The notes under the pieces are model-generated. The model had not been told where the DNA came from. It did no database searches and worked only from the letters and a program-made list of their open reading frames with translations. From a virus, in UHGV virus genome UHGV-1368434: a DNA stretch of 50,546 nt; one strand, written 5' to 3'. Position numbers and translations under genes: made by a program. Every line of letters starts with the position of its first letter. Position 1 is the first letter of the stretch. Of the stretch, positions 1 through 50,546 are shown piece after piece.

Positions 1-588
1 AATCCAACAGATGGTTTAAAGGTATCAGCGCAAAGTGGATTAAAAGTAATTGTTAAAGCTGGAAGCGCATATATAGATGGTTACTATTATGAATTGACAG
101 AAAATACAGCGTTAACAATTCAAGTTAATAGTTCCTCGTATGTTCAAACAGATTCAGTTGTAATAAGATTGGATAAAACAAATAGAAAAATGTCGTTGGA
201 AGTAAAACAGAATGATACAAGCGTTTCAAACACAACAACAATTAAGGAATTGCAATTAGCAACAATTAAAAAGGGTGTAGGCGCATCTAGTGTGAGTGCC
301 GCTGATATAACAGACAAAAGACCATATAATGAGGTATGTGGATTTGTAACAGGTGTTGTTCAGCAAATAAGCACATCCGATTTGTTTTCACAGTTTGAAG
401 AAATGTTCAATAATTGGTTTGATACAATAAAGGATAGGTTGGGAAGTGACCCGGCAACAAGTCTGCAAAATCAGATTAATGAAATTAATACAAAGATAGA
501 TGCAATGCCTACAATTCGACAAGGAACAGCCGCACCAAGCGACTCAACAGGAAAAGACGGAGATATCTATATCCGTATTACTGGTTAG
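1..588 (+). CDS. Tail fibre / upper-baseplate (BppU-like) protein, C-terminal part. 5'-truncated at the window edge and continuous with 50424..50546.
   Basis: Frame 1 is open from nt 1 with no stop, and the track's start at 94 is a TTG. The sequence NPTDGLKVSAQSGLKVIVKAGSAYIDGYYYE matches the conserved region that follows the BppU-like N-terminus (..NGVF-NP.T.LQV.A..G..V.V..G.A.I.GY.Y). Confidence 0.6.
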   Translation, partial: NPTDGLKVSAQSGLKVIVKAGSAYIDGYYYELTENTALTIQVNSSSYVQTDSVVIRLDKTNRKMSLEVKQNDTSVSNTTTIKELQLATIKKGVGASSVSAADITDKRPYNEVCGFVTGVVQQISTSDLFSQFEEMFNNWFDTIKDRLGSDPATSLQNQINEINTKIDAMPTIRQGTAAPSDSTGKDGDIYIRITG

Positions 589-600
589 GAGGTGTAATAA

Positions 601-1590
601 ATGTCAGCACCAAGTGGTACACAGTGGAGTTCTCCATCAACAGGTACACAATATCAAGGTAGAATTGGACTCTATGTAACATCTTCAAACAGCAAAACAC
701 AAACAAAAGTAACAGTACAAATATGGTATTGGTCACAATACTCATGTCAAGATAGTTCTAATACATTTTATTTTGATTGGGATAGTTCTGCAAAATCTAG
801 CATAGGAAGTAAAGACATTAATACAAGTTCAAATAACAGTTGGAATACTGCAAACCAAGTTCTAATCGGAACGTATAGTAAAACATATAATAGAGGAACA
901 TCTAGTTCACAAGGAACATGTTCTGCAAGATTTACAGGTATAGAATACGGTGGAGGAAATTCATATACAGCAAGCGTAAACTTCACAATCCCAGCAAGAG
1001 ATAGACAATCAATATCATATAATGCAAATGGCGGAACTGGTGCGCCAAGTACACAATATTATTATTATGGTTATGATACTAAGCTTTCAAACACTATTCC
1101 AAAAAGAACAGGTTATACGTTTTTAGGATGGTCATTATCAAGCACAGCAATATCACCGTCATATAGTGCAGAGCAAGCATGGGGAGGTACAAATGAGGGT
1201 AACTTTATTCTATATGCAGTATGGGAGAGAATAAGTTGTGCTGTCAAATTTGATGCCGGTTCAAATGGTGGAATTGTTGGTACTTCTGATTCAGTTATTA
1301 GAACTTACTATTATGGTGATAAGATAGGAACGCTTCCAACAGCAGAAAGATTGAACTATGAATTTTTAGGTTGGAATACGAATCAAAATGGAAGTGGTTC
1401 ATATGTTAGCGAAACATATGTAGTAAAAGCAAATATAACATTATATGCAATATTCAAGTTACAAGCTAATTGTTATGCAAAACAAAGTAGTAAGTACAAA
1501 ACTGGTATGATGTATAGAAAAGATGGGAAATACAGTACAGGAATTGTGAAAGTAAAAGTAAATGGAAAATATAAAGATGCAACAATTTAA
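601..1590 (+). CDS. Listeria-Bacteroides repeat (Flg_new-like) domain protein, putative tail fibre or receptor-binding accessory protein
   Basis: AGGAGG RBS 8 nt upstream of the ATG. Two repeats of the type YNANGGTGAPS...GYTFLGWS and FDAGSNGG...YEFLGWNT, typical of Listeria-Bacteroides repeats. Sits directly after the tail fibre gene. Confidence 0.6.
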   Translation: MSAPSGTQWSSPSTGTQYQGRIGLYVTSSNSKTQTKVTVQIWYWSQYSCQDSSNTFYFDWDSSAKSSIGSKDINTSSNNSWNTANQVLIGTYSKTYNRGTSSSQGTCSARFTGIEYGGGNSYTASVNFTIPARDRQSISYNANGGTGAPSTQYYYYGYDTKLSNTIPKRTGYTFLGWSLSSTAISPSYSAEQAWGGTNEGNFILYAVWERISCAVKFDAGSNGGIVGTSDSVIRTYYYGDKIGTLPTAERLNYEFLGWNTNQNGSGSYVSETYVVKANITLYAIFKLQANCYAKQSSKYKTGMMYRKDGKYSTGIVKVKVNGKYKDATI

Positions 1591-1605
1591 TGAAGTGAAA
1601 AAAGT

Positions 1606-1890
1606 ATGGAAGAGTTTAGCGAAGTTCTGTTAGATGTGCAGAAAGAGTATAAACGTTCTAACAAGCTAAAAGATATTATAATTATCATTCTAATTGTTTT
1701 AATGTTCTTGCAATCAGCATTTAGTTTTGGTTGTTTTGTTTGGTATGAGTCACAATTTGATTATGTGACAACAAATGGAAAAGATGTTGATGTTGAAACA
1801 AGTGGAGGTAATGCAAATGCAGAATACAACGATGTAAGCGGAAATCAATATAATGATAATGCGGTTCACAACCAAGGTGGTGAGAATTAA
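1606..1890 (+). CDS. Small membrane protein (one TM helix)
   Basis: 94-aa ORF with a hydrophobic segment (IIIIILIVLMFLQSAFSFGCFVWY) and an N/G-rich tail. RBS is weak. Confidence 0.35.
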   Translation: MEEFSEVLLDVQKEYKRSNKLKDIIIIILIVLMFLQSAFSFGCFVWYESQFDYVTTNGKDVDVETSGGNANAEYNDVSGNQYNDNAVHNQGGEN

Positions 1891-2022
1891 GAATGGCGAA
1901 AGCAAGAATACACGTAACTAAAACAGCTAAAACTGTTAAGATTGCAAAAAATAGAAATAAACAAGGCGGAAATCATAAGAGGTGTCCGGTGTGTGGTAAG
2001 TTCATGGGAAGTGGTAAGCATG

Positions 2023-2253
2023 GATAAAAAGAACGCAGAAACTAGGACGAAATTAAAGGACATAAGTTCTGTAAAAGAGTTCGGTGATTTGATGGAGCAA
2101 ACAATGTTAAGTGATGAAGAAAAGCAGATTTTATGGATGCATTATAAGGAGAAGAAAACTTTACAATGTATAGCGGATGAAATAGGATTATCAGAAATTG
2201 CAGTTAAAAAGAAACATAGAAAGATGTTTATGAAAATAGGTAGAATGATTTGA
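2023..2253 (+). CDS. Small sigma-70 region-4-like HTH transcriptional regulator
   Basis: ATG at 2023 is preceded by GGAAGTGG, whereas the track start at 1942 is a TTG with no RBS. The C-terminus (KQILWMHYKEKKTLQCIADEIGLSEIAVKKKHRKM) resembles sigma region 4 / LuxR-type HTH. Confidence 0.45.
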   Translation, partial: DKKNAETRTKLKDISSVKEFGDLMEQTMLSDEEKQILWMHYKEKKTLQCIADEIGLSEIAVKKKHRKMFMKIGRMI

Positions 2254-2254
2254 G

Positions 2255-2283
2255 GGAGTGCGAAAGCACTCCTTTTTTATTGC
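2255..2283 (+). terminator. Rho-independent terminator
   Basis: Stem GGAGTGC / GCACTCC with a GAAA loop, followed by TTTTTTATT, immediately after the regulator gene. Confidence 0.65.
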
Positions 2284-2376
2284 ACATATTCTTTAAGGTT
2301 ATTCCTAGTATACTTTGTTTATATTTCAAAACATTAAAAGTATGATATATTAAAAGCATGAAAGGAGTGGTGATTG

Positions 2377-2808
2377 ATGTACAATTATACAGGGTATGGG
2401 ATGAATCCATATCAGCAACAATTAACACAAAATAGAATTGCACAGATGGAACAGCAATATAATTACCAACAGCCATATATGCAAAATCAGAGTCAAACAC
2501 AGATGCTAAAAGGTAGACCAGTTTCAAGTTATGATGAAGCGAAAGCAAGTATGATTGATTTAGATGGTAGTCTATTTGTTTTTACAGACATTGCACATGG
2601 ATGTATTTACACAAAGCAAATATTGTTAGATGGTTCAGCAGAACTTAAAACATATATATTAAAACCAACAGAAAATAAAGTAAATATTGAATATGTATCT
2701 AAACAGCAGTTTGAAAATGTTGTAAGTGAATTGAAACAAAGAATAAAAGAACTCAAGGAGGGTGTGGCTTATGTTTCAGAAGTTGAGCAAACAAATGATG
2801 CAGAATAA
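2377..2808 (+). CDS. Hypothetical protein with a Q/Y/N-rich low-complexity N-terminus
   Basis: ATG at 2377 with an AAAGGAGTGG RBS (the track's 2374 is a TTG). N-terminal 45 aa are dominated by Q, Y and N; the C-terminal half looks globular (LKGRPVSSYDEAKASMIDLDGSLFVF...). Confidence 0.5.
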   Translation: MYNYTGYGMNPYQQQLTQNRIAQMEQQYNYQQPYMQNQSQTQMLKGRPVSSYDEAKASMIDLDGSLFVFTDIAHGCIYTKQILLDGSAELKTYILKPTENKVNIEYVSKQQFENVVSELKQRIKELKEGVAYVSEVEQTNDAE

Positions 2809-2959
2809 TCCGCTTTTTAAAAGGGCAGAAGAAATGGCACAAGGTAAATCAGAACAAGAACTTGAGCAAGTAGCTAGAAACTTATGTAAGCAAAGAGGAA
2901 TAGATATAGAACAGGCTTATAAACAGTTTCAAGCATTTATGGGTGGTATGAGCCGCTAA
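2771..2959 (+). CDS. Small hypothetical protein (62 aa)
   Basis: ATG at 2771, 9 nt after AAGGAGGG. Overlaps the end of the previous gene in another frame. Predicted helical, no recognisable family. Confidence 0.3.
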   Translation: MFQKLSKQMMQNNPLFKRAEEMAQGKSEQELEQVARNLCKQRGIDIEQAYKQFQAFMGGMSR

Positions 2960-3008
2960 AGTGTACATATAGTGGTTTATATAAATATTATTAATGGAGG
3001 TAACAATT

Positions 3009-3701
3009 ATGGGAATGGATGGAAATGGATTGAGTGTAGCTGATGCATTAGCACTCGGAAAAGAAAACAATGGAATGTTCGGAGATGGCAATGGAAGTTG
3101 GATTTTCTTCTTATTCTTCCTACTCGCATGGGGAGGTAACTTTGGAAACTGGGGTGGAAATGGTATGAATAGTACAGCAAGCGCATATACAGATAGTGCA
3201 ATTCAGAGAGGGTTCGATAATCAAGCAGTAATGAACAAACTGAATGGTTTGGAGAATGGAATTTGTGATGGATTCTATGCAGTTAATACTTCGCTTCTGA
3301 ATGGTTTCAATGGAACACAGCAAGCAATCAATAATGTAGCAGTAGCGGGAATGCAGAACACAAATGCACTTGCTTCACAGCTTGCGGATTGTTGTTGCAC
3401 AACGCAGAGAAGTATTGATTCTGTAAGATATGAGAATGCAAAAAATACTTGTGATATTGTGAACGCCATTAAAGCAGATGGTGATGCAACAAGAGCATTA
3501 ATGACACAGAATGAGATTCAGAGCTTACGTGACCAGTTACAGACAGCAAACTTCCAGTTGAGCCAACAGGCACAGAACGCAACGCTGATTTCAACATTAA
3601 GACCAACACCAATTCCAGCATATCAGACATGCAGTCCATATGAAAGCGCACAGATGTTTTCACATTATGGAACAGCTTGCAATAATGCATGTGGATGCTA
3701 A
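3009..3701 (+). CDS. Gly/Asn/Trp-rich membrane-anchored protein with Cys-rich C-terminus
   Basis: GGAGG RBS 8 nt before the ATG at 3009. N-terminus NGNGSWIFFLFFLLAWGGNFGNWGGNG forms a TM segment in a Gly-rich context, resembling YjcZ-like sporulation peptides. C-terminus has CCC and ACNNACGC cysteine clusters. Confidence 0.45.
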   Translation: MGMDGNGLSVADALALGKENNGMFGDGNGSWIFFLFFLLAWGGNFGNWGGNGMNSTASAYTDSAIQRGFDNQAVMNKLNGLENGICDGFYAVNTSLLNGFNGTQQAINNVAVAGMQNTNALASQLADCCCTTQRSIDSVRYENAKNTCDIVNAIKADGDATRALMTQNEIQSLRDQLQTANFQLSQQAQNATLISTLRPTPIPAYQTCSPYESAQMFSHYGTACNNACGC

Positions 3702-3755
3702 AGGTGTTTATTTGATGATTTAAGAGACTTTCCGCTTATGCGTGATATATTTGTA

Positions 3756-3783
3756 AGGGCGGCATAAAAACCGCCCTATTCGT
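3756..3783 (+). terminator. Rho-independent terminator
   Basis: AGGGCGG cataaaaa CCGCCCT hairpin followed by a T-rich run (ATTCGTTT). Confidence 0.55.
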
Positions 3784-3815
3784 TTAATTAAAAGGGTTAG
3801 AAAGGGTGATATAAA

Positions 3816-4199
3816 ATGGCATGTAGTTTATACAATAATAATGGATATGGATGCGGTGGATGCGTTCATTTTGTGAAAACAAATAGTGTAACAGTACAGG
3901 ATAATGTTTTGATTCTGAATATTCCACAGGCAACTTATAGCAACAAAGAAAAAGTATGTATTTGCATAGCACAGGCAATTCCAACAGTAACAAGTGCAGA
4001 AACGGTAGCTATAACGATTGGAACAGGAACAACACAATATGTACTTAGAACAAAGTGTGGAAACAATGTTCATGCAGACCAGTTAAGAAGTAGAAAAGTG
4101 TACCACACAAATGTTGCAACAGATGTTGGTGCTTTTATGGTTAGTGGTTGTGAACTATGTGGAACAAGTTATAATTTTCCAGTAATACCAGTAATATAA
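3816..4199 (+). CDS. Cys-rich hypothetical protein
   Basis: 127-aa ORF with about 10 cysteines (CGGC, CICIAQ, GCELCG) and a moderate RBS. Confidence 0.4.
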   Translation: MACSLYNNNGYGCGGCVHFVKTNSVTVQDNVLILNIPQATYSNKEKVCICIAQAIPTVTSAETVAITIGTGTTQYVLRTKCGNNVHADQLRSRKVYHTNVATDVGAFMVSGCELCGTSYNFPVIPVI

Positions 4200-4212
4200 G
4201 GAGGGCAAAACA

Positions 4213-4947
4213 ATGTATGAAGTAAATGGTGTGAAATATGATGAAAATATAAATACAAACAAAACAAACACAGAACAAGGATGGAATACACAGGAACAGC
4301 AACCATACATGGGGACACAAAGAAACAAACGTATGCAAGAAAACATTGCAGAAGAAGTATATATAAAACTTGATGAACACATGCAGAAAGCATTAAGTTT
4401 CCATGAACAGCTTGCAGATTATTTCTGTTTCCTCGGATTACAAGGGTTCAAAAGAAAGTTAGAATGTCAGTATATGGATGAATGTGCAAACAAAAGAAAG
4501 CTTCACCATAAATATATAAATCTTCACCAGAAATTAATTCCGTTAAGACAAGTACAGTTTCCACAGATGATTCCTAGAGATTGGAGTAAATACACAACAG
4601 ATGATGTGAATGACAGTGTTCTTCCTAAATTCGTGAAGAATGCAATGGAACAGTACAAACAATGGGAACATGAAACAAAAGAACTGTATGAAGAACAGCG
4701 GCATAAATGCATGAACAATGGAATGGGAGCAGATGCAGATTACATTTCAAGACTCATACAGGATGTAACAAAAGAGTTAAAAGAAATAAACAGAATGTGT
4801 GAACAGCTTAATGGAACAGGATATGATGTGATAGCAATTCACAGTATGCAGGACAAATACCACAACAAATATAAAAACAAATATGATGATACTTATACAG
4901 ATAAGTGGAAGAAGAAAGAAACAAAACATAACAAAACAAATAAATAA
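4213..4947 (+). CDS. Hypothetical protein (N/K-rich termini, helical core)
   Basis: AGGAGGG RBS. 244 aa. The core (LSFHEQLADYFCFLGLQGFKRKLECQYMDE) could be a ferritin-like or helical bundle. No confident family assignment. Confidence 0.45.
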   Translation: MYEVNGVKYDENINTNKTNTEQGWNTQEQQPYMGTQRNKRMQENIAEEVYIKLDEHMQKALSFHEQLADYFCFLGLQGFKRKLECQYMDECANKRKLHHKYINLHQKLIPLRQVQFPQMIPRDWSKYTTDDVNDSVLPKFVKNAMEQYKQWEHETKELYEEQRHKCMNNGMGADADYISRLIQDVTKELKEINRMCEQLNGTGYDVIAIHSMQDKYHNKYKNKYDDTYTDKWKKKETKHNKTNK

Positions 4948-5042
4948 AATAAAGCACAAGGCTATATATTATATATAATATGATTAATATATTTATATAT
5001 TTTATATAGCTTTATTTATTTTAAAATATTTTATAAAAAGTA

Positions 5043-5070
5043 TTGACTTTTGTTTTAAATATGTTATAAT
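5043..5070 (+). promoter_or_regulatory. SigA-type promoter (TTGACT, 16-nt spacer with TGn, TATAAT)
   Basis: TTGACT at 5043-5048 and TATAAT at 5065-5070. Followed by a CA-rich leader and AGGAGG before the ATG at 5120. Confidence 0.55.
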
Positions 5071-5119
5071 ATAATCAAGTTAAAGGAAAGCAAACAAAAC
5101 AAACTAGGAGGAAGAACAA

Positions 5120-5461
5120 ATGAAGAAAAGAACATTTAAAACAGAAATGAAATTAAATTTAGCAGAGCCTAAATTAAACAAAAACAATACACTTGAGGAA
5201 TATACAGAACAGTTGTTAGATGAGAATGAATATTATAATGTAAAGGCAATCTGTTCAATGGCATTTATTATGAATGATAAAGAATTTATTTATTTCAAAA
5301 ATAATTTGTTAAAAGATTTTGATTTTTTAAAAGATGTTCCTTGTGGATATGAAGAAGATTACATGCAATATGTTATAATGATTGTAAATGAAGAAACAAA
5401 ACAAAAGTTTTTTGTAAATACACAAGGTTATAGCTATGCAAGATATTGTTTATTCGATTAA
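5120..5461 (+). CDS. Early hypothetical protein
   Basis: AGGAGG RBS. 113 aa, own promoter, no recognisable domains. Confidence 0.5.
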   Translation: MKKRTFKTEMKLNLAEPKLNKNNTLEEYTEQLLDENEYYNVKAICSMAFIMNDKEFIYFKNNLLKDFDFLKDVPCGYEEDYMQYVIMIVNEETKQKFFVNTQGYSYARYCLFD

Positions 5462-5476
5462 AAAAATATAATTAAG

Positions 5477-5508
5477 GGGTTGACAAAATCAACCCTTTGA
5501 TATATAAT
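5477..5508 (+). promoter_or_regulatory. Composite element: terminator hairpin (5477-5498) embedding the -35 of a TTGACA-17-TATAAT promoter (5480-5508)
   Basis: 7-bp stem GGGTTGA / TCAACCC with a CAAAA loop followed by TTT. TTGACA at 5480-5485 lies inside the stem, and TATAAT at 5503-5508 follows exactly 17 nt later. Confidence 0.5.
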
Positions 5509-5559
5509 TAAATCAAGTTAAGAGATAACAAACACAAAACAGAAAAGGGGATAACAAAG

Positions 5560-5847
5560 ATGAAGAAATTTACAGGATATGCAAAGGTAGCAGTAATTGA
5601 TAGAGATGGAAATACAAATCCGTGGTGTGGAACAAACAAAGATGATGAAAGTAATTACTATGTTTTCAAGTATTGGAGCAAAGGTTCATATGAAAGAGTT
5701 TATGTAAATGATTATAAGCGTAGAACACTTGGTTATATTGATTTGAAAACAGAAGCAGTTGAAACAGATTATTCTAAAAATAGTGATGTAATGAGAACAA
5801 TTAATTTCTTTTTAGAAAATTATGAAATTGATGTTGACAACAAATAA
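5560..5847 (+). CDS. Early hypothetical protein
   Basis: AAAAGGGG RBS. 95 aa. Confidence 0.5.
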   Translation: MKKFTGYAKVAVIDRDGNTNPWCGTNKDDESNYYVFKYWSKGSYERVYVNDYKRRTLGYIDLKTEAVETDYSKNSDVMRTINFFLENYEIDVDNK

Positions 5848-5862
5848 AGCGTATGTTAATAT
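5834..5862 (+). promoter_or_regulatory. SigA-type promoter (TTGACA-17-TGtTAATAT)
   Basis: TTGACA at 5834-5839, TAATAT at 5857-5862, with TG at -15/-14. Confidence 0.5.
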
Positions 5863-5906
5863 AGTTTTAGAAACAAAAAAAGAAAACAAATTAGGAGGAT
5901 AACAAA

Positions 5907-6149
5907 ATGAAAACATTAGCAATGAGCAAAATAGAAGAAAGAGGAGCATTTATGCTTGGAAGAATTCATCATAGATATGAGCAGTATAAACAGGGATTAA
6001 TTTCTTGTGAAAAATTTGCAGAGTATAAAAATGAATATATAGCGCATTTTAATGGATATGTAAGAGCCTTTTGGGATATGGAACTTTTAACGGATGCTGA
6101 ACAAAAGAAAGTATTAACGAGTTTTATGGAATCTGTAGAAATCGCATAA
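5907..6149 (+). CDS. Early hypothetical protein
   Basis: AGGAGGA RBS. 80 aa. Confidence 0.5.
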   Translation: MKTLAMSKIEERGAFMLGRIHHRYEQYKQGLISCEKFAEYKNEYIAHFNGYVRAFWDMELLTDAEQKKVLTSFMESVEIA

Positions 6150-6166
6150 AAAGGAGATAAAACAAA

Positions 6167-6358
6167 ATGACACCATACAGTTATAGAAAACTACAGAGGA
6201 AAGTGAAAAGAAAGGTGAGGACGCTCAAAAGAGTGTTCCGAGCCTTTTGGAAAGAATGGGGAATAACAAAACAAGATTTCAATGATATTATAGCTTGCTT
6301 ATCATTGTTTGGAATGATTTATATGTTATCAGTAATTTGCATAATCGTTTTAAAATAA
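6167..6358 (+). CDS. Small basic protein with C-terminal TM helix
   Basis: AAAGGAGA RBS. Basic N-terminus (KVKRKVRTLKR) and a hydrophobic C-terminus (IIACLSLFGMIYMLSVICIIVL). Confidence 0.45.
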   Translation: MTPYSYRKLQRKVKRKVRTLKRVFRAFWKEWGITKQDFNDIIACLSLFGMIYMLSVICIIVLK

Positions 6359-6361
6359 ATA

Positions 6362-6390
6362 TTGACAAAGAAAAAACAAAGTGATATAAT
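6362..6390 (+). promoter_or_regulatory. SigA-type promoter (TTGACA-17-TATAAT)
   Basis: TTGACA at 6362-6367 and TATAAT at 6385-6390 with an exact 17-nt spacer containing TG. Confidence 0.55.
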
Positions 6391-6422
6391 TAAGACATAA
6401 AAAGAAAAGGAGAACAAAACAA

Positions 6423-7094
6423 ATGAGATTTGAAGAAATGAAAGTTGCAGAGTTAAAACAGGAGTCAAGAAACAGAGGACTCACACTAGAAAGCAAAGGA
6501 CATAAGTTCACAAAACAGGAGTTGATTGACAGACTTAATGCTTATGAGAATGAAACTGATGAAGCGTGGATTGAAACAAAAAGTAAAACAAAGGTAGAAA
6601 AACAGCCAGCACCAAGCAATGAAGATGATGAAGCATGGGTTGAGACAAAAGGATTTGAAACAGAGACACTTGAAGAAGAGGTTAAAACAAGTCCAGAGGA
6701 AACAGAAGAAAGAAAGTTTGCAACACTTGAAGAAATCGAAATGAAATATGGCTCAAGAAAAGAACAACGTATTTATGACAATGTTTTACAGGTTGGTTGT
6801 ATGATTTGTTATGTTAGATTTATTGAAACAAAACATGGGAAACTTTTGAAGAAGTTAGGAACAGCAAAAGTTGTAGGAGTAAATAGAAAAAAGGAGCTTG
6901 TAAGAGTACAGACACCAGTAGGGGAAGAGAAAGAATTAACATTTGATGAACTTATTTTCATTCGTGATGTAAATGTCAGAACATATCCGAAAGATATCAA
7001 TTCAGTATTATATGCACAGAGACAGGCAGTAAAGGAATACAAGGAAAGGACAGGACAGAAGAATGAATACAGCACAGATAGAACAGAGCGTTAG
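6423..7094 (+). CDS. SAP/HeH-domain DNA-binding protein
   Basis: N-terminal MKVAELKQESRNRGLTLESKGHKFTKQELIDRL matches the SAP motif. The acidic repeats DEAWIETK and DEAWVETK follow it. Confidence 0.5.
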   Translation: MRFEEMKVAELKQESRNRGLTLESKGHKFTKQELIDRLNAYENETDEAWIETKSKTKVEKQPAPSNEDDEAWVETKGFETETLEEEVKTSPEETEERKFATLEEIEMKYGSRKEQRIYDNVLQVGCMICYVRFIETKHGKLLKKLGTAKVVGVNRKKELVRVQTPVGEEKELTFDELIFIRDVNVRTYPKDINSVLYAQRQAVKEYKERTGQKNEYSTDRTER

Positions 7095-7599
7095 AAGATT
7101 ATATGAAGCACAGCAAGAAAAAAAGAAGTTTGACGAATACTACAATGAAGTAAGAAAAAAAGAACAGCTTGCAGTTACAAATTTTATGTTTACGAATCTT
7201 CCAAAAGGAGAAGAAACTTTTGACATTGAATTAAAAGATGGAGTGAACTATTATACAAACCATGTGAAACTTAAAGTAACAAAAGTTAGAAGAAAGAAGC
7301 TAACATGGAAGTTTGAAAAGTTAAAACAGAACATTTCAAAACAGTTGTACAAAACAGTTGTGAATAAAACATATAAAGTAAATGATATGGATGGACTTGT
7401 TAAGTATTTGAAACAGTGTGGAGTAGATGCGAAGAAGTTCAAAAAGTTCATTGACGTTGAAGAAAGCATGGACGAAACAAAGTTAGATAGAATGTATGAA
7501 ACAGGCAAAATAAGTAAAGAGGACAAAGCACAGTTAGGAAAATGCTGTGATGTTGAAATATCAGAGCCATATATTAAGATAACAGAACAGAAAGGCTAG
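7063..7599 (+). CDS. Hypothetical protein
   Basis: 178-aa K-rich ORF. Overlaps the previous gene end by 32 nt. Confidence 0.4.
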   Translation: MNTAQIEQSVRRLYEAQQEKKKFDEYYNEVRKKEQLAVTNFMFTNLPKGEETFDIELKDGVNYYTNHVKLKVTKVRRKKLTWKFEKLKQNISKQLYKTVVNKTYKVNDMDGLVKYLKQCGVDAKKFKKFIDVEESMDETKLDRMYETGKISKEDKAQLGKCCDVEISEPYIKITEQKG

Positions 7600-7609
7600 A
7601 ACAATATGT

Positions 7610-8563
7610 ATGATAAGAACATATGGAGGAAAGGAACTTGCGAAAATATTAATCTATTATGGAATTGTTGAAGAAATAACAACAACAGAGTTTAATATAA
7701 TATGTCCTTTCCATGATGATATAAACCCATCAATGAGAATTTGTTTAGATGATGGAACATTTTTTTGTTTTGGTTGTGAAGTAAAAGGCAATGCATTAGA
7801 TTTTGTTATGAAAGCACACCCGGAGCTAAATGACCTACAAGCATGTTGTCTGTTAGAACAAATATTACATAGTGATAAAATAGAAAAGCTACAGATAAAG
7901 GTTAAAAGAAAGCGAAAGAAACAAAGTAAGCAAGCATTGATTGAAGCTAAGGATTATTATTATGGACTAAAAACAACAGATTGGAATGAAGCAAACAGTA
8001 AGGATGAAAAACAAATAATTGAATACATGAAGAAACGCGGATTCAGTAAACGTGCATTGAATGTTTCAAAGTGTAAATACAACTATAATGTTGCATATCC
8101 ATTTATTTTTCCTATATTAGACAATGGGAAGTTTATGGGATGGGTAGGTAGAACAATGAACCCGCATGTTGAAAAGAAAAGAAAGTATTTATACAATGAG
8201 GGATTTAGAAAGCGTGACACATTATGTGGAACATATGAAGAGAACTGCATTCCATATATATGTGAGGGATACATGGATTATTTAAGTCTTAAAACAAGAG
8301 GACATATAAAAAATGTTGTTGCAATACTTGGATGGCATATATCAGATGAACAAGTGAACAAATTAAAACAAAAAGGAATTACAACAGTAATATCTGCATT
8401 AGATAATGATGAATGCGGAACAAAAGGAACAGAGTATTTAAAGCGGTTTTTTAACGTTATACGCTTTGATTATCCAGATAATAAGAAAGACGTGGGGGAA
8501 ATGTCAGAGGAAGAAATAAAAGCCGCTAAACAGCGTTCTAGGAGGGTCAGAGCATGGTACTAA
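7610..8563 (+). CDS. DNA primase (CHC2 zinc finger + Toprim domain, DnaG-like)
   Basis: CPFHDD...CFGC zinc-binding motif at the N-terminus. Toprim motifs ICEGYMDYLSL and ALDNDECGTKG follow. Confidence 0.8.
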   Translation: MIRTYGGKELAKILIYYGIVEEITTTEFNIICPFHDDINPSMRICLDDGTFFCFGCEVKGNALDFVMKAHPELNDLQACCLLEQILHSDKIEKLQIKVKRKRKKQSKQALIEAKDYYYGLKTTDWNEANSKDEKQIIEYMKKRGFSKRALNVSKCKYNYNVAYPFIFPILDNGKFMGWVGRTMNPHVEKKRKYLYNEGFRKRDTLCGTYEENCIPYICEGYMDYLSLKTRGHIKNVVAILGWHISDEQVNKLKQKGITTVISALDNDECGTKGTEYLKRFFNVIRFDYPDNKKDVGEMSEEEIKAAKQRSRRVRAWY

Positions 8564-8937
8564 GATATAGAGTGAATTGTAAAATGTGTTTCTATCATAA
8601 GGATACGCTTGAAAAATTAGTGATTGACAGAGAGATAGGTGGAGAGTATAATGAAGAGAGTGAAGAATACAAACTGATTTGTATGGATTATGAAGTTATG
8701 TTTGGATTTAAACGTGATGAAGATAAAGCAAGTTTTGATGAAATGCTTCTAACAGAGCTTGTAAAAAGAGCAAAACAAAAAATGCGTGAAACAATAGATA
8801 GAATTAACGCTGTAATTAAAAAGTGTTATCTTGAAGATGCAAATGCAGTTGTAGAGTTCGGTGGTTATATCATAAATCCAAAACAGTTTTGTGCAGTAGA
8901 AATCGGTGAGTATAAAACAAACATATCAAAAGAATAA
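8554..8937 (+). CDS. Hypothetical protein
   Basis: 127-aa ORF that overlaps the primase stop. Confidence 0.4.
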   Translation: MVLRYRVNCKMCFYHKDTLEKLVIDREIGGEYNEESEEYKLICMDYEVMFGFKRDEDKASFDEMLLTELVKRAKQKMRETIDRINAVIKKCYLEDANAVVEFGGYIINPKQFCAVEIGEYKTNISKE

Positions 8938-8950
8938 AAGGAGAAACAAC

Positions 8951-9754
8951 ATGGGAAAAATTAAGTTATCAGACATTAAAAGCGAAATTAGTAAGAGTGG
9001 AACAAGTAAAGGAAAATTTATGTTTTTCAAAGAGGATTCCAAAGCAAGAGTGAGATTCCTAACAGATATGGAGGATGGTTTGGAAATCAAGTTCCATGAT
9101 AGTTTTGCTTTAGGTGTGAATGTTCCATGCCAAGAAGAGTTTGGCAGAGAATGTGAGTATTGTGAGGACGAAAATTTAAGGACACGAAAAATGTATGTTT
9201 GGAGTGTCTATGATTTCGAAAGCAAAGAAGTGAAGCTGTTAATGGCGGCGGTTAATAACTGTTCACCAGTTCCAGCACTTGCATCATTATATGAAACATA
9301 TGGAACACTTTTAGATAGAGATTATGAGATTAAAAGAATTGGAAAAGGACAGAACACAACATATTCCGTTATTCCATTAGACAAAGCAAAATTTAGAAAC
9401 AACAAAATAAAACCGTTGTCTGATTCAGCAATTTTAAAATATATTGATAAGGCATATCCAGCAGATAACAATGAAGATTTTGAGGAAGAGGATGCACCTA
9501 AGAAAAAATCAAACAAAACAAAAACAAAAGCCAAAACAAAAGTAGAAGAAACAGATGATTGGGATGAAGAAGAAGATGAAACAAACGATTATGAAAGCAT
9601 GAAGCCACAGGAGCTTTACAAGCTGTGTAAAGAGCGAGATATTGATTGTAAACCAAAGAAGTCAAAAGAATATTATATTGATCTTTTGGAAGAAGCAGAC
9701 GAAGAAAATGATTCTGATGATTGGGATGAAGAAGATGATGATTGGGAAGAGTAA
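8951..9754 (+). CDS. Single-stranded DNA-binding protein, T4 gp32-like, with C-terminal HeH motif and acidic DDDWEE tail
   Basis: ATG at 8951 after AAAGGAGAAAC; the track start at 8906 lies inside the previous gene. ARVRFLTD...FHDSF resembles gp32's AVIRFLP...NHGF. Also has a Cys4 cluster (CQEEFGRECEYCED) and an acidic tail ending DDDWEE. Confidence 0.5.
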   Translation: MGKIKLSDIKSEISKSGTSKGKFMFFKEDSKARVRFLTDMEDGLEIKFHDSFALGVNVPCQEEFGRECEYCEDENLRTRKMYVWSVYDFESKEVKLLMAAVNNCSPVPALASLYETYGTLLDRDYEIKRIGKGQNTTYSVIPLDKAKFRNNKIKPLSDSAILKYIDKAYPADNNEDFEEEDAPKKKSNKTKTKAKTKVEETDDWDEEEDETNDYESMKPQELYKLCKERDIDCKPKKSKEYYIDLLEEADEENDSDDWDEEDDDWEE

Positions 9755-9780
9755 AACAAAATAAAGTTATGTGTTAGGGG

Positions 9781-9809
9781 TTGACATAGTTCAGCCCTTT
9801 TGTTATAAT
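9781..9809 (+). promoter_or_regulatory. SigA-type promoter (TTGACA-17-TGtTATAAT) inside an imperfect hairpin with T-run
   Basis: TTGACA at 9781-9786 and TATAAT at 9804-9809. The GGGG..CCC partial hairpin plus TTTT resembles the 5477 element. Confidence 0.5.
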
Positions 9810-9846
9810 TAAGTAGAACATAGAGAACAGAAAGGAAGAAATAAGA

Positions 9847-11040
9847 ATGGGAAATTTTTGGGATATCCACAGGCATGATGAATATTCATTGTTTGATGGA
9901 TTCGGTAAGCCAGAACAGTTAGCAAGACATGCAAAAGAATTAGGATATAGAGCGTTAGGCGTAAGCAATCATGGTTCTATCAGTGGATTGATAAAACATT
10001 ACCAAGCGTGTAATGAAGTTGGAATAAAACCAGTTATGGGATGTGAGATATATTTTCAACCGAAATTTAATAAAGAAAATACACAAAGAAAATCGTATCA
10101 TTTAAATTTGTTTGTTAAAAACTTACAGGGGTATAAAAACTTGTGTCACATAATGACAGAAGCAAATACAAAGCAATTTTATTACAAACCAATAGTTGAT
10201 TTTAAGCTACTTGAAAAATATTCAGATGGACTTATATGTACAACAGCTTGTATAGCAAGTGCAACGTCACAAGCTATTTTAAATGGTCATAGAAGCACAG
10301 CAGAGCGTTTATTAGATAAGTTTAAGGAAATATTCAAAGATGATTTGTATGTTGAAATACAGCCATATAAAATAGATGCACAGGGTACACAGCAAAGAAC
10401 AGATTATGAACTTATGGGAATGGCAAAAAGAAAGAAGATAAAATGTATTTTAACAAGCGATTCACATTTTGGAAGTAAGGAAGATTTTGATACATATTGT
10501 AAAATGCATGAAATCGGAAAAACAACATTAGATGTAAAAAGAACATACAGTGAAAGGTATATGCCTACAGAATATGAGATAACAGAACGGTTTGCAAACA
10601 TCTATAAAAAGAAGTTTAAAAGACCAATGGAAATGGCAGAACGATTTGTAGGCAACATGAAAGAAATATATAACAAAGTAGAAGATAACATATTAGATGG
10701 ATTGGAACTAGAACTTCCTAAAATATCAGATGATGGAGCGAAACAGCTTGAAACATTGACAAAACAGGGATTGAAAAACAGAAACAAATGGAATAAAGAA
10801 TATTGGAAAAGATGCAAAGAAGAATTGGAAGTAATTAATTACCATGGTTTTGCAGACTATTTCCTTATTGTTAGAGATTATATAACATGGGCGAAAGAAA
10901 ATGGAATTGAAACAGGAAAGGGAAGAGGTTCTGTTTGTAATTGTCTTGTAGCCTATGCAGTAGGAATCACAGAAGTTGACAGTATAAAATATAACCTTGA
11001 TTTCAGCAGATTTATGCGTAAGGAAAAGAAGTCATTGCCT
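9847..11040 (+). CDS. DNA polymerase III alpha-like (DnaE-type) catalytic subunit, exon 1 (PHP domain and N-terminal palm)
   Basis: PHP motifs (HRHDEYSLFDG, GVSNHGS). The exon ends at ...KEKKSLP, homologous to E. coli DnaE ...ERVSMP just before PDFDVDF. The in-frame continuation resumes at 11865. Confidence 0.75.
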
Positions 11041-11864
11041 AAACTTAATTGGGCATCATTCGTGAACATTGCTTAATGGTGTGTATTATTATAATATGCT
11101 AACGGTATCAGAAAAATAAGACTCCTTATTGAAATGTTACAACAAGATAATAGGGCATAAGACCGTAGACGAATAATCTGACTAAGAAACCCTAAACCAG
11201 TGATGGTGAGATAGAGGGAATACCGTGCCAAGTCTATATAGAAAGGAAGTGAATTAGATGTTTAAAAGTATGGAAGAGTTTGACCACCATTCAATAGATG
11301 AATATGGAAATGTTTTAAATGAGAAAACAGGAAATATATTAAAACCTTATGTTGGAAGTGGCGGTTATTTATATGTGAAGCCATGTGAAAACAATGTAAC
11401 AAAACATTTGTCAATACATAGAGCAGTAGCGAAATATTTTTGCAAAGGATATAAACCAGAGCTAGTTGTTGACCACATAGATGGAAATGTAAAGAACAAC
11501 TATTATGAAAATCTTAGATGGTGTAAGCAAGCAGACAATTTGAAGCATGGATATGAGAGAAGAAAAGATACACCATTCAGAAATTATAGACCATGCAAAT
11601 TGTATGTTGGAAATAAATTGATAGATGAATTTCTAAGTATAACAGAAGCTGTGGAATATGCAGAAAAACACTACAATGTTAAAAGAACAATGTTACATAA
11701 ACATCTAGTTTATGGAAATGTTCGTATAGAAAGGTGTAACGACTAGCTTGTGAAGAGAGTAACAAGTGTAGGGATGGAGATAAGCACCATTCCGAAGTGC
11801 GAATGCCACGAGAGTGGAAGATATAGTCTAGCCTTGATAGTTTGGAAACGAACGACTAAGGTAG
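11041..11864 (+). mobile_element. Group I-type self-splicing intron carrying an HNH homing endonuclease gene
   Basis: The junction ...TCATTGCCT | GATATTGAT... rebuilds the conserved SLP-DIDLDF (DnaE SMP-DFDVDF). The exon ends in U and the intron ends in G. A possible P1 pairs exon UGCCU with intron GGGCA 10 nt in. An internal 162-aa HNH ORF has its own RBS. Confidence 0.6.
11258..11746 (+). CDS. HNH homing endonuclease (intron-encoded)
   Basis: AAAGGAAG RBS. Motif DHIDGN...NLRWC..ADN typical of the HNH_3 family. Paralogous to 30920..31654. Confidence 0.7.
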   Translation: MFKSMEEFDHHSIDEYGNVLNEKTGNILKPYVGSGGYLYVKPCENNVTKHLSIHRAVAKYFCKGYKPELVVDHIDGNVKNNYYENLRWCKQADNLKHGYERRKDTPFRNYRPCKLYVGNKLIDEFLSITEAVEYAEKHYNVKRTMLHKHLVYGNVRIERCND

Positions 11865-13391
11865 GATATTGATTTAGATTTCGAACGAGATAGGAGACAG
11901 GAAGTAATTGACTACGTTATAAACAAATATCCAAACAAAGCAATACAGATTTGTTCTTATGGAATGTATGGAGTTGATAATCTTGTGAATGATTTGGCAA
12001 GTGTCTGTAACTTAAAAACAACAAAAGATGTTGATTGGTTTGAAGCAGATGAAAATAAAAAAGTAATTGCAGAAATTAAGTCATATATTAAGGGATTCAT
12101 AGTAGATGATGAACTGAATATGAGTAACTTATTGAATGGATACAGAACAGAAGAGTTTAATGAAAAGTATGACAACATTATAAAACATTTCTCAAAACTT
12201 TATGGAAAAATAAAGTACCTTGGAAAACATGCGGCTGGGGTTGCTGTGGTTGGAACAGATATAAGTGATTATACTTGTATTATTATGAGAGATAGAAAGA
12301 CAGGAGCATTAAGCAGTTGTTTCGATAAAGATGATTTAGAGCATATTAATTGTGTAAAGTTTGATATGCTTGGACTTAAAACAATGTCAGAAATGCGTGA
12401 GCTTAGAGAGAAAACAGGGCATACAATAACAGAAGAAGATGAAGAAAGCAAAGAGGTTATAGAGGGATTCAGAGAGGGAAGAACAGACGGAATATTTCAG
12501 ATGGAAAAGTCAGCACCTAAAAAGATTCTTGATATGATTCAGTGTGATTGTATAAATGATATTATAGCGGTGAACGCATTAAACAGACCAGCACCATTAC
12601 AGTTGCATATGCATGAAACATATGCACATAATAAACTTTCTGATAAAGTAGATAAGAACACACCATACTACAAATATACACAAGAAACATATGGAACAAT
12701 GTTATATCAAGAACAAACAGTTGAAGTAGCACAGAAAGTTGGACACTTAACTCCGCAACAGAGTTTTGATATGCTAAAGATTATGAAGAAAGCAGAGAAC
12801 TTGACAAAACCGGAATACATTCCAATTATTGAACAAATGAAAAAAGATTTTTTCAGAGGATGTAGGCAAGAGGGATTAACAAGAGAGCAAACAAACAATA
12901 TATGGGCAAGTATGCTAATCTATGGCTTCAACAAGGGACATAGCACTGGCTATGCGTTAATAAGTATTGACCAGATGTATTATAAGGTGCATTATCCAAC
13001 ACAGTTTTGGTATGTTAAAATGAAGTATGCAGATAATGATGCAGATATCTTTAAATATTCACAGTTTGCAGTAAAAGATGGTGCTGTGGTTATGTTACCG
13101 CATGTAAACTATTCAGCTAAAACTTCATTGCGTAAAATGGATGGAGAGGACGTTATACAGCAAGGGTTGAGTATTATTAAGGGTATTGGAGAAAAAGCCG
13201 CAGAAACCATAGAAGAAGAGCGCAGAAAGGGTGTTTTCAAATCTTATGATGATTTCTATGACAGATGTAAAGGAAGAAGTGTTACAACAAGAGTGATTGA
13301 TATTCTGAAAGAACAGGGTGCACTTGAATTTAACAAAAACAAATACATGAGCAGAGTAGTAAAATATAATAGCACATTAATGGCGAGGTAG
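11865..13391 (+). CDS. DNA polymerase III alpha-like (DnaE-type), exon 2 (palm/fingers, HhH)
   Basis: Frame is open from 11865 (DIDLDFERDRRQEVIDYV..., compare DnaE PDFDVDFCMEKRDQVIEHV). Carries GKHAAGVAV and FDMLGLKT motifs and a C-terminal HhH (GLSIIKGIGEKAAETI). The track's 11964 start is internal. Confidence 0.75.
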   Translation, partial: DIDLDFERDRRQEVIDYVINKYPNKAIQICSYGMYGVDNLVNDLASVCNLKTTKDVDWFEADENKKVIAEIKSYIKGFIVDDELNMSNLLNGYRTEEFNEKYDNIIKHFSKLYGKIKYLGKHAAGVAVVGTDISDYTCIIMRDRKTGALSSCFDKDDLEHINCVKFDMLGLKTMSEMRELREKTGHTITEEDEESKEVIEGFREGRTDGIFQMEKSAPKKILDMIQCDCINDIIAVNALNRPAPLQLHMHETYAHNKLSDKVDKNTPYYKYTQETYGTMLYQEQTVEVAQKVGHLTPQQSFDMLKIMKKAENLTKPEYIPIIEQMKKDFFRGCRQEGLTREQTNNIWASMLIYGFNKGHSTGYALISIDQMYYKVHYPTQFWYVKMKYADNDADIFKYSQFAVKDGAVVMLPHVNYSAKTSLRKMDGEDVIQQGLSIIKGIGEKAAETIEEERRKGVFKSYDDFYDRCKGRSVTTRVIDILKEQGALEFNKNKYMSRVVKYNSTLMAR

Positions 13392-13396
13392 AAAAT

Positions 13397-13582
13397 ATGA
13401 ATGTATTAGAGCAGTATGTAACAAACATTATCTATGAACAGAAACATATTGTAGACGGAACAACATTGTATGGAATTATTTGTGATATTGATTGTTATGG
13501 ATATATTAAAAAGCATAAACGTATTATATTATCAGAGAAAGAATACAACATGGTAAAAGAAAAGGGATATTATTTAGCATAA
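13397..13582 (+). CDS. Small hypothetical protein
   Basis: 61 aa with a weak RBS. Confidence 0.35.
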   Translation: MNVLEQYVTNIIYEQKHIVDGTTLYGIICDIDCYGYIKKHKRIILSEKEYNMVKEKGYYLA

Positions 13583-13602
13583 TTAATAGTGGGGTGAAAT
13601 AA

Positions 13603-14112
13603 ATGGAACGATGTGATGGTTGTGAGTATGAATATGATGGATTATGTACAGCATTTGGGAAAGAGTGTAATGAAATAGTTTTCTGCACTGTAACAACAAG
13701 TAGAGTAAAAGAGGAAGTTTCTAGAATTCATACGATTGGAAAGGAGAAAATAGAAGTGAAAAAGAAAAATGAAGAACATAATGTTGAAACAGCAGAACAG
13801 AACAAACAGGATAAGATTAATCCAGCACATTATAAAGAGAGAACAAGCATTGAATGTATTGATACAATGCGAATTGCATTCGGAGATATGGATGTGGCAA
13901 TTTATTGTATTGTAAATGCGTACAAGTATTTGTGGAGGCATAAATATAAAAATAGGTTAGAGGATTTGAAAAAAGCTGAATGGTATCTTGAGAGGTATAC
14001 AGATTTAACAAATGATAAGGAATGGATAAAATTGCCGGATGAAAAAGCAGAAACGATAAAAGAACTTGTTAAAAAAGGAAGAGAGGAATACATACATGGC
14101 AAAAGGAACTAA
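13603..14112 (+). CDS. DUF3310-like protein (NPxHY / IExID motifs) with N-terminal Cys cluster
   Basis: INPAHYKERTSIECIDTM matches the DUF3310 signature found in phage proteins such as T7 gp1.7. N-terminus has CDGCEY...C...C. Confidence 0.45.
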   Translation: MERCDGCEYEYDGLCTAFGKECNEIVFCTVTTSRVKEEVSRIHTIGKEKIEVKKKNEEHNVETAEQNKQDKINPAHYKERTSIECIDTMRIAFGDMDVAIYCIVNAYKYLWRHKYKNRLEDLKKAEWYLERYTDLTNDKEWIKLPDEKAETIKELVKKGREEYIHGKRN

Positions 14113-15016
14113 TAAAGAGGGAATACTAAAGTTAATTGCAGAAATTGATAAAAAAGAAAATGGCAGTGTTTATAGTTTGGGAAAGAAAACGGCAGATTTG
14201 GATATTCCAAGATGGAGCACTGGATTGGTTGACCTTGATAACATTATTGGTGGTGGAATTCCAAAAGGAAGAATTATTGAGATTTTCGGTGCAGAGAGTG
14301 CTGGGAAAACAACATTAGGCTATCAGCTATGCGCCCAACATGAGTTGTGTCTTGTAGAACCCGTAGAGGGTACGTTCTCAACAGAAAGAGCGAAGTTGTT
14401 CGGTAATAGACCAAAACAAATGATTATATATAGAGCGCCATATGGAGAAAAAGCATTCAACAGAGCAATAAGATTTGCAGAAGAGGGTATTCCGTTAATT
14501 ATGATTGATAGTGTACCATCATTACAGCCAAAGGATGATATTGACAAGGTTAGAAAAGCGGTAAACACAGACAGTGAACAGGAAATGCGAATCGGTGGAG
14601 TTGCAAGATTAATGGACAAGTATTTACCAACATTGGAATACATCATTGAACAGACAGGAACAACGGTTGTATTTATTAATCAGATTCGTGATAAAATGAA
14701 TGCGTTACCTTTTGGTGATAACATTAAGACCCCGGGTGGTCATAAGTTATCACATGCAGATTCACTTAAGTTGCAAGTAGCAAGAAAGGGATATATAGAA
14801 ATTCCTAACCATAACCCATTCAATACAGAAGCGAAAGAACGTATAGGAATGATTATGAAAGTAAAAGTGGTAAAAAGCAAAGTTTGTAATCCAATGCAGA
14901 GTTGTGAAATCCCATTATTCTATGAGCGTGGTTTTGTAGATTTTGCAGACCTTGATTCTGTAAGAAAAGAAATCATGGATGAACACAAGAAAAAATACAA
15001 GGAAATGTTAGAGTGA
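14096..15016 (+). CDS. RecA-family recombinase (UvsX/RecA/Sak4-like)
   Basis: ATG at 14096 after AAAGGAAGAGAGG (the track's 14066 is a TTG). Walker A GRIIEIFGAESAGKTTL, Walker B LIMIDSV, and RecA-like FINQIRDK...TPGG. Confidence 0.75.
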   Translation: MAKGTNKEGILKLIAEIDKKENGSVYSLGKKTADLDIPRWSTGLVDLDNIIGGGIPKGRIIEIFGAESAGKTTLGYQLCAQHELCLVEPVEGTFSTERAKLFGNRPKQMIIYRAPYGEKAFNRAIRFAEEGIPLIMIDSVPSLQPKDDIDKVRKAVNTDSEQEMRIGGVARLMDKYLPTLEYIIEQTGTTVVFINQIRDKMNALPFGDNIKTPGGHKLSHADSLKLQVARKGYIEIPNHNPFNTEAKERIGMIMKVKVVKSKVCNPMQSCEIPLFYERGFVDFADLDSVRKEIMDEHKKKYKEMLE

Positions 15017-15181
15017 TATTTTATTGTATAGTATTTAGAAGAACATATACAAGCGGTGGAAGTGCAGAGCATAAATTCTTTTGTTATGCTGAAACAGAAA
15101 AACGAGCAAGAACAAGGTTCTGTACAACCACTGGATTGAAACAAGCAAACATATTATCTATTTCAGAACAAGGAGAATAAA

Positions 15182-16036
15182 ATGGGAATAATAGACGATA
15201 TTAAAAAGGATGCAGACAAAACATTTACAAAGGTACAAAGTACGCAAGAAAAAGAAATAGAACAGATGTTAAATGGTTTATTCTATTTAGATAAAGACAT
15301 TCCGAAAGAACTTAAATTCCTTAAAAGTGTAATGACAAGGGGTGCAGAAACAACAGAAAGAAAAGGATTACATGCAAGTGCAGTAATTGTATCAGATGAT
15401 AAGTTTTGTATACGACAGCAAGTATTATCATTATTTTACAAACAGTTACAGGGAGAACAAGTACCAGTAGGATTAATGAGAATATTCAGTGAGGGTGATG
15501 CAATACATGAGAAGTGGCAAAGGTTATTTATTAGGGGTGGCTTGTGTAAGCCTTTAGATTGCGATTATGGCCGCTTTGCAGAAGAGTTCGATTTATCCTA
15601 TACCCCCGATATAATATGCGAAATACCAGCAGATTACAAGCTTGAAAGTGTATATGATGATAGTGTGGAAAAGATACCGTATATTGTAGAAATTAAAAGT
15701 GTAAATACATTTACATTTAAGAAACAAAAGTATCATGCAAGCGGTAGAAAGCAATGCCAGCTTTATATGTATTTAACAGGAATACACAATGGAATAGTTC
15801 TGTGTGATGATAAAAACACACAGGAATTTAAAGTATACCATTATGAATATAATCCGAGTGAAATTGCACAATACATTGGAAGATTGGAAAGAATACAGGA
15901 AAGTAAAACAAAGCTACTGGAACAAAACAGACTTGTAAAAAGGCATAAGAAATGCACAGGATATAATTGTAAGATGGCAGAAGAATGCAACATGAAAGAT
16001 GTATGCTATGGAAAAACAAAAAAAAGGTTGGATTAA
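15182..16036 (+). CDS. Cas4-like / RecB-family PD-(D/E)XK exonuclease with predicted 4Cys Fe-S cluster
   Basis: N-terminal Cys (FCIRQQVL), a D...EIK nuclease core (DIICEIP...VEIKS), a QxxxY motif (CQLYMYLTG) and C-terminal CTGYNC...C...C. This is the Cas4 arrangement. Confidence 0.6.
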   Translation: MGIIDDIKKDADKTFTKVQSTQEKEIEQMLNGLFYLDKDIPKELKFLKSVMTRGAETTERKGLHASAVIVSDDKFCIRQQVLSLFYKQLQGEQVPVGLMRIFSEGDAIHEKWQRLFIRGGLCKPLDCDYGRFAEEFDLSYTPDIICEIPADYKLESVYDDSVEKIPYIVEIKSVNTFTFKKQKYHASGRKQCQLYMYLTGIHNGIVLCDDKNTQEFKVYHYEYNPSEIAQYIGRLERIQESKTKLLEQNRLVKRHKKCTGYNCKMAEECNMKDVCYGKTKKRLD

Positions 16037-16037
16037 A

Positions 16038-16193
16038 ATGATTATAACATTAGCATTTATCAGCTGTTTAATTTTTGTCGCTTATATTTTCATCTATATT
16101 TCTTTACTTATTGTAGCAGATTTAATTCTTTTTATTATTAAGATTGAACAGCTTGTAAAAGAGTGGTATAATAAGTATGGCAAAATATTGTAA
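16038..16193 (+). CDS. Small hydrophobic membrane peptide (51 aa)
   Basis: Internal ATG of track ORF 15999..16193, positioned just after the upstream stop. Almost entirely hydrophobic (IITLAFISCLIFVAYIFIYISLLIVADLILFII). Confidence 0.3.
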   Translation: MIITLAFISCLIFVAYIFIYISLLIVADLILFIIKIEQLVKEWYNKYGKIL

Positions 16194-16578
16194 AGCATAT
16201 GCACTCCGTGTGACATATCTAGATTGCATGGAGTGTGAAACAAAGGAGTGTAAAGGAATGCAAAACGTACACAAAGCATATTTAAGAATGTTACCAGAAC
16301 AGGAATGTTTTCTTGTATTTGTGAGTAAAAGAGAAAAGGCAAAGAAAAACGTTGTTTTAAAATGTATTGTAAAAGAATGTATAGTACGCAAAGAAGAAAC
16401 ATTGTATAATTTAAAACCTATTAAGTGTGTAACAGATAAAAAGGAAAATATAGAAAGCTATAAACAAAACTTTTTATGTATTAACAGTACAATAGATACT
16501 GGAATAAGAAAAACACAAAGAGACATTTATCCAGTATTTACAAGTAAAGAAAAATGTTTGGAGTGGTTGAAAGCATGA
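16177..16578 (+). CDS. Cys-rich hypothetical protein
   Basis: 133 aa with multiple CxxC-like pairs (CMECETKEC). Confidence 0.4.
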   Translation: MAKYCKAYALRVTYLDCMECETKECKGMQNVHKAYLRMLPEQECFLVFVSKREKAKKNVVLKCIVKECIVRKEETLYNLKPIKCVTDKKENIESYKQNFLCINSTIDTGIRKTQRDIYPVFTSKEKCLEWLKA

Positions 16579-16588
16579 AAAATGGAAT

Positions 16589-17017
16589 ATGTTGTGGTGG
16601 ATTTATTTAGACAAAAGTAAAAAAGAAAATGGGAACTGTGGAACCTATATCTATGGATGTAAATGCATAAATAGAAATACAGTTGCTGGTTATATGCGTA
16701 AAGACAGTGAGTTAAAAACGATGGGGTGCAGTTATTGCAATAAAATAAAAGTTGGAACAAGTTTTACGCTTAATAAAACAAAATGTTTCTATTGTGGAAG
16801 TATAAAAACAAAACATGGAAGAAAATATTTAATATACAATGCGTCAACATATGTTCAAAATGGTTTTTATGTTGATGTAGTAGAGCAGAATTGGTTTTCA
16901 GAGCATATAAAAGATATTGTTATTGAATGCCAAACAAAAGAACAAGTTGAATCACTGAAACAAACAGCGAGACTCTATAAAAAGAGGATAGAAGAACGTG
17001 AAAAAGAAAACAGATGA
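16589..17017 (+). CDS. Cys-rich hypothetical protein
   Basis: 142 aa with GCKC...C...CSYC...CFYC. The start is uncertain. Confidence 0.35.
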   Translation: MLWWIYLDKSKKENGNCGTYIYGCKCINRNTVAGYMRKDSELKTMGCSYCNKIKVGTSFTLNKTKCFYCGSIKTKHGRKYLIYNASTYVQNGFYVDVVEQNWFSEHIKDIVIECQTKEQVESLKQTARLYKKRIEEREKENR

Positions 17018-17792
17018 TAGAAATTATAAAAAGAGATTTGAAAAAGGTTTCAAGATGTTGTGTAGTTCAAAGTCAACATATCAAGTATGGTCTGATTGTA
17101 TGGCGTTGTTTGCGATAACACTAGCAAACCAAAGTATTTTACCAATGGTTAAAGACAAACAATTTAAAGAGATATGGGATAAAAGGGAAAAAGAATATTT
17201 AAGAATTATTAATAGTTATTCTAAAAAAGAACAAAAACTTTTTCCACAGATGTTTGCATTAATTGTAGAAGAGTTAGAAGAAAGACCGAACCAAGATTTG
17301 CTAGGCGAATTATACATGATGCTACAAATACATAACAAAAATGCAGGACAATTCTTTACACCATATAATGTGTGCGAAGCAATGTCAAGTGTTACATTTA
17401 ACAGAAAAGAATTAGGAAAAACAGTACACAAAAAAGGATATGCAAGTGTATATGACCCGACTTGTGGTGCTGGGGCAACATTAATAAGCGCAAGTGAGCA
17501 ATGTAAGGAAATGTTTAAAAAATATAATTATCAAAATCATGTGTACTTTGTCGGACAGGATGTAGATATAACTTGTGTATATATGTGTTATATACAGCTT
17601 GCATTACATGGACTTGCTGGATATGTGATACATGGTAACACGCTGATGAAACCCGAGCCAGAGTTACCAAAAGATTTAGAAAACATATATTTTACACCGA
17701 TATGGTTTTCTGATGTATGGGCAATGTGTAGGTTATTTCATAATCAAGATATATTAGGGAGAAAATTGAAACATGGTTGTAATAGGAATTGA
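16998..17792 (+). CDS. N6-adenine methyltransferase (HsdM-like) homologue with degenerate catalytic motif
   Basis: GQFFTPYNV precedes motif I (VYDPTCGAGATL). GQDVD...LALHGL and HGNTL align to HsdM. Where NPPF (motif IV) is expected the protein reads IYFTPIW, so the catalytic Asn is absent. Confidence 0.5.
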   Translation: MKKKTDDRNYKKRFEKGFKMLCSSKSTYQVWSDCMALFAITLANQSILPMVKDKQFKEIWDKREKEYLRIINSYSKKEQKLFPQMFALIVEELEERPNQDLLGELYMMLQIHNKNAGQFFTPYNVCEAMSSVTFNRKELGKTVHKKGYASVYDPTCGAGATLISASEQCKEMFKKYNYQNHVYFVGQDVDITCVYMCYIQLALHGLAGYVIHGNTLMKPEPELPKDLENIYFTPIWFSDVWAMCRLFHNQDILGRKLKHGCNRN

Positions 17793-18387
17793 TGAAAGTT
17801 ATACACGAACAGGAATTACAGTATTAGTAGATAAAAAACTAATAAAAATGTACAGTGTAGATTTCAATAGATGCAAAAATAACTATGATAAGCGTAAAGA
17901 CCTTAGAAGCGTCCTAGAATCCATTTTAAATGAGCTATTAAGGAAATATAAGCCTATTGAAATAAAATGTATTATAGAGCGAATTAGAACGTTTAGTGGT
18001 GGACATATGAGTTCACAATACCTTATTACAACAGGCGGTTTAATTGTAACAATATTAGATGTATTTCTAGCACATAATATAAAAGTTTATAGTGTAGAAA
18101 CTATGAGTTGGAAAACACAGGTAGTTGGAACAAATAAACCTAAAGAAAACAAATATGGAATAAATCCAAACAAGTATCCTACAATCCTCTATTTGAAGCA
18201 GAAAGGGCTTTTAAAATATATAGCAGAGGAATATAAAGGCAGGGGCAAGAAAGGCGTTATAAACGTTAAAATAGGAGCTGAGAAAGTACCTTGTAAAATA
18301 AATGATGATTTAGCAGATTCTTACTGTATTGCTATGTATGGATTCATTCCTAAAACAAAACAAAAACTAAAAGAAGAAACATTTTAG
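17773..18387 (+). CDS. RuvC-like Holliday junction resolvase
   Basis: N-terminal VVIGIDESYTRTGITVL (compare RuvC ILGIDPG..TG). C-terminal DDLADSYCIAM resembles the RuvC catalytic Asp region. Confidence 0.6.
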   Translation: MVVIGIDESYTRTGITVLVDKKLIKMYSVDFNRCKNNYDKRKDLRSVLESILNELLRKYKPIEIKCIIERIRTFSGGHMSSQYLITTGGLIVTILDVFLAHNIKVYSVETMSWKTQVVGTNKPKENKYGINPNKYPTILYLKQKGLLKYIAEEYKGRGKKGVINVKIGAEKVPCKINDDLADSYCIAMYGFIPKTKQKLKEETF

Positions 18388-18419
18388 GGAACGTATAAAA
18401 AAAAGCGTTCCTTTTTTTG
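18388..18419 (+). terminator. Rho-independent terminator
   Basis: GGAACG ...A-rich loop... CGTTCC followed by TTTTTTT. Confidence 0.6.
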
Positions 18420-18433
18420 TTACAAAAAAATGT

Positions 18434-18462
18434 TTGACAAAACATTAAAACTATAGTATTAT
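18434..18462 (+). promoter_or_regulatory. SigA-type promoter (TTGACA-17-TATTAT)
   Basis: TTGACA at 18434-18439 and TATTAT at 18457-18462. Confidence 0.5.
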
Positions 18463-18509
18463 ATGTGCAGAAACAAATAGTAGTCATAAACAAAATAGGA
18501 GTGATATGT

Positions 18510-18725
18510 ATGGAATTAAAAACAGAAAAAGAAATAAACGATTACATCCAAGGCTTAAATAAATTAATCGCTGTGAATAAAAATAGACCTTGTATTTACT
18601 GGAATTGTAGTGAACTAAATGGAAAACAATGCGATAAAGTACCATGTCCACGTTGCGTTTATTATGGTTGCTATTGTTGTATTCATAGAGATGAGTGTGT
18701 TTTAAAAATGTTAAATAAATCATAA
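18510..18725 (+). CDS. Cys-rich small protein (putative zinc-binding)
   Basis: ATG at 18510 after AGGAGTG; the track's GTG at 18465 sits in the promoter -10. Motifs CIYWNC...C...CPRC...CYCC. Confidence 0.45.
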   Translation: MELKTEKEINDYIQGLNKLIAVNKNRPCIYWNCSELNGKQCDKVPCPRCVYYGCYCCIHRDECVLKMLNKS

Positions 18726-18751
18726 GTAATACAAATATATATTGAATTTAA

Positions 18752-18776
18752 GGTAGCATAAAAAGCTACCTTTTAT
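18752..18776 (+). terminator. Rho-independent terminator
   Basis: GGTAGC ataaaaa GCTACC followed by TTTTATT. Confidence 0.6.
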
Positions 18777-18893
18777 TATATCTTCTATAGCTTGTATTTT
18801 ACGTTTCTAGCGTATTTACATAGTTCAGTAATAAAAATATAGGGCAAAGGTATAAAGTGTCTTAAATCGTTAAATAGGAGGATTAGAAAAGAA

Positions 18894-19034
18894 ATGGAGA
18901 AATTCACAGGAAAAACATTAGAAGAATATGAAGAATATGCAAAACAAGTGCAGAAGAAAAGCAAAATATATAGTACAATAACACCATTGCTGAAAGAATA
19001 CCATAGAAAACATAAAACGAAGTTATATAAATGA
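18894..19034 (+). CDS. Small basic protein (46 aa), not in ORF track
   Basis: ATAGGAGGATTAG RBS 8 nt upstream of the ATG. Hand translation gives MEKFTGKTLEEYEEYAKQVQKKSKIYSTITPLLKEYHRKHKTKLYK*. Confidence 0.35.
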   Translation: MEKFTGKTLEEYEEYAKQVQKKSKIYSTITPLLKEYHRKHKTKLYK

Positions 19035-19373
19035 TTTGTTTTTAGATTTAATGCAAGAAAGACTGATAAAAACATTGTTATATAATAAAATAATATATAA
19101 AAGAGAAAATGGAATATACGAAGATTACAAATATTATGGATTGCTAGAATAAATTTTCTTTTTGTATATATATTTATATATATATTTTTCTTTATAAAGC
19201 TATACAGCTTATATTTATAAAACATATAACATAAAAAGTTTTTAAAATAGTTATTGATATATAATAATAAATGTATTATAGTATTATTTGTAAACAAGAT
19301 AACAGTTATATAAAACAAATAGGGAGATTAAAACAGATAGAAGAAAATATAATAACAAAGGAGTGAATAACAA

Positions 19374-19607
19374 ATGAATGATATATATGAATCATGCAGA
19401 AAAGAAGCAAGGGAAAAAGAACAGGAAGAAATAAAGAAATGGTTAGGAGAATGCAAAACAATAGTAACAAAAGGTTGTGATGATTTCCATTGTTGTTTTG
19501 CGGAAACAGTTTTATGTGTGTCAGATAATTGTGATGAATGTGCGTTGAATAATTGTAGAGGATGTGAACATTTAGAAAAATGTTTTGATGAAATGATGGA
19601 GGTATAG
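19374..19607 (+). CDS. Cys-rich small protein
   Basis: AAAGGAGTG RBS. 77 aa with about 11 Cys (GCDDFHCCF, DNCDECALNNCRGCEHLEKC). Confidence 0.45.
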   Translation: MNDIYESCRKEAREKEQEEIKKWLGECKTIVTKGCDDFHCCFAETVLCVSDNCDECALNNCRGCEHLEKCFDEMMEV

Positions 19608-19612
19608 AGCAA

Positions 19613-19861
19613 ATGGAAAGTATTAATTCAATATTAAAACCTTGCCCGTTTTGTGGAGGTAAAGCAGTTTTATTTGTAGAAAATGGTGTACAGGTTATGT
19701 GTTTATCATGTGGAGTTAGAACTTCTTCAATAGCAGATAAGATTTATCAAAAAGGAGTGTCGCAAGAAAAAATAGCTACAAGTTCTGTTGACAAAGTAAT
19801 AGAAGAATGGAATAGGAGGGTAGACACAAATGTATGTTTTTCCAACATATTGGACAGATAA
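19613..19861 (+). CDS. Lar-like restriction-alleviation family Zn-ribbon protein
   Basis: N-terminal LKPCPFCGGKA...C..CG matches the Lar family signature. Confidence 0.5.
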   Translation: MESINSILKPCPFCGGKAVLFVENGVQVMCLSCGVRTSSIADKIYQKGVSQEKIATSSVDKVIEEWNRRVDTNVCFSNILDR

Positions 19862-20144
19862 GTTAAAAATAGACTTTCTACAAAGAGTTGTTTTAATACA
19901 TAGTTATTTGTATTATGAAGAAGATAGTCCTAAGTGGAGTGACAAAAAGTTTGATGAAGTAGCACAACAGTTAGTAAGAGAACAAAAAGTATATTCACAG
20001 AAAACAATTAGAATAAATACACAGTATGGATATGTTTTCTATGATTTTGATGGAACAACAGGTTTTGATTTGTTTAGTAGGCTGAATGGAATGGACAAAC
20101 AATTCATTGGTAAACTGGCAAAACAAATTATAAAAGGTGAGTAG
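19830..20144 (+). CDS. Hypothetical protein
   Basis: 104 aa with an AGGAGGG RBS. Confidence 0.4.
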   Translation: MYVFPTYWTDKLKIDFLQRVVLIHSYLYYEEDSPKWSDKKFDEVAQQLVREQKVYSQKTIRINTQYGYVFYDFDGTTGFDLFSRLNGMDKQFIGKLAKQIIKGE

Positions 20145-20154
20145 GAAAACAAAA

Positions 20155-20382
20155 ATGAAAGCAGATTTTGAAAAGGGAACAAAGGTATGTTCTAAATGTA
20201 AAAGGGAATTGCCTATAGAAATGTTTAGCAAAAGTAAAAATAACATTGATGGGTTATATTATTATTGTAAGGACTGCACAAAAAAGAATTATTATGACAA
20301 TCGTGATAAAATACGAGTATGTAAAAGAAGCTATTATAAAGCCAACAGGGAAGTAAAACAAACACGGAATAAAGCAATGTAG
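20155..20382 (+). CDS. Zn-ribbon protein
   Basis: ATG at 20155 (the track's 20137 is a GTG inside the RBS). Motifs CSKCKRE...YYCKDCTKK. Confidence 0.45.
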   Translation: MKADFEKGTKVCSKCKRELPIEMFSKSKNNIDGLYYYCKDCTKKNYYDNRDKIRVCKRSYYKANREVKQTRNKAM

Positions 20383-20525
20383 ATTATATCACAGAAGAAA
20401 GTGTAAATGATTTAAGAAAATACATTGCACAATGTATTAAGGAACTAAATAAAGGAGTGCGCTTAAATCTTAGAAATGCTATTTTAAGAAGAATAGAGTT
20501 TTTAGAATGGAGGTATAGAGATTAA

Positions 20526-20732
20526 ATGCTAAATGGAAAAGATAACTATAGTTATGTAATAGTACAAACAGAAACAAGATTCAAAGATTTGTTTGGAACA
20601 GCAGAATTAAATGAAGCAAGAAAGAATTATAGAAGTAAAAGTACACATAGACTTGGATTAGGATATATCAAATATCTTGAAGCATTAACAAAACAAAAAC
20701 TAAAAGAACAGGATGGCGAAACAAATGAATAA
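20526..20732 (+). CDS. Hypothetical protein
   Basis: GGAGGTATAG RBS. 68 aa. Confidence 0.4.
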   Translation: MLNGKDNYSYVIVQTETRFKDLFGTAELNEARKNYRSKSTHRLGLGYIKYLEALTKQKLKEQDGETNE

Positions 20733-21384
20733 ACGTAGTACAAAGTGGTATAGAAAGAATGAAGCAGAAGTAATGCAAAGGTTAGGTTTAAAACCTACAA
20801 GAAACAGTGGTGCTGGATGGATAGAGAAATGCGATGGAGAAAGCGAGCATTTCCTTTGTGAATTAAAAAGTACAGACCATGAAAGTTTCAGTATTAAACA
20901 AAGTGTACTTCATGTATTAGAGCATCATGCTTTAGAAGCGCATAAAATACCCTTATTTGCTTTTCAATTCATCAATAGGGATGAAGTATGGGTTGCAATA
21001 AAAGAAGAGGATATAAAGGCATATAGGGAGCTTATAGAGCGTGATGTATTAAACAAATTAGAAGAGGAAGATAGCGAATTCTTAAAAAAGTATAAAATAT
21101 CAAAAAATGGTATTGACAACCAAAGTGAAGAAGAGTATTATAAGGGGGAGAAAGAAAGAGGGGGTTTTGAAGCTGTTAGCTTCATGCCTAACACAGATAA
21201 GTTAAACAACTTAGATTCTAACTCAACAAATAGAAATAGTAATACAAAACAAAGTATTAATGTTATAGATGTTAATAAAGTAAAACATAACATAAATGCA
21301 AGAAATAACTATTTCAAACAAAAAGAACAGGAAAGAAGAAAACAAGAACAGAAGTTTAGAACAGAAAGGAGAAAAACAAAATAG
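20713..21384 (+). CDS. PD-(D/E)XK nuclease, Hjc/RecU-like fold (putative)
   Basis: TRNSGAGWIEKCDGESEHFLCELKS fits an R..SG...D...E.K nuclease core. C-terminus is a K/R/E-rich low-complexity tail. Confidence 0.4.
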   Translation: MAKQMNKRSTKWYRKNEAEVMQRLGLKPTRNSGAGWIEKCDGESEHFLCELKSTDHESFSIKQSVLHVLEHHALEAHKIPLFAFQFINRDEVWVAIKEEDIKAYRELIERDVLNKLEEEDSEFLKKYKISKNGIDNQSEEEYYKGEKERGGFEAVSFMPNTDKLNNLDSNSTNRNSNTKQSINVIDVNKVKHNINARNNYFKQKEQERRKQEQKFRTERRKTK

Positions 21385-21770
21385 TGGAAAGAAAGTTACA
21401 ACAAAAAGGGATAGCAACATTTGAGGGTTTAACTATTGGTAAAAACAAAACAGTACAAGTTAAGTTTAAACTAAGATATGATGAAATCCTAACAAGTGTA
21501 GAACTATTACAAGGATTAAACAATGATATTACCTTACATGCAAAAGGAGCTACAAGTAGAGCAGTAAATTTAGGTATGTTCACTATTGGAGCAATTAACT
21601 TTGACAAAGATGGAAATGCAACAATCCCATTTAAGTCACTTGTGGAAAATGTAAACTTAGATAATATTTGTTCTTTAGTGGATGAGGAATATATCATGCT
21701 TAAGTTTATGGCAGTATTAGAACTACCAGACAACGGAGAAGAGGGAGGTGGAGAAGAATGGGAAGATTAA
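21384..21770 (+). CDS. Hypothetical protein with acidic Trp-containing tail (EEGGGEEWED)
   Basis: GTG start 12 nt after AAAGGAGA. 128 aa. Confidence 0.35.
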   Translation: MERKLQQKGIATFEGLTIGKNKTVQVKFKLRYDEILTSVELLQGLNNDITLHAKGATSRAVNLGMFTIGAINFDKDGNATIPFKSLVENVNLDNICSLVDEEYIMLKFMAVLELPDNGEEGGGEEWED

Positions 21771-22075
21771 CATTTAGAGAACTTTCCTCAAAGCGTTTTA
21801 AGGACAGAAGAAATGTTGTGATTTCAGAAGCGTACAACAGTGAAACAAACAAAGTAGGCTACAGTGTAGCAGAACAGCTTGTAACAGAAGAGGATGGAAA
21901 AGAAACAAAGGTATTTCTTAAAGGCAGTTTGGGTATCCTTGATGAAGATGGTTTAATTGCATTGCTTGATTGTGTTTTAGAAGCGTGTGAAGCTGTTGGA
22001 CTTGTAGAACACGGAGAAGAGTGGGAGTACGAAGCAGAAACGTGTCCATGTGAATGTTGTGAAGAAAATAAATAA
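21758..22075 (+). CDS. Acidic hypothetical protein
   Basis: GAGGGAGGTGG RBS. Ends HGEEWEYEAETCPCECCEENK. Confidence 0.4.
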   Translation: MGRLTFRELSSKRFKDRRNVVISEAYNSETNKVGYSVAEQLVTEEDGKETKVFLKGSLGILDEDGLIALLDCVLEACEAVGLVEHGEEWEYEAETCPCECCEENK

Positions 22076-22090
22076 ATTATTGTTTTTATA

Positions 22091-22119
22091 TTGACAAAAA
22101 CAAAAAGATATGTTAATAT
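22091..22119 (+). promoter_or_regulatory. SigA-type promoter (TTGACA-17-TGtTAATAT)
   Basis: TTGACA at 22091-22096 and TAATAT at 22114-22119. Confidence 0.5.
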
Positions 22120-22185
22120 TTAAGAGTAAACAAAAGAACAAAACAGATTCAGAAAACAAAGTGAAAGAGAAAAGGAGAAAGAAAA

Positions 22186-22881
22186 ATGGCAAAGAATTGG
22201 ACAGCTTATGAAGCGGCAAAAGAAATCATTGAGGGAAAGAACAAAGAAAACATCTGTGAGATTGGTTCACGTTATCCAATGCTTACAAGAGAGGTAGCAG
22301 TTGCGGGAGATAAAATCCTTGTAATTCTTAAAGCACTTCCAAAGGTTACAGCAAGAGTTCTTGAAACAGGACTTAAAGATGGTGTAGAAATGGATGCGCC
22401 AGAGACAGAAGAGGAAACAAAAGAAGCTGAAACAGAAGCAGAGGAAGAGGATTTTGATTATACAGATATGACAGCGGCAAACCTTTACAAGATGTGCTGT
22501 GCAAGAGGGATTTCCTCTAAGTGTAAATCAAGAAAGAAAGATGCACTGATTGAACTTCTTGAGAAGTTTGACAGAGGTGAACTTGACGAGGAAGAGCCTA
22601 AGAAAGAAACAAAGAAAGCAAAGGCAACATCAAAGAAACAGGCTAAGAAAGAGGAAGAGCCAGTTGACGAAGATGATGACTGGGATACAGAGGATGAAGA
22701 AGAGAGAGACCCATATGAGGGAAAAACAGCAATGGAGCTTTTCAAAATGTGTAAAGAGCGTGGCATCAAAGCAAAAACAAAGATGAAAGCAGAAGCTTAT
22801 GTAAAACTTTTGAAAGCCGCTGATGCAGAGTCCGAAGCAGAAGAAGCGGAGGATGATGAAGATGACGATTGGGAAATCTAA
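22186..22881 (+). CDS. Double HeH/SAP-motif protein with acidic DDDW segments (SSB-tail-like modules)
   Basis: Two copies of (acidic + W)-HeH: ...DFDYTDMTAANLYKMCCARGISSKCKSRKKDALIELLEKF and DDDWDTEDEE...KTAMELFKMCKERGIKAKTKMKAEAYVKLLKAAD...DDEDDDWEI. Compare the SSB C-terminus at 8951..9754. Confidence 0.5.
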   Translation: MAKNWTAYEAAKEIIEGKNKENICEIGSRYPMLTREVAVAGDKILVILKALPKVTARVLETGLKDGVEMDAPETEEETKEAETEAEEEDFDYTDMTAANLYKMCCARGISSKCKSRKKDALIELLEKFDRGELDEEEPKKETKKAKATSKKQAKKEEEPVDEDDDWDTEDEEERDPYEGKTAMELFKMCKERGIKAKTKMKAEAYVKLLKAADAESEAEEAEDDEDDDWEI

Positions 22882-22978
22882 AACAAACAAATAAAACAAA
22901 CGTTGCATAGATGTTGATAAAAGGCAGGAGGTAGGAAGTATTCTATTTCTTGCCTTTTTTAATTAAGGGGAACAAAAC

Positions 22979-23374
22979 ATGAAAACAGAAGAAATTTTAA
23001 ATTTAGATTGTACAAAACAGGAGAATATAAAAATACTAAACAATTTCCTTTGGAAAGTAAAGCCAGTTGCAAAGATGCTTGAAAAACAAAATTATACAAA
23101 AACAGAGATTGCGCCACTTGAAATATTAGAAAAAGCAATGCAAGGAATCTGTATAAGGTATAACTACAGAACACAGAGTTTTATGCCATATTATGAACAG
23201 CTTAATGAAACAAGAAAGTTTGTATTCTATTCATGTTGTTGTATAAAAGTAAGAGAAAAGCATGATTGGATTGGAACAGTGTATGGTAAAACATTGTGGG
23301 AGCTGGTTGCAAAGATTATTGTAAAGCTGTATGCAGATATTAAAGCTGATGCAAAGAAAGGAACAAATGAATGA
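22979..23374 (+). CDS. Hypothetical protein
   Basis: AAGGGGAAC RBS. 131 aa. Confidence 0.45.
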   Translation: MKTEEILNLDCTKQENIKILNNFLWKVKPVAKMLEKQNYTKTEIAPLEILEKAMQGICIRYNYRTQSFMPYYEQLNETRKFVFYSCCCIKVREKHDWIGTVYGKTLWELVAKIIVKLYADIKADAKKGTNE

Positions 23375-23838
23375 AAGAACTGATATTTTATACAGACGGT
23401 GCTTGTAGTGGAAATCATGGTATAGGTGGATGGAGCTATGTGGAACTTGTAAAATGTGACAGCGGATTCAAAACAAGTGTAACAAAAGGAAACAAACGAA
23501 ACACGACAAACAATGAAATGGAATTAACAGCAGTATATATGGCATTAGTAAAAGCCTTTAAGGGTAAAGCAAAAAAGGTGACAGTATATTGTGATAGTGC
23601 ATATGTTGTGAATGCTATAACAAAAGGATGGCTTTTAAACTGGTATAAGAATGGATGGAAAACAAAGGAAGATAAACCGATAAAGAATAAACAAATATGG
23701 GAAAAGATGTTCAAGCTTGTGTATGAGAAAAAGATGGTGATAAACATGGTACATATAAAAGGACATAATGGAGACCCATTAAACGAACTTGCAGACAGAA
23801 GCGCAGTAGAAGCAAAGCAAGAGTTATCGGAGGATTAA
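23371..23838 (+). CDS. rnhA: Ribonuclease HI
   Basis: IFYTDGACSGN..GGW, ELTAVYMAL, YCDSAYVVN, WKTKEDKPIKN and HIKGHNGDPLNELADRSA all match RNase H1 catalytic and structural motifs. Confidence 0.8.
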   Translation: MKELIFYTDGACSGNHGIGGWSYVELVKCDSGFKTSVTKGNKRNTTNNEMELTAVYMALVKAFKGKAKKVTVYCDSAYVVNAITKGWLLNWYKNGWKTKEDKPIKNKQIWEKMFKLVYEKKMVINMVHIKGHNGDPLNELADRSAVEAKQELSED

Positions 23839-23842
23839 AGTC

Positions 23843-24223
23843 ATGTTAATAGCAGAAAAGATTATCAGTAAACAGTTTAAAGCCAAAACAATGAAACAGG
23901 CGTACCTTGAATGCTGTAAATGGATATCATCAAACATTATAGCAAAAAACAATTCTAAAAACATAAGTTACAGTATAAAGAAAAATGAAAGCAATGGAAT
24001 TGGTTGTGTAGAATTAGAAGTGTATGTTATGGCAGATGAAAAAGAAGTGTTTGAACATAATTGTGAAATATGCAAAGAGTTTGCGGGAGCATTCTTTAAC
24101 AAAGAAAACAGATACAGATGTGAAGTATGCAAGACACCACCATATAGAAAAAGGCTTGAAACAAAACTGGAAACATTAAAGAATGGGATGGGTGAATTTA
24201 TGAAAGGATTAAAGAAACTATGA
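23843..24223 (+). CDS. Zn-ribbon hypothetical protein
   Basis: ATCGGAGGA RBS. Motifs CEICKE...CEVCKT. Confidence 0.4.
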   Translation: MLIAEKIISKQFKAKTMKQAYLECCKWISSNIIAKNNSKNISYSIKKNESNGIGCVELEVYVMADEKEVFEHNCEICKEFAGAFFNKENRYRCEVCKTPPYRKRLETKLETLKNGMGEFMKGLKKL

Positions 24224-24594
24224 ACAAACTATTTGAAGCAGTAGCAAGCTCTTCAAAGGAAACTATTGTACAGGCTCGTAATTGGCTTGTAGGGCATTTT
24301 GAAGAACTTATATGTATTATTTATATCATATTCCCATATGTGCTGATAAAAAGCCATATAGGGGCATTAGAAAGCATTGTAGTAACATTGGTTGTAGTAT
24401 TCATATTAAACTTTGTAACAAAAGTGAAGCGCAAGCTAAAGAATGAAACAAAAGACGGTTTTCCGATACCAGAATACAGGTACACAGTAAAAGACACAGA
24501 TGGTATTGTTAGTATAAAGGAACAGGATACACAGGAAGCAATATTATATTTATGTGATGTAGAGGATTATCTAAGAAGAAAAGGGTTGATATAA
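24220..24594 (+). CDS. Membrane protein (2 TM)
   Basis: Two hydrophobic segments (LICIIYIIFPYVLI, IVVTLVVVFILNFV). Confidence 0.4.
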   Translation: MNKLFEAVASSSKETIVQARNWLVGHFEELICIIYIIFPYVLIKSHIGALESIVVTLVVVFILNFVTKVKRKLKNETKDGFPIPEYRYTVKDTDGIVSIKEQDTQEAILYLCDVEDYLRRKGLI

Positions 24595-24767
24595 TGTTAC
24601 ACAGTCCATGTAAGAATTGTGAAGAAAGAATATTACATTGCCATGAAATTTGTACTAAGTATTTAGAATACTATGAAGCAAATGAAAAGGTGAAAGAAGA
24701 AAGGATAAAAGCTAAGAAAGAAATAGATTTACTTTTTAGGCAGAACAAACAAAGGAAACATAAATAA
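24594..24767 (+). CDS. Small Cys/His-containing protein (57 aa), not in ORF track
   Basis: TAATG overlap with the previous stop. Hand translation gives MLHSPCKNCEERILHCHEICTKYLEYYEANEKVKEERIKAKKEIDLLFRQNKQRKHK*. Confidence 0.3.
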   Translation: MLHSPCKNCEERILHCHEICTKYLEYYEANEKVKEERIKAKKEIDLLFRQNKQRKHK

Positions 24768-24813
24768 AAGTAAAATAAATTAAATTTTACATTGCATAAA
24801 ATGAATTTTATCG

Positions 24814-24842
24814 TTGACAAATAGATAGTAACATGCTATAAT
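24814..24842 (+). promoter_or_regulatory. SigA-type promoter (TTGACA-17-TATAAT)
   Basis: TTGACA at 24814-24819 and TATAAT at 24837-24842. Followed by a roughly 300-nt leader before the ATG at 25141. Confidence 0.55.
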
Positions 24843-25140
24843 AAAATGGAACTAAGGAAATATTCTAGGATAGGAATGTATAAGTAACAGCCATAAATGT
24901 TAGCCAAAATATAAATAGATAAAAACAGTGGACGTATAAAACAAAATAATAAAAAGCCATGTTTGTACTTATAAAATAATTTCGTTCATATATACATAAA
25001 CCTTGTATACTTGATTAGTTTTATATGTTTACTGTTTTTATATAAAAGAAATATTGGTGAGGGAGAAGCAAAACAAAGCATACTTCCTTGCCTTATTTGA
25101 TATTATGGAACAAAAGTAAAAGGAGAGTGAACAGAAAGGA

Positions 25141-25665
25141 ATGGCAACAAATACGAAGTCACCAAAGATATTACGTAGTGGAGTAGAAAACTTAATTCCA
25201 ATGAATGAGAGAACACCAGAAGAAAGAAAAAGGATTGGACAGTTAGGTGTTGAAGCAAGGAAGAAGAAACGCGATGAAAAAATGGCATTACAGCAATCCA
25301 TGAAAGCATTACTAACAATGGATATAACAACACAAAAACAAAAACAAGTATTAATGCACATGGGTTTCAAAAGTGGTGAACTAACAAACCAGAATTTATT
25401 AATGGTAGCACTGTTTAAAAAAGGATTAACCGGTGATGTGGCGGCAATCAAAGAAATTGTTTCAATGATGGATAAGTTAGATATGTTCAAACAAACAGGT
25501 AAAGTACAGAATGAAGTAACAATTAACCTCATAACACAGGGTGATGTATATGAACCAAACAAACAGGATGAAGAAGAAATCTGGGATGCAGAAAATGGAA
25601 CAGATTGGCTTGAAGAAGAAAGTGAAGAGGAAGAATGGGGAAACGATGTATATGACGGCAAATAA
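25141..25665 (+). CDS. Hypothetical basic/acidic protein (weak terminase small-subunit candidate)
   Basis: AAAGGAGAG RBS. Basic helical N-half (GQLGVEARKKKRDEK) and an acidic W-containing tail (DEEEIWDAENGTDWLEEESEEEEWG). No clear TerS HTH. Confidence 0.35.
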   Translation: MATNTKSPKILRSGVENLIPMNERTPEERKRIGQLGVEARKKKRDEKMALQQSMKALLTMDITTQKQKQVLMHMGFKSGELTNQNLLMVALFKKGLTGDVAAIKEIVSMMDKLDMFKQTGKVQNEVTINLITQGDVYEPNKQDEEEIWDAENGTDWLEEESEEEEWGNDVYDGK

Positions 25666-25802
25666 GCCTATACAAGCGTTTTAAACCATTAACCCTATAA
25701 AGTATAAGCAAAATAAATAAAACAGCTAGAAAAGGCAGATAGGAGAGTTATAATGGGTATTGCTGAAAAAACATATAGCAAGGAAAGGAAGAATTAGAAC
25801 AA

Positions 25803-26027
25803 ATGCAAAACCTAAGCACAGATATAGAAGATGAAAAGCAAAGTAAGTATTTAGTAACATATACAAAGCTAGATGATTTCGGAAAAGAAACAGAACAAAT
25901 AAATACAACATTATGCTATGCACAAAACATACAGGAAGCAAAACATAAAGCAGTACTATTGTTATCATTAAAAAATTGTAAGGTCAAAAGCGTAAAATAC
26001 ATGGGCAAGCTACTAAGTTATATGTAA
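25803..26027 (+). CDS. Small hypothetical protein
   Basis: AGGAAAGGAAG RBS. 74 aa. Confidence 0.35.
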   Translation: MQNLSTDIEDEKQSKYLVTYTKLDDFGKETEQINTTLCYAQNIQEAKHKAVLLLSLKNCKVKSVKYMGKLLSYM

Positions 26028-26164
26028 GTAAAATAAATAGAACACCATGTGAATAATAAAAAGCTATATAGTAAAACATAGAACAAACGGATAACAGAAC
26101 AAAGGCAAGCATAACAAAGATATATAGAACATATATAAATAAAACATAGAAAGGATGGAAGAAC

Positions 26165-26788
26165 ATGGAAGAACTAAACATAGTTTATAAACCAATAAAA
26201 GAACTAAAACCATATAAGAAGAACGCAAAGAAACATAGTAAAGAACAAGTAGAACAAATAGCAAATAGTATTAAAGAGTTTGGATTTACACAGCCAGTAA
26301 TAATAGACAAACATAATAGTGTAGTAGCTGGACATGGTAGAATATTAGGAGCAAAGAAAGCCGGATTAAAACAAGTACCTACAGTTTGTTTGGAAGATTT
26401 AACAGAAGAACAAATAAAAGCATACAGGTTAGTAGATAACAAACTAAATGAAAGCGAATGGGATACAGATTTATTAAAACAGAGTTTAGATGAAATAGCA
26501 GAAATGGACATGGAAGTGTTTGGTTTTGCAATGGATTCATTAGCAGATGAAGAGCTGGAGATAGAACCAGAAGTACCATTTACAGAAGTATTGAATGAAG
26601 AAAATAATTATATTGTTTTAAAGTTCGATAATAAAGTAGATTGGATAAATGCACTTGGAGTGTTAGGTATTGAAAAGGTAAAAGCATTCCCAACAAAGAA
26701 GAATGGAAACGAGAAAACATTCGGAGAAAGAGCGGGAGTTGGAAGAGTAATAGATGGTGTTAAGGCATTGGAGAAGATGAAAGAATGA
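26165..26788 (+). CDS. ParB-like nuclease domain (ParB/Srx N-terminal fold) protein
   Basis: IKELKPYKKNAKKHS...FGFTQPVIID.HNSVVAGHGRILGAKKAGL...VPT matches the ParBc N-terminal domain, including the GxGR motif. Confidence 0.6.
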   Translation: MEELNIVYKPIKELKPYKKNAKKHSKEQVEQIANSIKEFGFTQPVIIDKHNSVVAGHGRILGAKKAGLKQVPTVCLEDLTEEQIKAYRLVDNKLNESEWDTDLLKQSLDEIAEMDMEVFGFAMDSLADEELEIEPEVPFTEVLNEENNYIVLKFDNKVDWINALGVLGIEKVKAFPTKKNGNEKTFGERAGVGRVIDGVKALEKMKE

Positions 26789-27594
26789 AATATAAGGATA
26801 AAGAAATTGTTATAGTGTGTCCATCATATAAAAGACCTGTTGTTGAAACATTAAAATATATTCCTTTCTGTAAAGTGTATGTTTCACCAGAAGAATATAA
26901 AACATATTTAGAGTTTAACCCAAAACATAAAGAAAACATTGTTAAGTGTAAGAAAGGTGTACAAGGGAATCTATGTAGAGTGAGAAATTATATCCTTGAT
27001 GAAGAATTTAATCATGGTGCAGATATAGTCCTTATTATAGATGATGATTTACGGTGTATAGAGCATTTTGAAATGTCAGAGGATAAAAGTTATGCGTATG
27101 AAAAAGTAAAGCTGAAATCAGCGGACATATTAGGTTTTGTATATCGTTATTCATTGTTATGTGAAGAGTGGGGCTTTAAGTTTTGGGGAATAAATTGTAA
27201 CAGTGATACAATGAGCTATAGGCAGTATTCACCATTCAGTACCACAAGCTATATAGGAGGCCCATTTCAATGTTTTATAAAGGGCAATGAGTTAAGATAT
27301 GATGAAATGCTACCTTTGAAAGAAGATTATGATATGACATTGCAGAACATGAATAAGTATCGTGGAGCATTGAGAGTTAATAAATACCATTATGTTTGTA
27401 GGCAATCAGAACAAAAAGGTGGATGTGCAATTTATAGAAACATGGAAAAGGAAAAAGAACAATTTGAATTGCTACAAAAGAAATGGGGAAGTAATATTGT
27501 GAGGTTGGATACATCAAACAAAGGAAGAAGTAAGAAGAACAGGAAATATATTGATTATAACCCAATTATAAAAATACCAATAAAAGGAATTTAA
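26785..27594 (+). CDS. Putative GT-A-fold glycosyltransferase-like protein
   Basis: N-terminal IVIVCPSYKRP (compare GT2 IIIPTYNR) and a downstream acidic DxD-like IVLIIDDDL. ATGA overlap with the ParB-like gene. Confidence 0.3.
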   Translation: MKYKDKEIVIVCPSYKRPVVETLKYIPFCKVYVSPEEYKTYLEFNPKHKENIVKCKKGVQGNLCRVRNYILDEEFNHGADIVLIIDDDLRCIEHFEMSEDKSYAYEKVKLKSADILGFVYRYSLLCEEWGFKFWGINCNSDTMSYRQYSPFSTTSYIGGPFQCFIKGNELRYDEMLPLKEDYDMTLQNMNKYRGALRVNKYHYVCRQSEQKGGCAIYRNMEKEKEQFELLQKKWGSNIVRLDTSNKGRSKKNRKYIDYNPIIKIPIKGI

Positions 27595-27622
27595 GCACTC
27601 ATTTTAGGGTGCTTATTTTATT
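27593..27622 (+). terminator. Rho-independent terminator
   Basis: AAGCAC ...loop... GTGCTT followed by ATTTTATT. Confidence 0.5.
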
Positions 27623-27656
27623 ATATAAATAAATATAAAATATTATATAAAACATA

Positions 27657-27684
27657 TTGACTTTCTGCTATATTGTGTTATAAT
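27657..27684 (+). promoter_or_regulatory. SigA-type promoter plus leader, near-duplicate of the 5043 cassette
   Basis: TTGACT at 27657-27662 and TGtTATAAT at 27676-27684. The leader AAGTTAAGGAAAACAAATAAAACAAACTAGGAGGAA is about 85% identical to the 5074-5117 leader, but only a 12-codon ORF follows. Confidence 0.5.
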
Positions 27685-27823
27685 ATAATTAAAGTTAAGG
27701 AAAACAAATAAAACAAACTAGGAGGAACAAAAAATATGAAAAAAATTAAACAGAGCAAATTATACAGTAATTGATGAATTTGATTTAGATATAACAAAAA
27801 GAGTAAAAGTCTTAAAAAAGTAG

Positions 27824-27852
27824 TTGACATAATAAAACATATATGTTATTAT
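27824..27852 (+). promoter_or_regulatory. SigA-type promoter (TTGACA-17-TATTAT)
   Basis: TTGACA at 27824-27829 and TATTAT at 27847-27852. Same leader family (AAGTTAAGGAAC...AAAACAGGAGGAA). Confidence 0.5.
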
Positions 27853-27905
27853 ATAAACAAGTTAAGGAACAGTAAACAAATAAAACAAAACAGGAGGAAA
27901 ACAAA

Positions 27906-28112
27906 ATGAAGAGAACAATTATTACAGTAAAGGCAAATAGTTATAATGATTTTTGTCACAAATTAAGAAGTATGTATATTTGGGATGTAACAGTAAAGAG
28001 TGCAGGATGCAGATATAAATTGTATGATAATATTTCAGGAAATATTGTTGCATCTTATGATGAAAGAAAAGACCATGGTTTAGTTTATAATTATGGTAAG
28101 AGTTACAAATAA
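27906..28112 (+). CDS. Small hypothetical protein
   Basis: AGGAGGAAAAC RBS. 68 aa. Confidence 0.45.
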   Translation: MKRTIITVKANSYNDFCHKLRSMYIWDVTVKSAGCRYKLYDNISGNIVASYDERKDHGLVYNYGKSYK

Positions 28113-28126
28113 AATGAATAAAGTAA

Positions 28127-28155
28127 TTGACAAATATGGTATATTGTGTTAATAT
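28127..28155 (+). promoter_or_regulatory. SigA-type promoter (TTGACA-17-TGtTAATAT)
   Basis: TTGACA at 28127-28132 and TAATAT at 28150-28155. Confidence 0.5.
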
Positions 28156-28208
28156 ATAATCAGAAAGAAACAAAGAGAACAAAGAACAGATAAGGATGAT
28201 GATAAAAC

Positions 28209-28493
28209 ATGGTAAGAGTTAGGATGTATTTAAACAACAGAATAGCAAAAGAAAAATTCTTAGAGTATTGTGAATATAATATAGGGAACATTAAAATGAA
28301 AAGATTTAATGTAAGAGGAAGTGGTGTTCCAGTTGTATTATTAAAGAATAATGATTTTGTTTTGTTCATGTCTTGTCAAGTATATGCTGTATGGTGTATA
28401 GGCAGAACATATTATGATGATTTAGAACAGTGCTATAGAAGAAGTGGCTTTAAAATATCAAAGGAACTTGCAGAGCAGATTGAGAACATTTGA
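28209..28493 (+). CDS. Hypothetical protein
   Basis: 94 aa. Confidence 0.45.
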   Translation: MVRVRMYLNNRIAKEKFLEYCEYNIGNIKMKRFNVRGSGVPVVLLKNNDFVLFMSCQVYAVWCIGRTYYDDLEQCYRRSGFKISKELAEQIENI

Positions 28494-28523
28494 CAGGTGC
28501 TAAAGTCATTAAAACACAGGCAT

Positions 28524-28595
28524 TGCCTAGTAGCCAAACGGAAAGGCAGAGGACTTTGATTCCTTAATGTGTTGGTTCGAGTCCAACCTAGGCAG
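28524..28595 (+). tRNA. tRNA-Gln (anticodon UUG)
   Basis: Hand-folded cloverleaf. Acceptor UGCCUAG / CUAGGCA with a U1:A72 pair as in bacterial tRNA-Gln. Anticodon stem GAGGA / UCCUU, loop CUUUGAU. T-arm GUUGG-UUCGAGU-CCAAC. Confidence 0.65.
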
Positions 28596-28682
28596 TTGCA
28601 CACTATAAAAGGTGTACATATCAAATTTCTTTTCTTGCTAAAGTGTTGTGAGTAGTGTTTAGCGCATGAAAGCAACACATAA

Positions 28683-28755
28683 GGATTATTAGTTCAATGG
28701 TTAGAGCAACCGCCTCATAAGCGGTAAGTTATAGGTTCGAATCCTATATAATCCA
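28683..28755 (+). tRNA. tRNA-Met/Ile2 (anticodon CAU)
   Basis: Acceptor GGAUUAU / AUAAUCC, D-arm GUUC..GAGC, anticodon stem ACCGC / GCGGU with loop CUCAUAA, T-arm AUAGG-UUCGAAU-CCUAU. The G1:C72 pair argues against an initiator. Confidence 0.7.
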
Positions 28756-28816
28756 TTAGGCAGTAAAGCCTAAAAGAAAACAAATAAATATCTATTTCAG
28801 AAAGGAAGTACAAAAC

Positions 28817-29338
28817 ATGTGTGAATATGAAAAGAAAATACCAGTGTATGATATTAAGATAATTGTAGATGATGCGATTCTTGTAGACAGTAAACTCAAG
28901 CCATATTATGAAATTATGTATAGGAAAGTTGGAAGAAAGTATCATAACATTGGGTTTGGTTCATACCATTTAGAGAATGTAATTAAATGGAGAAAAGAAG
29001 TGTTCGAAGTTGTTGAAAGTAAAAGTGAGCAACAGAGAGAAGAAACGAAAGAAACAAAAGAAATTAATGAAGAAAGCAAGTTAGATGTATTAAAGAGAAA
29101 GATTGACACTCTGCTTGAAAGTCAAGCAACAATTATGAATGCAATCGGTTCAGTGATATGCATGAGCGAAATTAAAGATGAAGATTTGAAAATGAAAAAT
29201 GCAACACTTGAGAATCTTATTAATCACAGAGATGAATGCATGAAAGAAGTGTATGGAGAATCTTATGAAGAACTGTTTAAAACAATGGATAAAGTAGTTA
29301 ATAATCTTGGAGATATTTTAGATAAAATATTCAAGTAA
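28817..29338 (+). CDS. Hypothetical coiled-coil protein immediately upstream of TerL (weak terminase small-subunit candidate)
   Basis: AAAGGAAG RBS. 173 aa with an acidic middle. No HTH recognised. Confidence 0.35.
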   Translation: MCEYEKKIPVYDIKIIVDDAILVDSKLKPYYEIMYRKVGRKYHNIGFGSYHLENVIKWRKEVFEVVESKSEQQREETKETKEINEESKLDVLKRKIDTLLESQATIMNAIGSVICMSEIKDEDLKMKNATLENLINHRDECMKEVYGESYEELFKTMDKVVNNLGDILDKIFK

Positions 29339-29342
29339 AGCA

Positions 29343-29371
29343 TTGACGTATAAAATATAATATGGTATAAT
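29343..29371 (+). promoter_or_regulatory. SigA-type promoter (TTGACG-17-TATAAT)
   Basis: TTGACG at 29343-29348 and TATAAT at 29366-29371. Confidence 0.45.
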
Positions 29372-29384
29372 TAATTCAAACAGA

Positions 29385-29419
29385 AAGGCAGATGCACAGT
29401 GATGTATCTGTCCTTTTCT
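29385..29419 (+). terminator. Hairpin + T-run between the promoter and TerL (terminator or attenuator)
   Basis: AAGGCAGAT ..12 nt.. ATCTGTCCTT (one bulged A) followed by TTCTG. Confidence 0.4.
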
Positions 29420-29458
29420 GCTATTACAAACAAATTAAAACAAAAGGAGAAGTGAAGC

Positions 29459-30838
29459 ATGGATATTAATATTGATGTTTCGAAAAGGTTCTCCACTTTT
29501 TTAACAGATTGGAATTATGAACAATACCTTTTATTCGGTGGATATGGTAGCGGTAAGAGTTATCATGTAGCACTTAAAATCATATTAAAATTATTAGAAG
29601 AAAGAAGAACGTGCCTTGTTGTAAGACAAGTATATGGAACAATAAAAGAATCATGTTTTGCATTATTTAAAGAAATACTAGAAAAGATGAATATGCTAAG
29701 TGATGAATCATTGCCTAATCAGCACTTGCCTAAGAATGGAAAGGCTGTAGCGGTTATGTCACCAATGGAAGTGAGATTTTCAAATGGAAGTAGAATTATA
29801 TTTAGAGGAATGGACAATGTTGAGAAAATAAAGTCCATACATGGTGTTTCTATCGTTTGGATGGAAGAATGTAGTGAAATACGTTATGATGCTTATACAG
29901 AGCTTCTAGGACGTATCAGAGAGCCTAAAATGTCACTACACTTTATTATGACAACAAACCCAGTAGGGAAAGAGAATTGGGTATACAATACATTTTTTGT
30001 TCATACAGATGATAAAGGAAAAGAACGCGTAATACAGGAAGAACAGGAGATATACAGAAGAAGAACATTAGTAAACAAAAAGAATGGAGTATATTATCAT
30101 CATAGTATTGCAGATGATAACCCTTTCTTGCCAGCATCATATATAAAGCGTCTTGATGGATTAAAGATTAATGACCCACATTTATGGGCAGTAGCAAGGT
30201 GGGGAAGATTCGGAGCAAGTGGAACAAGGGTATTGCCACAGTTTACGATTGCAACAAACGCAAAACAATTTACAAATACAATAACAAACATACCAAGTAA
30301 ATACCATTTCTTTGGTTTGGATTTTGGCTTTGAAACAAGTTATAATGCACTTATTAGTTGTGCAGTAGATGATAAAAACAAAATATTATATATCTATGAT
30401 GAAGTATATAGAAACCATATAACAGATAACAAATTCATTTTGTTGGATGGAGTAAGGAAAACAAAAGGAAGAGCTGAAAGATGTAATAAACCAATATATG
30501 CGGATTCAGCAGAACCAAAGTCAATACAGTATTATAGACAAGAGGGATTCAGTATGTATGCTTGTAAAAAGTATGCGGGAAGTAGACTACAGAACACAAA
30601 GAAGATAAAACGTTTTAAGAAGATTATATGTTCTCCTAAGTGTAGAAACACAATAAAGGAATTGAAAGATTTAACGTATGCAAGGGATGCAAAAGGCAAT
30701 GTTATATATGATGAATTTAATATAGATGCTCACACGTTTAAAAATACCACAAGACTAGGCGTGTATAAAGCGATAGAAAAGACTGGAAAGGCTGAAATGC
30801 AGACCAGAACGGAAGTCTTACAGCGTATGGCTGTTTGA
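29459..30838 (+). CDS. terL: Terminase large subunit
   Basis: Walker A LLFGGYGSGKS. Nuclease motifs FGLDFGFE..AVDD, IYADSAEP and YDEFNIDAH. AAAAGGAGAAG RBS. Confidence 0.85.
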   Translation: MDINIDVSKRFSTFLTDWNYEQYLLFGGYGSGKSYHVALKIILKLLEERRTCLVVRQVYGTIKESCFALFKEILEKMNMLSDESLPNQHLPKNGKAVAVMSPMEVRFSNGSRIIFRGMDNVEKIKSIHGVSIVWMEECSEIRYDAYTELLGRIREPKMSLHFIMTTNPVGKENWVYNTFFVHTDDKGKERVIQEEQEIYRRRTLVNKKNGVYYHHSIADDNPFLPASYIKRLDGLKINDPHLWAVARWGRFGASGTRVLPQFTIATNAKQFTNTITNIPSKYHFFGLDFGFETSYNALISCAVDDKNKILYIYDEVYRNHITDNKFILLDGVRKTKGRAERCNKPIYADSAEPKSIQYYRQEGFSMYACKKYAGSRLQNTKKIKRFKKIICSPKCRNTIKELKDLTYARDAKGNVIYDEFNIDAHTFKNTTRLGVYKAIEKTGKAEMQTRTEVLQRMAV

Positions 30839-30919
30839 CACGTGCAACGCATAGGAACTGACGAAAGAATAATGTTCCCAAGAGCTATTGCGACAATATT
30901 ATAAAGGAGGTTGCCAGTG

Positions 30920-31654
30920 ATGTATGAGAGAAAGAAAGTCAATACATTAGCAACAGAATATGAACAAGTATTAGATATTTATGAAATAGACAAATATGGA
31001 AATGTTTATGGAAAAGATGGAATGGAATTAGTACAGAGTTTTAACAGCAGTGGATATAAACAAGTAGCTTTAAAGTTACAAGGCGAAAGAAGATGGAAGA
31101 AATGTTTTGTACATAGATTGGTGGCTTATGCTTTTGTAGATGGTCATACAGAGGAAAGAAACATTGCTGACCACATAGACGGAAACAAATTGAATAACAA
31201 ACTAAACAATCTTAGATGGTGTACACAAAAAGAAAACATGGCTAACGAAAACACTGTAGAGAAAATGTGGGATGCCAATGGAAAAGGAAAATGTTATGTG
31301 TATGATTTTAGATTGAACTTTGTAGGAGCTTATACAAATATGAAAGAAGCACAAGTCGAGTTGCATAGAACATTTAGAGGATTGAATACAAGATGCAGAG
31401 AGTATTATTTATTACAAGATACAAATTTAGAAAGGGTATTAAAAATAAATAAAAAATGTATGTATCATTCAATCGTTATAACTGACATTGAAACTCATAA
31501 AAAGTATTATTTCTATTCAAAAACAGAAGCAATGAAATTCTTCAATAATAAAGTGAACATAACACAAGCTATTCAGAAGAATTGGACAGTAAGAGGAAAA
31601 TATAAAGTTCGTATTTTGAATTATAAGAAGTTAATAGGTATGCTAGACTTGTAG
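30920..31654 (+). CDS. HNH endonuclease (terminase-associated), paralogue of the intron HNH
   Basis: ATG at 30920, 9 nt after AAAGGAGG (the track's 30911 is a TTG). ADHIDGNKLNNKLNNLRWCTQKEN motif. The N-terminal IDKYGNVYGKDG region parallels IDEYGNVLNEKTG in 11258..11746. Confidence 0.7.
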   Translation: MYERKKVNTLATEYEQVLDIYEIDKYGNVYGKDGMELVQSFNSSGYKQVALKLQGERRWKKCFVHRLVAYAFVDGHTEERNIADHIDGNKLNNKLNNLRWCTQKENMANENTVEKMWDANGKGKCYVYDFRLNFVGAYTNMKEAQVELHRTFRGLNTRCREYYLLQDTNLERVLKINKKCMYHSIVITDIETHKKYYFYSKTEAMKFFNNKVNITQAIQKNWTVRGKYKVRILNYKKLIGMLDL

Positions 31655-31838
31655 GAATAGAAACTGCAAGAGGGTAGGATAAAAAGCCTATCGAATTAAC
31701 GTAGTGCATTGTGGTATGCGTTAGACCAGTATACAGTAGCTGATATTAAGCAAATAAAGACAAATAGCAAGAGTGGTTAGTATTTATAGGTTAAGTAAAT
31801 AAAATGGCATATAGGCGGTAAATAGAAGCTTATAGGAG

Positions 31839-32099
31839 GTGTTAAGAATGTTGAGAAGTTGGAAGAAATTAAAAACAATTAAGAACAGTATAAAACAACT
31901 AAGAGCAATGCAAGAACAAAACATTGGTGATGATTATAGTTGTGGAATCTATAATGGAATAGAATTATGTATGGCAATCATAGAAGAAAGAGAACCAGTA
32001 TTTGCAACATATGATTCAGAGCCATTGAATATAGAACATGATGAAACAGTAGAAAGAACAGTGGCAAGCGGAATAATTAGAAGAGGTACAGGCTTATGA
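31839..32099 (+). CDS. Hypothetical protein
   Basis: ATAGGAGGTG RBS. 86 aa. Confidence 0.4.
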   Translation: MLRMLRSWKKLKTIKNSIKQLRAMQEQNIGDDYSCGIYNGIELCMAIIEEREPVFATYDSEPLNIEHDETVERTVASGIIRRGTGL

Positions 32100-32404
32100 G
32101 AGAATTACATTTTGATGTTGCTGGACAGTTATTAAGACGAAACAAGCAATGTGATTTTGAAAACATTGTAAGGGGTTCTGATAATTATTTGTGTTTGGTA
32201 TTCCATTTTGACAATGATTGGAAAGAAACAAAAAGAGTTATAAGTTTCTATGATGTAGATGGAAAACAAACAAATGAGATTATACAGGATAAAGTAACAG
32301 TTCCAGTAGATGTAACACATGGAAGTATGTTTTATTTTGAATTAACAGGTAAAAGCAACAAAACAAGAATAACAACAAACAGAATGTATATAGAACAAAC
32401 ATAA
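32096..32404 (+). CDS. Hypothetical protein
   Basis: ATGA overlap with the previous gene. 102 aa. Confidence 0.4.
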   Translation: MRELHFDVAGQLLRRNKQCDFENIVRGSDNYLCLVFHFDNDWKETKRVISFYDVDGKQTNEIIQDKVTVPVDVTHGSMFYFELTGKSNKTRITTNRMYIEQT

Positions 32405-32417
32405 GGGGGTGTAAGAA

Positions 32418-34424
32418 GTGCCTAGTGTAGATGAATTATTAAATGCGGCAGAAGTTGTAGAAGCAACATTAACAGAAACAAATGATAAAATAGAGATAGA
32501 TGCAGATACAAGAACAATGATTATTCCAGACACAGAAAGAATATTCGGTGTTATGAGTGATGAAAAAGGTGAAAGAAAATATTTCAGATGTAAAAGGTTT
32601 GTTGGAAATGGAATAGACTTAAGCAAACTAGATGTAAGAGTTATTTATCAAAATGCAAGTGGGTTAGAAAGCGGAAGAGACAAATATATTGTAACAGACT
32701 TAGCAACAGATGGTGAGGACTATGTAACATTCAGTTGGGAACTAAGCAGAAAAGTAACAGCATATAATGGTGTTATATCTTTTATTGTTTGTGCCATTAA
32801 AACTGGAACGGACGGTATTATAACAAATGAATGGAATACTACACTTGCAAATGGTGTAGTATTGGATGGATTGGAAGTAAGTGGAACACAGGAGCAAGAA
32901 AAAGAAGCGTATGACTATTACAAGCAACTTGAAGCAGAGTTGTTAAAAGTAGCAAATGAGCAGAAAACAGAAATAAAAAATGTAATAAAGAATAAAGTTG
33001 ATAAACCAACAGTCAATGATAACAATAAAATACCAAGAGCAAAAGATGGAGAAGTTGAGTGGGTAGAAGTAGGTCAACCAACAGACGAACAAACAAACAA
33101 TGCAGTAAAAAGTTGGTTAAATGAACATCCAGAAGCAACTACAACCGTACAAGATGGAAGTATTGAGGAAATAAAAATCAACAAAAATTTCTTATTGTAT
33201 ATTAAAAATAACTATGTTACACCCGAAATGTTCGGTGCTATTGGTGATGGCAAAACAGATGATACTAATGCATTCATACTTATGCTGAACAGTGATAACA
33301 TTATATGGAAACTTGACGGAAACAAAACTTATAAAGTTAATACTTTTACGATTACGAAAAAAATTATAGTTGATGGTAATGGTGCAGTTATTAAATCACA
33401 ACAGCCAATTATTATAGATGCTACTATTGAGGAATCATTCTATTACAGTAGTTATAATAATATTATTTTTGATGGCGGTCTTAACATTGTAAAAGGTTCA
33501 CAAATGTATATTACTAATTGCGTTTTTAGAAACGCAACAAACGGTATTTCATACAGTAACTCATCTAAAGAAACGTTTATCACAAAATGTAGAATTAATA
33601 ATTGTGATGTTGGCATATATTCTAATGGTTCAGACGTTGAAGTATCATATATAACAATTAGAGAGTGTTACACAGCACTATTAATAAAAAAACCGTCTAC
33701 ATTTTCAAATGTACATGCATGGTTAAGTGATAATTTTGTAGGTAGTAAATTTGCAGATTGCTATGCTGATGCTACATTCAATGACTGTTATTCTGACACT
33801 TATCAGTATGCTTTTTATGTAAATACCGTAATATACTTAAAAATATATAATGTATTTTGTTTGAGAAACGTAAATTATTGGGATGATACAGAGGCTCAAT
33901 ATTTATTGTATTCAAATAATAAAGATAACTTTATTCATACACTTGTTGAGGGTGGCTCTTTTATTGGTGATAAGTTGCATGAATACTACTTTTCAAATTA
34001 TCAGCAAAATATATTTTGTTGTAAAGGGTTAGACGTTGCAAGATACATTAAAAATGCTGATACAAATTATATTGTTGGCTTAACACTGGAAAGCGGTTCT
34101 ATTGTTAGAAACAACAATAACAATATTATTATCAACCCGCATTCAGTAACTATAAGCGCAACAATAGAATTTGATGGCAATGGAACAGGTACACAGAAAG
34201 TTGCATCTGTAAGCGAATCTATTGCACCATCATCAACAATTATAGCACCATGCGGTATAACAACAGGGGACGGTGCAACTTATAGCGCGTTTAGAAATTT
34301 ATCTAATCTTATTATCGACAAAAATGGCGATATAACGATTAGAAATAAAGAAGCATTGAGTGGAAAAATGTATGTTGGAATCTTCATTACTTATGTTGCA
34401 AAAAATAGAAACTATATAAACTAA
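32418..34424 (+). CDS. Receptor-binding / tailspike-like protein with pectate-lyase (right-handed beta-helix) domain
   Basis: GTG start after AAGGGGGTG. The N-terminal 130 aa resemble a phage tail-fibre N-terminal domain. The central FGAIGDGKTDDTNAF is the classic pectate-lyase / GH28 beta-helix motif, followed by NxxG repeats. Confidence 0.6.
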   Translation: MPSVDELLNAAEVVEATLTETNDKIEIDADTRTMIIPDTERIFGVMSDEKGERKYFRCKRFVGNGIDLSKLDVRVIYQNASGLESGRDKYIVTDLATDGEDYVTFSWELSRKVTAYNGVISFIVCAIKTGTDGIITNEWNTTLANGVVLDGLEVSGTQEQEKEAYDYYKQLEAELLKVANEQKTEIKNVIKNKVDKPTVNDNNKIPRAKDGEVEWVEVGQPTDEQTNNAVKSWLNEHPEATTTVQDGSIEEIKINKNFLLYIKNNYVTPEMFGAIGDGKTDDTNAFILMLNSDNIIWKLDGNKTYKVNTFTITKKIIVDGNGAVIKSQQPIIIDATIEESFYYSSYNNIIFDGGLNIVKGSQMYITNCVFRNATNGISYSNSSKETFITKCRINNCDVGIYSNGSDVEVSYITIRECYTALLIKKPSTFSNVHAWLSDNFVGSKFADCYADATFNDCYSDTYQYAFYVNTVIYLKIYNVFCLRNVNYWDDTEAQYLLYSNNKDNFIHTLVEGGSFIGDKLHEYYFSNYQQNIFCCKGLDVARYIKNADTNYIVGLTLESGSIVRNNNNNIIINPHSVTISATIEFDGNGTGTQKVASVSESIAPSSTIIAPCGITTGDGATYSAFRNLSNLIIDKNGDITIRNKEALSGKMYVGIFITYVAKNRNYIN

Positions 34425-34755
34425 CTCTTAACTATAACTGTAAATAATATGACAGATATTCTACAAATATATTATTTAGGTGAAGAAACGAATTCAGTTA
34501 AGTATAAGTTGTATAGTAGTTCGGGTTCATTTTCCGGTATGTCATTTCATGTAGCGGTAAAAAAGACAATAGTAATAATGAAAAAGGTTGTTCTGTTCGT
34601 TCAAGTACTGATTTCATGTTTGATGGAATTCTATTGTTAAGATTAGATATTAAAATTGAATTGTACTAAACTAATTAAATGATACTTTAACTATCTAAAA
34701 AAAGTTGGTGTGATATTCTGGTATAACTAAAAAAAATAACAGGAGGTATAGCAAT

Positions 34756-35040
34756 GTGACAACGGCAGAAATGATAGGTATAGTAGTATTAGGCTTAAGT
34801 TCACTTATTGGAATATTTACAGCAGTATATAGACCGTTAAGTGAGAACACAAAAGAAATGAAAGAACAAAATGAAAAACTAGAAAAACAAAACAAAGAAA
34901 TAGAAGAATATAAAGAACACGTAAGAAAAGGACAAAAACAACAGTGGGATGAAATAGAAAGAAACGAAAAAGAAATAGGAGAAACAAAACATGAATTAGA
35001 GTTATGTCGATTAGAAAATGGAGGTAAAAAACATGTTTAA
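34756..35040 (+). CDS. Membrane-anchored coiled-coil protein of lysis cassette (holin-associated)
   Basis: GTG start 9 nt after AGGAGG. One TM (IGIVVLGLSSLIGIFTAVY) followed by a K/E-rich coiled coil. Confidence 0.4.
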   Translation: MTTAEMIGIVVLGLSSLIGIFTAVYRPLSENTKEMKEQNEKLEKQNKEIEEYKEHVRKGQKQQWDEIERNEKEIGETKHELELCRLENGGKKHV

Positions 35041-35263
35041 AAATTGTGTATTTAGACCAAGTGTTAATACAGTTGAGTGGTTTAAGGCGGCAAGTGTAAG
35101 AGCAGTTATAACAATGGCAAATGCGGCTATTGCGGCTATTGGTGTAGGAACAACAATGAATGATGTTGATTGGAAAGTTGTTTTAAGTACAGCTGTATTA
35201 TCAGGAATCTTGAGTATTCTAACGAGTGTTGCTGGCATTAAAGAGGTACAAGCTAAGGAATAG
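35033..35263 (+). CDS. Holin (two TM)
   Basis: ATG at 35033, 8 nt after GGAGG. Two hydrophobic segments (AVITMANAAIAAIGVG, VVLSTAVLSGILSILTSVAG) and a charged C-terminus, immediately upstream of the endolysin. Confidence 0.55.
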   Translation: MFKNCVFRPSVNTVEWFKAASVRAVITMANAAIAAIGVGTTMNDVDWKVVLSTAVLSGILSILTSVAGIKEVQAKE

Positions 35264-35318
35264 TAAGGTGTCATATAAAAATTGATTCTAGGGGTATTCT
35301 AGGAGGTTATAGAGGTAT

Positions 35319-36233
35319 ATGAGTAAAACAGCACAAGGGTTAATTGATTTCGCAAAGAGTAAAATAGGAACTCCATATATTTACGGAGCAAAAGGAACTG
35401 TAATGAGTTTAGAACAAATACGTGAATTAAGAAGAATGTATGGTTCTAACTGTGTTTGGTACAGTGATGATAACAAAGCTGGGCAAATATGTGTAGATTG
35501 TAGTGGATTAATTAGTTGGTATACTGGTAAAATGCGTGGAAGTTATCAATACAAAGAAACAGCAGTAGAAGCCATTCCAATCTCACAAAGAACAAACAAT
35601 AACATTGGTTGGGCAGTATGGATGAAAGGGCATATAGGAATCTATCTTGGGAATGATAAATACATTGCCGCAGATGGTTCAGCATATGGTGTTAGAATTG
35701 CTAACTTATCACAGAACAGGTTCACGCACCTTTTGAAACTTTGTGATATTGATTATGGTAATGGAGTAAAAGTAACAGGAGTAACAACACCACAGCCAAG
35801 TGGAAGACACTATAATGTGCCAGTTAATTTCACATATGCAGTAAGAGTAGAGGATGGAACAATATATCCGTTTGTTCGAAACCTACAAGATTTTGCTGGT
35901 GTACAAGGCAGAAAGATAACAGACATTGCAATTAAGTGTGATGTTGGTTCTGTAAGTTATAGAGTCCATGTTCTTGATGGAAGATGGCTACCGTATGTTT
36001 CCGGTTGCAATTGGAGTGATAGTAACAATGGATATGCTGGTATTGGTAAAGTTATTGATGCTATTGAAGTTGTCTATCATCCACCAGTAGGAAGTTGGCA
36101 GAAAGCACAATACAGAGTATCACCAGTAAAACGAGGATACTACTCATGGCAGTATAATGACGAAAAAACAGGCGGACAAGATGGTTATGCTGGTGCATTT
36201 GGAATTCCTATTGATAGATTCCAATTATTCTAA
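35319..36233 (+). CDS. Endolysin, NlpC/P60 family cysteine peptidase with C-terminal cell-wall-binding domain
   Basis: Catalytic Cys motif VDCSGLISW and His motif WMKGHIGIYLGNDKY. C-terminal about 150 aa form a separate domain. Confidence 0.8.
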   Translation: MSKTAQGLIDFAKSKIGTPYIYGAKGTVMSLEQIRELRRMYGSNCVWYSDDNKAGQICVDCSGLISWYTGKMRGSYQYKETAVEAIPISQRTNNNIGWAVWMKGHIGIYLGNDKYIAADGSAYGVRIANLSQNRFTHLLKLCDIDYGNGVKVTGVTTPQPSGRHYNVPVNFTYAVRVEDGTIYPFVRNLQDFAGVQGRKITDIAIKCDVGSVSYRVHVLDGRWLPYVSGCNWSDSNNGYAGIGKVIDAIEVVYHPPVGSWQKAQYRVSPVKRGYYSWQYNDEKTGGQDGYAGAFGIPIDRFQLF

Positions 36234-36247
36234 AACAAACATTTAAT

Positions 36248-36272
36248 GGGGTGGAGAAATCCACCCTTTTGT
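36248..36272 (+). terminator. Rho-independent terminator
   Basis: GGGTGG agaaat CCACCC followed by TTTTGTT. Confidence 0.65.
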
Positions 36273-36319
36273 TATATATAAAACATAAAATAATTATTGT
36301 TTATTTAATTAAATAAATA

Positions 36320-36348
36320 TTGACTTATATATACTTATATATTATAAT
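36320..36348 (+). promoter_or_regulatory. SigA-type promoter (TTGACT-17-TATAAT) ahead of the head module
   Basis: TTGACT at 36320-36325 and TATAAT at 36343-36348. Very AT-rich context, so the register is uncertain. Confidence 0.4.
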
Positions 36349-36377
36349 ATATTATATAATAGAAAGGAGTATAATAA

Positions 36378-37940
36378 ATGGCTAGTAATAAACAGCATAG
36401 TGTTGAAGTAATACAAGCATTAAGAAATTTTCCTTATTTTGTTTTAAGAAATGAAATAGAAGAGGGATATAATTTATGTACACAAGAATTGTTACAGATT
36501 CAGCAAAACTATATTGATTATAAAAAAGGTGCTGAATTTATAACAGAGGGAACAGCAGGGGATTATGTAGCATCAGATGTTAGGTTTAAAATAGCAAAAA
36601 CATTGATTGATAAAGAAGCAAGATTTATGTTTAGTCAAACACCCGATTTTCTGATACAACAAAATTATGTTGATGAAGAAAACGCAGAACAAGTACAACA
36701 ATATCAAAAACTAGTAAACAAGGTTTTAAAGAACAGTAAATTTTCGAGAACATTGTTACAAAGTGCAAAAGATTGTTTTATTGGAAAGCGTGTAGCATGT
36801 TTGGTTGACTTTTCAGAACAGGATGGAATACAAACACATTTTTATAACAGTTTGCAGTTCTATTATGAGACAGATTATGGTTCAGACAGATTAACAAAGT
36901 TTATAAGTTTTGAAAGTGTGAACAGAACAAAACGAACAAGCCAAAAGAAGTATCTAGTAAACAGATATGAAGAAATAAATGGACAAATACATTTTAGTTC
37001 AACATTGTACAACGGAATCGGCAATGTAGAACAAAATGTTGTACCAGAACAAATAATAGAGTTGGAATATATCCCAGCAGTTGTTATTTTGAATGATGGA
37101 ACATTGATTGATAAGCTAGGCGTATCTGAAATTGAAGATTTAGCAATGTATGAAGCTGGATATAGTAGACTTGGAAATGCAGATATAGACAGTGAAAGAA
37201 AAGGCATGAATCCTATTCGTTATACAGTAGATATGAATGCAGAAACAACAGCTAATCTAAGTAGTGGAGCTGGTGCATATTGGGATTTACGTTCAGAACA
37301 AAACCAAAATGAAGTAAATCCACAAGTGGGAACACTGGCACCACAAATGAATCATACAGAGAGTGTTAAAACAACACTTGATAGAATTAAAACAACAATG
37401 TATGGAGAACTTGATATACCAAACATTTCAGAAGAAACAATGGCGGGAACAATAACAAGTGGAAAAGCATTGAAAGCATTATATTATCCATTACAAGTAA
37501 GATGTGATGAAAAGATGAAAGCGTGGATTCCAGCGTTGGAGTTTGTTGTTGAATGTATTTTGGATATTGCAATGTTAAACAAAGACGAAGTTGTTTCAAG
37601 GTATGTTTTAACAGGATTGGATGAAATACAGTATAACATTAATATTTTAGAACATTATGCATTAATGGAAGATGAAGATGATGAAAAAGCATCAGACCTT
37701 TCAGAGATTGCGGCAAATGCTAGAAGTAGAAAGTCGTATATTAAGAAGTGGAGAAAGAACGAATTCAAAACAGATGCGCAGATTGATGATGAACTTATGC
37801 AGATAGCAATAGAGAACAATATGTTTGATAGCATGAGCATGAATACACAAGTACAAGGTGAACTTGGAAACCTTGAAACGCAACAGCAAGTAGAAAAGAA
37901 TGTACAACAAATTGAAACACAAACAAAACTTGAAGAGTAA
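36378..37940 (+). CDS. Portal protein (SPP1 gp6-like)
   Basis: 520 aa, placed ahead of the Mu-F-like gene. Acidic C-terminus. AAAGGAGTAT RBS. Confidence 0.65.
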   Translation: MASNKQHSVEVIQALRNFPYFVLRNEIEEGYNLCTQELLQIQQNYIDYKKGAEFITEGTAGDYVASDVRFKIAKTLIDKEARFMFSQTPDFLIQQNYVDEENAEQVQQYQKLVNKVLKNSKFSRTLLQSAKDCFIGKRVACLVDFSEQDGIQTHFYNSLQFYYETDYGSDRLTKFISFESVNRTKRTSQKKYLVNRYEEINGQIHFSSTLYNGIGNVEQNVVPEQIIELEYIPAVVILNDGTLIDKLGVSEIEDLAMYEAGYSRLGNADIDSERKGMNPIRYTVDMNAETTANLSSGAGAYWDLRSEQNQNEVNPQVGTLAPQMNHTESVKTTLDRIKTTMYGELDIPNISEETMAGTITSGKALKALYYPLQVRCDEKMKAWIPALEFVVECILDIAMLNKDEVVSRYVLTGLDEIQYNINILEHYALMEDEDDEKASDLSEIAANARSRKSYIKKWRKNEFKTDAQIDDELMQIAIENNMFDSMSMNTQVQGELGNLETQQQVEKNVQQIETQTKLEE

Positions 37941-37961
37941 AAAAATAAGGTGATATAAATA

Positions 37962-38957
37962 ATGGCACAGAAGTTTAGTTTGAAAAATGCAGAACAAGTA
38001 AGACAAACAACGACAATGCAGATGCAAAAAGACATAAAACAAATGTATGAGAATCTGTACCATGATGTAACAAAACAAATAGCAAGCATGGGTAATGGAA
38101 ATATGCAAAAACAAAACCTTGTATTGTTAAAGCGAAGTATAACAAAAAGGATTGAACAACTAAATGAAGATATTAAGAATGGTGTTGTTCGAAGTATGGA
38201 AACAGTATCAGAAGCAGTCGTATATGATACAAGAACATTTCTTAAATATTGCGGGTTTAAAGATTCAGACATACATGAAGCATTTAAGTTTGTTCCAGAC
38301 CAGATTGTTAGAAACATCATAAAAGGGAATGTGTATCAAGATAATTGGACATTAAGTAAAGCAATATGGGGTTATAATAAACAAACACAGGAAAGTATAA
38401 ACAAGATAATTTCAATAGGAACAGCACAAGGAAAAAGCGCATATGAGATAGCACTTGATATTGAAAGTTATGTAGACCCAAAAGTAAGAAAGGCAAGTAA
38501 AGTAATATATAGCACTAGAAAAGCAAGAATAACAGATGTAAACAGTGGCAGGGCGAACAAAGTCGGAGAAACAATAAATGATAAATTTAGGTTTGGACAT
38601 GTTGATTACAATGCACAAAGGCTTGCTAGAACATTAGTGTCACACGCATATCAACAGAGTTTTGAAGCAGTAAACAAAAATGACCCTTTTGTTATTGGCT
38701 ACAGATGGATAACAAGTAATTTTCATGGGAGAGTTTGTAGGATATGTGAGAACAGAGCTAAAGAAGATAAATATGGACTAGGACAGGGAGTATATCCGAA
38801 AGATGCATTACCGTTAGACCATCCAAACGGAATGTGTACTTTTGAAGCTGTGATTCCTGATAGTATGTCAGATATAGCTAAGAAAATCGGAATGTGGTAT
38901 AATTCACCAGTAGGAACGTTCCCGGAGATTGATAGATATGCATTAGATTTTATGTAG
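37962..38957 (+). CDS. Minor head protein, Phage Mu F-like (SPP1 gp7 family)
   Basis: Conserved C-terminal block VSHAYQQSFEA...GYRWITSNFHGRVCRICENRA...LPLDHPNGMCT, typical of the F-like head morphogenesis domain. Confidence 0.7.
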   Translation: MAQKFSLKNAEQVRQTTTMQMQKDIKQMYENLYHDVTKQIASMGNGNMQKQNLVLLKRSITKRIEQLNEDIKNGVVRSMETVSEAVVYDTRTFLKYCGFKDSDIHEAFKFVPDQIVRNIIKGNVYQDNWTLSKAIWGYNKQTQESINKIISIGTAQGKSAYEIALDIESYVDPKVRKASKVIYSTRKARITDVNSGRANKVGETINDKFRFGHVDYNAQRLARTLVSHAYQQSFEAVNKNDPFVIGYRWITSNFHGRVCRICENRAKEDKYGLGQGVYPKDALPLDHPNGMCTFEAVIPDSMSDIAKKIGMWYNSPVGTFPEIDRYALDFM

Positions 38958-38971
38958 AATAGGAGAAGAAC

Positions 38972-39385
38972 ATGGAAGTAAAAAGAGTATGTAACAAATG
39001 TGGAGAAGTAAACGGTTTGGATTCAAAGTCGTTACTGAAAAAAGATGTGTATGATGAAGATAAGAAACATTATATTGTGTTATATTTCCAGTGTGTAAGA
39101 TGTAAGGAAGTAGAAGTCGTTCAGATAGACGATAATGAGTCCGTACAGACGTTTAGAGAAATTAAGGAACTATTTATCAAGGCAATGAGAAAACGCCTTA
39201 AAAAGGAAACTGTGAGTCCTAGAGAGGTAAAGAAAAAGAATAGACTTATAAAGAAACTCAATGAAAAAAGAAAGTTATTTAATGAAGTCTCAAAAGGAAA
39301 AACTTTTTATGATGAAAATGGAAAAATATTTATAAAAGAGTTGACAATGTATACAGGAGGTGATATAATTGAAAGTGACATGTGA
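38972..39385 (+). CDS. Zn-ribbon protein with K-rich tail (paralogue A)
   Basis: CNKCGEVNG...FQCVRCKE followed by a basic helical tail. Confidence 0.45.
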   Translation: MEVKRVCNKCGEVNGLDSKSLLKKDVYDEDKKHYIVLYFQCVRCKEVEVVQIDDNESVQTFREIKELFIKAMRKRLKKETVSPREVKKKNRLIKKLNEKRKLFNEVSKGKTFYDENGKIFIKELTMYTGGDIIESDM

Positions 39386-39674
39386 TAAGTGTCAAATATC
39401 CTTTTATCCAATGATAAAGGAAGAAAACAAACAAGTTGGAAAACAAAACATAACAAGGACTTTTCTAGTATGTCCGAATTGTGGAAAACAATATGATTCT
39501 TATTATGATAATCAGAAAACATTGATTTTGAAAAAACAAATAAGAAAAGCAACAGCAAACATGAACAGTGAAACAAATGAAACAGAAAAGGCGAGATTTT
39601 TAAAAGGTATTGAGAAAAAGAAAAGACAGTTACAAAAAGAAGAGAGAATTTTACAAACATTATATAATAAATAA
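39369..39674 (+). CDS. Zn-ribbon protein with K-rich tail (paralogue B)
   Basis: TTG start 8 nt after AGGAGGTG. CDKCQ...VCPNCGKQ followed by a basic helical tail. Confidence 0.4.
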   Translation: MKVTCDKCQISFYPMIKEENKQVGKQNITRTFLVCPNCGKQYDSYYDNQKTLILKKQIRKATANMNSETNETEKARFLKGIEKKKRQLQKEERILQTLYNK

Positions 39675-39689
39675 AGGAGAATAGAACAA

Positions 39690-40367
39690 ATGTCAGAAAC
39701 AAATACAAACACGAATGGAACAAATGGAGAAACAAATGCGCAGAATAACATAAACAATAACAATACACAGCAGAACAATAACACAAACCAGCAGACAAGT
39801 ACACAGCAGAATGCAAATAATGTTGATGTTGAAAAAGTAAAAGGTGATGCTGTAGCAGAATATCTTAAATCTTTAGGAGTTGAAGATTCAGAGTCTTTAC
39901 AGGCAATCGTAAAGAAAGCTAAAGAAGATGAAGAAGCAAACAAAACTGATTTACAGAAAAAGGATGATGCATTAACAGCAACAACAAAAGAACTTGTTAC
40001 AGAGCGTGAAGCAAGAGTTATTGCAGAAGCTAAATTGTCAGCTATTCAGTTAGGAGCAAAACCGGAGCTTGTGGATGATTTAGTTATTGTTGCAAAAGCA
40101 AAGGTAACAAAAGAAAAAGACATTAATGCTGTAGTTGCAGAAATGAAAGACAGTACAAATGGAAAGATTTATTTTGCAACTGATGAAGATGAGAATGAAA
40201 CAAACAAAAAGGGAACAGTAACACGTTCAAGAGTGAAGAAAACAACAGAGCAAAATAAACAGGGTACAAACGGAGATTCAAACAATGGAGATTCAAAGTA
40301 TGCCGGAACAATGGCTGAAAGATTACTTGCTGGAAGAAAAGCAGTAAAGAGCCATTATTTTAAATAA
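39690..40367 (+). CDS. Scaffolding protein
   Basis: N/T/Q-rich N-terminus followed by long helical coiled-coil segments. Sits between Mu-F-like and capsid genes. Confidence 0.55.
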   Translation: MSETNTNTNGTNGETNAQNNINNNNTQQNNNTNQQTSTQQNANNVDVEKVKGDAVAEYLKSLGVEDSESLQAIVKKAKEDEEANKTDLQKKDDALTATTKELVTEREARVIAEAKLSAIQLGAKPELVDDLVIVAKAKVTKEKDINAVVAEMKDSTNGKIYFATDEDENETNKKGTVTRSRVKKTTEQNKQGTNGDSNNGDSKYAGTMAERLLAGRKAVKSHYFK

Positions 40368-40382
40368 AGGAGGGTAAAACAA

Positions 40383-40778
40383 ATGTTAAATCAAACAGGA
40401 GTTAGAAAAGAAACATATGGTAATACAAACCAAATTCTTTTTGCAGTAGAACATCAGGTTTCTATGGGTGTAGTAGTAAGTAAGGCACTCGGAGTTGCAG
40501 AGGGAACAAAGAAAGTTGTTAAAGCTGGAACACCACTTACAGGAAATCTTGATGCAAGAACAACAGCATTCACAGCGGCAACAGCTGGTAGCTCTACAGA
40601 AGCGTCTGACGCAGTAGGAGTTCTTCTACATGATGTGGATGTTACAACAGGTGATGCAAATGGAACATTGCTTTTGTTTGGATTCGTAAATACAAACAGA
40701 ATTGATGCAACAACAAAAGCGAAACTTACAGATACAGTAAAGAAAGCAATGCCAATGATTAAATTCGTTGCTTGCTAA
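40383..40778 (+). CDS. Putative head decoration / capsid-associated protein
   Basis: 131 aa, Gly/Thr/Ala-rich and beta-like, directly upstream of the major capsid gene. Confidence 0.35.
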   Translation: MLNQTGVRKETYGNTNQILFAVEHQVSMGVVVSKALGVAEGTKKVVKAGTPLTGNLDARTTAFTAATAGSSTEASDAVGVLLHDVDVTTGDANGTLLLFGFVNTNRIDATTKAKLTDTVKKAMPMIKFVAC

Positions 40779-40803
40779 TTAAGAAATAGGAGGAAAACAA
40801 AAC

Positions 40804-41838
40804 ATGACAATTTATGACCTTATTATTAGTTCTGAAATTACATCATATTGGGAACTGTTACAACAGGACAGAGAGCCATATCTAGGAGAAGAGCTGTTCC
40901 CGAATGATAAGAAACTCGGACTTACACTTAAATGGTTGAAAGGTTCTAATGGACTTCCAGTAGTTCTGAAAGCATCAGCGTTTGATGTACAGGCTATTCC
41001 AAGACCGAGAATTGGATTTGAGAAGTTAAGCGCAGACATGCCATTCTTCAAAGAGTCCAAGTATATTGATGAAGAGTTAAGACAGGAACTTAACAAAATC
41101 ATTGAGAGTGGAAACCAAGCATACATTGATGCAATCGTAAACAGAATCTTTGCAGACGAGGTTGAACTTCTTGAGGGTGCTTCTGCACAGAGAGAGCGCA
41201 TGAGAATGATGATGCTCACAACAGGAACGATTTCTATGAAAGGAAATGGACAGGTTTATGAGTATGATTATGGTGTAGATGAAAGCCATAAAGTAACAGT
41301 AACAACGAGTTGGAGTGACCCATCAGCGACAATTCTTGATGATATCAGAACAGGAATTACAAAAATTGTTGATGATACTGGTGTAACAGTTGAAAGAGCA
41401 GTATGTTCTTCAAAGGTGTTCGGATATATCAGAGCAAATACAGAAATTAAGAAATCTATCTATGTTATGACAGATGGTGTCGGTTTTGTATCAGATGCAA
41501 AAGTCAAACAATTCATTAAAGATGAACTCGGAATTGACATTGTAGTATATGACAAACGATACAAAGATGAAGAGGGAGCAGTTCAGAGATATGTTCCAGA
41601 AGATGTTTTTGTTATGTTCCCAGTAGGGAAACTCGGAAACACATGGTTTGGTACAACGCCAGAAGAGTCAGACCTTATGTCAAGTAATGTTGCAAATGTT
41701 TCTATTACAGATACAGGAGTTGCAATTACAACAATGACAAAGGCAGACCCAGTAAATGTAGAAACAAAAGCTACAATGATTTGTTTGCCAGATTTCCCAA
41801 CAGCAGACCAAGTATATATTCTTGATGTAATAGTGTAA
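40804..41838 (+). CDS. Major capsid protein
   Basis: 344 aa with a strong RBS (ATAGGAGGAAAAC), placed after scaffold and decoration genes. Confidence 0.6.
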   Translation: MTIYDLIISSEITSYWELLQQDREPYLGEELFPNDKKLGLTLKWLKGSNGLPVVLKASAFDVQAIPRPRIGFEKLSADMPFFKESKYIDEELRQELNKIIESGNQAYIDAIVNRIFADEVELLEGASAQRERMRMMMLTTGTISMKGNGQVYEYDYGVDESHKVTVTTSWSDPSATILDDIRTGITKIVDDTGVTVERAVCSSKVFGYIRANTEIKKSIYVMTDGVGFVSDAKVKQFIKDELGIDIVVYDKRYKDEEGAVQRYVPEDVFVMFPVGKLGNTWFGTTPEESDLMSSNVANVSITDTGVAITTMTKADPVNVETKATMICLPDFPTADQVYILDVIV

Positions 41839-41850
41839 GGGGGAATAAAC

Positions 41851-42153
41851 ATGGCAATGGTTAATATTATGAAAGGTGAGCATACTGTTAAGGTAAGCCG
41901 CCAATCATATGAAACAATGTTCAAAAAGAATGGTTATGTTATTGTTGACGAAACAGAACAAAACATTGATGATATTGTAGAAGATGAACAGATTGAAGAA
42001 GATGATTTAGTTGATACAATTCCGATTTCTGAAATGAACAAAGAACAGCTTGCGGAGTATGCAACGAAACATAACATTGATACTTCAAAAGCTAAAAATG
42101 TAAGAGAAGCAAGACAGATTATTCAGAAAGCAATCCAACAGAGTAAGATGTAA
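41851..42153 (+). CDS. Acidic protein with C-terminal HeH-like motif
   Basis: MNKEQLAEYATKHNIDTSKAKNVREARQIIQKAIQ resembles Rho-N/HeH. AAGGGGGAAT RBS. Confidence 0.4.
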   Translation: MAMVNIMKGEHTVKVSRQSYETMFKKNGYVIVDETEQNIDDIVEDEQIEEDDLVDTIPISEMNKEQLAEYATKHNIDTSKAKNVREARQIIQKAIQQSKM

Positions 42154-42174
42154 ACAGATGTGGGAGGTGAGTAT

Positions 42175-42423
42175 ATGGATAATTTAGAACAGTTAAAATT
42201 CAACTTGAGAGAAAAACAAGCACCATATTTTGAAGTGGATGAATTGCAATATCTATTAGAAAAAAACAACGGTGATGTTAGAAAAGCAAGCTATGATGGA
42301 TTATTAATCAAAGCAGAAGTAACAGGGTTGGATGTAAGTGGTTTGACCACGAAAGACAGTTCTAGTTATTTCAAGATGCTTGCATCCCATTTTGTTTCTG
42401 TAAACAGTGGGGTGCTAAAATGA
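42175..42423 (+). CDS. Head-tail connector (gp15-like adaptor)
   Basis: ATG at 42175 after GGGAGGTGAG (the track's 42160 is a GTG). 82 aa, first gene of the connector cluster. Confidence 0.45.
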   Translation: MDNLEQLKFNLREKQAPYFEVDELQYLLEKNNGDVRKASYDGLLIKAEVTGLDVSGLTTKDSSSYFKMLASHFVSVNSGVLK

Positions 42424-42800
42424 ACGAGAAAATGTTACAGATAGAACTAAACAAAGTAAAACGAGAGATAAAAACACATGGCAGAAGCTATGAAGTTAAA
42501 AGAACAATATTAAACAACTATGGAGAAGATACAGATGAACAGCAGAGTATAACAGAAGTACAAGGATTGTTTCATACACAAAAGGGATATATAACAAAAA
42601 GCGTTTCAGATGGTTCTAAAACACATTCAAAAGGACAGCCGAAATTAATGATTGCATATGATGATTCTGTTTTGATTAAAAATGGAGATACAATACAAAT
42701 TAATGAAAACATTTATAAGATTATTGAGAAAAACAATATACAAGAGTTTAGCATTGTTTGTGATATATCAATGGAGTTGGTGTTGAATGGGAACAATTAG
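42420..42800 (+). CDS. Head closure / head-tail joining protein
   Basis: ATGA translational coupling. Size and position follow the SPP1 gp16-like pattern. Confidence 0.45.
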   Translation: MNEKMLQIELNKVKREIKTHGRSYEVKRTILNNYGEDTDEQQSITEVQGLFHTQKGYITKSVSDGSKTHSKGQPKLMIAYDDSVLIKNGDTIQINENIYKIIEKNNIQEFSIVCDISMELVLNGNN

Positions 42801-43143
42801 AATTGATGCAAAACAGTTACTTGATAATTTAGAAAGAGCTGAAACAAAGGCGCAGATTGCAATTAAAATGTTTGCAACAAGCGGTGCAAAAAAGTTTCAG
42901 AACTATGCTAAGAGGAACAGACCATGGACAGATAGAACAGGACATGCAAGGCAAAGGCTAACAGGATGGGTTGAACAAATTGGAAAAATGCGAACGAGAA
43001 TATATATAGGTCATGGAGTTGATTATGGTATATATTTAGAGTTGTGCAATGAAAGAAGATTTGCAATTTTACAGCCAACCGTTAATGCGTGTTCTAAGGA
43101 AGTTTTAGATGGGTATAAGGATTTATTGAGGTATATCAAATGA
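42787..43143 (+). CDS. HK97 gp10-like tail component
   Basis: Coupled start. 118 aa. RNRPWTDRTGHARQRL motif reminiscent of the HK97_gp10 family. Confidence 0.45.
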   Translation: MGTIRIDAKQLLDNLERAETKAQIAIKMFATSGAKKFQNYAKRNRPWTDRTGHARQRLTGWVEQIGKMRTRIYIGHGVDYGIYLELCNERRFAILQPTVNACSKEVLDGYKDLLRYIK

Positions 43144-43499
43144 AAAGCATTATAGAACAAATTAGGGATGCTATAGCGGTAGATGGAACAGAGGTTTATT
43201 ATCCATCACAGCACAAAGGCGAATGTTTGAAAGAGTATGTTGTTGTAAAGTCAGAGGGAACATATGAACAACAAACAGTTTCAAGTGAAAGACCACTATA
43301 TACAATTATGTTATACGTTCCAGTAAACAGATATGGAAGAATTGAAAGTTTCATGTTTGAAATAAAACAAAAAATGAAAAATGTATTTCCACTTGTTATG
43401 TATGTAGGAAATGAAACAGCAAGTTTTTATGATGAAGATAAAAACGCACATATGGTATCATTTCAATACCAAGGCTGTAGAAAAATAGAAAATTATTAG
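43140..43499 (+). CDS. Tail completion / terminator protein
   Basis: ATGA coupling. 119 aa, immediately before the major tail protein. Confidence 0.45.
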   Translation: MKSIIEQIRDAIAVDGTEVYYPSQHKGECLKEYVVVKSEGTYEQQTVSSERPLYTIMLYVPVNRYGRIESFMFEIKQKMKNVFPLVMYVGNETASFYDEDKNAHMVSFQYQGCRKIENY

Positions 43500-43512
43500 G
43501 AGGAATTGAGCA

Positions 43513-44148
43513 ATGCCGAAAGCACAGAAAAAAGCAGTTGGAATCCCAACCATTGATGTTGCACTTGTAGTTGTAAGAACAGGAATGGCTGGTGGTGATG
43601 ATTCTAACGCAACAGAGATTGCGGTAGATACAGCAAATAAAATCGCAGTTGAACCGCAGACAGAAACAACAGATGCAATTAAACTTGTAAAACTTGGAAG
43701 ATTGATTGCACAGAAGCCAGCAACTACGACAATTACTGGACATCAAATTACAATGACAGACAATGTATTCATTCCAGAACTTGTTAAGATTCTGCAAGGC
43801 GGAACAGTAGAGGGAACAGGTGATACATTAACATATACACCACCAGTTGCGGGAAGTACAGACAAAGGACAAGTATTTGAACTCGATTGTTATTCAGCAC
43901 AATATGATGCAAGTGGTCAGATTGTTAGATATGAGAAAATCACATATCCTAACTGTCAAGGAACACCAGTTGCAATGAGTTCAGAAGATGATGTGTTCCG
44001 TGTACCGGAGTATACAATCAACTCTGCACCAAAAGAGGGAGAAGCACCATATAAGATTTCTTATGTGAAAACACTCCCGCAGTTCACAGATGCGTCTGCA
44101 TTGTCAGATGATTTTGAAACAGAAGAAACAGGTTTGGCAGTAAATTAA
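43513..44148 (+). CDS. Major tail protein
   Basis: Strong RBS (TTAGGAGGAATTG). 211 aa, Thr/Gly/Val-rich and beta-like. Sits upstream of chaperone and TMP. Confidence 0.6.
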   Translation: MPKAQKKAVGIPTIDVALVVVRTGMAGGDDSNATEIAVDTANKIAVEPQTETTDAIKLVKLGRLIAQKPATTTITGHQITMTDNVFIPELVKILQGGTVEGTGDTLTYTPPVAGSTDKGQVFELDCYSAQYDASGQIVRYEKITYPNCQGTPVAMSSEDDVFRVPEYTINSAPKEGEAPYKISYVKTLPQFTDASALSDDFETEETGLAVN

Positions 44149-44175
44149 ATAAAAAAAAGATAGGAGAATAAGAAC

Positions 44176-44583
44176 ATGGCAAGAGCAGCAAAAACAGAAC
44201 AGGTAACGAGTTTGGAACAGTTGAAGCAATATGCAGATGGTAATATTGTAAGACTTCCAGATTTTTCAGAGGGTCAACCTTTTATTGCAAGACTTAAAAG
44301 ACCATCTATTTTAGGAATGGCAAAACAGGGAAAGATTCCAAACTCATTGCTTGTTAAAACAAATGAGCTATTCGTACAGAGTGGAAGTCTTGATACAGAA
44401 GAAAACAGTATGATGCAAGAAATTTATGATGTGATTGATTTGATTGCAGACGAAACTTTTGTAGAGCCAACATATAAGGAAATCAAAAGTACAGGGATTG
44501 AGCTTACAGACGAGCAGATGATGTTCATTTTCAACTACTCACAACAGGGGGTAAAAGCTTTAGAATCCTTTCGTACAGAGTAA
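44176..44583 (+). CDS. Tail assembly chaperone
   Basis: 135 aa, between major tail and tape measure genes. Confidence 0.55.
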   Translation: MARAAKTEQVTSLEQLKQYADGNIVRLPDFSEGQPFIARLKRPSILGMAKQGKIPNSLLVKTNELFVQSGSLDTEENSMMQEIYDVIDLIADETFVEPTYKEIKSTGIELTDEQMMFIFNYSQQGVKALESFRTE

Positions 44584-44806
44584 AAAGGTAGAAAGCGTAT
44601 TAGCAATATCAAGGCAGTATAAATGTTTACCTAGTGAAGTGCTAGGGATAGAGGACAGTTATACTGCCTTTTGTTTTAACGAAGCATGTTGTGAATTAAC
44701 ATTGAGATTAACAGAGGGAGAAAAACCTCATTACATAGAACAGAACAAAAAAGCGGAAACAAAACACTATAACAATTTTAAAGATTTTTATAAACAGTAC
44801 GAATAA
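44564..44806 (+). CDS. Putative +1-frame extension of the tail assembly chaperone (frameshift product)
   Basis: An 81-codon stop-free, start-less ORF in the +1 frame overlaps the last 20 nt of 44176..44583 and ends 25 nt before the TMP start. Stop-free runs of this length are uncommon in such an AT-rich genome. Confidence 0.3.
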   Translation, partial: NPFVQSKKVESVLAISRQYKCLPSEVLGIEDSYTAFCFNEACCELTLRLTEGEKPHYIEQNKKAETKHYNNFKDFYKQYE

Positions 44807-44831
44807 AAGTATTGTTTGAAAGGAGAGACAA

Positions 44832-47800
44832 ATGGCGGTTAATATGGGAACTGCTGTGGCATATTTGGAACTTGATTCAAGTAAGTTTCAAAAAGGGTTT
44901 AAATCCGCTTATAACGACCTAAAAGTTTTTGGGGATAATTCAGCCACAGCAGAACAAAAGTTTAAAGGACTTTCAAGTGCCTTTGCTACAGTTGGAAGTA
45001 CAATGTCAAGAAATGTAACATTGCCACTTACAGGAGTAGGAGCGGCGGCACTTAAAGCGGGAACAGATTTTGAAAGTGCTATGTCACAAGTTGCCGCAAC
45101 AATGGGAACAACAACAGATAAGATTCAAAACCTTTCAAAGTTCGCACAGCACATGGGTGCTACAACAGCGTTTAGCGCAACGCAAGCGGCAGAGGGATTA
45201 AATGTATTAGCGCAGAGTGGACTAACAGCAGAGGAGCAGATGCAAGCATTACCCGAAGTATTAAACCTTGCGGCGGCTGGTAATTTAAGTCTTGCTGATT
45301 CTTCAACATATGTTGTAGGTACTCTTAAGGGATTCGGCAAGGGAATGGACGAAGCAAAGCGTGTTACAGATTTAGTTGCAAAAGGAGCAACAATGGCGAA
45401 CACAGATGTTAGAGGATTAGGAACAGCACTTTCCTCTTCATCCGCAACAGCTAAGAGCTATGGACAGAATATGGACAGTGTAACATTAAGTTTGTTACGA
45501 TTAGCAGAACAAAACATAACAGGTGAAGAAGCGGCAACATCATTAAACAGAGCAATGATGGATTTGTATACACCTACAAGCACAGCCAAAAAAGCGTTGG
45601 ATGCTTTGGGAGTATCTGTGTATGATGCACAAGGCAATGCAAGAGATTTTAATGACGTTGTAGATGAATTAAATGGAAAACTAAGTGGAATGTCAGAAGA
45701 AGAACGAAACACATACAAGAACACCATATTCACAACATATGGATTGCAAGCGTTCAACAAAATGACAGTTTCATCAACAGAGAAAGTTAATGATTTTAAA
45801 GAGGGATTGAAAGATGCAAACGATTCAGCACTAAAACAAGCACAAACACAGCTTAATAATTTAAAGGGTGATATAACACTTTTTAAATCAGCATTAGAGG
45901 GTGCGGGAATTGTTATATCAAATGTATTAATACCAAACATAAGAAACTTTATTCAGTGGCTTACGAATCTTGTAACAAAGTTCAATGAATTGTCAGAAGA
46001 ACAACAGAATTTTATTGTAAAAGCGGGTCTTGTAATTGCCGCAATCGGTCCAGTTTTACTTATTCTATCAAAAGTGGCAAGCACAATAGGCACTATAATT
46101 ACAGCTGTTAAAACAGCAAGTGGAGTTATTGGAAGTGTAACAAAAACAATACAGCTTCTTAGTATGGGGCAATCTGAATTGATAGCAAGCATGGGTGGAA
46201 TACCAAGTGTTATAACAAAAATTGCAACGACCTTTAGTTCGGTAATAGCACCAATTTTAGTAGTTGTTGCAGTTATTGGAACATTGGTTGCAATGTTTGT
46301 TACATTGTGGAAAACAAATGAAGAGTTTAGAAATAACATAACAAATACATTCAATGAATTAAAGAAAGTGCTTTCAGATTTTGCGAATGAATTTGTAAGT
46401 AAGATAAATGAGTTAGGTTTTAACTTTGAAAGCATAACAGATGTGATTAAAACAGCATGGGAGACATTGTGTGATATATTTGCACCAGTATTTGAGGGTG
46501 CTTTTTCTACAGTTGTAGATATTATACAATTAGTGTTAAACAATGTTCTAAGTATAATGGATATATTCATTGGAATATTTACAGGAGATTTTGAACAAGT
46601 TGCAGATGGCATAAAAGGATTGTTTGACAATATAGTAGAAACATTCACAAGTATTGGAAGTACAATTCTAAGCACTATCGGAGATATAGGAGCGGAGATA
46701 TTAGAGAAGTTCGGACTTGATGAAGCGGCACAAAAGTTTCAAGAGTTTTTTGACAAAGTGTCTGATATTTTCAGCAGACTTCCAGAAATCATTTTGGGAG
46801 CGTTTGATAGTGTTAAGACATTCTTTACCGAAACAATTCCAGAGGTATTTAACAATGCAGTTGAAGCAATACAAGGTTTTGTTAATAATGTGATTAGTTT
46901 CTTTACCGAAACAATACCAAATGCATTTAATACTTTTGTGAATGAAACAATACCGAACACAATAAATGCGATTGTAACATGGTTCAGTGAATTGCCTTAT
47001 AAGATTGGTTATGTAATCGGTGAAATGTTAGGACATATATATTTGTTTGGTCAATCTTGTATTGAATGGGCAACAACGGAGTTGCCAGTGATAATTGAAA
47101 ATATTGTAACATGGTTTGCACAGCTACCAAGTAGGATATGGGAATGGTTGCTGAACACAATAAACAAAGTTATTGAGTGGGGTTCAAATATGTTACAAAT
47201 CGGAATAGAAGCCGCTTCAAACTTTTTAACGAATGTAGTACAGTGGTTTTCTCAACTACCAAGCAGAGTGTGGGCATGGTTATCAAATACATTGAGCAAA
47301 ATTATTTCATGGGGTTCACAGCTTGTACAAAGTGGAACAAGAACAGCTTCTAATTTTGTTTCAAGATTTATTTCATTTATGCAACAGTTACCTAGTAAGG
47401 TTTGGAGTATAGTATCACAGATACCTAGTAAAATATTTGCAATAGGCGGTCAGATGTACAGTGCTGGTAGAAATATTCTGTCACAGCTGTGGAATGGATT
47501 AAAGAGTATAGGAAACAGCATCCTCGGATGGGTAAGCGATTTTGCTGGGAAGATTGGAAGTTTTGTTAGTGGGATTGTTAGTGGATTCAAGAATGTTGTG
47601 AGTGGTGCAAATGAAGCAAAGTCAGCCGCAAGAAGTGTAAATGGTAAACATGCAAATGGTTTGGATTATGTACCTTTTAATGGATATGTAGCAGAGTTAC
47701 ATAAAGGAGAAAGGGTATTGACAAAACAGGAGAATGAAGAGTATAATGACAGTAAAGGTAAAAACAGTAATGGAGATACATTTAATTTTTACAATACAAA

Positions 47801-47867
47801 ACCAAACGCATATGAGTATGCAAGACAAATGAAGAAAGCAAAAAGGGAGTTACTGTTAGGATTTTAA
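44832..47867 (+). CDS. Tape measure protein
   Basis: 1011 aa. Helical, with central hydrophobic/TM segments and repeated WxxxLP..W motifs. Confidence 0.85.
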   Translation: MAVNMGTAVAYLELDSSKFQKGFKSAYNDLKVFGDNSATAEQKFKGLSSAFATVGSTMSRNVTLPLTGVGAAALKAGTDFESAMSQVAATMGTTTDKIQNLSKFAQHMGATTAFSATQAAEGLNVLAQSGLTAEEQMQALPEVLNLAAAGNLSLADSSTYVVGTLKGFGKGMDEAKRVTDLVAKGATMANTDVRGLGTALSSSSATAKSYGQNMDSVTLSLLRLAEQNITGEEAATSLNRAMMDLYTPTSTAKKALDALGVSVYDAQGNARDFNDVVDELNGKLSGMSEEERNTYKNTIFTTYGLQAFNKMTVSSTEKVNDFKEGLKDANDSALKQAQTQLNNLKGDITLFKSALEGAGIVISNVLIPNIRNFIQWLTNLVTKFNELSEEQQNFIVKAGLVIAAIGPVLLILSKVASTIGTIITAVKTASGVIGSVTKTIQLLSMGQSELIASMGGIPSVITKIATTFSSVIAPILVVVAVIGTLVAMFVTLWKTNEEFRNNITNTFNELKKVLSDFANEFVSKINELGFNFESITDVIKTAWETLCDIFAPVFEGAFSTVVDIIQLVLNNVLSIMDIFIGIFTGDFEQVADGIKGLFDNIVETFTSIGSTILSTIGDIGAEILEKFGLDEAAQKFQEFFDKVSDIFSRLPEIILGAFDSVKTFFTETIPEVFNNAVEAIQGFVNNVISFFTETIPNAFNTFVNETIPNTINAIVTWFSELPYKIGYVIGEMLGHIYLFGQSCIEWATTELPVIIENIVTWFAQLPSRIWEWLLNTINKVIEWGSNMLQIGIEAASNFLTNVVQWFSQLPSRVWAWLSNTLSKIISWGSQLVQSGTRTASNFVSRFISFMQQLPSKVWSIVSQIPSKIFAIGGQMYSAGRNILSQLWNGLKSIGNSILGWVSDFAGKIGSFVSGIVSGFKNVVSGANEAKSAARSVNGKHANGLDYVPFNGYVAELHKGERVLTKQENEEYNDSKGKNSNGDTFNFYNTKPNAYEYARQMKKAKRELLLGF

Positions 47868-47870
47868 AAG

Positions 47871-48815
47871 GTGGTGAAAACAATGGTCAAAAAAGTTACA
47901 CTAACAAATAGCGTAACAAAAGACAGTATTGTTATTGATTCAAAAGATGGTTATTATATCATTGATGAAATTGACTGGGATACGCCTAGCGTAGAAATGT
48001 CAGCATATAGAGTGCCTTATCAAATAGGGCAATCTTATGCTGGCTTAACAGTTGGAACAAGAAAACCAACTATAACAGGATATGTCGTTGCTAAGGATGT
48101 AGAACAGGCAAGCACGTGGGAACAATATTGGCAGAATTGTGAAACAGCAGTACAAGACAAAAAGGAAGAACTTGACAGAATTATTTCTATATATCAAGAA
48201 ATGGTTATAGAAGCAAATGGATTTTACTTAGATGCAAGACCAACAGCACCACCAAAATATTCAACAACATACAAAGAAAATAACGAAGTGCTATGTAAGT
48301 TTATTTTGGAGTTTGAATGTTTTAATCCAATGTTTTACAAAGAAACAAAAACAATTAATTTTTCTGTTCTTGAAAACAAGTTCAAGTTTCCATTAACAAT
48401 TCCAGAAACAAATGGGATTACAATGGGAGTAGAACATAGGCAGAAAATTGTTTTGTTTGAAAACAACGGTGATGTTCCAGTTGGCTGTATTATCAGAATG
48501 AAAGCGGTATCAGATACACTTATAACACAGCAAGTAAATAGTATAACAGAAGATGCAAAAATTATATTTTCTGATTTGAGCATGTCGGCTGGTGATGAAA
48601 TTGTTATAAATACTAACATTGGAGAAGAAAGTGTCAAACTACATACACAAAGTGGTGATGAAGTTTCTATTGTTGGAAATATGGAAGTTGGTTACAAACT
48701 ATTTAAAATTCTTATAGGGAAAAACTACTATTCATATGAAACACAGCCTAGTGATGGCGTTATGGATGTAACATTTGAGTATAGAGAACAATATTTTAAC
48801 ATAAGGGGGATGTAG
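47871..48815 (+). CDS. Distal tail protein (Dit)
   Basis: 314 aa, immediately after TMP. AAAGGTGGTG RBS. Confidence 0.6.
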   Translation: MVKTMVKKVTLTNSVTKDSIVIDSKDGYYIIDEIDWDTPSVEMSAYRVPYQIGQSYAGLTVGTRKPTITGYVVAKDVEQASTWEQYWQNCETAVQDKKEELDRIISIYQEMVIEANGFYLDARPTAPPKYSTTYKENNEVLCKFILEFECFNPMFYKETKTINFSVLENKFKFPLTIPETNGITMGVEHRQKIVLFENNGDVPVGCIIRMKAVSDTLITQQVNSITEDAKIIFSDLSMSAGDEIVINTNIGEESVKLHTQSGDEVSIVGNMEVGYKLFKILIGKNYYSYETQPSDGVMDVTFEYREQYFNIRGM

Positions 48816-48819
48816 AATT

Positions 48820-50400
48820 ATGGTAACAATATTGGATGATACAATGTGCATAGCTGACATTCTCCGAAAGTATGAATATTCACAGTATGAGTACAAAGCA
48901 AGAGAAATCGGAACATTTACAATTAATGCAATGCTTGACAAAGAAAATTTATATTTGATGGATAAAACAAAGAATTATTATGTTTTGTTTGACAATGATG
49001 TTTTCGGAGTCATTGAGTCAGTAAAGCGTGAAAGTGATAGTGAAACAAGCAAAGTATTCACGATAAAAGGTAGCCTTGCGTTAAAATTGTTAGAATACAG
49101 AGTAATTAAAGGACAGGTAACATTTAAAGGGAAAAGCTACAAATATATTGAAGAGTTGGTAAAACAAAACCTTATAATGTCAGATGATGAAAACAGAAAC
49201 ATTGCACTTGCAGTTGAGTTTGAAAATGAAGAAAGATTAAAACAGGTATGTAGTACAATAGATAAACAAGTGACAGGCGGTTCGTTATGGGATGAAATAA
49301 GCGAAGTCGCAGAAGCCGATAAACTAAGAATCGCATTAAGACCAAACGTTGTAGTTATTAATACAGAACATCCGCAGAATATTGATGGATGGACATTGAT
49401 AATTGGAGCTGGTGAAGATAGAACAAGGCATAGAGCAAACAAGGCGGTTAGTTCTGTTGTGTTTTCTCAATCATTAAGCAATATCGCAAATACTGATTAT
49501 ACAGTTGATAGAAGTAAGTTAAGAAATACAGTATATATTGCGGGAGAGGGAGAGGGAGCAGACAGAAAGTGGTACAACATAGATGTTAACTCAGATGTTA
49601 CTTTTGGAGAACGTAAAGGATGGAACAGGAAAGAGCTATGGGTTGATGCAAGAGACGTTCAAAGTGAACAAGACAGTAAAAAATTAACTGATGCAGAGTA
49701 TGAAGAACTGATGAAACAAAGGGCAGATGAAAAAGCCAAAGACAATGATTTGAGTGAAGAGTACACAGCAACAGTTACAGATATAACAAAACAGTACACA
49801 TATAAAAAAGATTATAACATTGGTGATTTTGTTACAGTAGCGGATGAAGAACTGGGAATGGAAATTGATGCACAGATTACAAACGTAACAGTAACAAGAC
49901 AAAATGATAGAGATATTGTTGACATAGAATTTACGTATGGGTCAAGAATTCAAGACGTAACAGACATTATACAAGATGTTATAAACAAAGTTCAAAACAA
50001 TTCAACAACAGTTAAATATTTAGAGAACAGAAGTGGTAAAACAGCAACACAAGTTTTTGAATACATTGTTGAAGAGGGCGAAAATGAAAACGGACATTAT
50101 AGGAAGTGGAGTTCTGGCTTGTTGGAACAATGGGTTTCGGACAAGCTAACAACAGCGGCAATAAATAATAAATATAACAGTTTATATCAAGGTATATTTT
50201 CATGGAAATTTCCTATACAGTTCTTAGAACAGCCAGAAATTATAATATGTTCAAAAGCGCAATATGGGAATGGTGCTTCGTGGGGAACTGTATATAATTG
50301 GTCAGTAAGCTTGGCAAATATAAGAGCCTTTGATATAGTTTCAAGGGAATCAGCAAATGAAATGAAGTTCGCAGCATATGCAAAAGGTAGATGGAAATAA
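48820..50400 (+). CDS. Tail-associated lysin / tail endopeptidase (Tal)
   Basis: 526 aa, following Dit. AAGGGGGG RBS. Confidence 0.55.
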   Translation: MVTILDDTMCIADILRKYEYSQYEYKAREIGTFTINAMLDKENLYLMDKTKNYYVLFDNDVFGVIESVKRESDSETSKVFTIKGSLALKLLEYRVIKGQVTFKGKSYKYIEELVKQNLIMSDDENRNIALAVEFENEERLKQVCSTIDKQVTGGSLWDEISEVAEADKLRIALRPNVVVINTEHPQNIDGWTLIIGAGEDRTRHRANKAVSSVVFSQSLSNIANTDYTVDRSKLRNTVYIAGEGEGADRKWYNIDVNSDVTFGERKGWNRKELWVDARDVQSEQDSKKLTDAEYEELMKQRADEKAKDNDLSEEYTATVTDITKQYTYKKDYNIGDFVTVADEELGMEIDAQITNVTVTRQNDRDIVDIEFTYGSRIQDVTDIIQDVINKVQNNSTTVKYLENRSGKTATQVFEYIVEEGENENGHYRKWSSGLLEQWVSDKLTTAAINNKYNSLYQGIFSWKFPIQFLEQPEIIICSKAQYGNGASWGTVYNWSVSLANIRAFDIVSRESANEMKFAAYAKGRWK

Positions 50401-50423
50401 AAAAAAGAAAGGAGTGATTTGTT

Positions 50424-50546
50424 ATGGCAGAAAGATATGGGGTTTTTAATGCGGTTGAAACAAGTAGCGGTGTGTATGACAGAACATATAATGCAGAAGA
50501 TTTTGCAAGCTATTTTTCAAAGTTTATCAACAATGGTGTGTTCGTT
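50424..50546 (+). CDS. BppU-like tail fibre / upper baseplate protein, N-terminus (3'-truncated at the window edge, continues at 1..588)
   Basis: AAAGGAGTG RBS. MAERYGVFNAVETSSGVYDRTYNAEDFASYFSKFINNGVFV matches the N-terminus of siphophage BppU-like fibre proteins. It is exactly 41 codons to the window end. Confidence 0.6.
   Translation, partial: MAERYGVFNAVETSSGVYDRTYNAEDFASYFSKFINNGVFV

What the first reader, a model, noticed from the sequence alone, without database searches (positions are those of the whole stretch)
9847..13391. DnaE-type polymerase gene split by a group I intron carrying an HNH homing endonuclease
The two polymerase ORFs are separated by 824 nt. Joining ...KEKKSLP (ending at 11040) to DIDLDFERDRRQEVIDYV (starting at 11865) recreates the universally conserved DnaE SMP-DFDVDF block exactly. 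The upstream exon ends in U and the intron ends in G. A short P1-like pairing (exon UGCCU with intron GGGCA) exists, and a free-standing HNH ORF with its own RBS sits inside the intron. Known phage introns sit in pol, nrd or td genes, but an intron in a DnaE-type polymerase at this palm position is not a classic described site.
Basis: partly seen in the sequence, partly recalled or inferred. Interest (0 to 1): 0.7.

Follow-up and report, generated by a model that had tools for sequence, protein, structure and literature searches.

The report
Mobile group I intron splitting phage DnaE polymerase
The phage's replicative DNA polymerase gene is interrupted, two codons before its catalytic aspartates, by a self-splicing-type (group I) intron that carries its own homing endonuclease gene; this is a real but ordinary mobile element, already present and partly annotated in other phage genomes.

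Summary
Positions 11041-11864 (824 nt) interrupt a DnaE-type polymerase gene exactly between Pfam PF07733 positions 102 and 103. The joined 906-aa product aligns without a gap to Taq Pol III alpha. The insert is a group I intron of IA2-like architecture with an I-HmuI-like HNH gene in the P6 loop.

Rfam does not score the window copy. It does score two compact ORF-less homologues over the full model (48.8 bits, E=1.6e-11; 23.9 bits, E=4.6e-4).

A covariation test on 18 distinct homologues supports every core helix, including the P3/P7 pseudoknot: 89.6% of cells are paired against 33-42% in slid controls, and 0 of 500 shuffles reach the observed score. P1 co-varies with the exon.

The last codons of the HNH ORF (11733-11745) are P6 3', J6/7 and P7 5'.

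Among 70 related polymerase loci, 53 are empty, 10 carry intron plus ORF, and 7 carry the intron with the ORF missing or degraded. Four of the empty sites are in near-identical phages.

The same intron at the same site occurs in Bacillus phage G, Enterococcus phages EF1/EF5 and Clostridium phages CS266P1-P4. It is therefore a new member of a known kind. Splicing itself has not been tested.

The parts
9847..11040 (+). 5' exon of the DnaE-type polymerase gene (398 codons: PHP domain and the first part of the Pol III alpha palm). The apparent ORF runs on to 11076 only by read-through into the intron.
   Evidence: PF02811, and PF07733 positions 2-102 ending at residue 398.
11036..11055 (+). P1. 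Exon strand UGCCU (11036-40) pairs with the internal guide GGGCA (11051-55). U11040.G11051 is the wobble pair at the 5' splice site. AUU (11048-50) could form a 3-bp P10 with GAU (11865-67).
   Evidence: P1 co-varies with the exon in other lineages (UACCU/GGGUA, AACUCGGU/GCCGAGUU, AACUGGGU/GCUCAGUU and others). P10 is 7-12 bp in other members.
11041..11864 (+). The whole group I intron, 824 nt.
11057..11064 (+). P3 5' strand (CAUUCGUG). It pairs with 11798-11805.
   Evidence: helix 1: 98.6% paired, with compensatory changes at 5 of 8 pairs.
11067..11099 (+). Two extra local hairpins between P3 and P4, provisionally named P3.1 (11067-70/11075-78) and P3.2 (11081-87/11093-99).
   Evidence: helices 2 and 3: both 100% paired with compensatory changes. 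They are not part of the canonical consensus, and I could not establish what they correspond to.
11102..11226 (+). P4 (ACGGUAU 11102-08 with AUACCGU 11220-26), enclosing a large P5 extension (11109-11219).
   Evidence: helix 4: 96.8% paired, with CG to UA covariation. reproduces P4 and the inner hairpins in a single-sequence fold.
11227..11229 (+). P6 5' strand (GCC). It pairs with GGU at 11733-35. The P6 loop holds the ORF.
   Evidence: helix 5: 100% paired. Variants seen are GCC/GGU, GUC/GAU, GCG/CGU and GCU/AGU.
11258..11746 (+). Intron-encoded HNH homing endonuclease gene (162 aa, I-HmuI-like). An RBS-like AAGGAAG lies at 11243-49.
   Evidence: PF13392; PDB 1U3E, E=9.2e-15, residues 9-100.
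11733..11745 (+). P6 3' (GGU), J6/7 (GUA) and the P7 5' strand (A11739, bulged C11740, GACUA 11741-45). This is the classical 'R' element, and it lies inside the last codons of the HNH ORF.
   Evidence: (ORF-less copies keep this element), and helix 6 (100% paired, AU to GC switch across the bulge).
11747..11793 (+). P7.1 (11747-51/11762-66), GUA linker (11768-70) and P7.2 (11771-77/11787-93, with invariant loop AGAUAAGCA). This is the IA2 signature.
   Evidence: helix 8 (95.2% paired, 4 pairs compensatory). (single-sequence fold). PMC3428280 for the criterion.
11798..11805 (+). P3 3' strand (UGCGAAUG). It crosses P7, forming the P3/P7 pseudoknot.
   Evidence: helix 1.
11806..11817 (+). P8 hairpin (CCAC-GAGA-GUGG).
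   Evidence: Hairpins of different sequence occupy the same place in CS266P4 and EF5. The pair count is noisy (66%) because helix lengths differ.
11818..11829 (+). J8/7 (AAGAUA) and the P7 3' strand (UAGUCU). This is the classical 'S' element and forms the guanosine-binding helix.
11831..11864 (+). P9 (GCCUU 11831-35 with AAGGU 11858-62), P9a (GUUUG-GAAA-CGAAC, 11840-53) and the terminal omega-G (11864).
   Evidence: z=-3.57 for the 3' segment; CCCU/AGGG version in CS266P4.
11865..13391 (+). 3' exon (508 codons). It starts with DIDLDF, the catalytic aspartate block. The rest of the palm, the fingers and the HhH domain follow.
   Evidence: The first in-frame ATG/GTG/TTG is at 11964.

Best explanation
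Positions 11041-11864 are a mobile group I intron of IA2-like architecture. It sits in the phage's DnaE-type (Pol III alpha) polymerase gene, between the Pro codon CCU and the first codon of the catalytic D-x-D-x-D block.

Inferred mechanism:
1. The gene is transcribed as one pre-mRNA.
2. The intron RNA folds into P1, the P3/P7 pseudoknot, P4-P6, P7.1/P7.2, P8 and P9.
3. An external guanosine bound in P7 attacks after U11040, at the U.G pair of P1.
4. The freed exon end then attacks after omega-G11864.
5. The exons are joined as CCU|GAU, and the mRNA encodes a 906-aa polymerase.

The P6 loop carries an I-HmuI-like HNH endonuclease gene with its own ribosome-binding site. Its last codons overlap P6 3', J6/7 and P7 5', so translating the ORF and folding the ribozyme should be mutually exclusive.

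By analogy with I-HmuI, I-BasI and I-PfoP3I, the enzyme is inferred to nick intron-less alleles near the insertion site during mixed infection. Recombinational repair would then copy the intron into the empty site (homing).

Shown here: the gene anatomy, the covarying RNA structure, homology of the ORF to I-HmuI, and the presence of empty, ORF-less and ORF-containing alleles in near-identical phages. Inferred only: splicing, nicking and homing.
For: Protein colinearity:
- The PF07733 profile is split exactly at positions 102/103.
- The joined product aligns without a gap to Taq Pol III alpha across the junction.
- Dulem virus 36 has an uninterrupted homologue.

Splicing is required:
- TAG lies directly upstream of 11865.
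- There is no in-frame start before 11964, so an unspliced message cannot give a fragment containing DIDLDF.

RNA structure:
- Eighteen distinct homologues were tested. 89.6% of 964 cells are paired, against 33-42% when partners are slid by 1-3 columns.
- The covariation score is 0.365 against 0.045-0.081 for the slid controls, and 0 of 500 shuffles reach it.
- P3, P3.1, P3.2, P4, P6, P7 and P7.2 are 95-100% paired, each with compensatory changes.
- P7 switches between A..U and G..C across the bulged nucleotide.
- P1 tracks the exon sequence, with U.G at the cleavage site in every lineage.
- The 3' segment folds on its own into P7.1, P7.2, P8, P9 and P9a (z=-3.57).

Rfam: RF00028 matches the compact homologues L035 (48.8 bits, E=1.6e-11, model 1-253) and L039 (23.9 bits, E=4.6e-4).

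Endonuclease: HNH_3 and I-HmuI 1U3E at E=9.2e-15.

Mobility:
- Of 70 related loci, 53 are empty, 10 have intron plus ORF, and 7 have the intron with the ORF missing or degraded.
- Among flanks at least 95% identical to the window, the counts are 8 (ORF), 5 (no ORF) and 4 (empty).
- The same ribozyme at the same site carries GIY-YIG/NUMOD3 genes in other lineages.
Against: - RF00028 gives no hit on the window at either threshold.
- It also gives no hit on L009, the ORF-less near-identical copy.
- The best homologue, L035, is 1.2 bits below the gathering score.
- Two covarying hairpins lie between P3 and P4, which is not canonical, so the subgroup assignment is only 'IA2-like'.
- P10 is only 3 bp in the window.
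- P7.1, P8 and P9 score 58-74% paired in the alignment, and the three inner P9a pairs only 33%. I attribute this to differing helix lengths, but I did not correct for it.
- There are no RNA data, so splicing, self-splicing without protein help, and endonuclease activity are all untested.
Confidence: 0.93

Rival explanations
1. The gene is genuinely split by a free-standing HNH endonuclease gene, as in the mobE/seg insertions that split T-even phage genes. There is no RNA splicing, and two polypeptides assemble into the polymerase.
For: GenBank annotators treated the homologues as two separate proteins (CS266P4: hypothetical / I-HmuI / hypothetical; EF5: two 'DNA polymerase III alpha subunit' CDSs). 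The HNH ORF has its own RBS.
Against: - The downstream frame has TAG at 11862-64 and no start codon before 11964. The catalytic DIDLDF block would therefore never be translated.
- The non-coding flanks of the ORF form a covarying group I core.
- ORF-less copies keep the 343-nt RNA element at the same site. A free-standing endonuclease gene would not leave that behind.
Confidence: 0.03
2. It is a group I intron relic that no longer splices. The polymerase gene would then be a pseudogene in this phage, and replication would rely on another polymerase.
For: RF00028 does not score this copy or its ORF-less twin. P10 is weak, at 3 bp.
Against: - All core helices are intact in the window.
- In the 50-codon windows compared on either side of the junction, the exons are 98-100% identical in protein to intron-less alleles, with no frameshift or stop.
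- The HNH ORF is full length.
- The same copy recurs in eight related contigs.
- I saw no other replicative polymerase among the replication-module genes I scanned, but I did not scan the whole window.
Confidence: 0.03
3. The insert is another kind of intervening element: an intein, a group II intron, or a translational bypass.
For: DnaE genes are classic intein hosts. Phage G gp329 does contain an intein about 40 codons upstream of this site.
Against: - The insert has stop codons in the polymerase frame (11074-76, 11862-64).
- It has no Hint or intein domain.
- Rfam finds no group II or other families.
- There is no reverse-transcriptase ORF.
- 824 nt is far beyond any known bypass.
Confidence: 0.005

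Closest known systems
The same intron in deposited genomes: Bacillus phage G (JN638751, gp329 'DnaE-like' / gp330 'homing endonuclease'), Enterococcus phages EF1/EF5 (MF001358/MF001361, 'HNH homing endonuclease # Phage intron') and Clostridium phages CS266P1-P4 (OP172775-8)
   Same: The ribozyme core is homologous, with identical R and S elements, the GUGAAC…GGUGU block and the L7.2 loop. The insertion point is the same, …(L/Y)P|D(I/V)D, with the ORF in the P6 loop. A review mentions self-splicing introns in the phage G DNA polymerase gene (PMC7824862).
   Different: The host polymerases are very divergent. The window's joined protein matches EF5 only weakly (20-28% identity over partial tblastn hits). 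Phage G's copy carries a GIY-YIG/NUMOD3 gene instead of an HNH gene. The window phage is a roughly 50-kb genome and is only about 72% identical in DNA to CS266P. In the paper library I searched, none of these copies has a published structure or splicing assay.
IA2 introns of phage family-A DNA polymerase genes with HNH nicking endonucleases: SPO1 (I-HmuI), SP82 (I-HmuII), Bastille (I-BasI) and Pf-WMP3 (I-PfoP3I)
   Same: These are phage replicative polymerase genes with an IA2 architecture, in which P7.1 and P7.2 are linked by G-U-A. The ORF starts in the P6 loop and extends into P7 (PMC3428280). The endonuclease is homologous to I-HmuI. The insertion lies in a highly conserved active-site region.
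   Different: The host gene is an unrelated polymerase family: C-family Pol III alpha rather than A-family Pol I. The target sequence is therefore different. This intron has two additional hairpins between P3 and P4 and a large P5 extension. No biochemistry has been done.
Twort orf142-I2 and T4 td/nrdB/sunY IA2 ribozymes (recalled from my own knowledge, not tested here)
   Same: P7 has a bulged nucleotide next to the G-C guanosine-binding pair, followed by UAGUCU. The P7.1-P7.2 peripheral domain is present. P6 has the form GC(N)-AAG…AAG-GU(G).
   Different: Those introns have a P2 hairpin before P3 and a short J3/4. Here there is no P2, and two hairpins follow the P3 5' strand.
DnaE inteins and cyanobacterial split DnaE inteins
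   Same: These are also selfish elements that interrupt Pol III alpha genes at conserved motifs.
   Different: They are removed at the protein level by a Hint domain and sit at other positions. The window insert has in-frame stops and no Hint domain.

Membership tests
Group I intron | The 5' splice site follows a U that forms a U.G wobble pair with the internal guide sequence (P1). | tested here: met
   U11040.G11051, with P1 UGCCU/GGGCA. P1 co-varies with the exon across lineages.
Group I intron | A terminal guanosine (omega-G) at the 3' splice site. | tested here: met
   G11864 precedes GAU. All 37 complete copies recovered by the 5'-core motif scan end in G before GAY-RUN-GAY.
Group I intron | A conserved core: P3/P7 pseudoknot, P4-P6 domain, P8 and J8/7, supported by covariation. 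| tested here: met
   89.6% paired against 33-42% in slid controls, and 0 of 500 shuffles reach the observed score. P3 is 98.6% paired, P4 96.8%, P6 100% and P7 100%, each with compensatory changes.
Group I intron | A guanosine-binding P7 with a G-C pair next to a bulged nucleotide, plus the R and S consensus elements. | tested here: met
   R is GGUGUAACGACUA (11733-45). S is AAGAUAUAGUCU (11818-29). The pair across the bulge switches between A-U and G-C.
Group I intron | A score at or above the Rfam RF00028 gathering threshold (an operational criterion, not a defining one). | tested here: inconclusive
   The window gives no hit, because a 490-nt ORF and a 110-nt P5 extension interrupt the model. 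The ORF-less twin L009 gives no hit. The compact homologues L035 (48.8 bits against a cut-off of 50, E=1.6e-11) and L039 (23.9 bits, E=4.6e-4) match full length.
Group I intron | Guanosine-dependent splicing of the RNA. | not testable with these tools
   This needs RT-PCR or an in vitro splicing assay.
Subgroup IA2 | P7.1 and P7.2 lie between P7 and the P3 3' strand and are linked by G-U-A (criterion as stated in PMC3428280). | tested here: met
   P7.1 is 11747-66, GUA is 11768-70 and P7.2 is 11771-93. P7.2 is 95% paired with 4 compensatory pairs. The single-sequence fold agrees.
Subgroup IA2 | Canonical connectivity, with the P3 5' strand joined to P4 by a short J3/4. | tested here: not met
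   Two covarying hairpins (11067-78 and 11081-99) lie between P3 and P4 (helices 2 and 3). I therefore call the intron 'IA2-like' rather than a certified IA2 member.
HNH homing endonuclease (I-HmuI-like) | An HNH catalytic motif and homology to a characterised intron endonuclease. | tested here: met
   PF13392, E=4.5e-9. PDB 1U3E I-HmuI, E=9.2e-15, including the vvdHidGNvkNNyyeNLrw motif.
HNH homing endonuclease (I-HmuI-like) | Site-specific nicking or cleavage of the intron-less allele. | not testable with these tools
   Candidate substrates exist: the empty alleles L046, L047, L048 and L110.
Mobile (homing) intron | Sporadic distribution, with precise empty sites in close relatives. | tested here: met
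   Counts are 53 empty, 10 intron plus ORF and 7 intron without a full ORF. Four empty sites occur at 98-100% flank identity.
DnaE-type Pol III alpha (host gene) | PHP, the Pol III alpha palm with catalytic aspartates, the fingers and the HhH domain, all colinear with solved structures. | tested here: met
   (2hpi at E=2.5e-103; 4jom covering residues 4-885).
Intein | An in-frame Hint splicing domain. | tested here: not met
   There are stops in frame and no Hint or intein Pfam hit.

The most novel reading that the evidence does not exclude
The intron belongs to a structurally distinct offshoot of IA2 introns. Its features are two covarying hairpins inserted between P3 and P4, an invariant GGUGU block, and an invariant L7.2 loop (AGAUAAGCA) that might form a tertiary pairing with that block. 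Rfam's group I model largely misses the group. It appears to have specialised on a single target: the codons just upstream of the catalytic D-x-D of phage Pol III alpha genes, across very divergent phage lineages. Along the way it has exchanged HNH and GIY-YIG cargo genes. As a family it has not been described or assayed, and its HNH would be a new I-HmuI-type nicking enzyme with a DnaE target.
Probability: 0.4. Interest if true: 0.45.

Novelty: new member of a known kind. Interest (0 to 1): 0.3.

Why it matters
**Annotation.** Automatic annotation of this phage group splits the replicative polymerase into two "hypothetical proteins" plus an endonuclease. Recognising the intron restores a single 906-aa enzyme.

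**Detection.** The case shows that RF00028 misses a widespread phage intron lineage. The 40 stretches of viral-contig DNA that matched the 5'-core motif (37 of them complete intron copies) could seed a better model.

**Evolution.** One metagenome (IMG 3300045988) holds empty, intron-only, degraded-ORF and intron-plus-ORF alleles of nearly identical phages. That is a compact natural snapshot of the homing-endonuclease life cycle. The same ribozyme also carries HNH or GIY-YIG cargo in different lineages.

**Limits.** None of this changes what is known about how group I introns work.

Tried and rejected
1. **First P7 assignment.** I first took 'cuGACUAag' at about 11178 as the P7 5' strand, with the ORF in a P7.x or P8 loop. 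EF5 has UUCUA there, and ORF-less copies show that the true R element is the 3' end of the ORF. The 11178 element is the P5 3' strand, and it co-varies with UCAG(A).
2. **Rfam on the window.** Rfam at gathering and at lax thresholds on the window, on 20 loci, and on L009 gave nothing. Only small search regions around compact copies gave RF00028 hits.
3. **Full-length MAFFT alignment (A1).** It misaligned the compact copies, so I replaced the P5 and P6 interiors with GAAA linkers (A2). P7.1, P8 and P9 remain imperfectly aligned there.
4. **Alternative P3.** An Azoarcus-like P3 of GGUGU with GCACC in the P7.2 loop could not be tested, because both blocks are invariant. It also conflicts with the covarying P7.2 stem. 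I kept it only as a possible tertiary contact.
5. **Literature.** Six full-text searches found no dedicated study of a Pol III alpha intron in phages. They returned only a passing remark on phage G (PMC7824862) and general reviews.
6. **Dulem virus 36 second insertion.** Rfam gave no group I hit on it.
Full report
**Observation**

The window carries three features on the + strand:
- An ORF at 9847-11076, whose first 398 residues match PHP and positions 2-102 of the Pol III alpha palm profile PF07733.
- An HNH_3 ORF at 11258-11746.
- A reading frame that opens at 11865, directly after a TAG. It matches PF07733 positions 103-260, then the finger and HhH domains.

The profile is therefore cut at one point, and the two halves lie 824 nt apart. 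Joining 11040 to 11865 gives a 906-aa protein. It aligns to Taq Pol III alpha (2hpi, E=2.5e-103) with no gap at the junction: 'fmrkekkslp|didldferdrrqevidyv' against '[28 protein letters not shown]'. The interruption lies immediately before the D-x-D-x-D block that holds the catalytic aspartates. That role for the block comes from my own knowledge of Pol III alpha, not from a test here.

The first in-frame ATG/GTG/TTG downstream is at 11964. Without removal of the insert at the RNA level, no polypeptide can contain that block.

**Anatomy**

Relatives made the structure readable.
- Clostridium phage CS266P4 and Enterococcus phage EF5 carry a homologous insert at the same codon boundary.
- Two motif scans of viral contigs returned 11 close and about 30 divergent copies.
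- In four close relatives the whole HNH ORF is replaced by a short hairpin, while 'AAGGUGUAACGACUAG' is kept.

The last codons of the window's ORF (AGG TGT AAC GAC TAG) are therefore the classical R element.

The resulting map of the window is:

| Element | Coordinates |
|---|---|
| P1 | 11036-40 / 11051-55 (U.G at the splice site) |
| P3 | 11057-64 / 11798-805 |
| P3.1 (extra hairpin) | 11067-78 |
| P3.2 (extra hairpin) | 11081-99 |
| P4 | 11102-08 / 11220-26 |
| P5 extension | 11109-11219, enclosed by P4 |
| P6 | 11227-29 / 11733-35, with the ORF in its loop |
| J6/7 | 11736-38 |
| P7 | A11739, bulged C11740, 11741-45 / 11824-29 |
| P7.1 | 11747-66 |
| GUA linker | 11768-70 |
| P7.2 | 11771-93 |
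| P8 | 11806-17 |
| J8/7 | 11818-23 |
| P9 / P9a | 11831-62 |
| omega-G | 11864 |

P3 and P7 cross each other, which is the pseudoknot typical of group I introns. P7.1 and P7.2 linked by G-U-A is the criterion used to assign phage introns to subgroup IA2. An ORF running from the P6 loop into P7 has a published precedent (PMC3428280).

**Statistical support**

I aligned 18 distinct copies, replacing only the variable P5 and P6 interiors with linkers (A2). I then counted pairs for this structure.
- 89.6% of 964 cells form standard pairs, against 33-42% when the 3' partners are slid by 1-3 columns.
- The covariation score is 0.365, against 0.045-0.081 for the slid controls.
- None of 500 shuffles reaches the observed pairing, covariation score or number of compensatory cells.

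| Helix | Cells paired |
|---|---|
| P3 | 98.6% (5 of 8 pairs compensatory) |
| P3.1 | 100% |
| P3.2 | 100% |
| P4 | 96.8% |
| P6 | 100% |
| P7 | 100% |
| P7.2 | 95.2% |

An anchor-based table that does not depend on any alignment shows the same pattern. P7 is A-c-GACUA/UAGUC-U or G-a-GACUA/UAGUC-C. P6 is GCC/GGU, GUC/GAU, GCG/CGU, GCU/AGU or GUU/AAU.

P1 follows the exon: UGCCU/GGGCA, UACCU/GGGUA, UGCCU/GGGCG, AACUCGGU/GCCGAGUU, AACUGGGU/GCUCAGUU, AACUAGGU/GCCUAGUU and AACUGCCU/GGGCAGUU.

The window's own 3' segment folds alone into P7.1, P7.2, P8, P9 and P9a (z=-3.57, 0 of 200 shuffles as stable). The P4-P5 domain is less distinctive (z=-1.47). P7.1, P8, P9 and the outer P9a pairs score only 58-74% paired in A2, and the three inner P9a pairs 33%. 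I attribute this to unequal helix lengths but did not correct for it.

**Rfam**

RF00028 does not score the window. It also fails on the ORF-less near-identical copy L009, which has the large P5 extension. It does match two compact ORF-less homologues over the full model:
- L035: 48.8 bits against a gathering score of 50, E=1.6e-11.
- L039: 23.9 bits, E=4.6e-4. Its polymerase flanks are 84-90% identical to the window's.

I read this as low sensitivity of the model for this lineage, not as evidence against group I. It does mean the window's own copy fails the operational Rfam test.

**Endonuclease and mobility**

The 162-aa ORF matches I-HmuI (PDB 1U3E, E=9.2e-15, residues 9-100), including the HNH motif. 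I-HmuI is the nicking endonuclease of the SPO1 DNA-polymerase intron (PMC3428280).

I surveyed 70 viral-contig loci encoding relatives of the window's polymerase:

| State | All 70 loci | Flanks at least 95% identical to the window |
|---|---|---|
| Precise empty site | 53 | 4 (L046, L047, L048, L110) |
| Intron plus ORF | 10 (includes L104, 656 nt, with a partly deleted ORF) | 8 |
| Intron with no or degraded ORF | 7 (262-438 nt) | 5 |

This is the sporadic, three-state pattern expected of a homing element.

All 17 intron-bearing alleles use the Pro codon CCU. 47 of the 53 empty alleles use CCA, CCG or CCC. This fits the need for a U at the splice site, co-conversion of flanking sequence, or both. 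I did not separate these explanations.

In other lineages the same ribozyme at the same site carries GIY-YIG/NUMOD3 genes. Their last codons also end in the R element (…VETN).

Joined exons from four very divergent hosts each give one continuous PF07733 match across the junction. The family is therefore tied to this one site in phage Pol III alpha genes.

**Mechanism (inferred)**

1. The replication module is co-directional: DnaG-type primase (7610-8563), the polymerase, DUF3310 and RecA. The polymerase gene is presumably transcribed as one precursor.
2. The intron folds and exogenous G attacks after U11040.
3. The exons are ligated after G11864.
4. The HNH gene is translated from its own RBS.

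Because the HNH reading frame ends inside P6/P7, ribosomes on the ORF should prevent ribozyme folding. A review notes that ORFs extending into core sequences are tightly controlled for this reason (PMC3984707).

**Rivals**

- A truly split gene with a free-standing endonuclease is contradicted by three facts: the downstream fragment has no start codon, the RNA core covaries, and the ORF-less 343-nt copies exist.
- A dead intron or pseudogene is unlikely. All helices and both exons are intact, and the copy recurs in eight contigs.
- An intein, a group II intron and translational bypass are excluded by the sequence itself.

**Comparison with what is known**

The same intron at the same site occurs in:
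- Bacillus phage G (gp329 'DnaE-like', …GKLP| … |DIDIDFC, with gp330 'homing endonuclease').
- Enterococcus phages EF1/EF5, annotated 'HNH homing endonuclease # Phage intron'.
- Clostridium phages CS266P1-P4.

A review cites self-splicing introns in the phage G DNA polymerase gene (PMC7824862). I found no paper that analyses the structure or splicing of a Pol III alpha intron, but the library is incomplete.

The finding is therefore a genuine, well-supported group I intron, and it is a new member of a known kind. The only unusual aspect is structural: two extra hairpins between P3 and P4, and the invariant GGUGU and L7.2 blocks. I could not match these to a published subgroup, and they may explain why Rfam misses the lineage.

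Noticed in passing
window 28524-28595 and 28683-28755 (+): Two tRNA genes, at 63 and 72.5 bits with Rfam RF00005. The phage carries its own tRNAs.
   Followed up: no
L003 (Dulem virus 36, PP511521) 4461-5609: This homologous polymerase is empty at the window's intron site. It has a 1149-nt insertion at GFNKGH|S (window residues 756/757) that encodes a LAGLIDADG-type protein (PF14528, E=1e-5). Neither Rfam nor my R/S motif scan finds a group I core there, so its nature is open.
   Followed up: partly
L002 (Enterococcus phage EF5, MF001361) about 4222-5211: A second insertion in the same polymerase gene, in the same region as the Dulem insertion. It has a GIY-YIG+HTH ORF (4388-5056) and an R/S-like pair (AAGAUAUAGUC at 5161). 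It is probably a second group I intron.
   Followed up: partly
L045 (Bacillus phage G, JN638751) gp329, and around position 5898: Between GPGRG and SAAGS, about 40 codons upstream of the intron site, gp329 contains an intein (C…HN|S; PF14890 at 43.7 bits, above its cut-off). A second R/S pair (CCCCAACGACUA … GAUAUAGUCU) after gp331 suggests another intron. This one gene therefore hosts an intein and at least two introns.
   Followed up: partly
Junction codon in L046-L115 and window 11038-11040: All 17 intron-bearing alleles have the Pro codon CCT. 47 of the 53 empty alleles have CCA, CCG or CCC. In near-identical phages, synonymous differences cluster right at the insertion site (for example ATT against ATC, TTA against CTT). 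This is compatible with co-conversion tracts, with endonuclease-resistant alleles, or with both.
   Followed up: partly
L001:3571-3573, L002:3097-3099, and the end of the intron in L039: In CS266P4, EF5 and several other copies the intron ends in …AUG. Annotators therefore start the downstream polymerase CDS on an ATG made of the last three intron bases. In the window the intron ends in …UAG, so that artefact is not possible.
   Followed up: yes
window 11078-11082 and 11778-11786: GGUGU (between the two extra hairpins) and the P7.2 loop AGAUAAGCA are invariant in nearly all of the 18 aligned copies. Only L024 and L041 vary in the AGAUAA part. GUGU and GCAC could pair as a tertiary contact, but because neither varies, covariation cannot test this.
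   Followed up: no
L004:approx. 355-366; L104: L004 has GGGAA instead of GGGCA in the guide sequence, which creates a G.A mismatch in P1. L104 has a 656-nt intron with a partly deleted ORF. These may be decaying copies or assembly errors.
   Followed up: no
L023 (IMGVR_UViG_3300026522_000001), minus strand around 2400-2700; L021; L043: A compact copy of the same ribozyme core sits in a different 5' context (…GCCACCCUAAAAUCU). It is followed by GGAGG and an ATG ORF instead of the DIDxD exon. This may be the intron family in another host gene, or a different ORF arrangement. L021 and L043 have the 5' core motif, but no R/S pair was found in the stored stretch.
   Followed up: no
window 8906-9754 and 14066-15016: The gene upstream of the polymerase encodes a 282-aa protein with a very acidic C-terminal tail and no Pfam hit. 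The RecA ORF as listed starts at a TTG overlapping the DUF3310 gene, but the real start is probably the ATG near 14096 (MAKGTNKEG).
   Followed up: no
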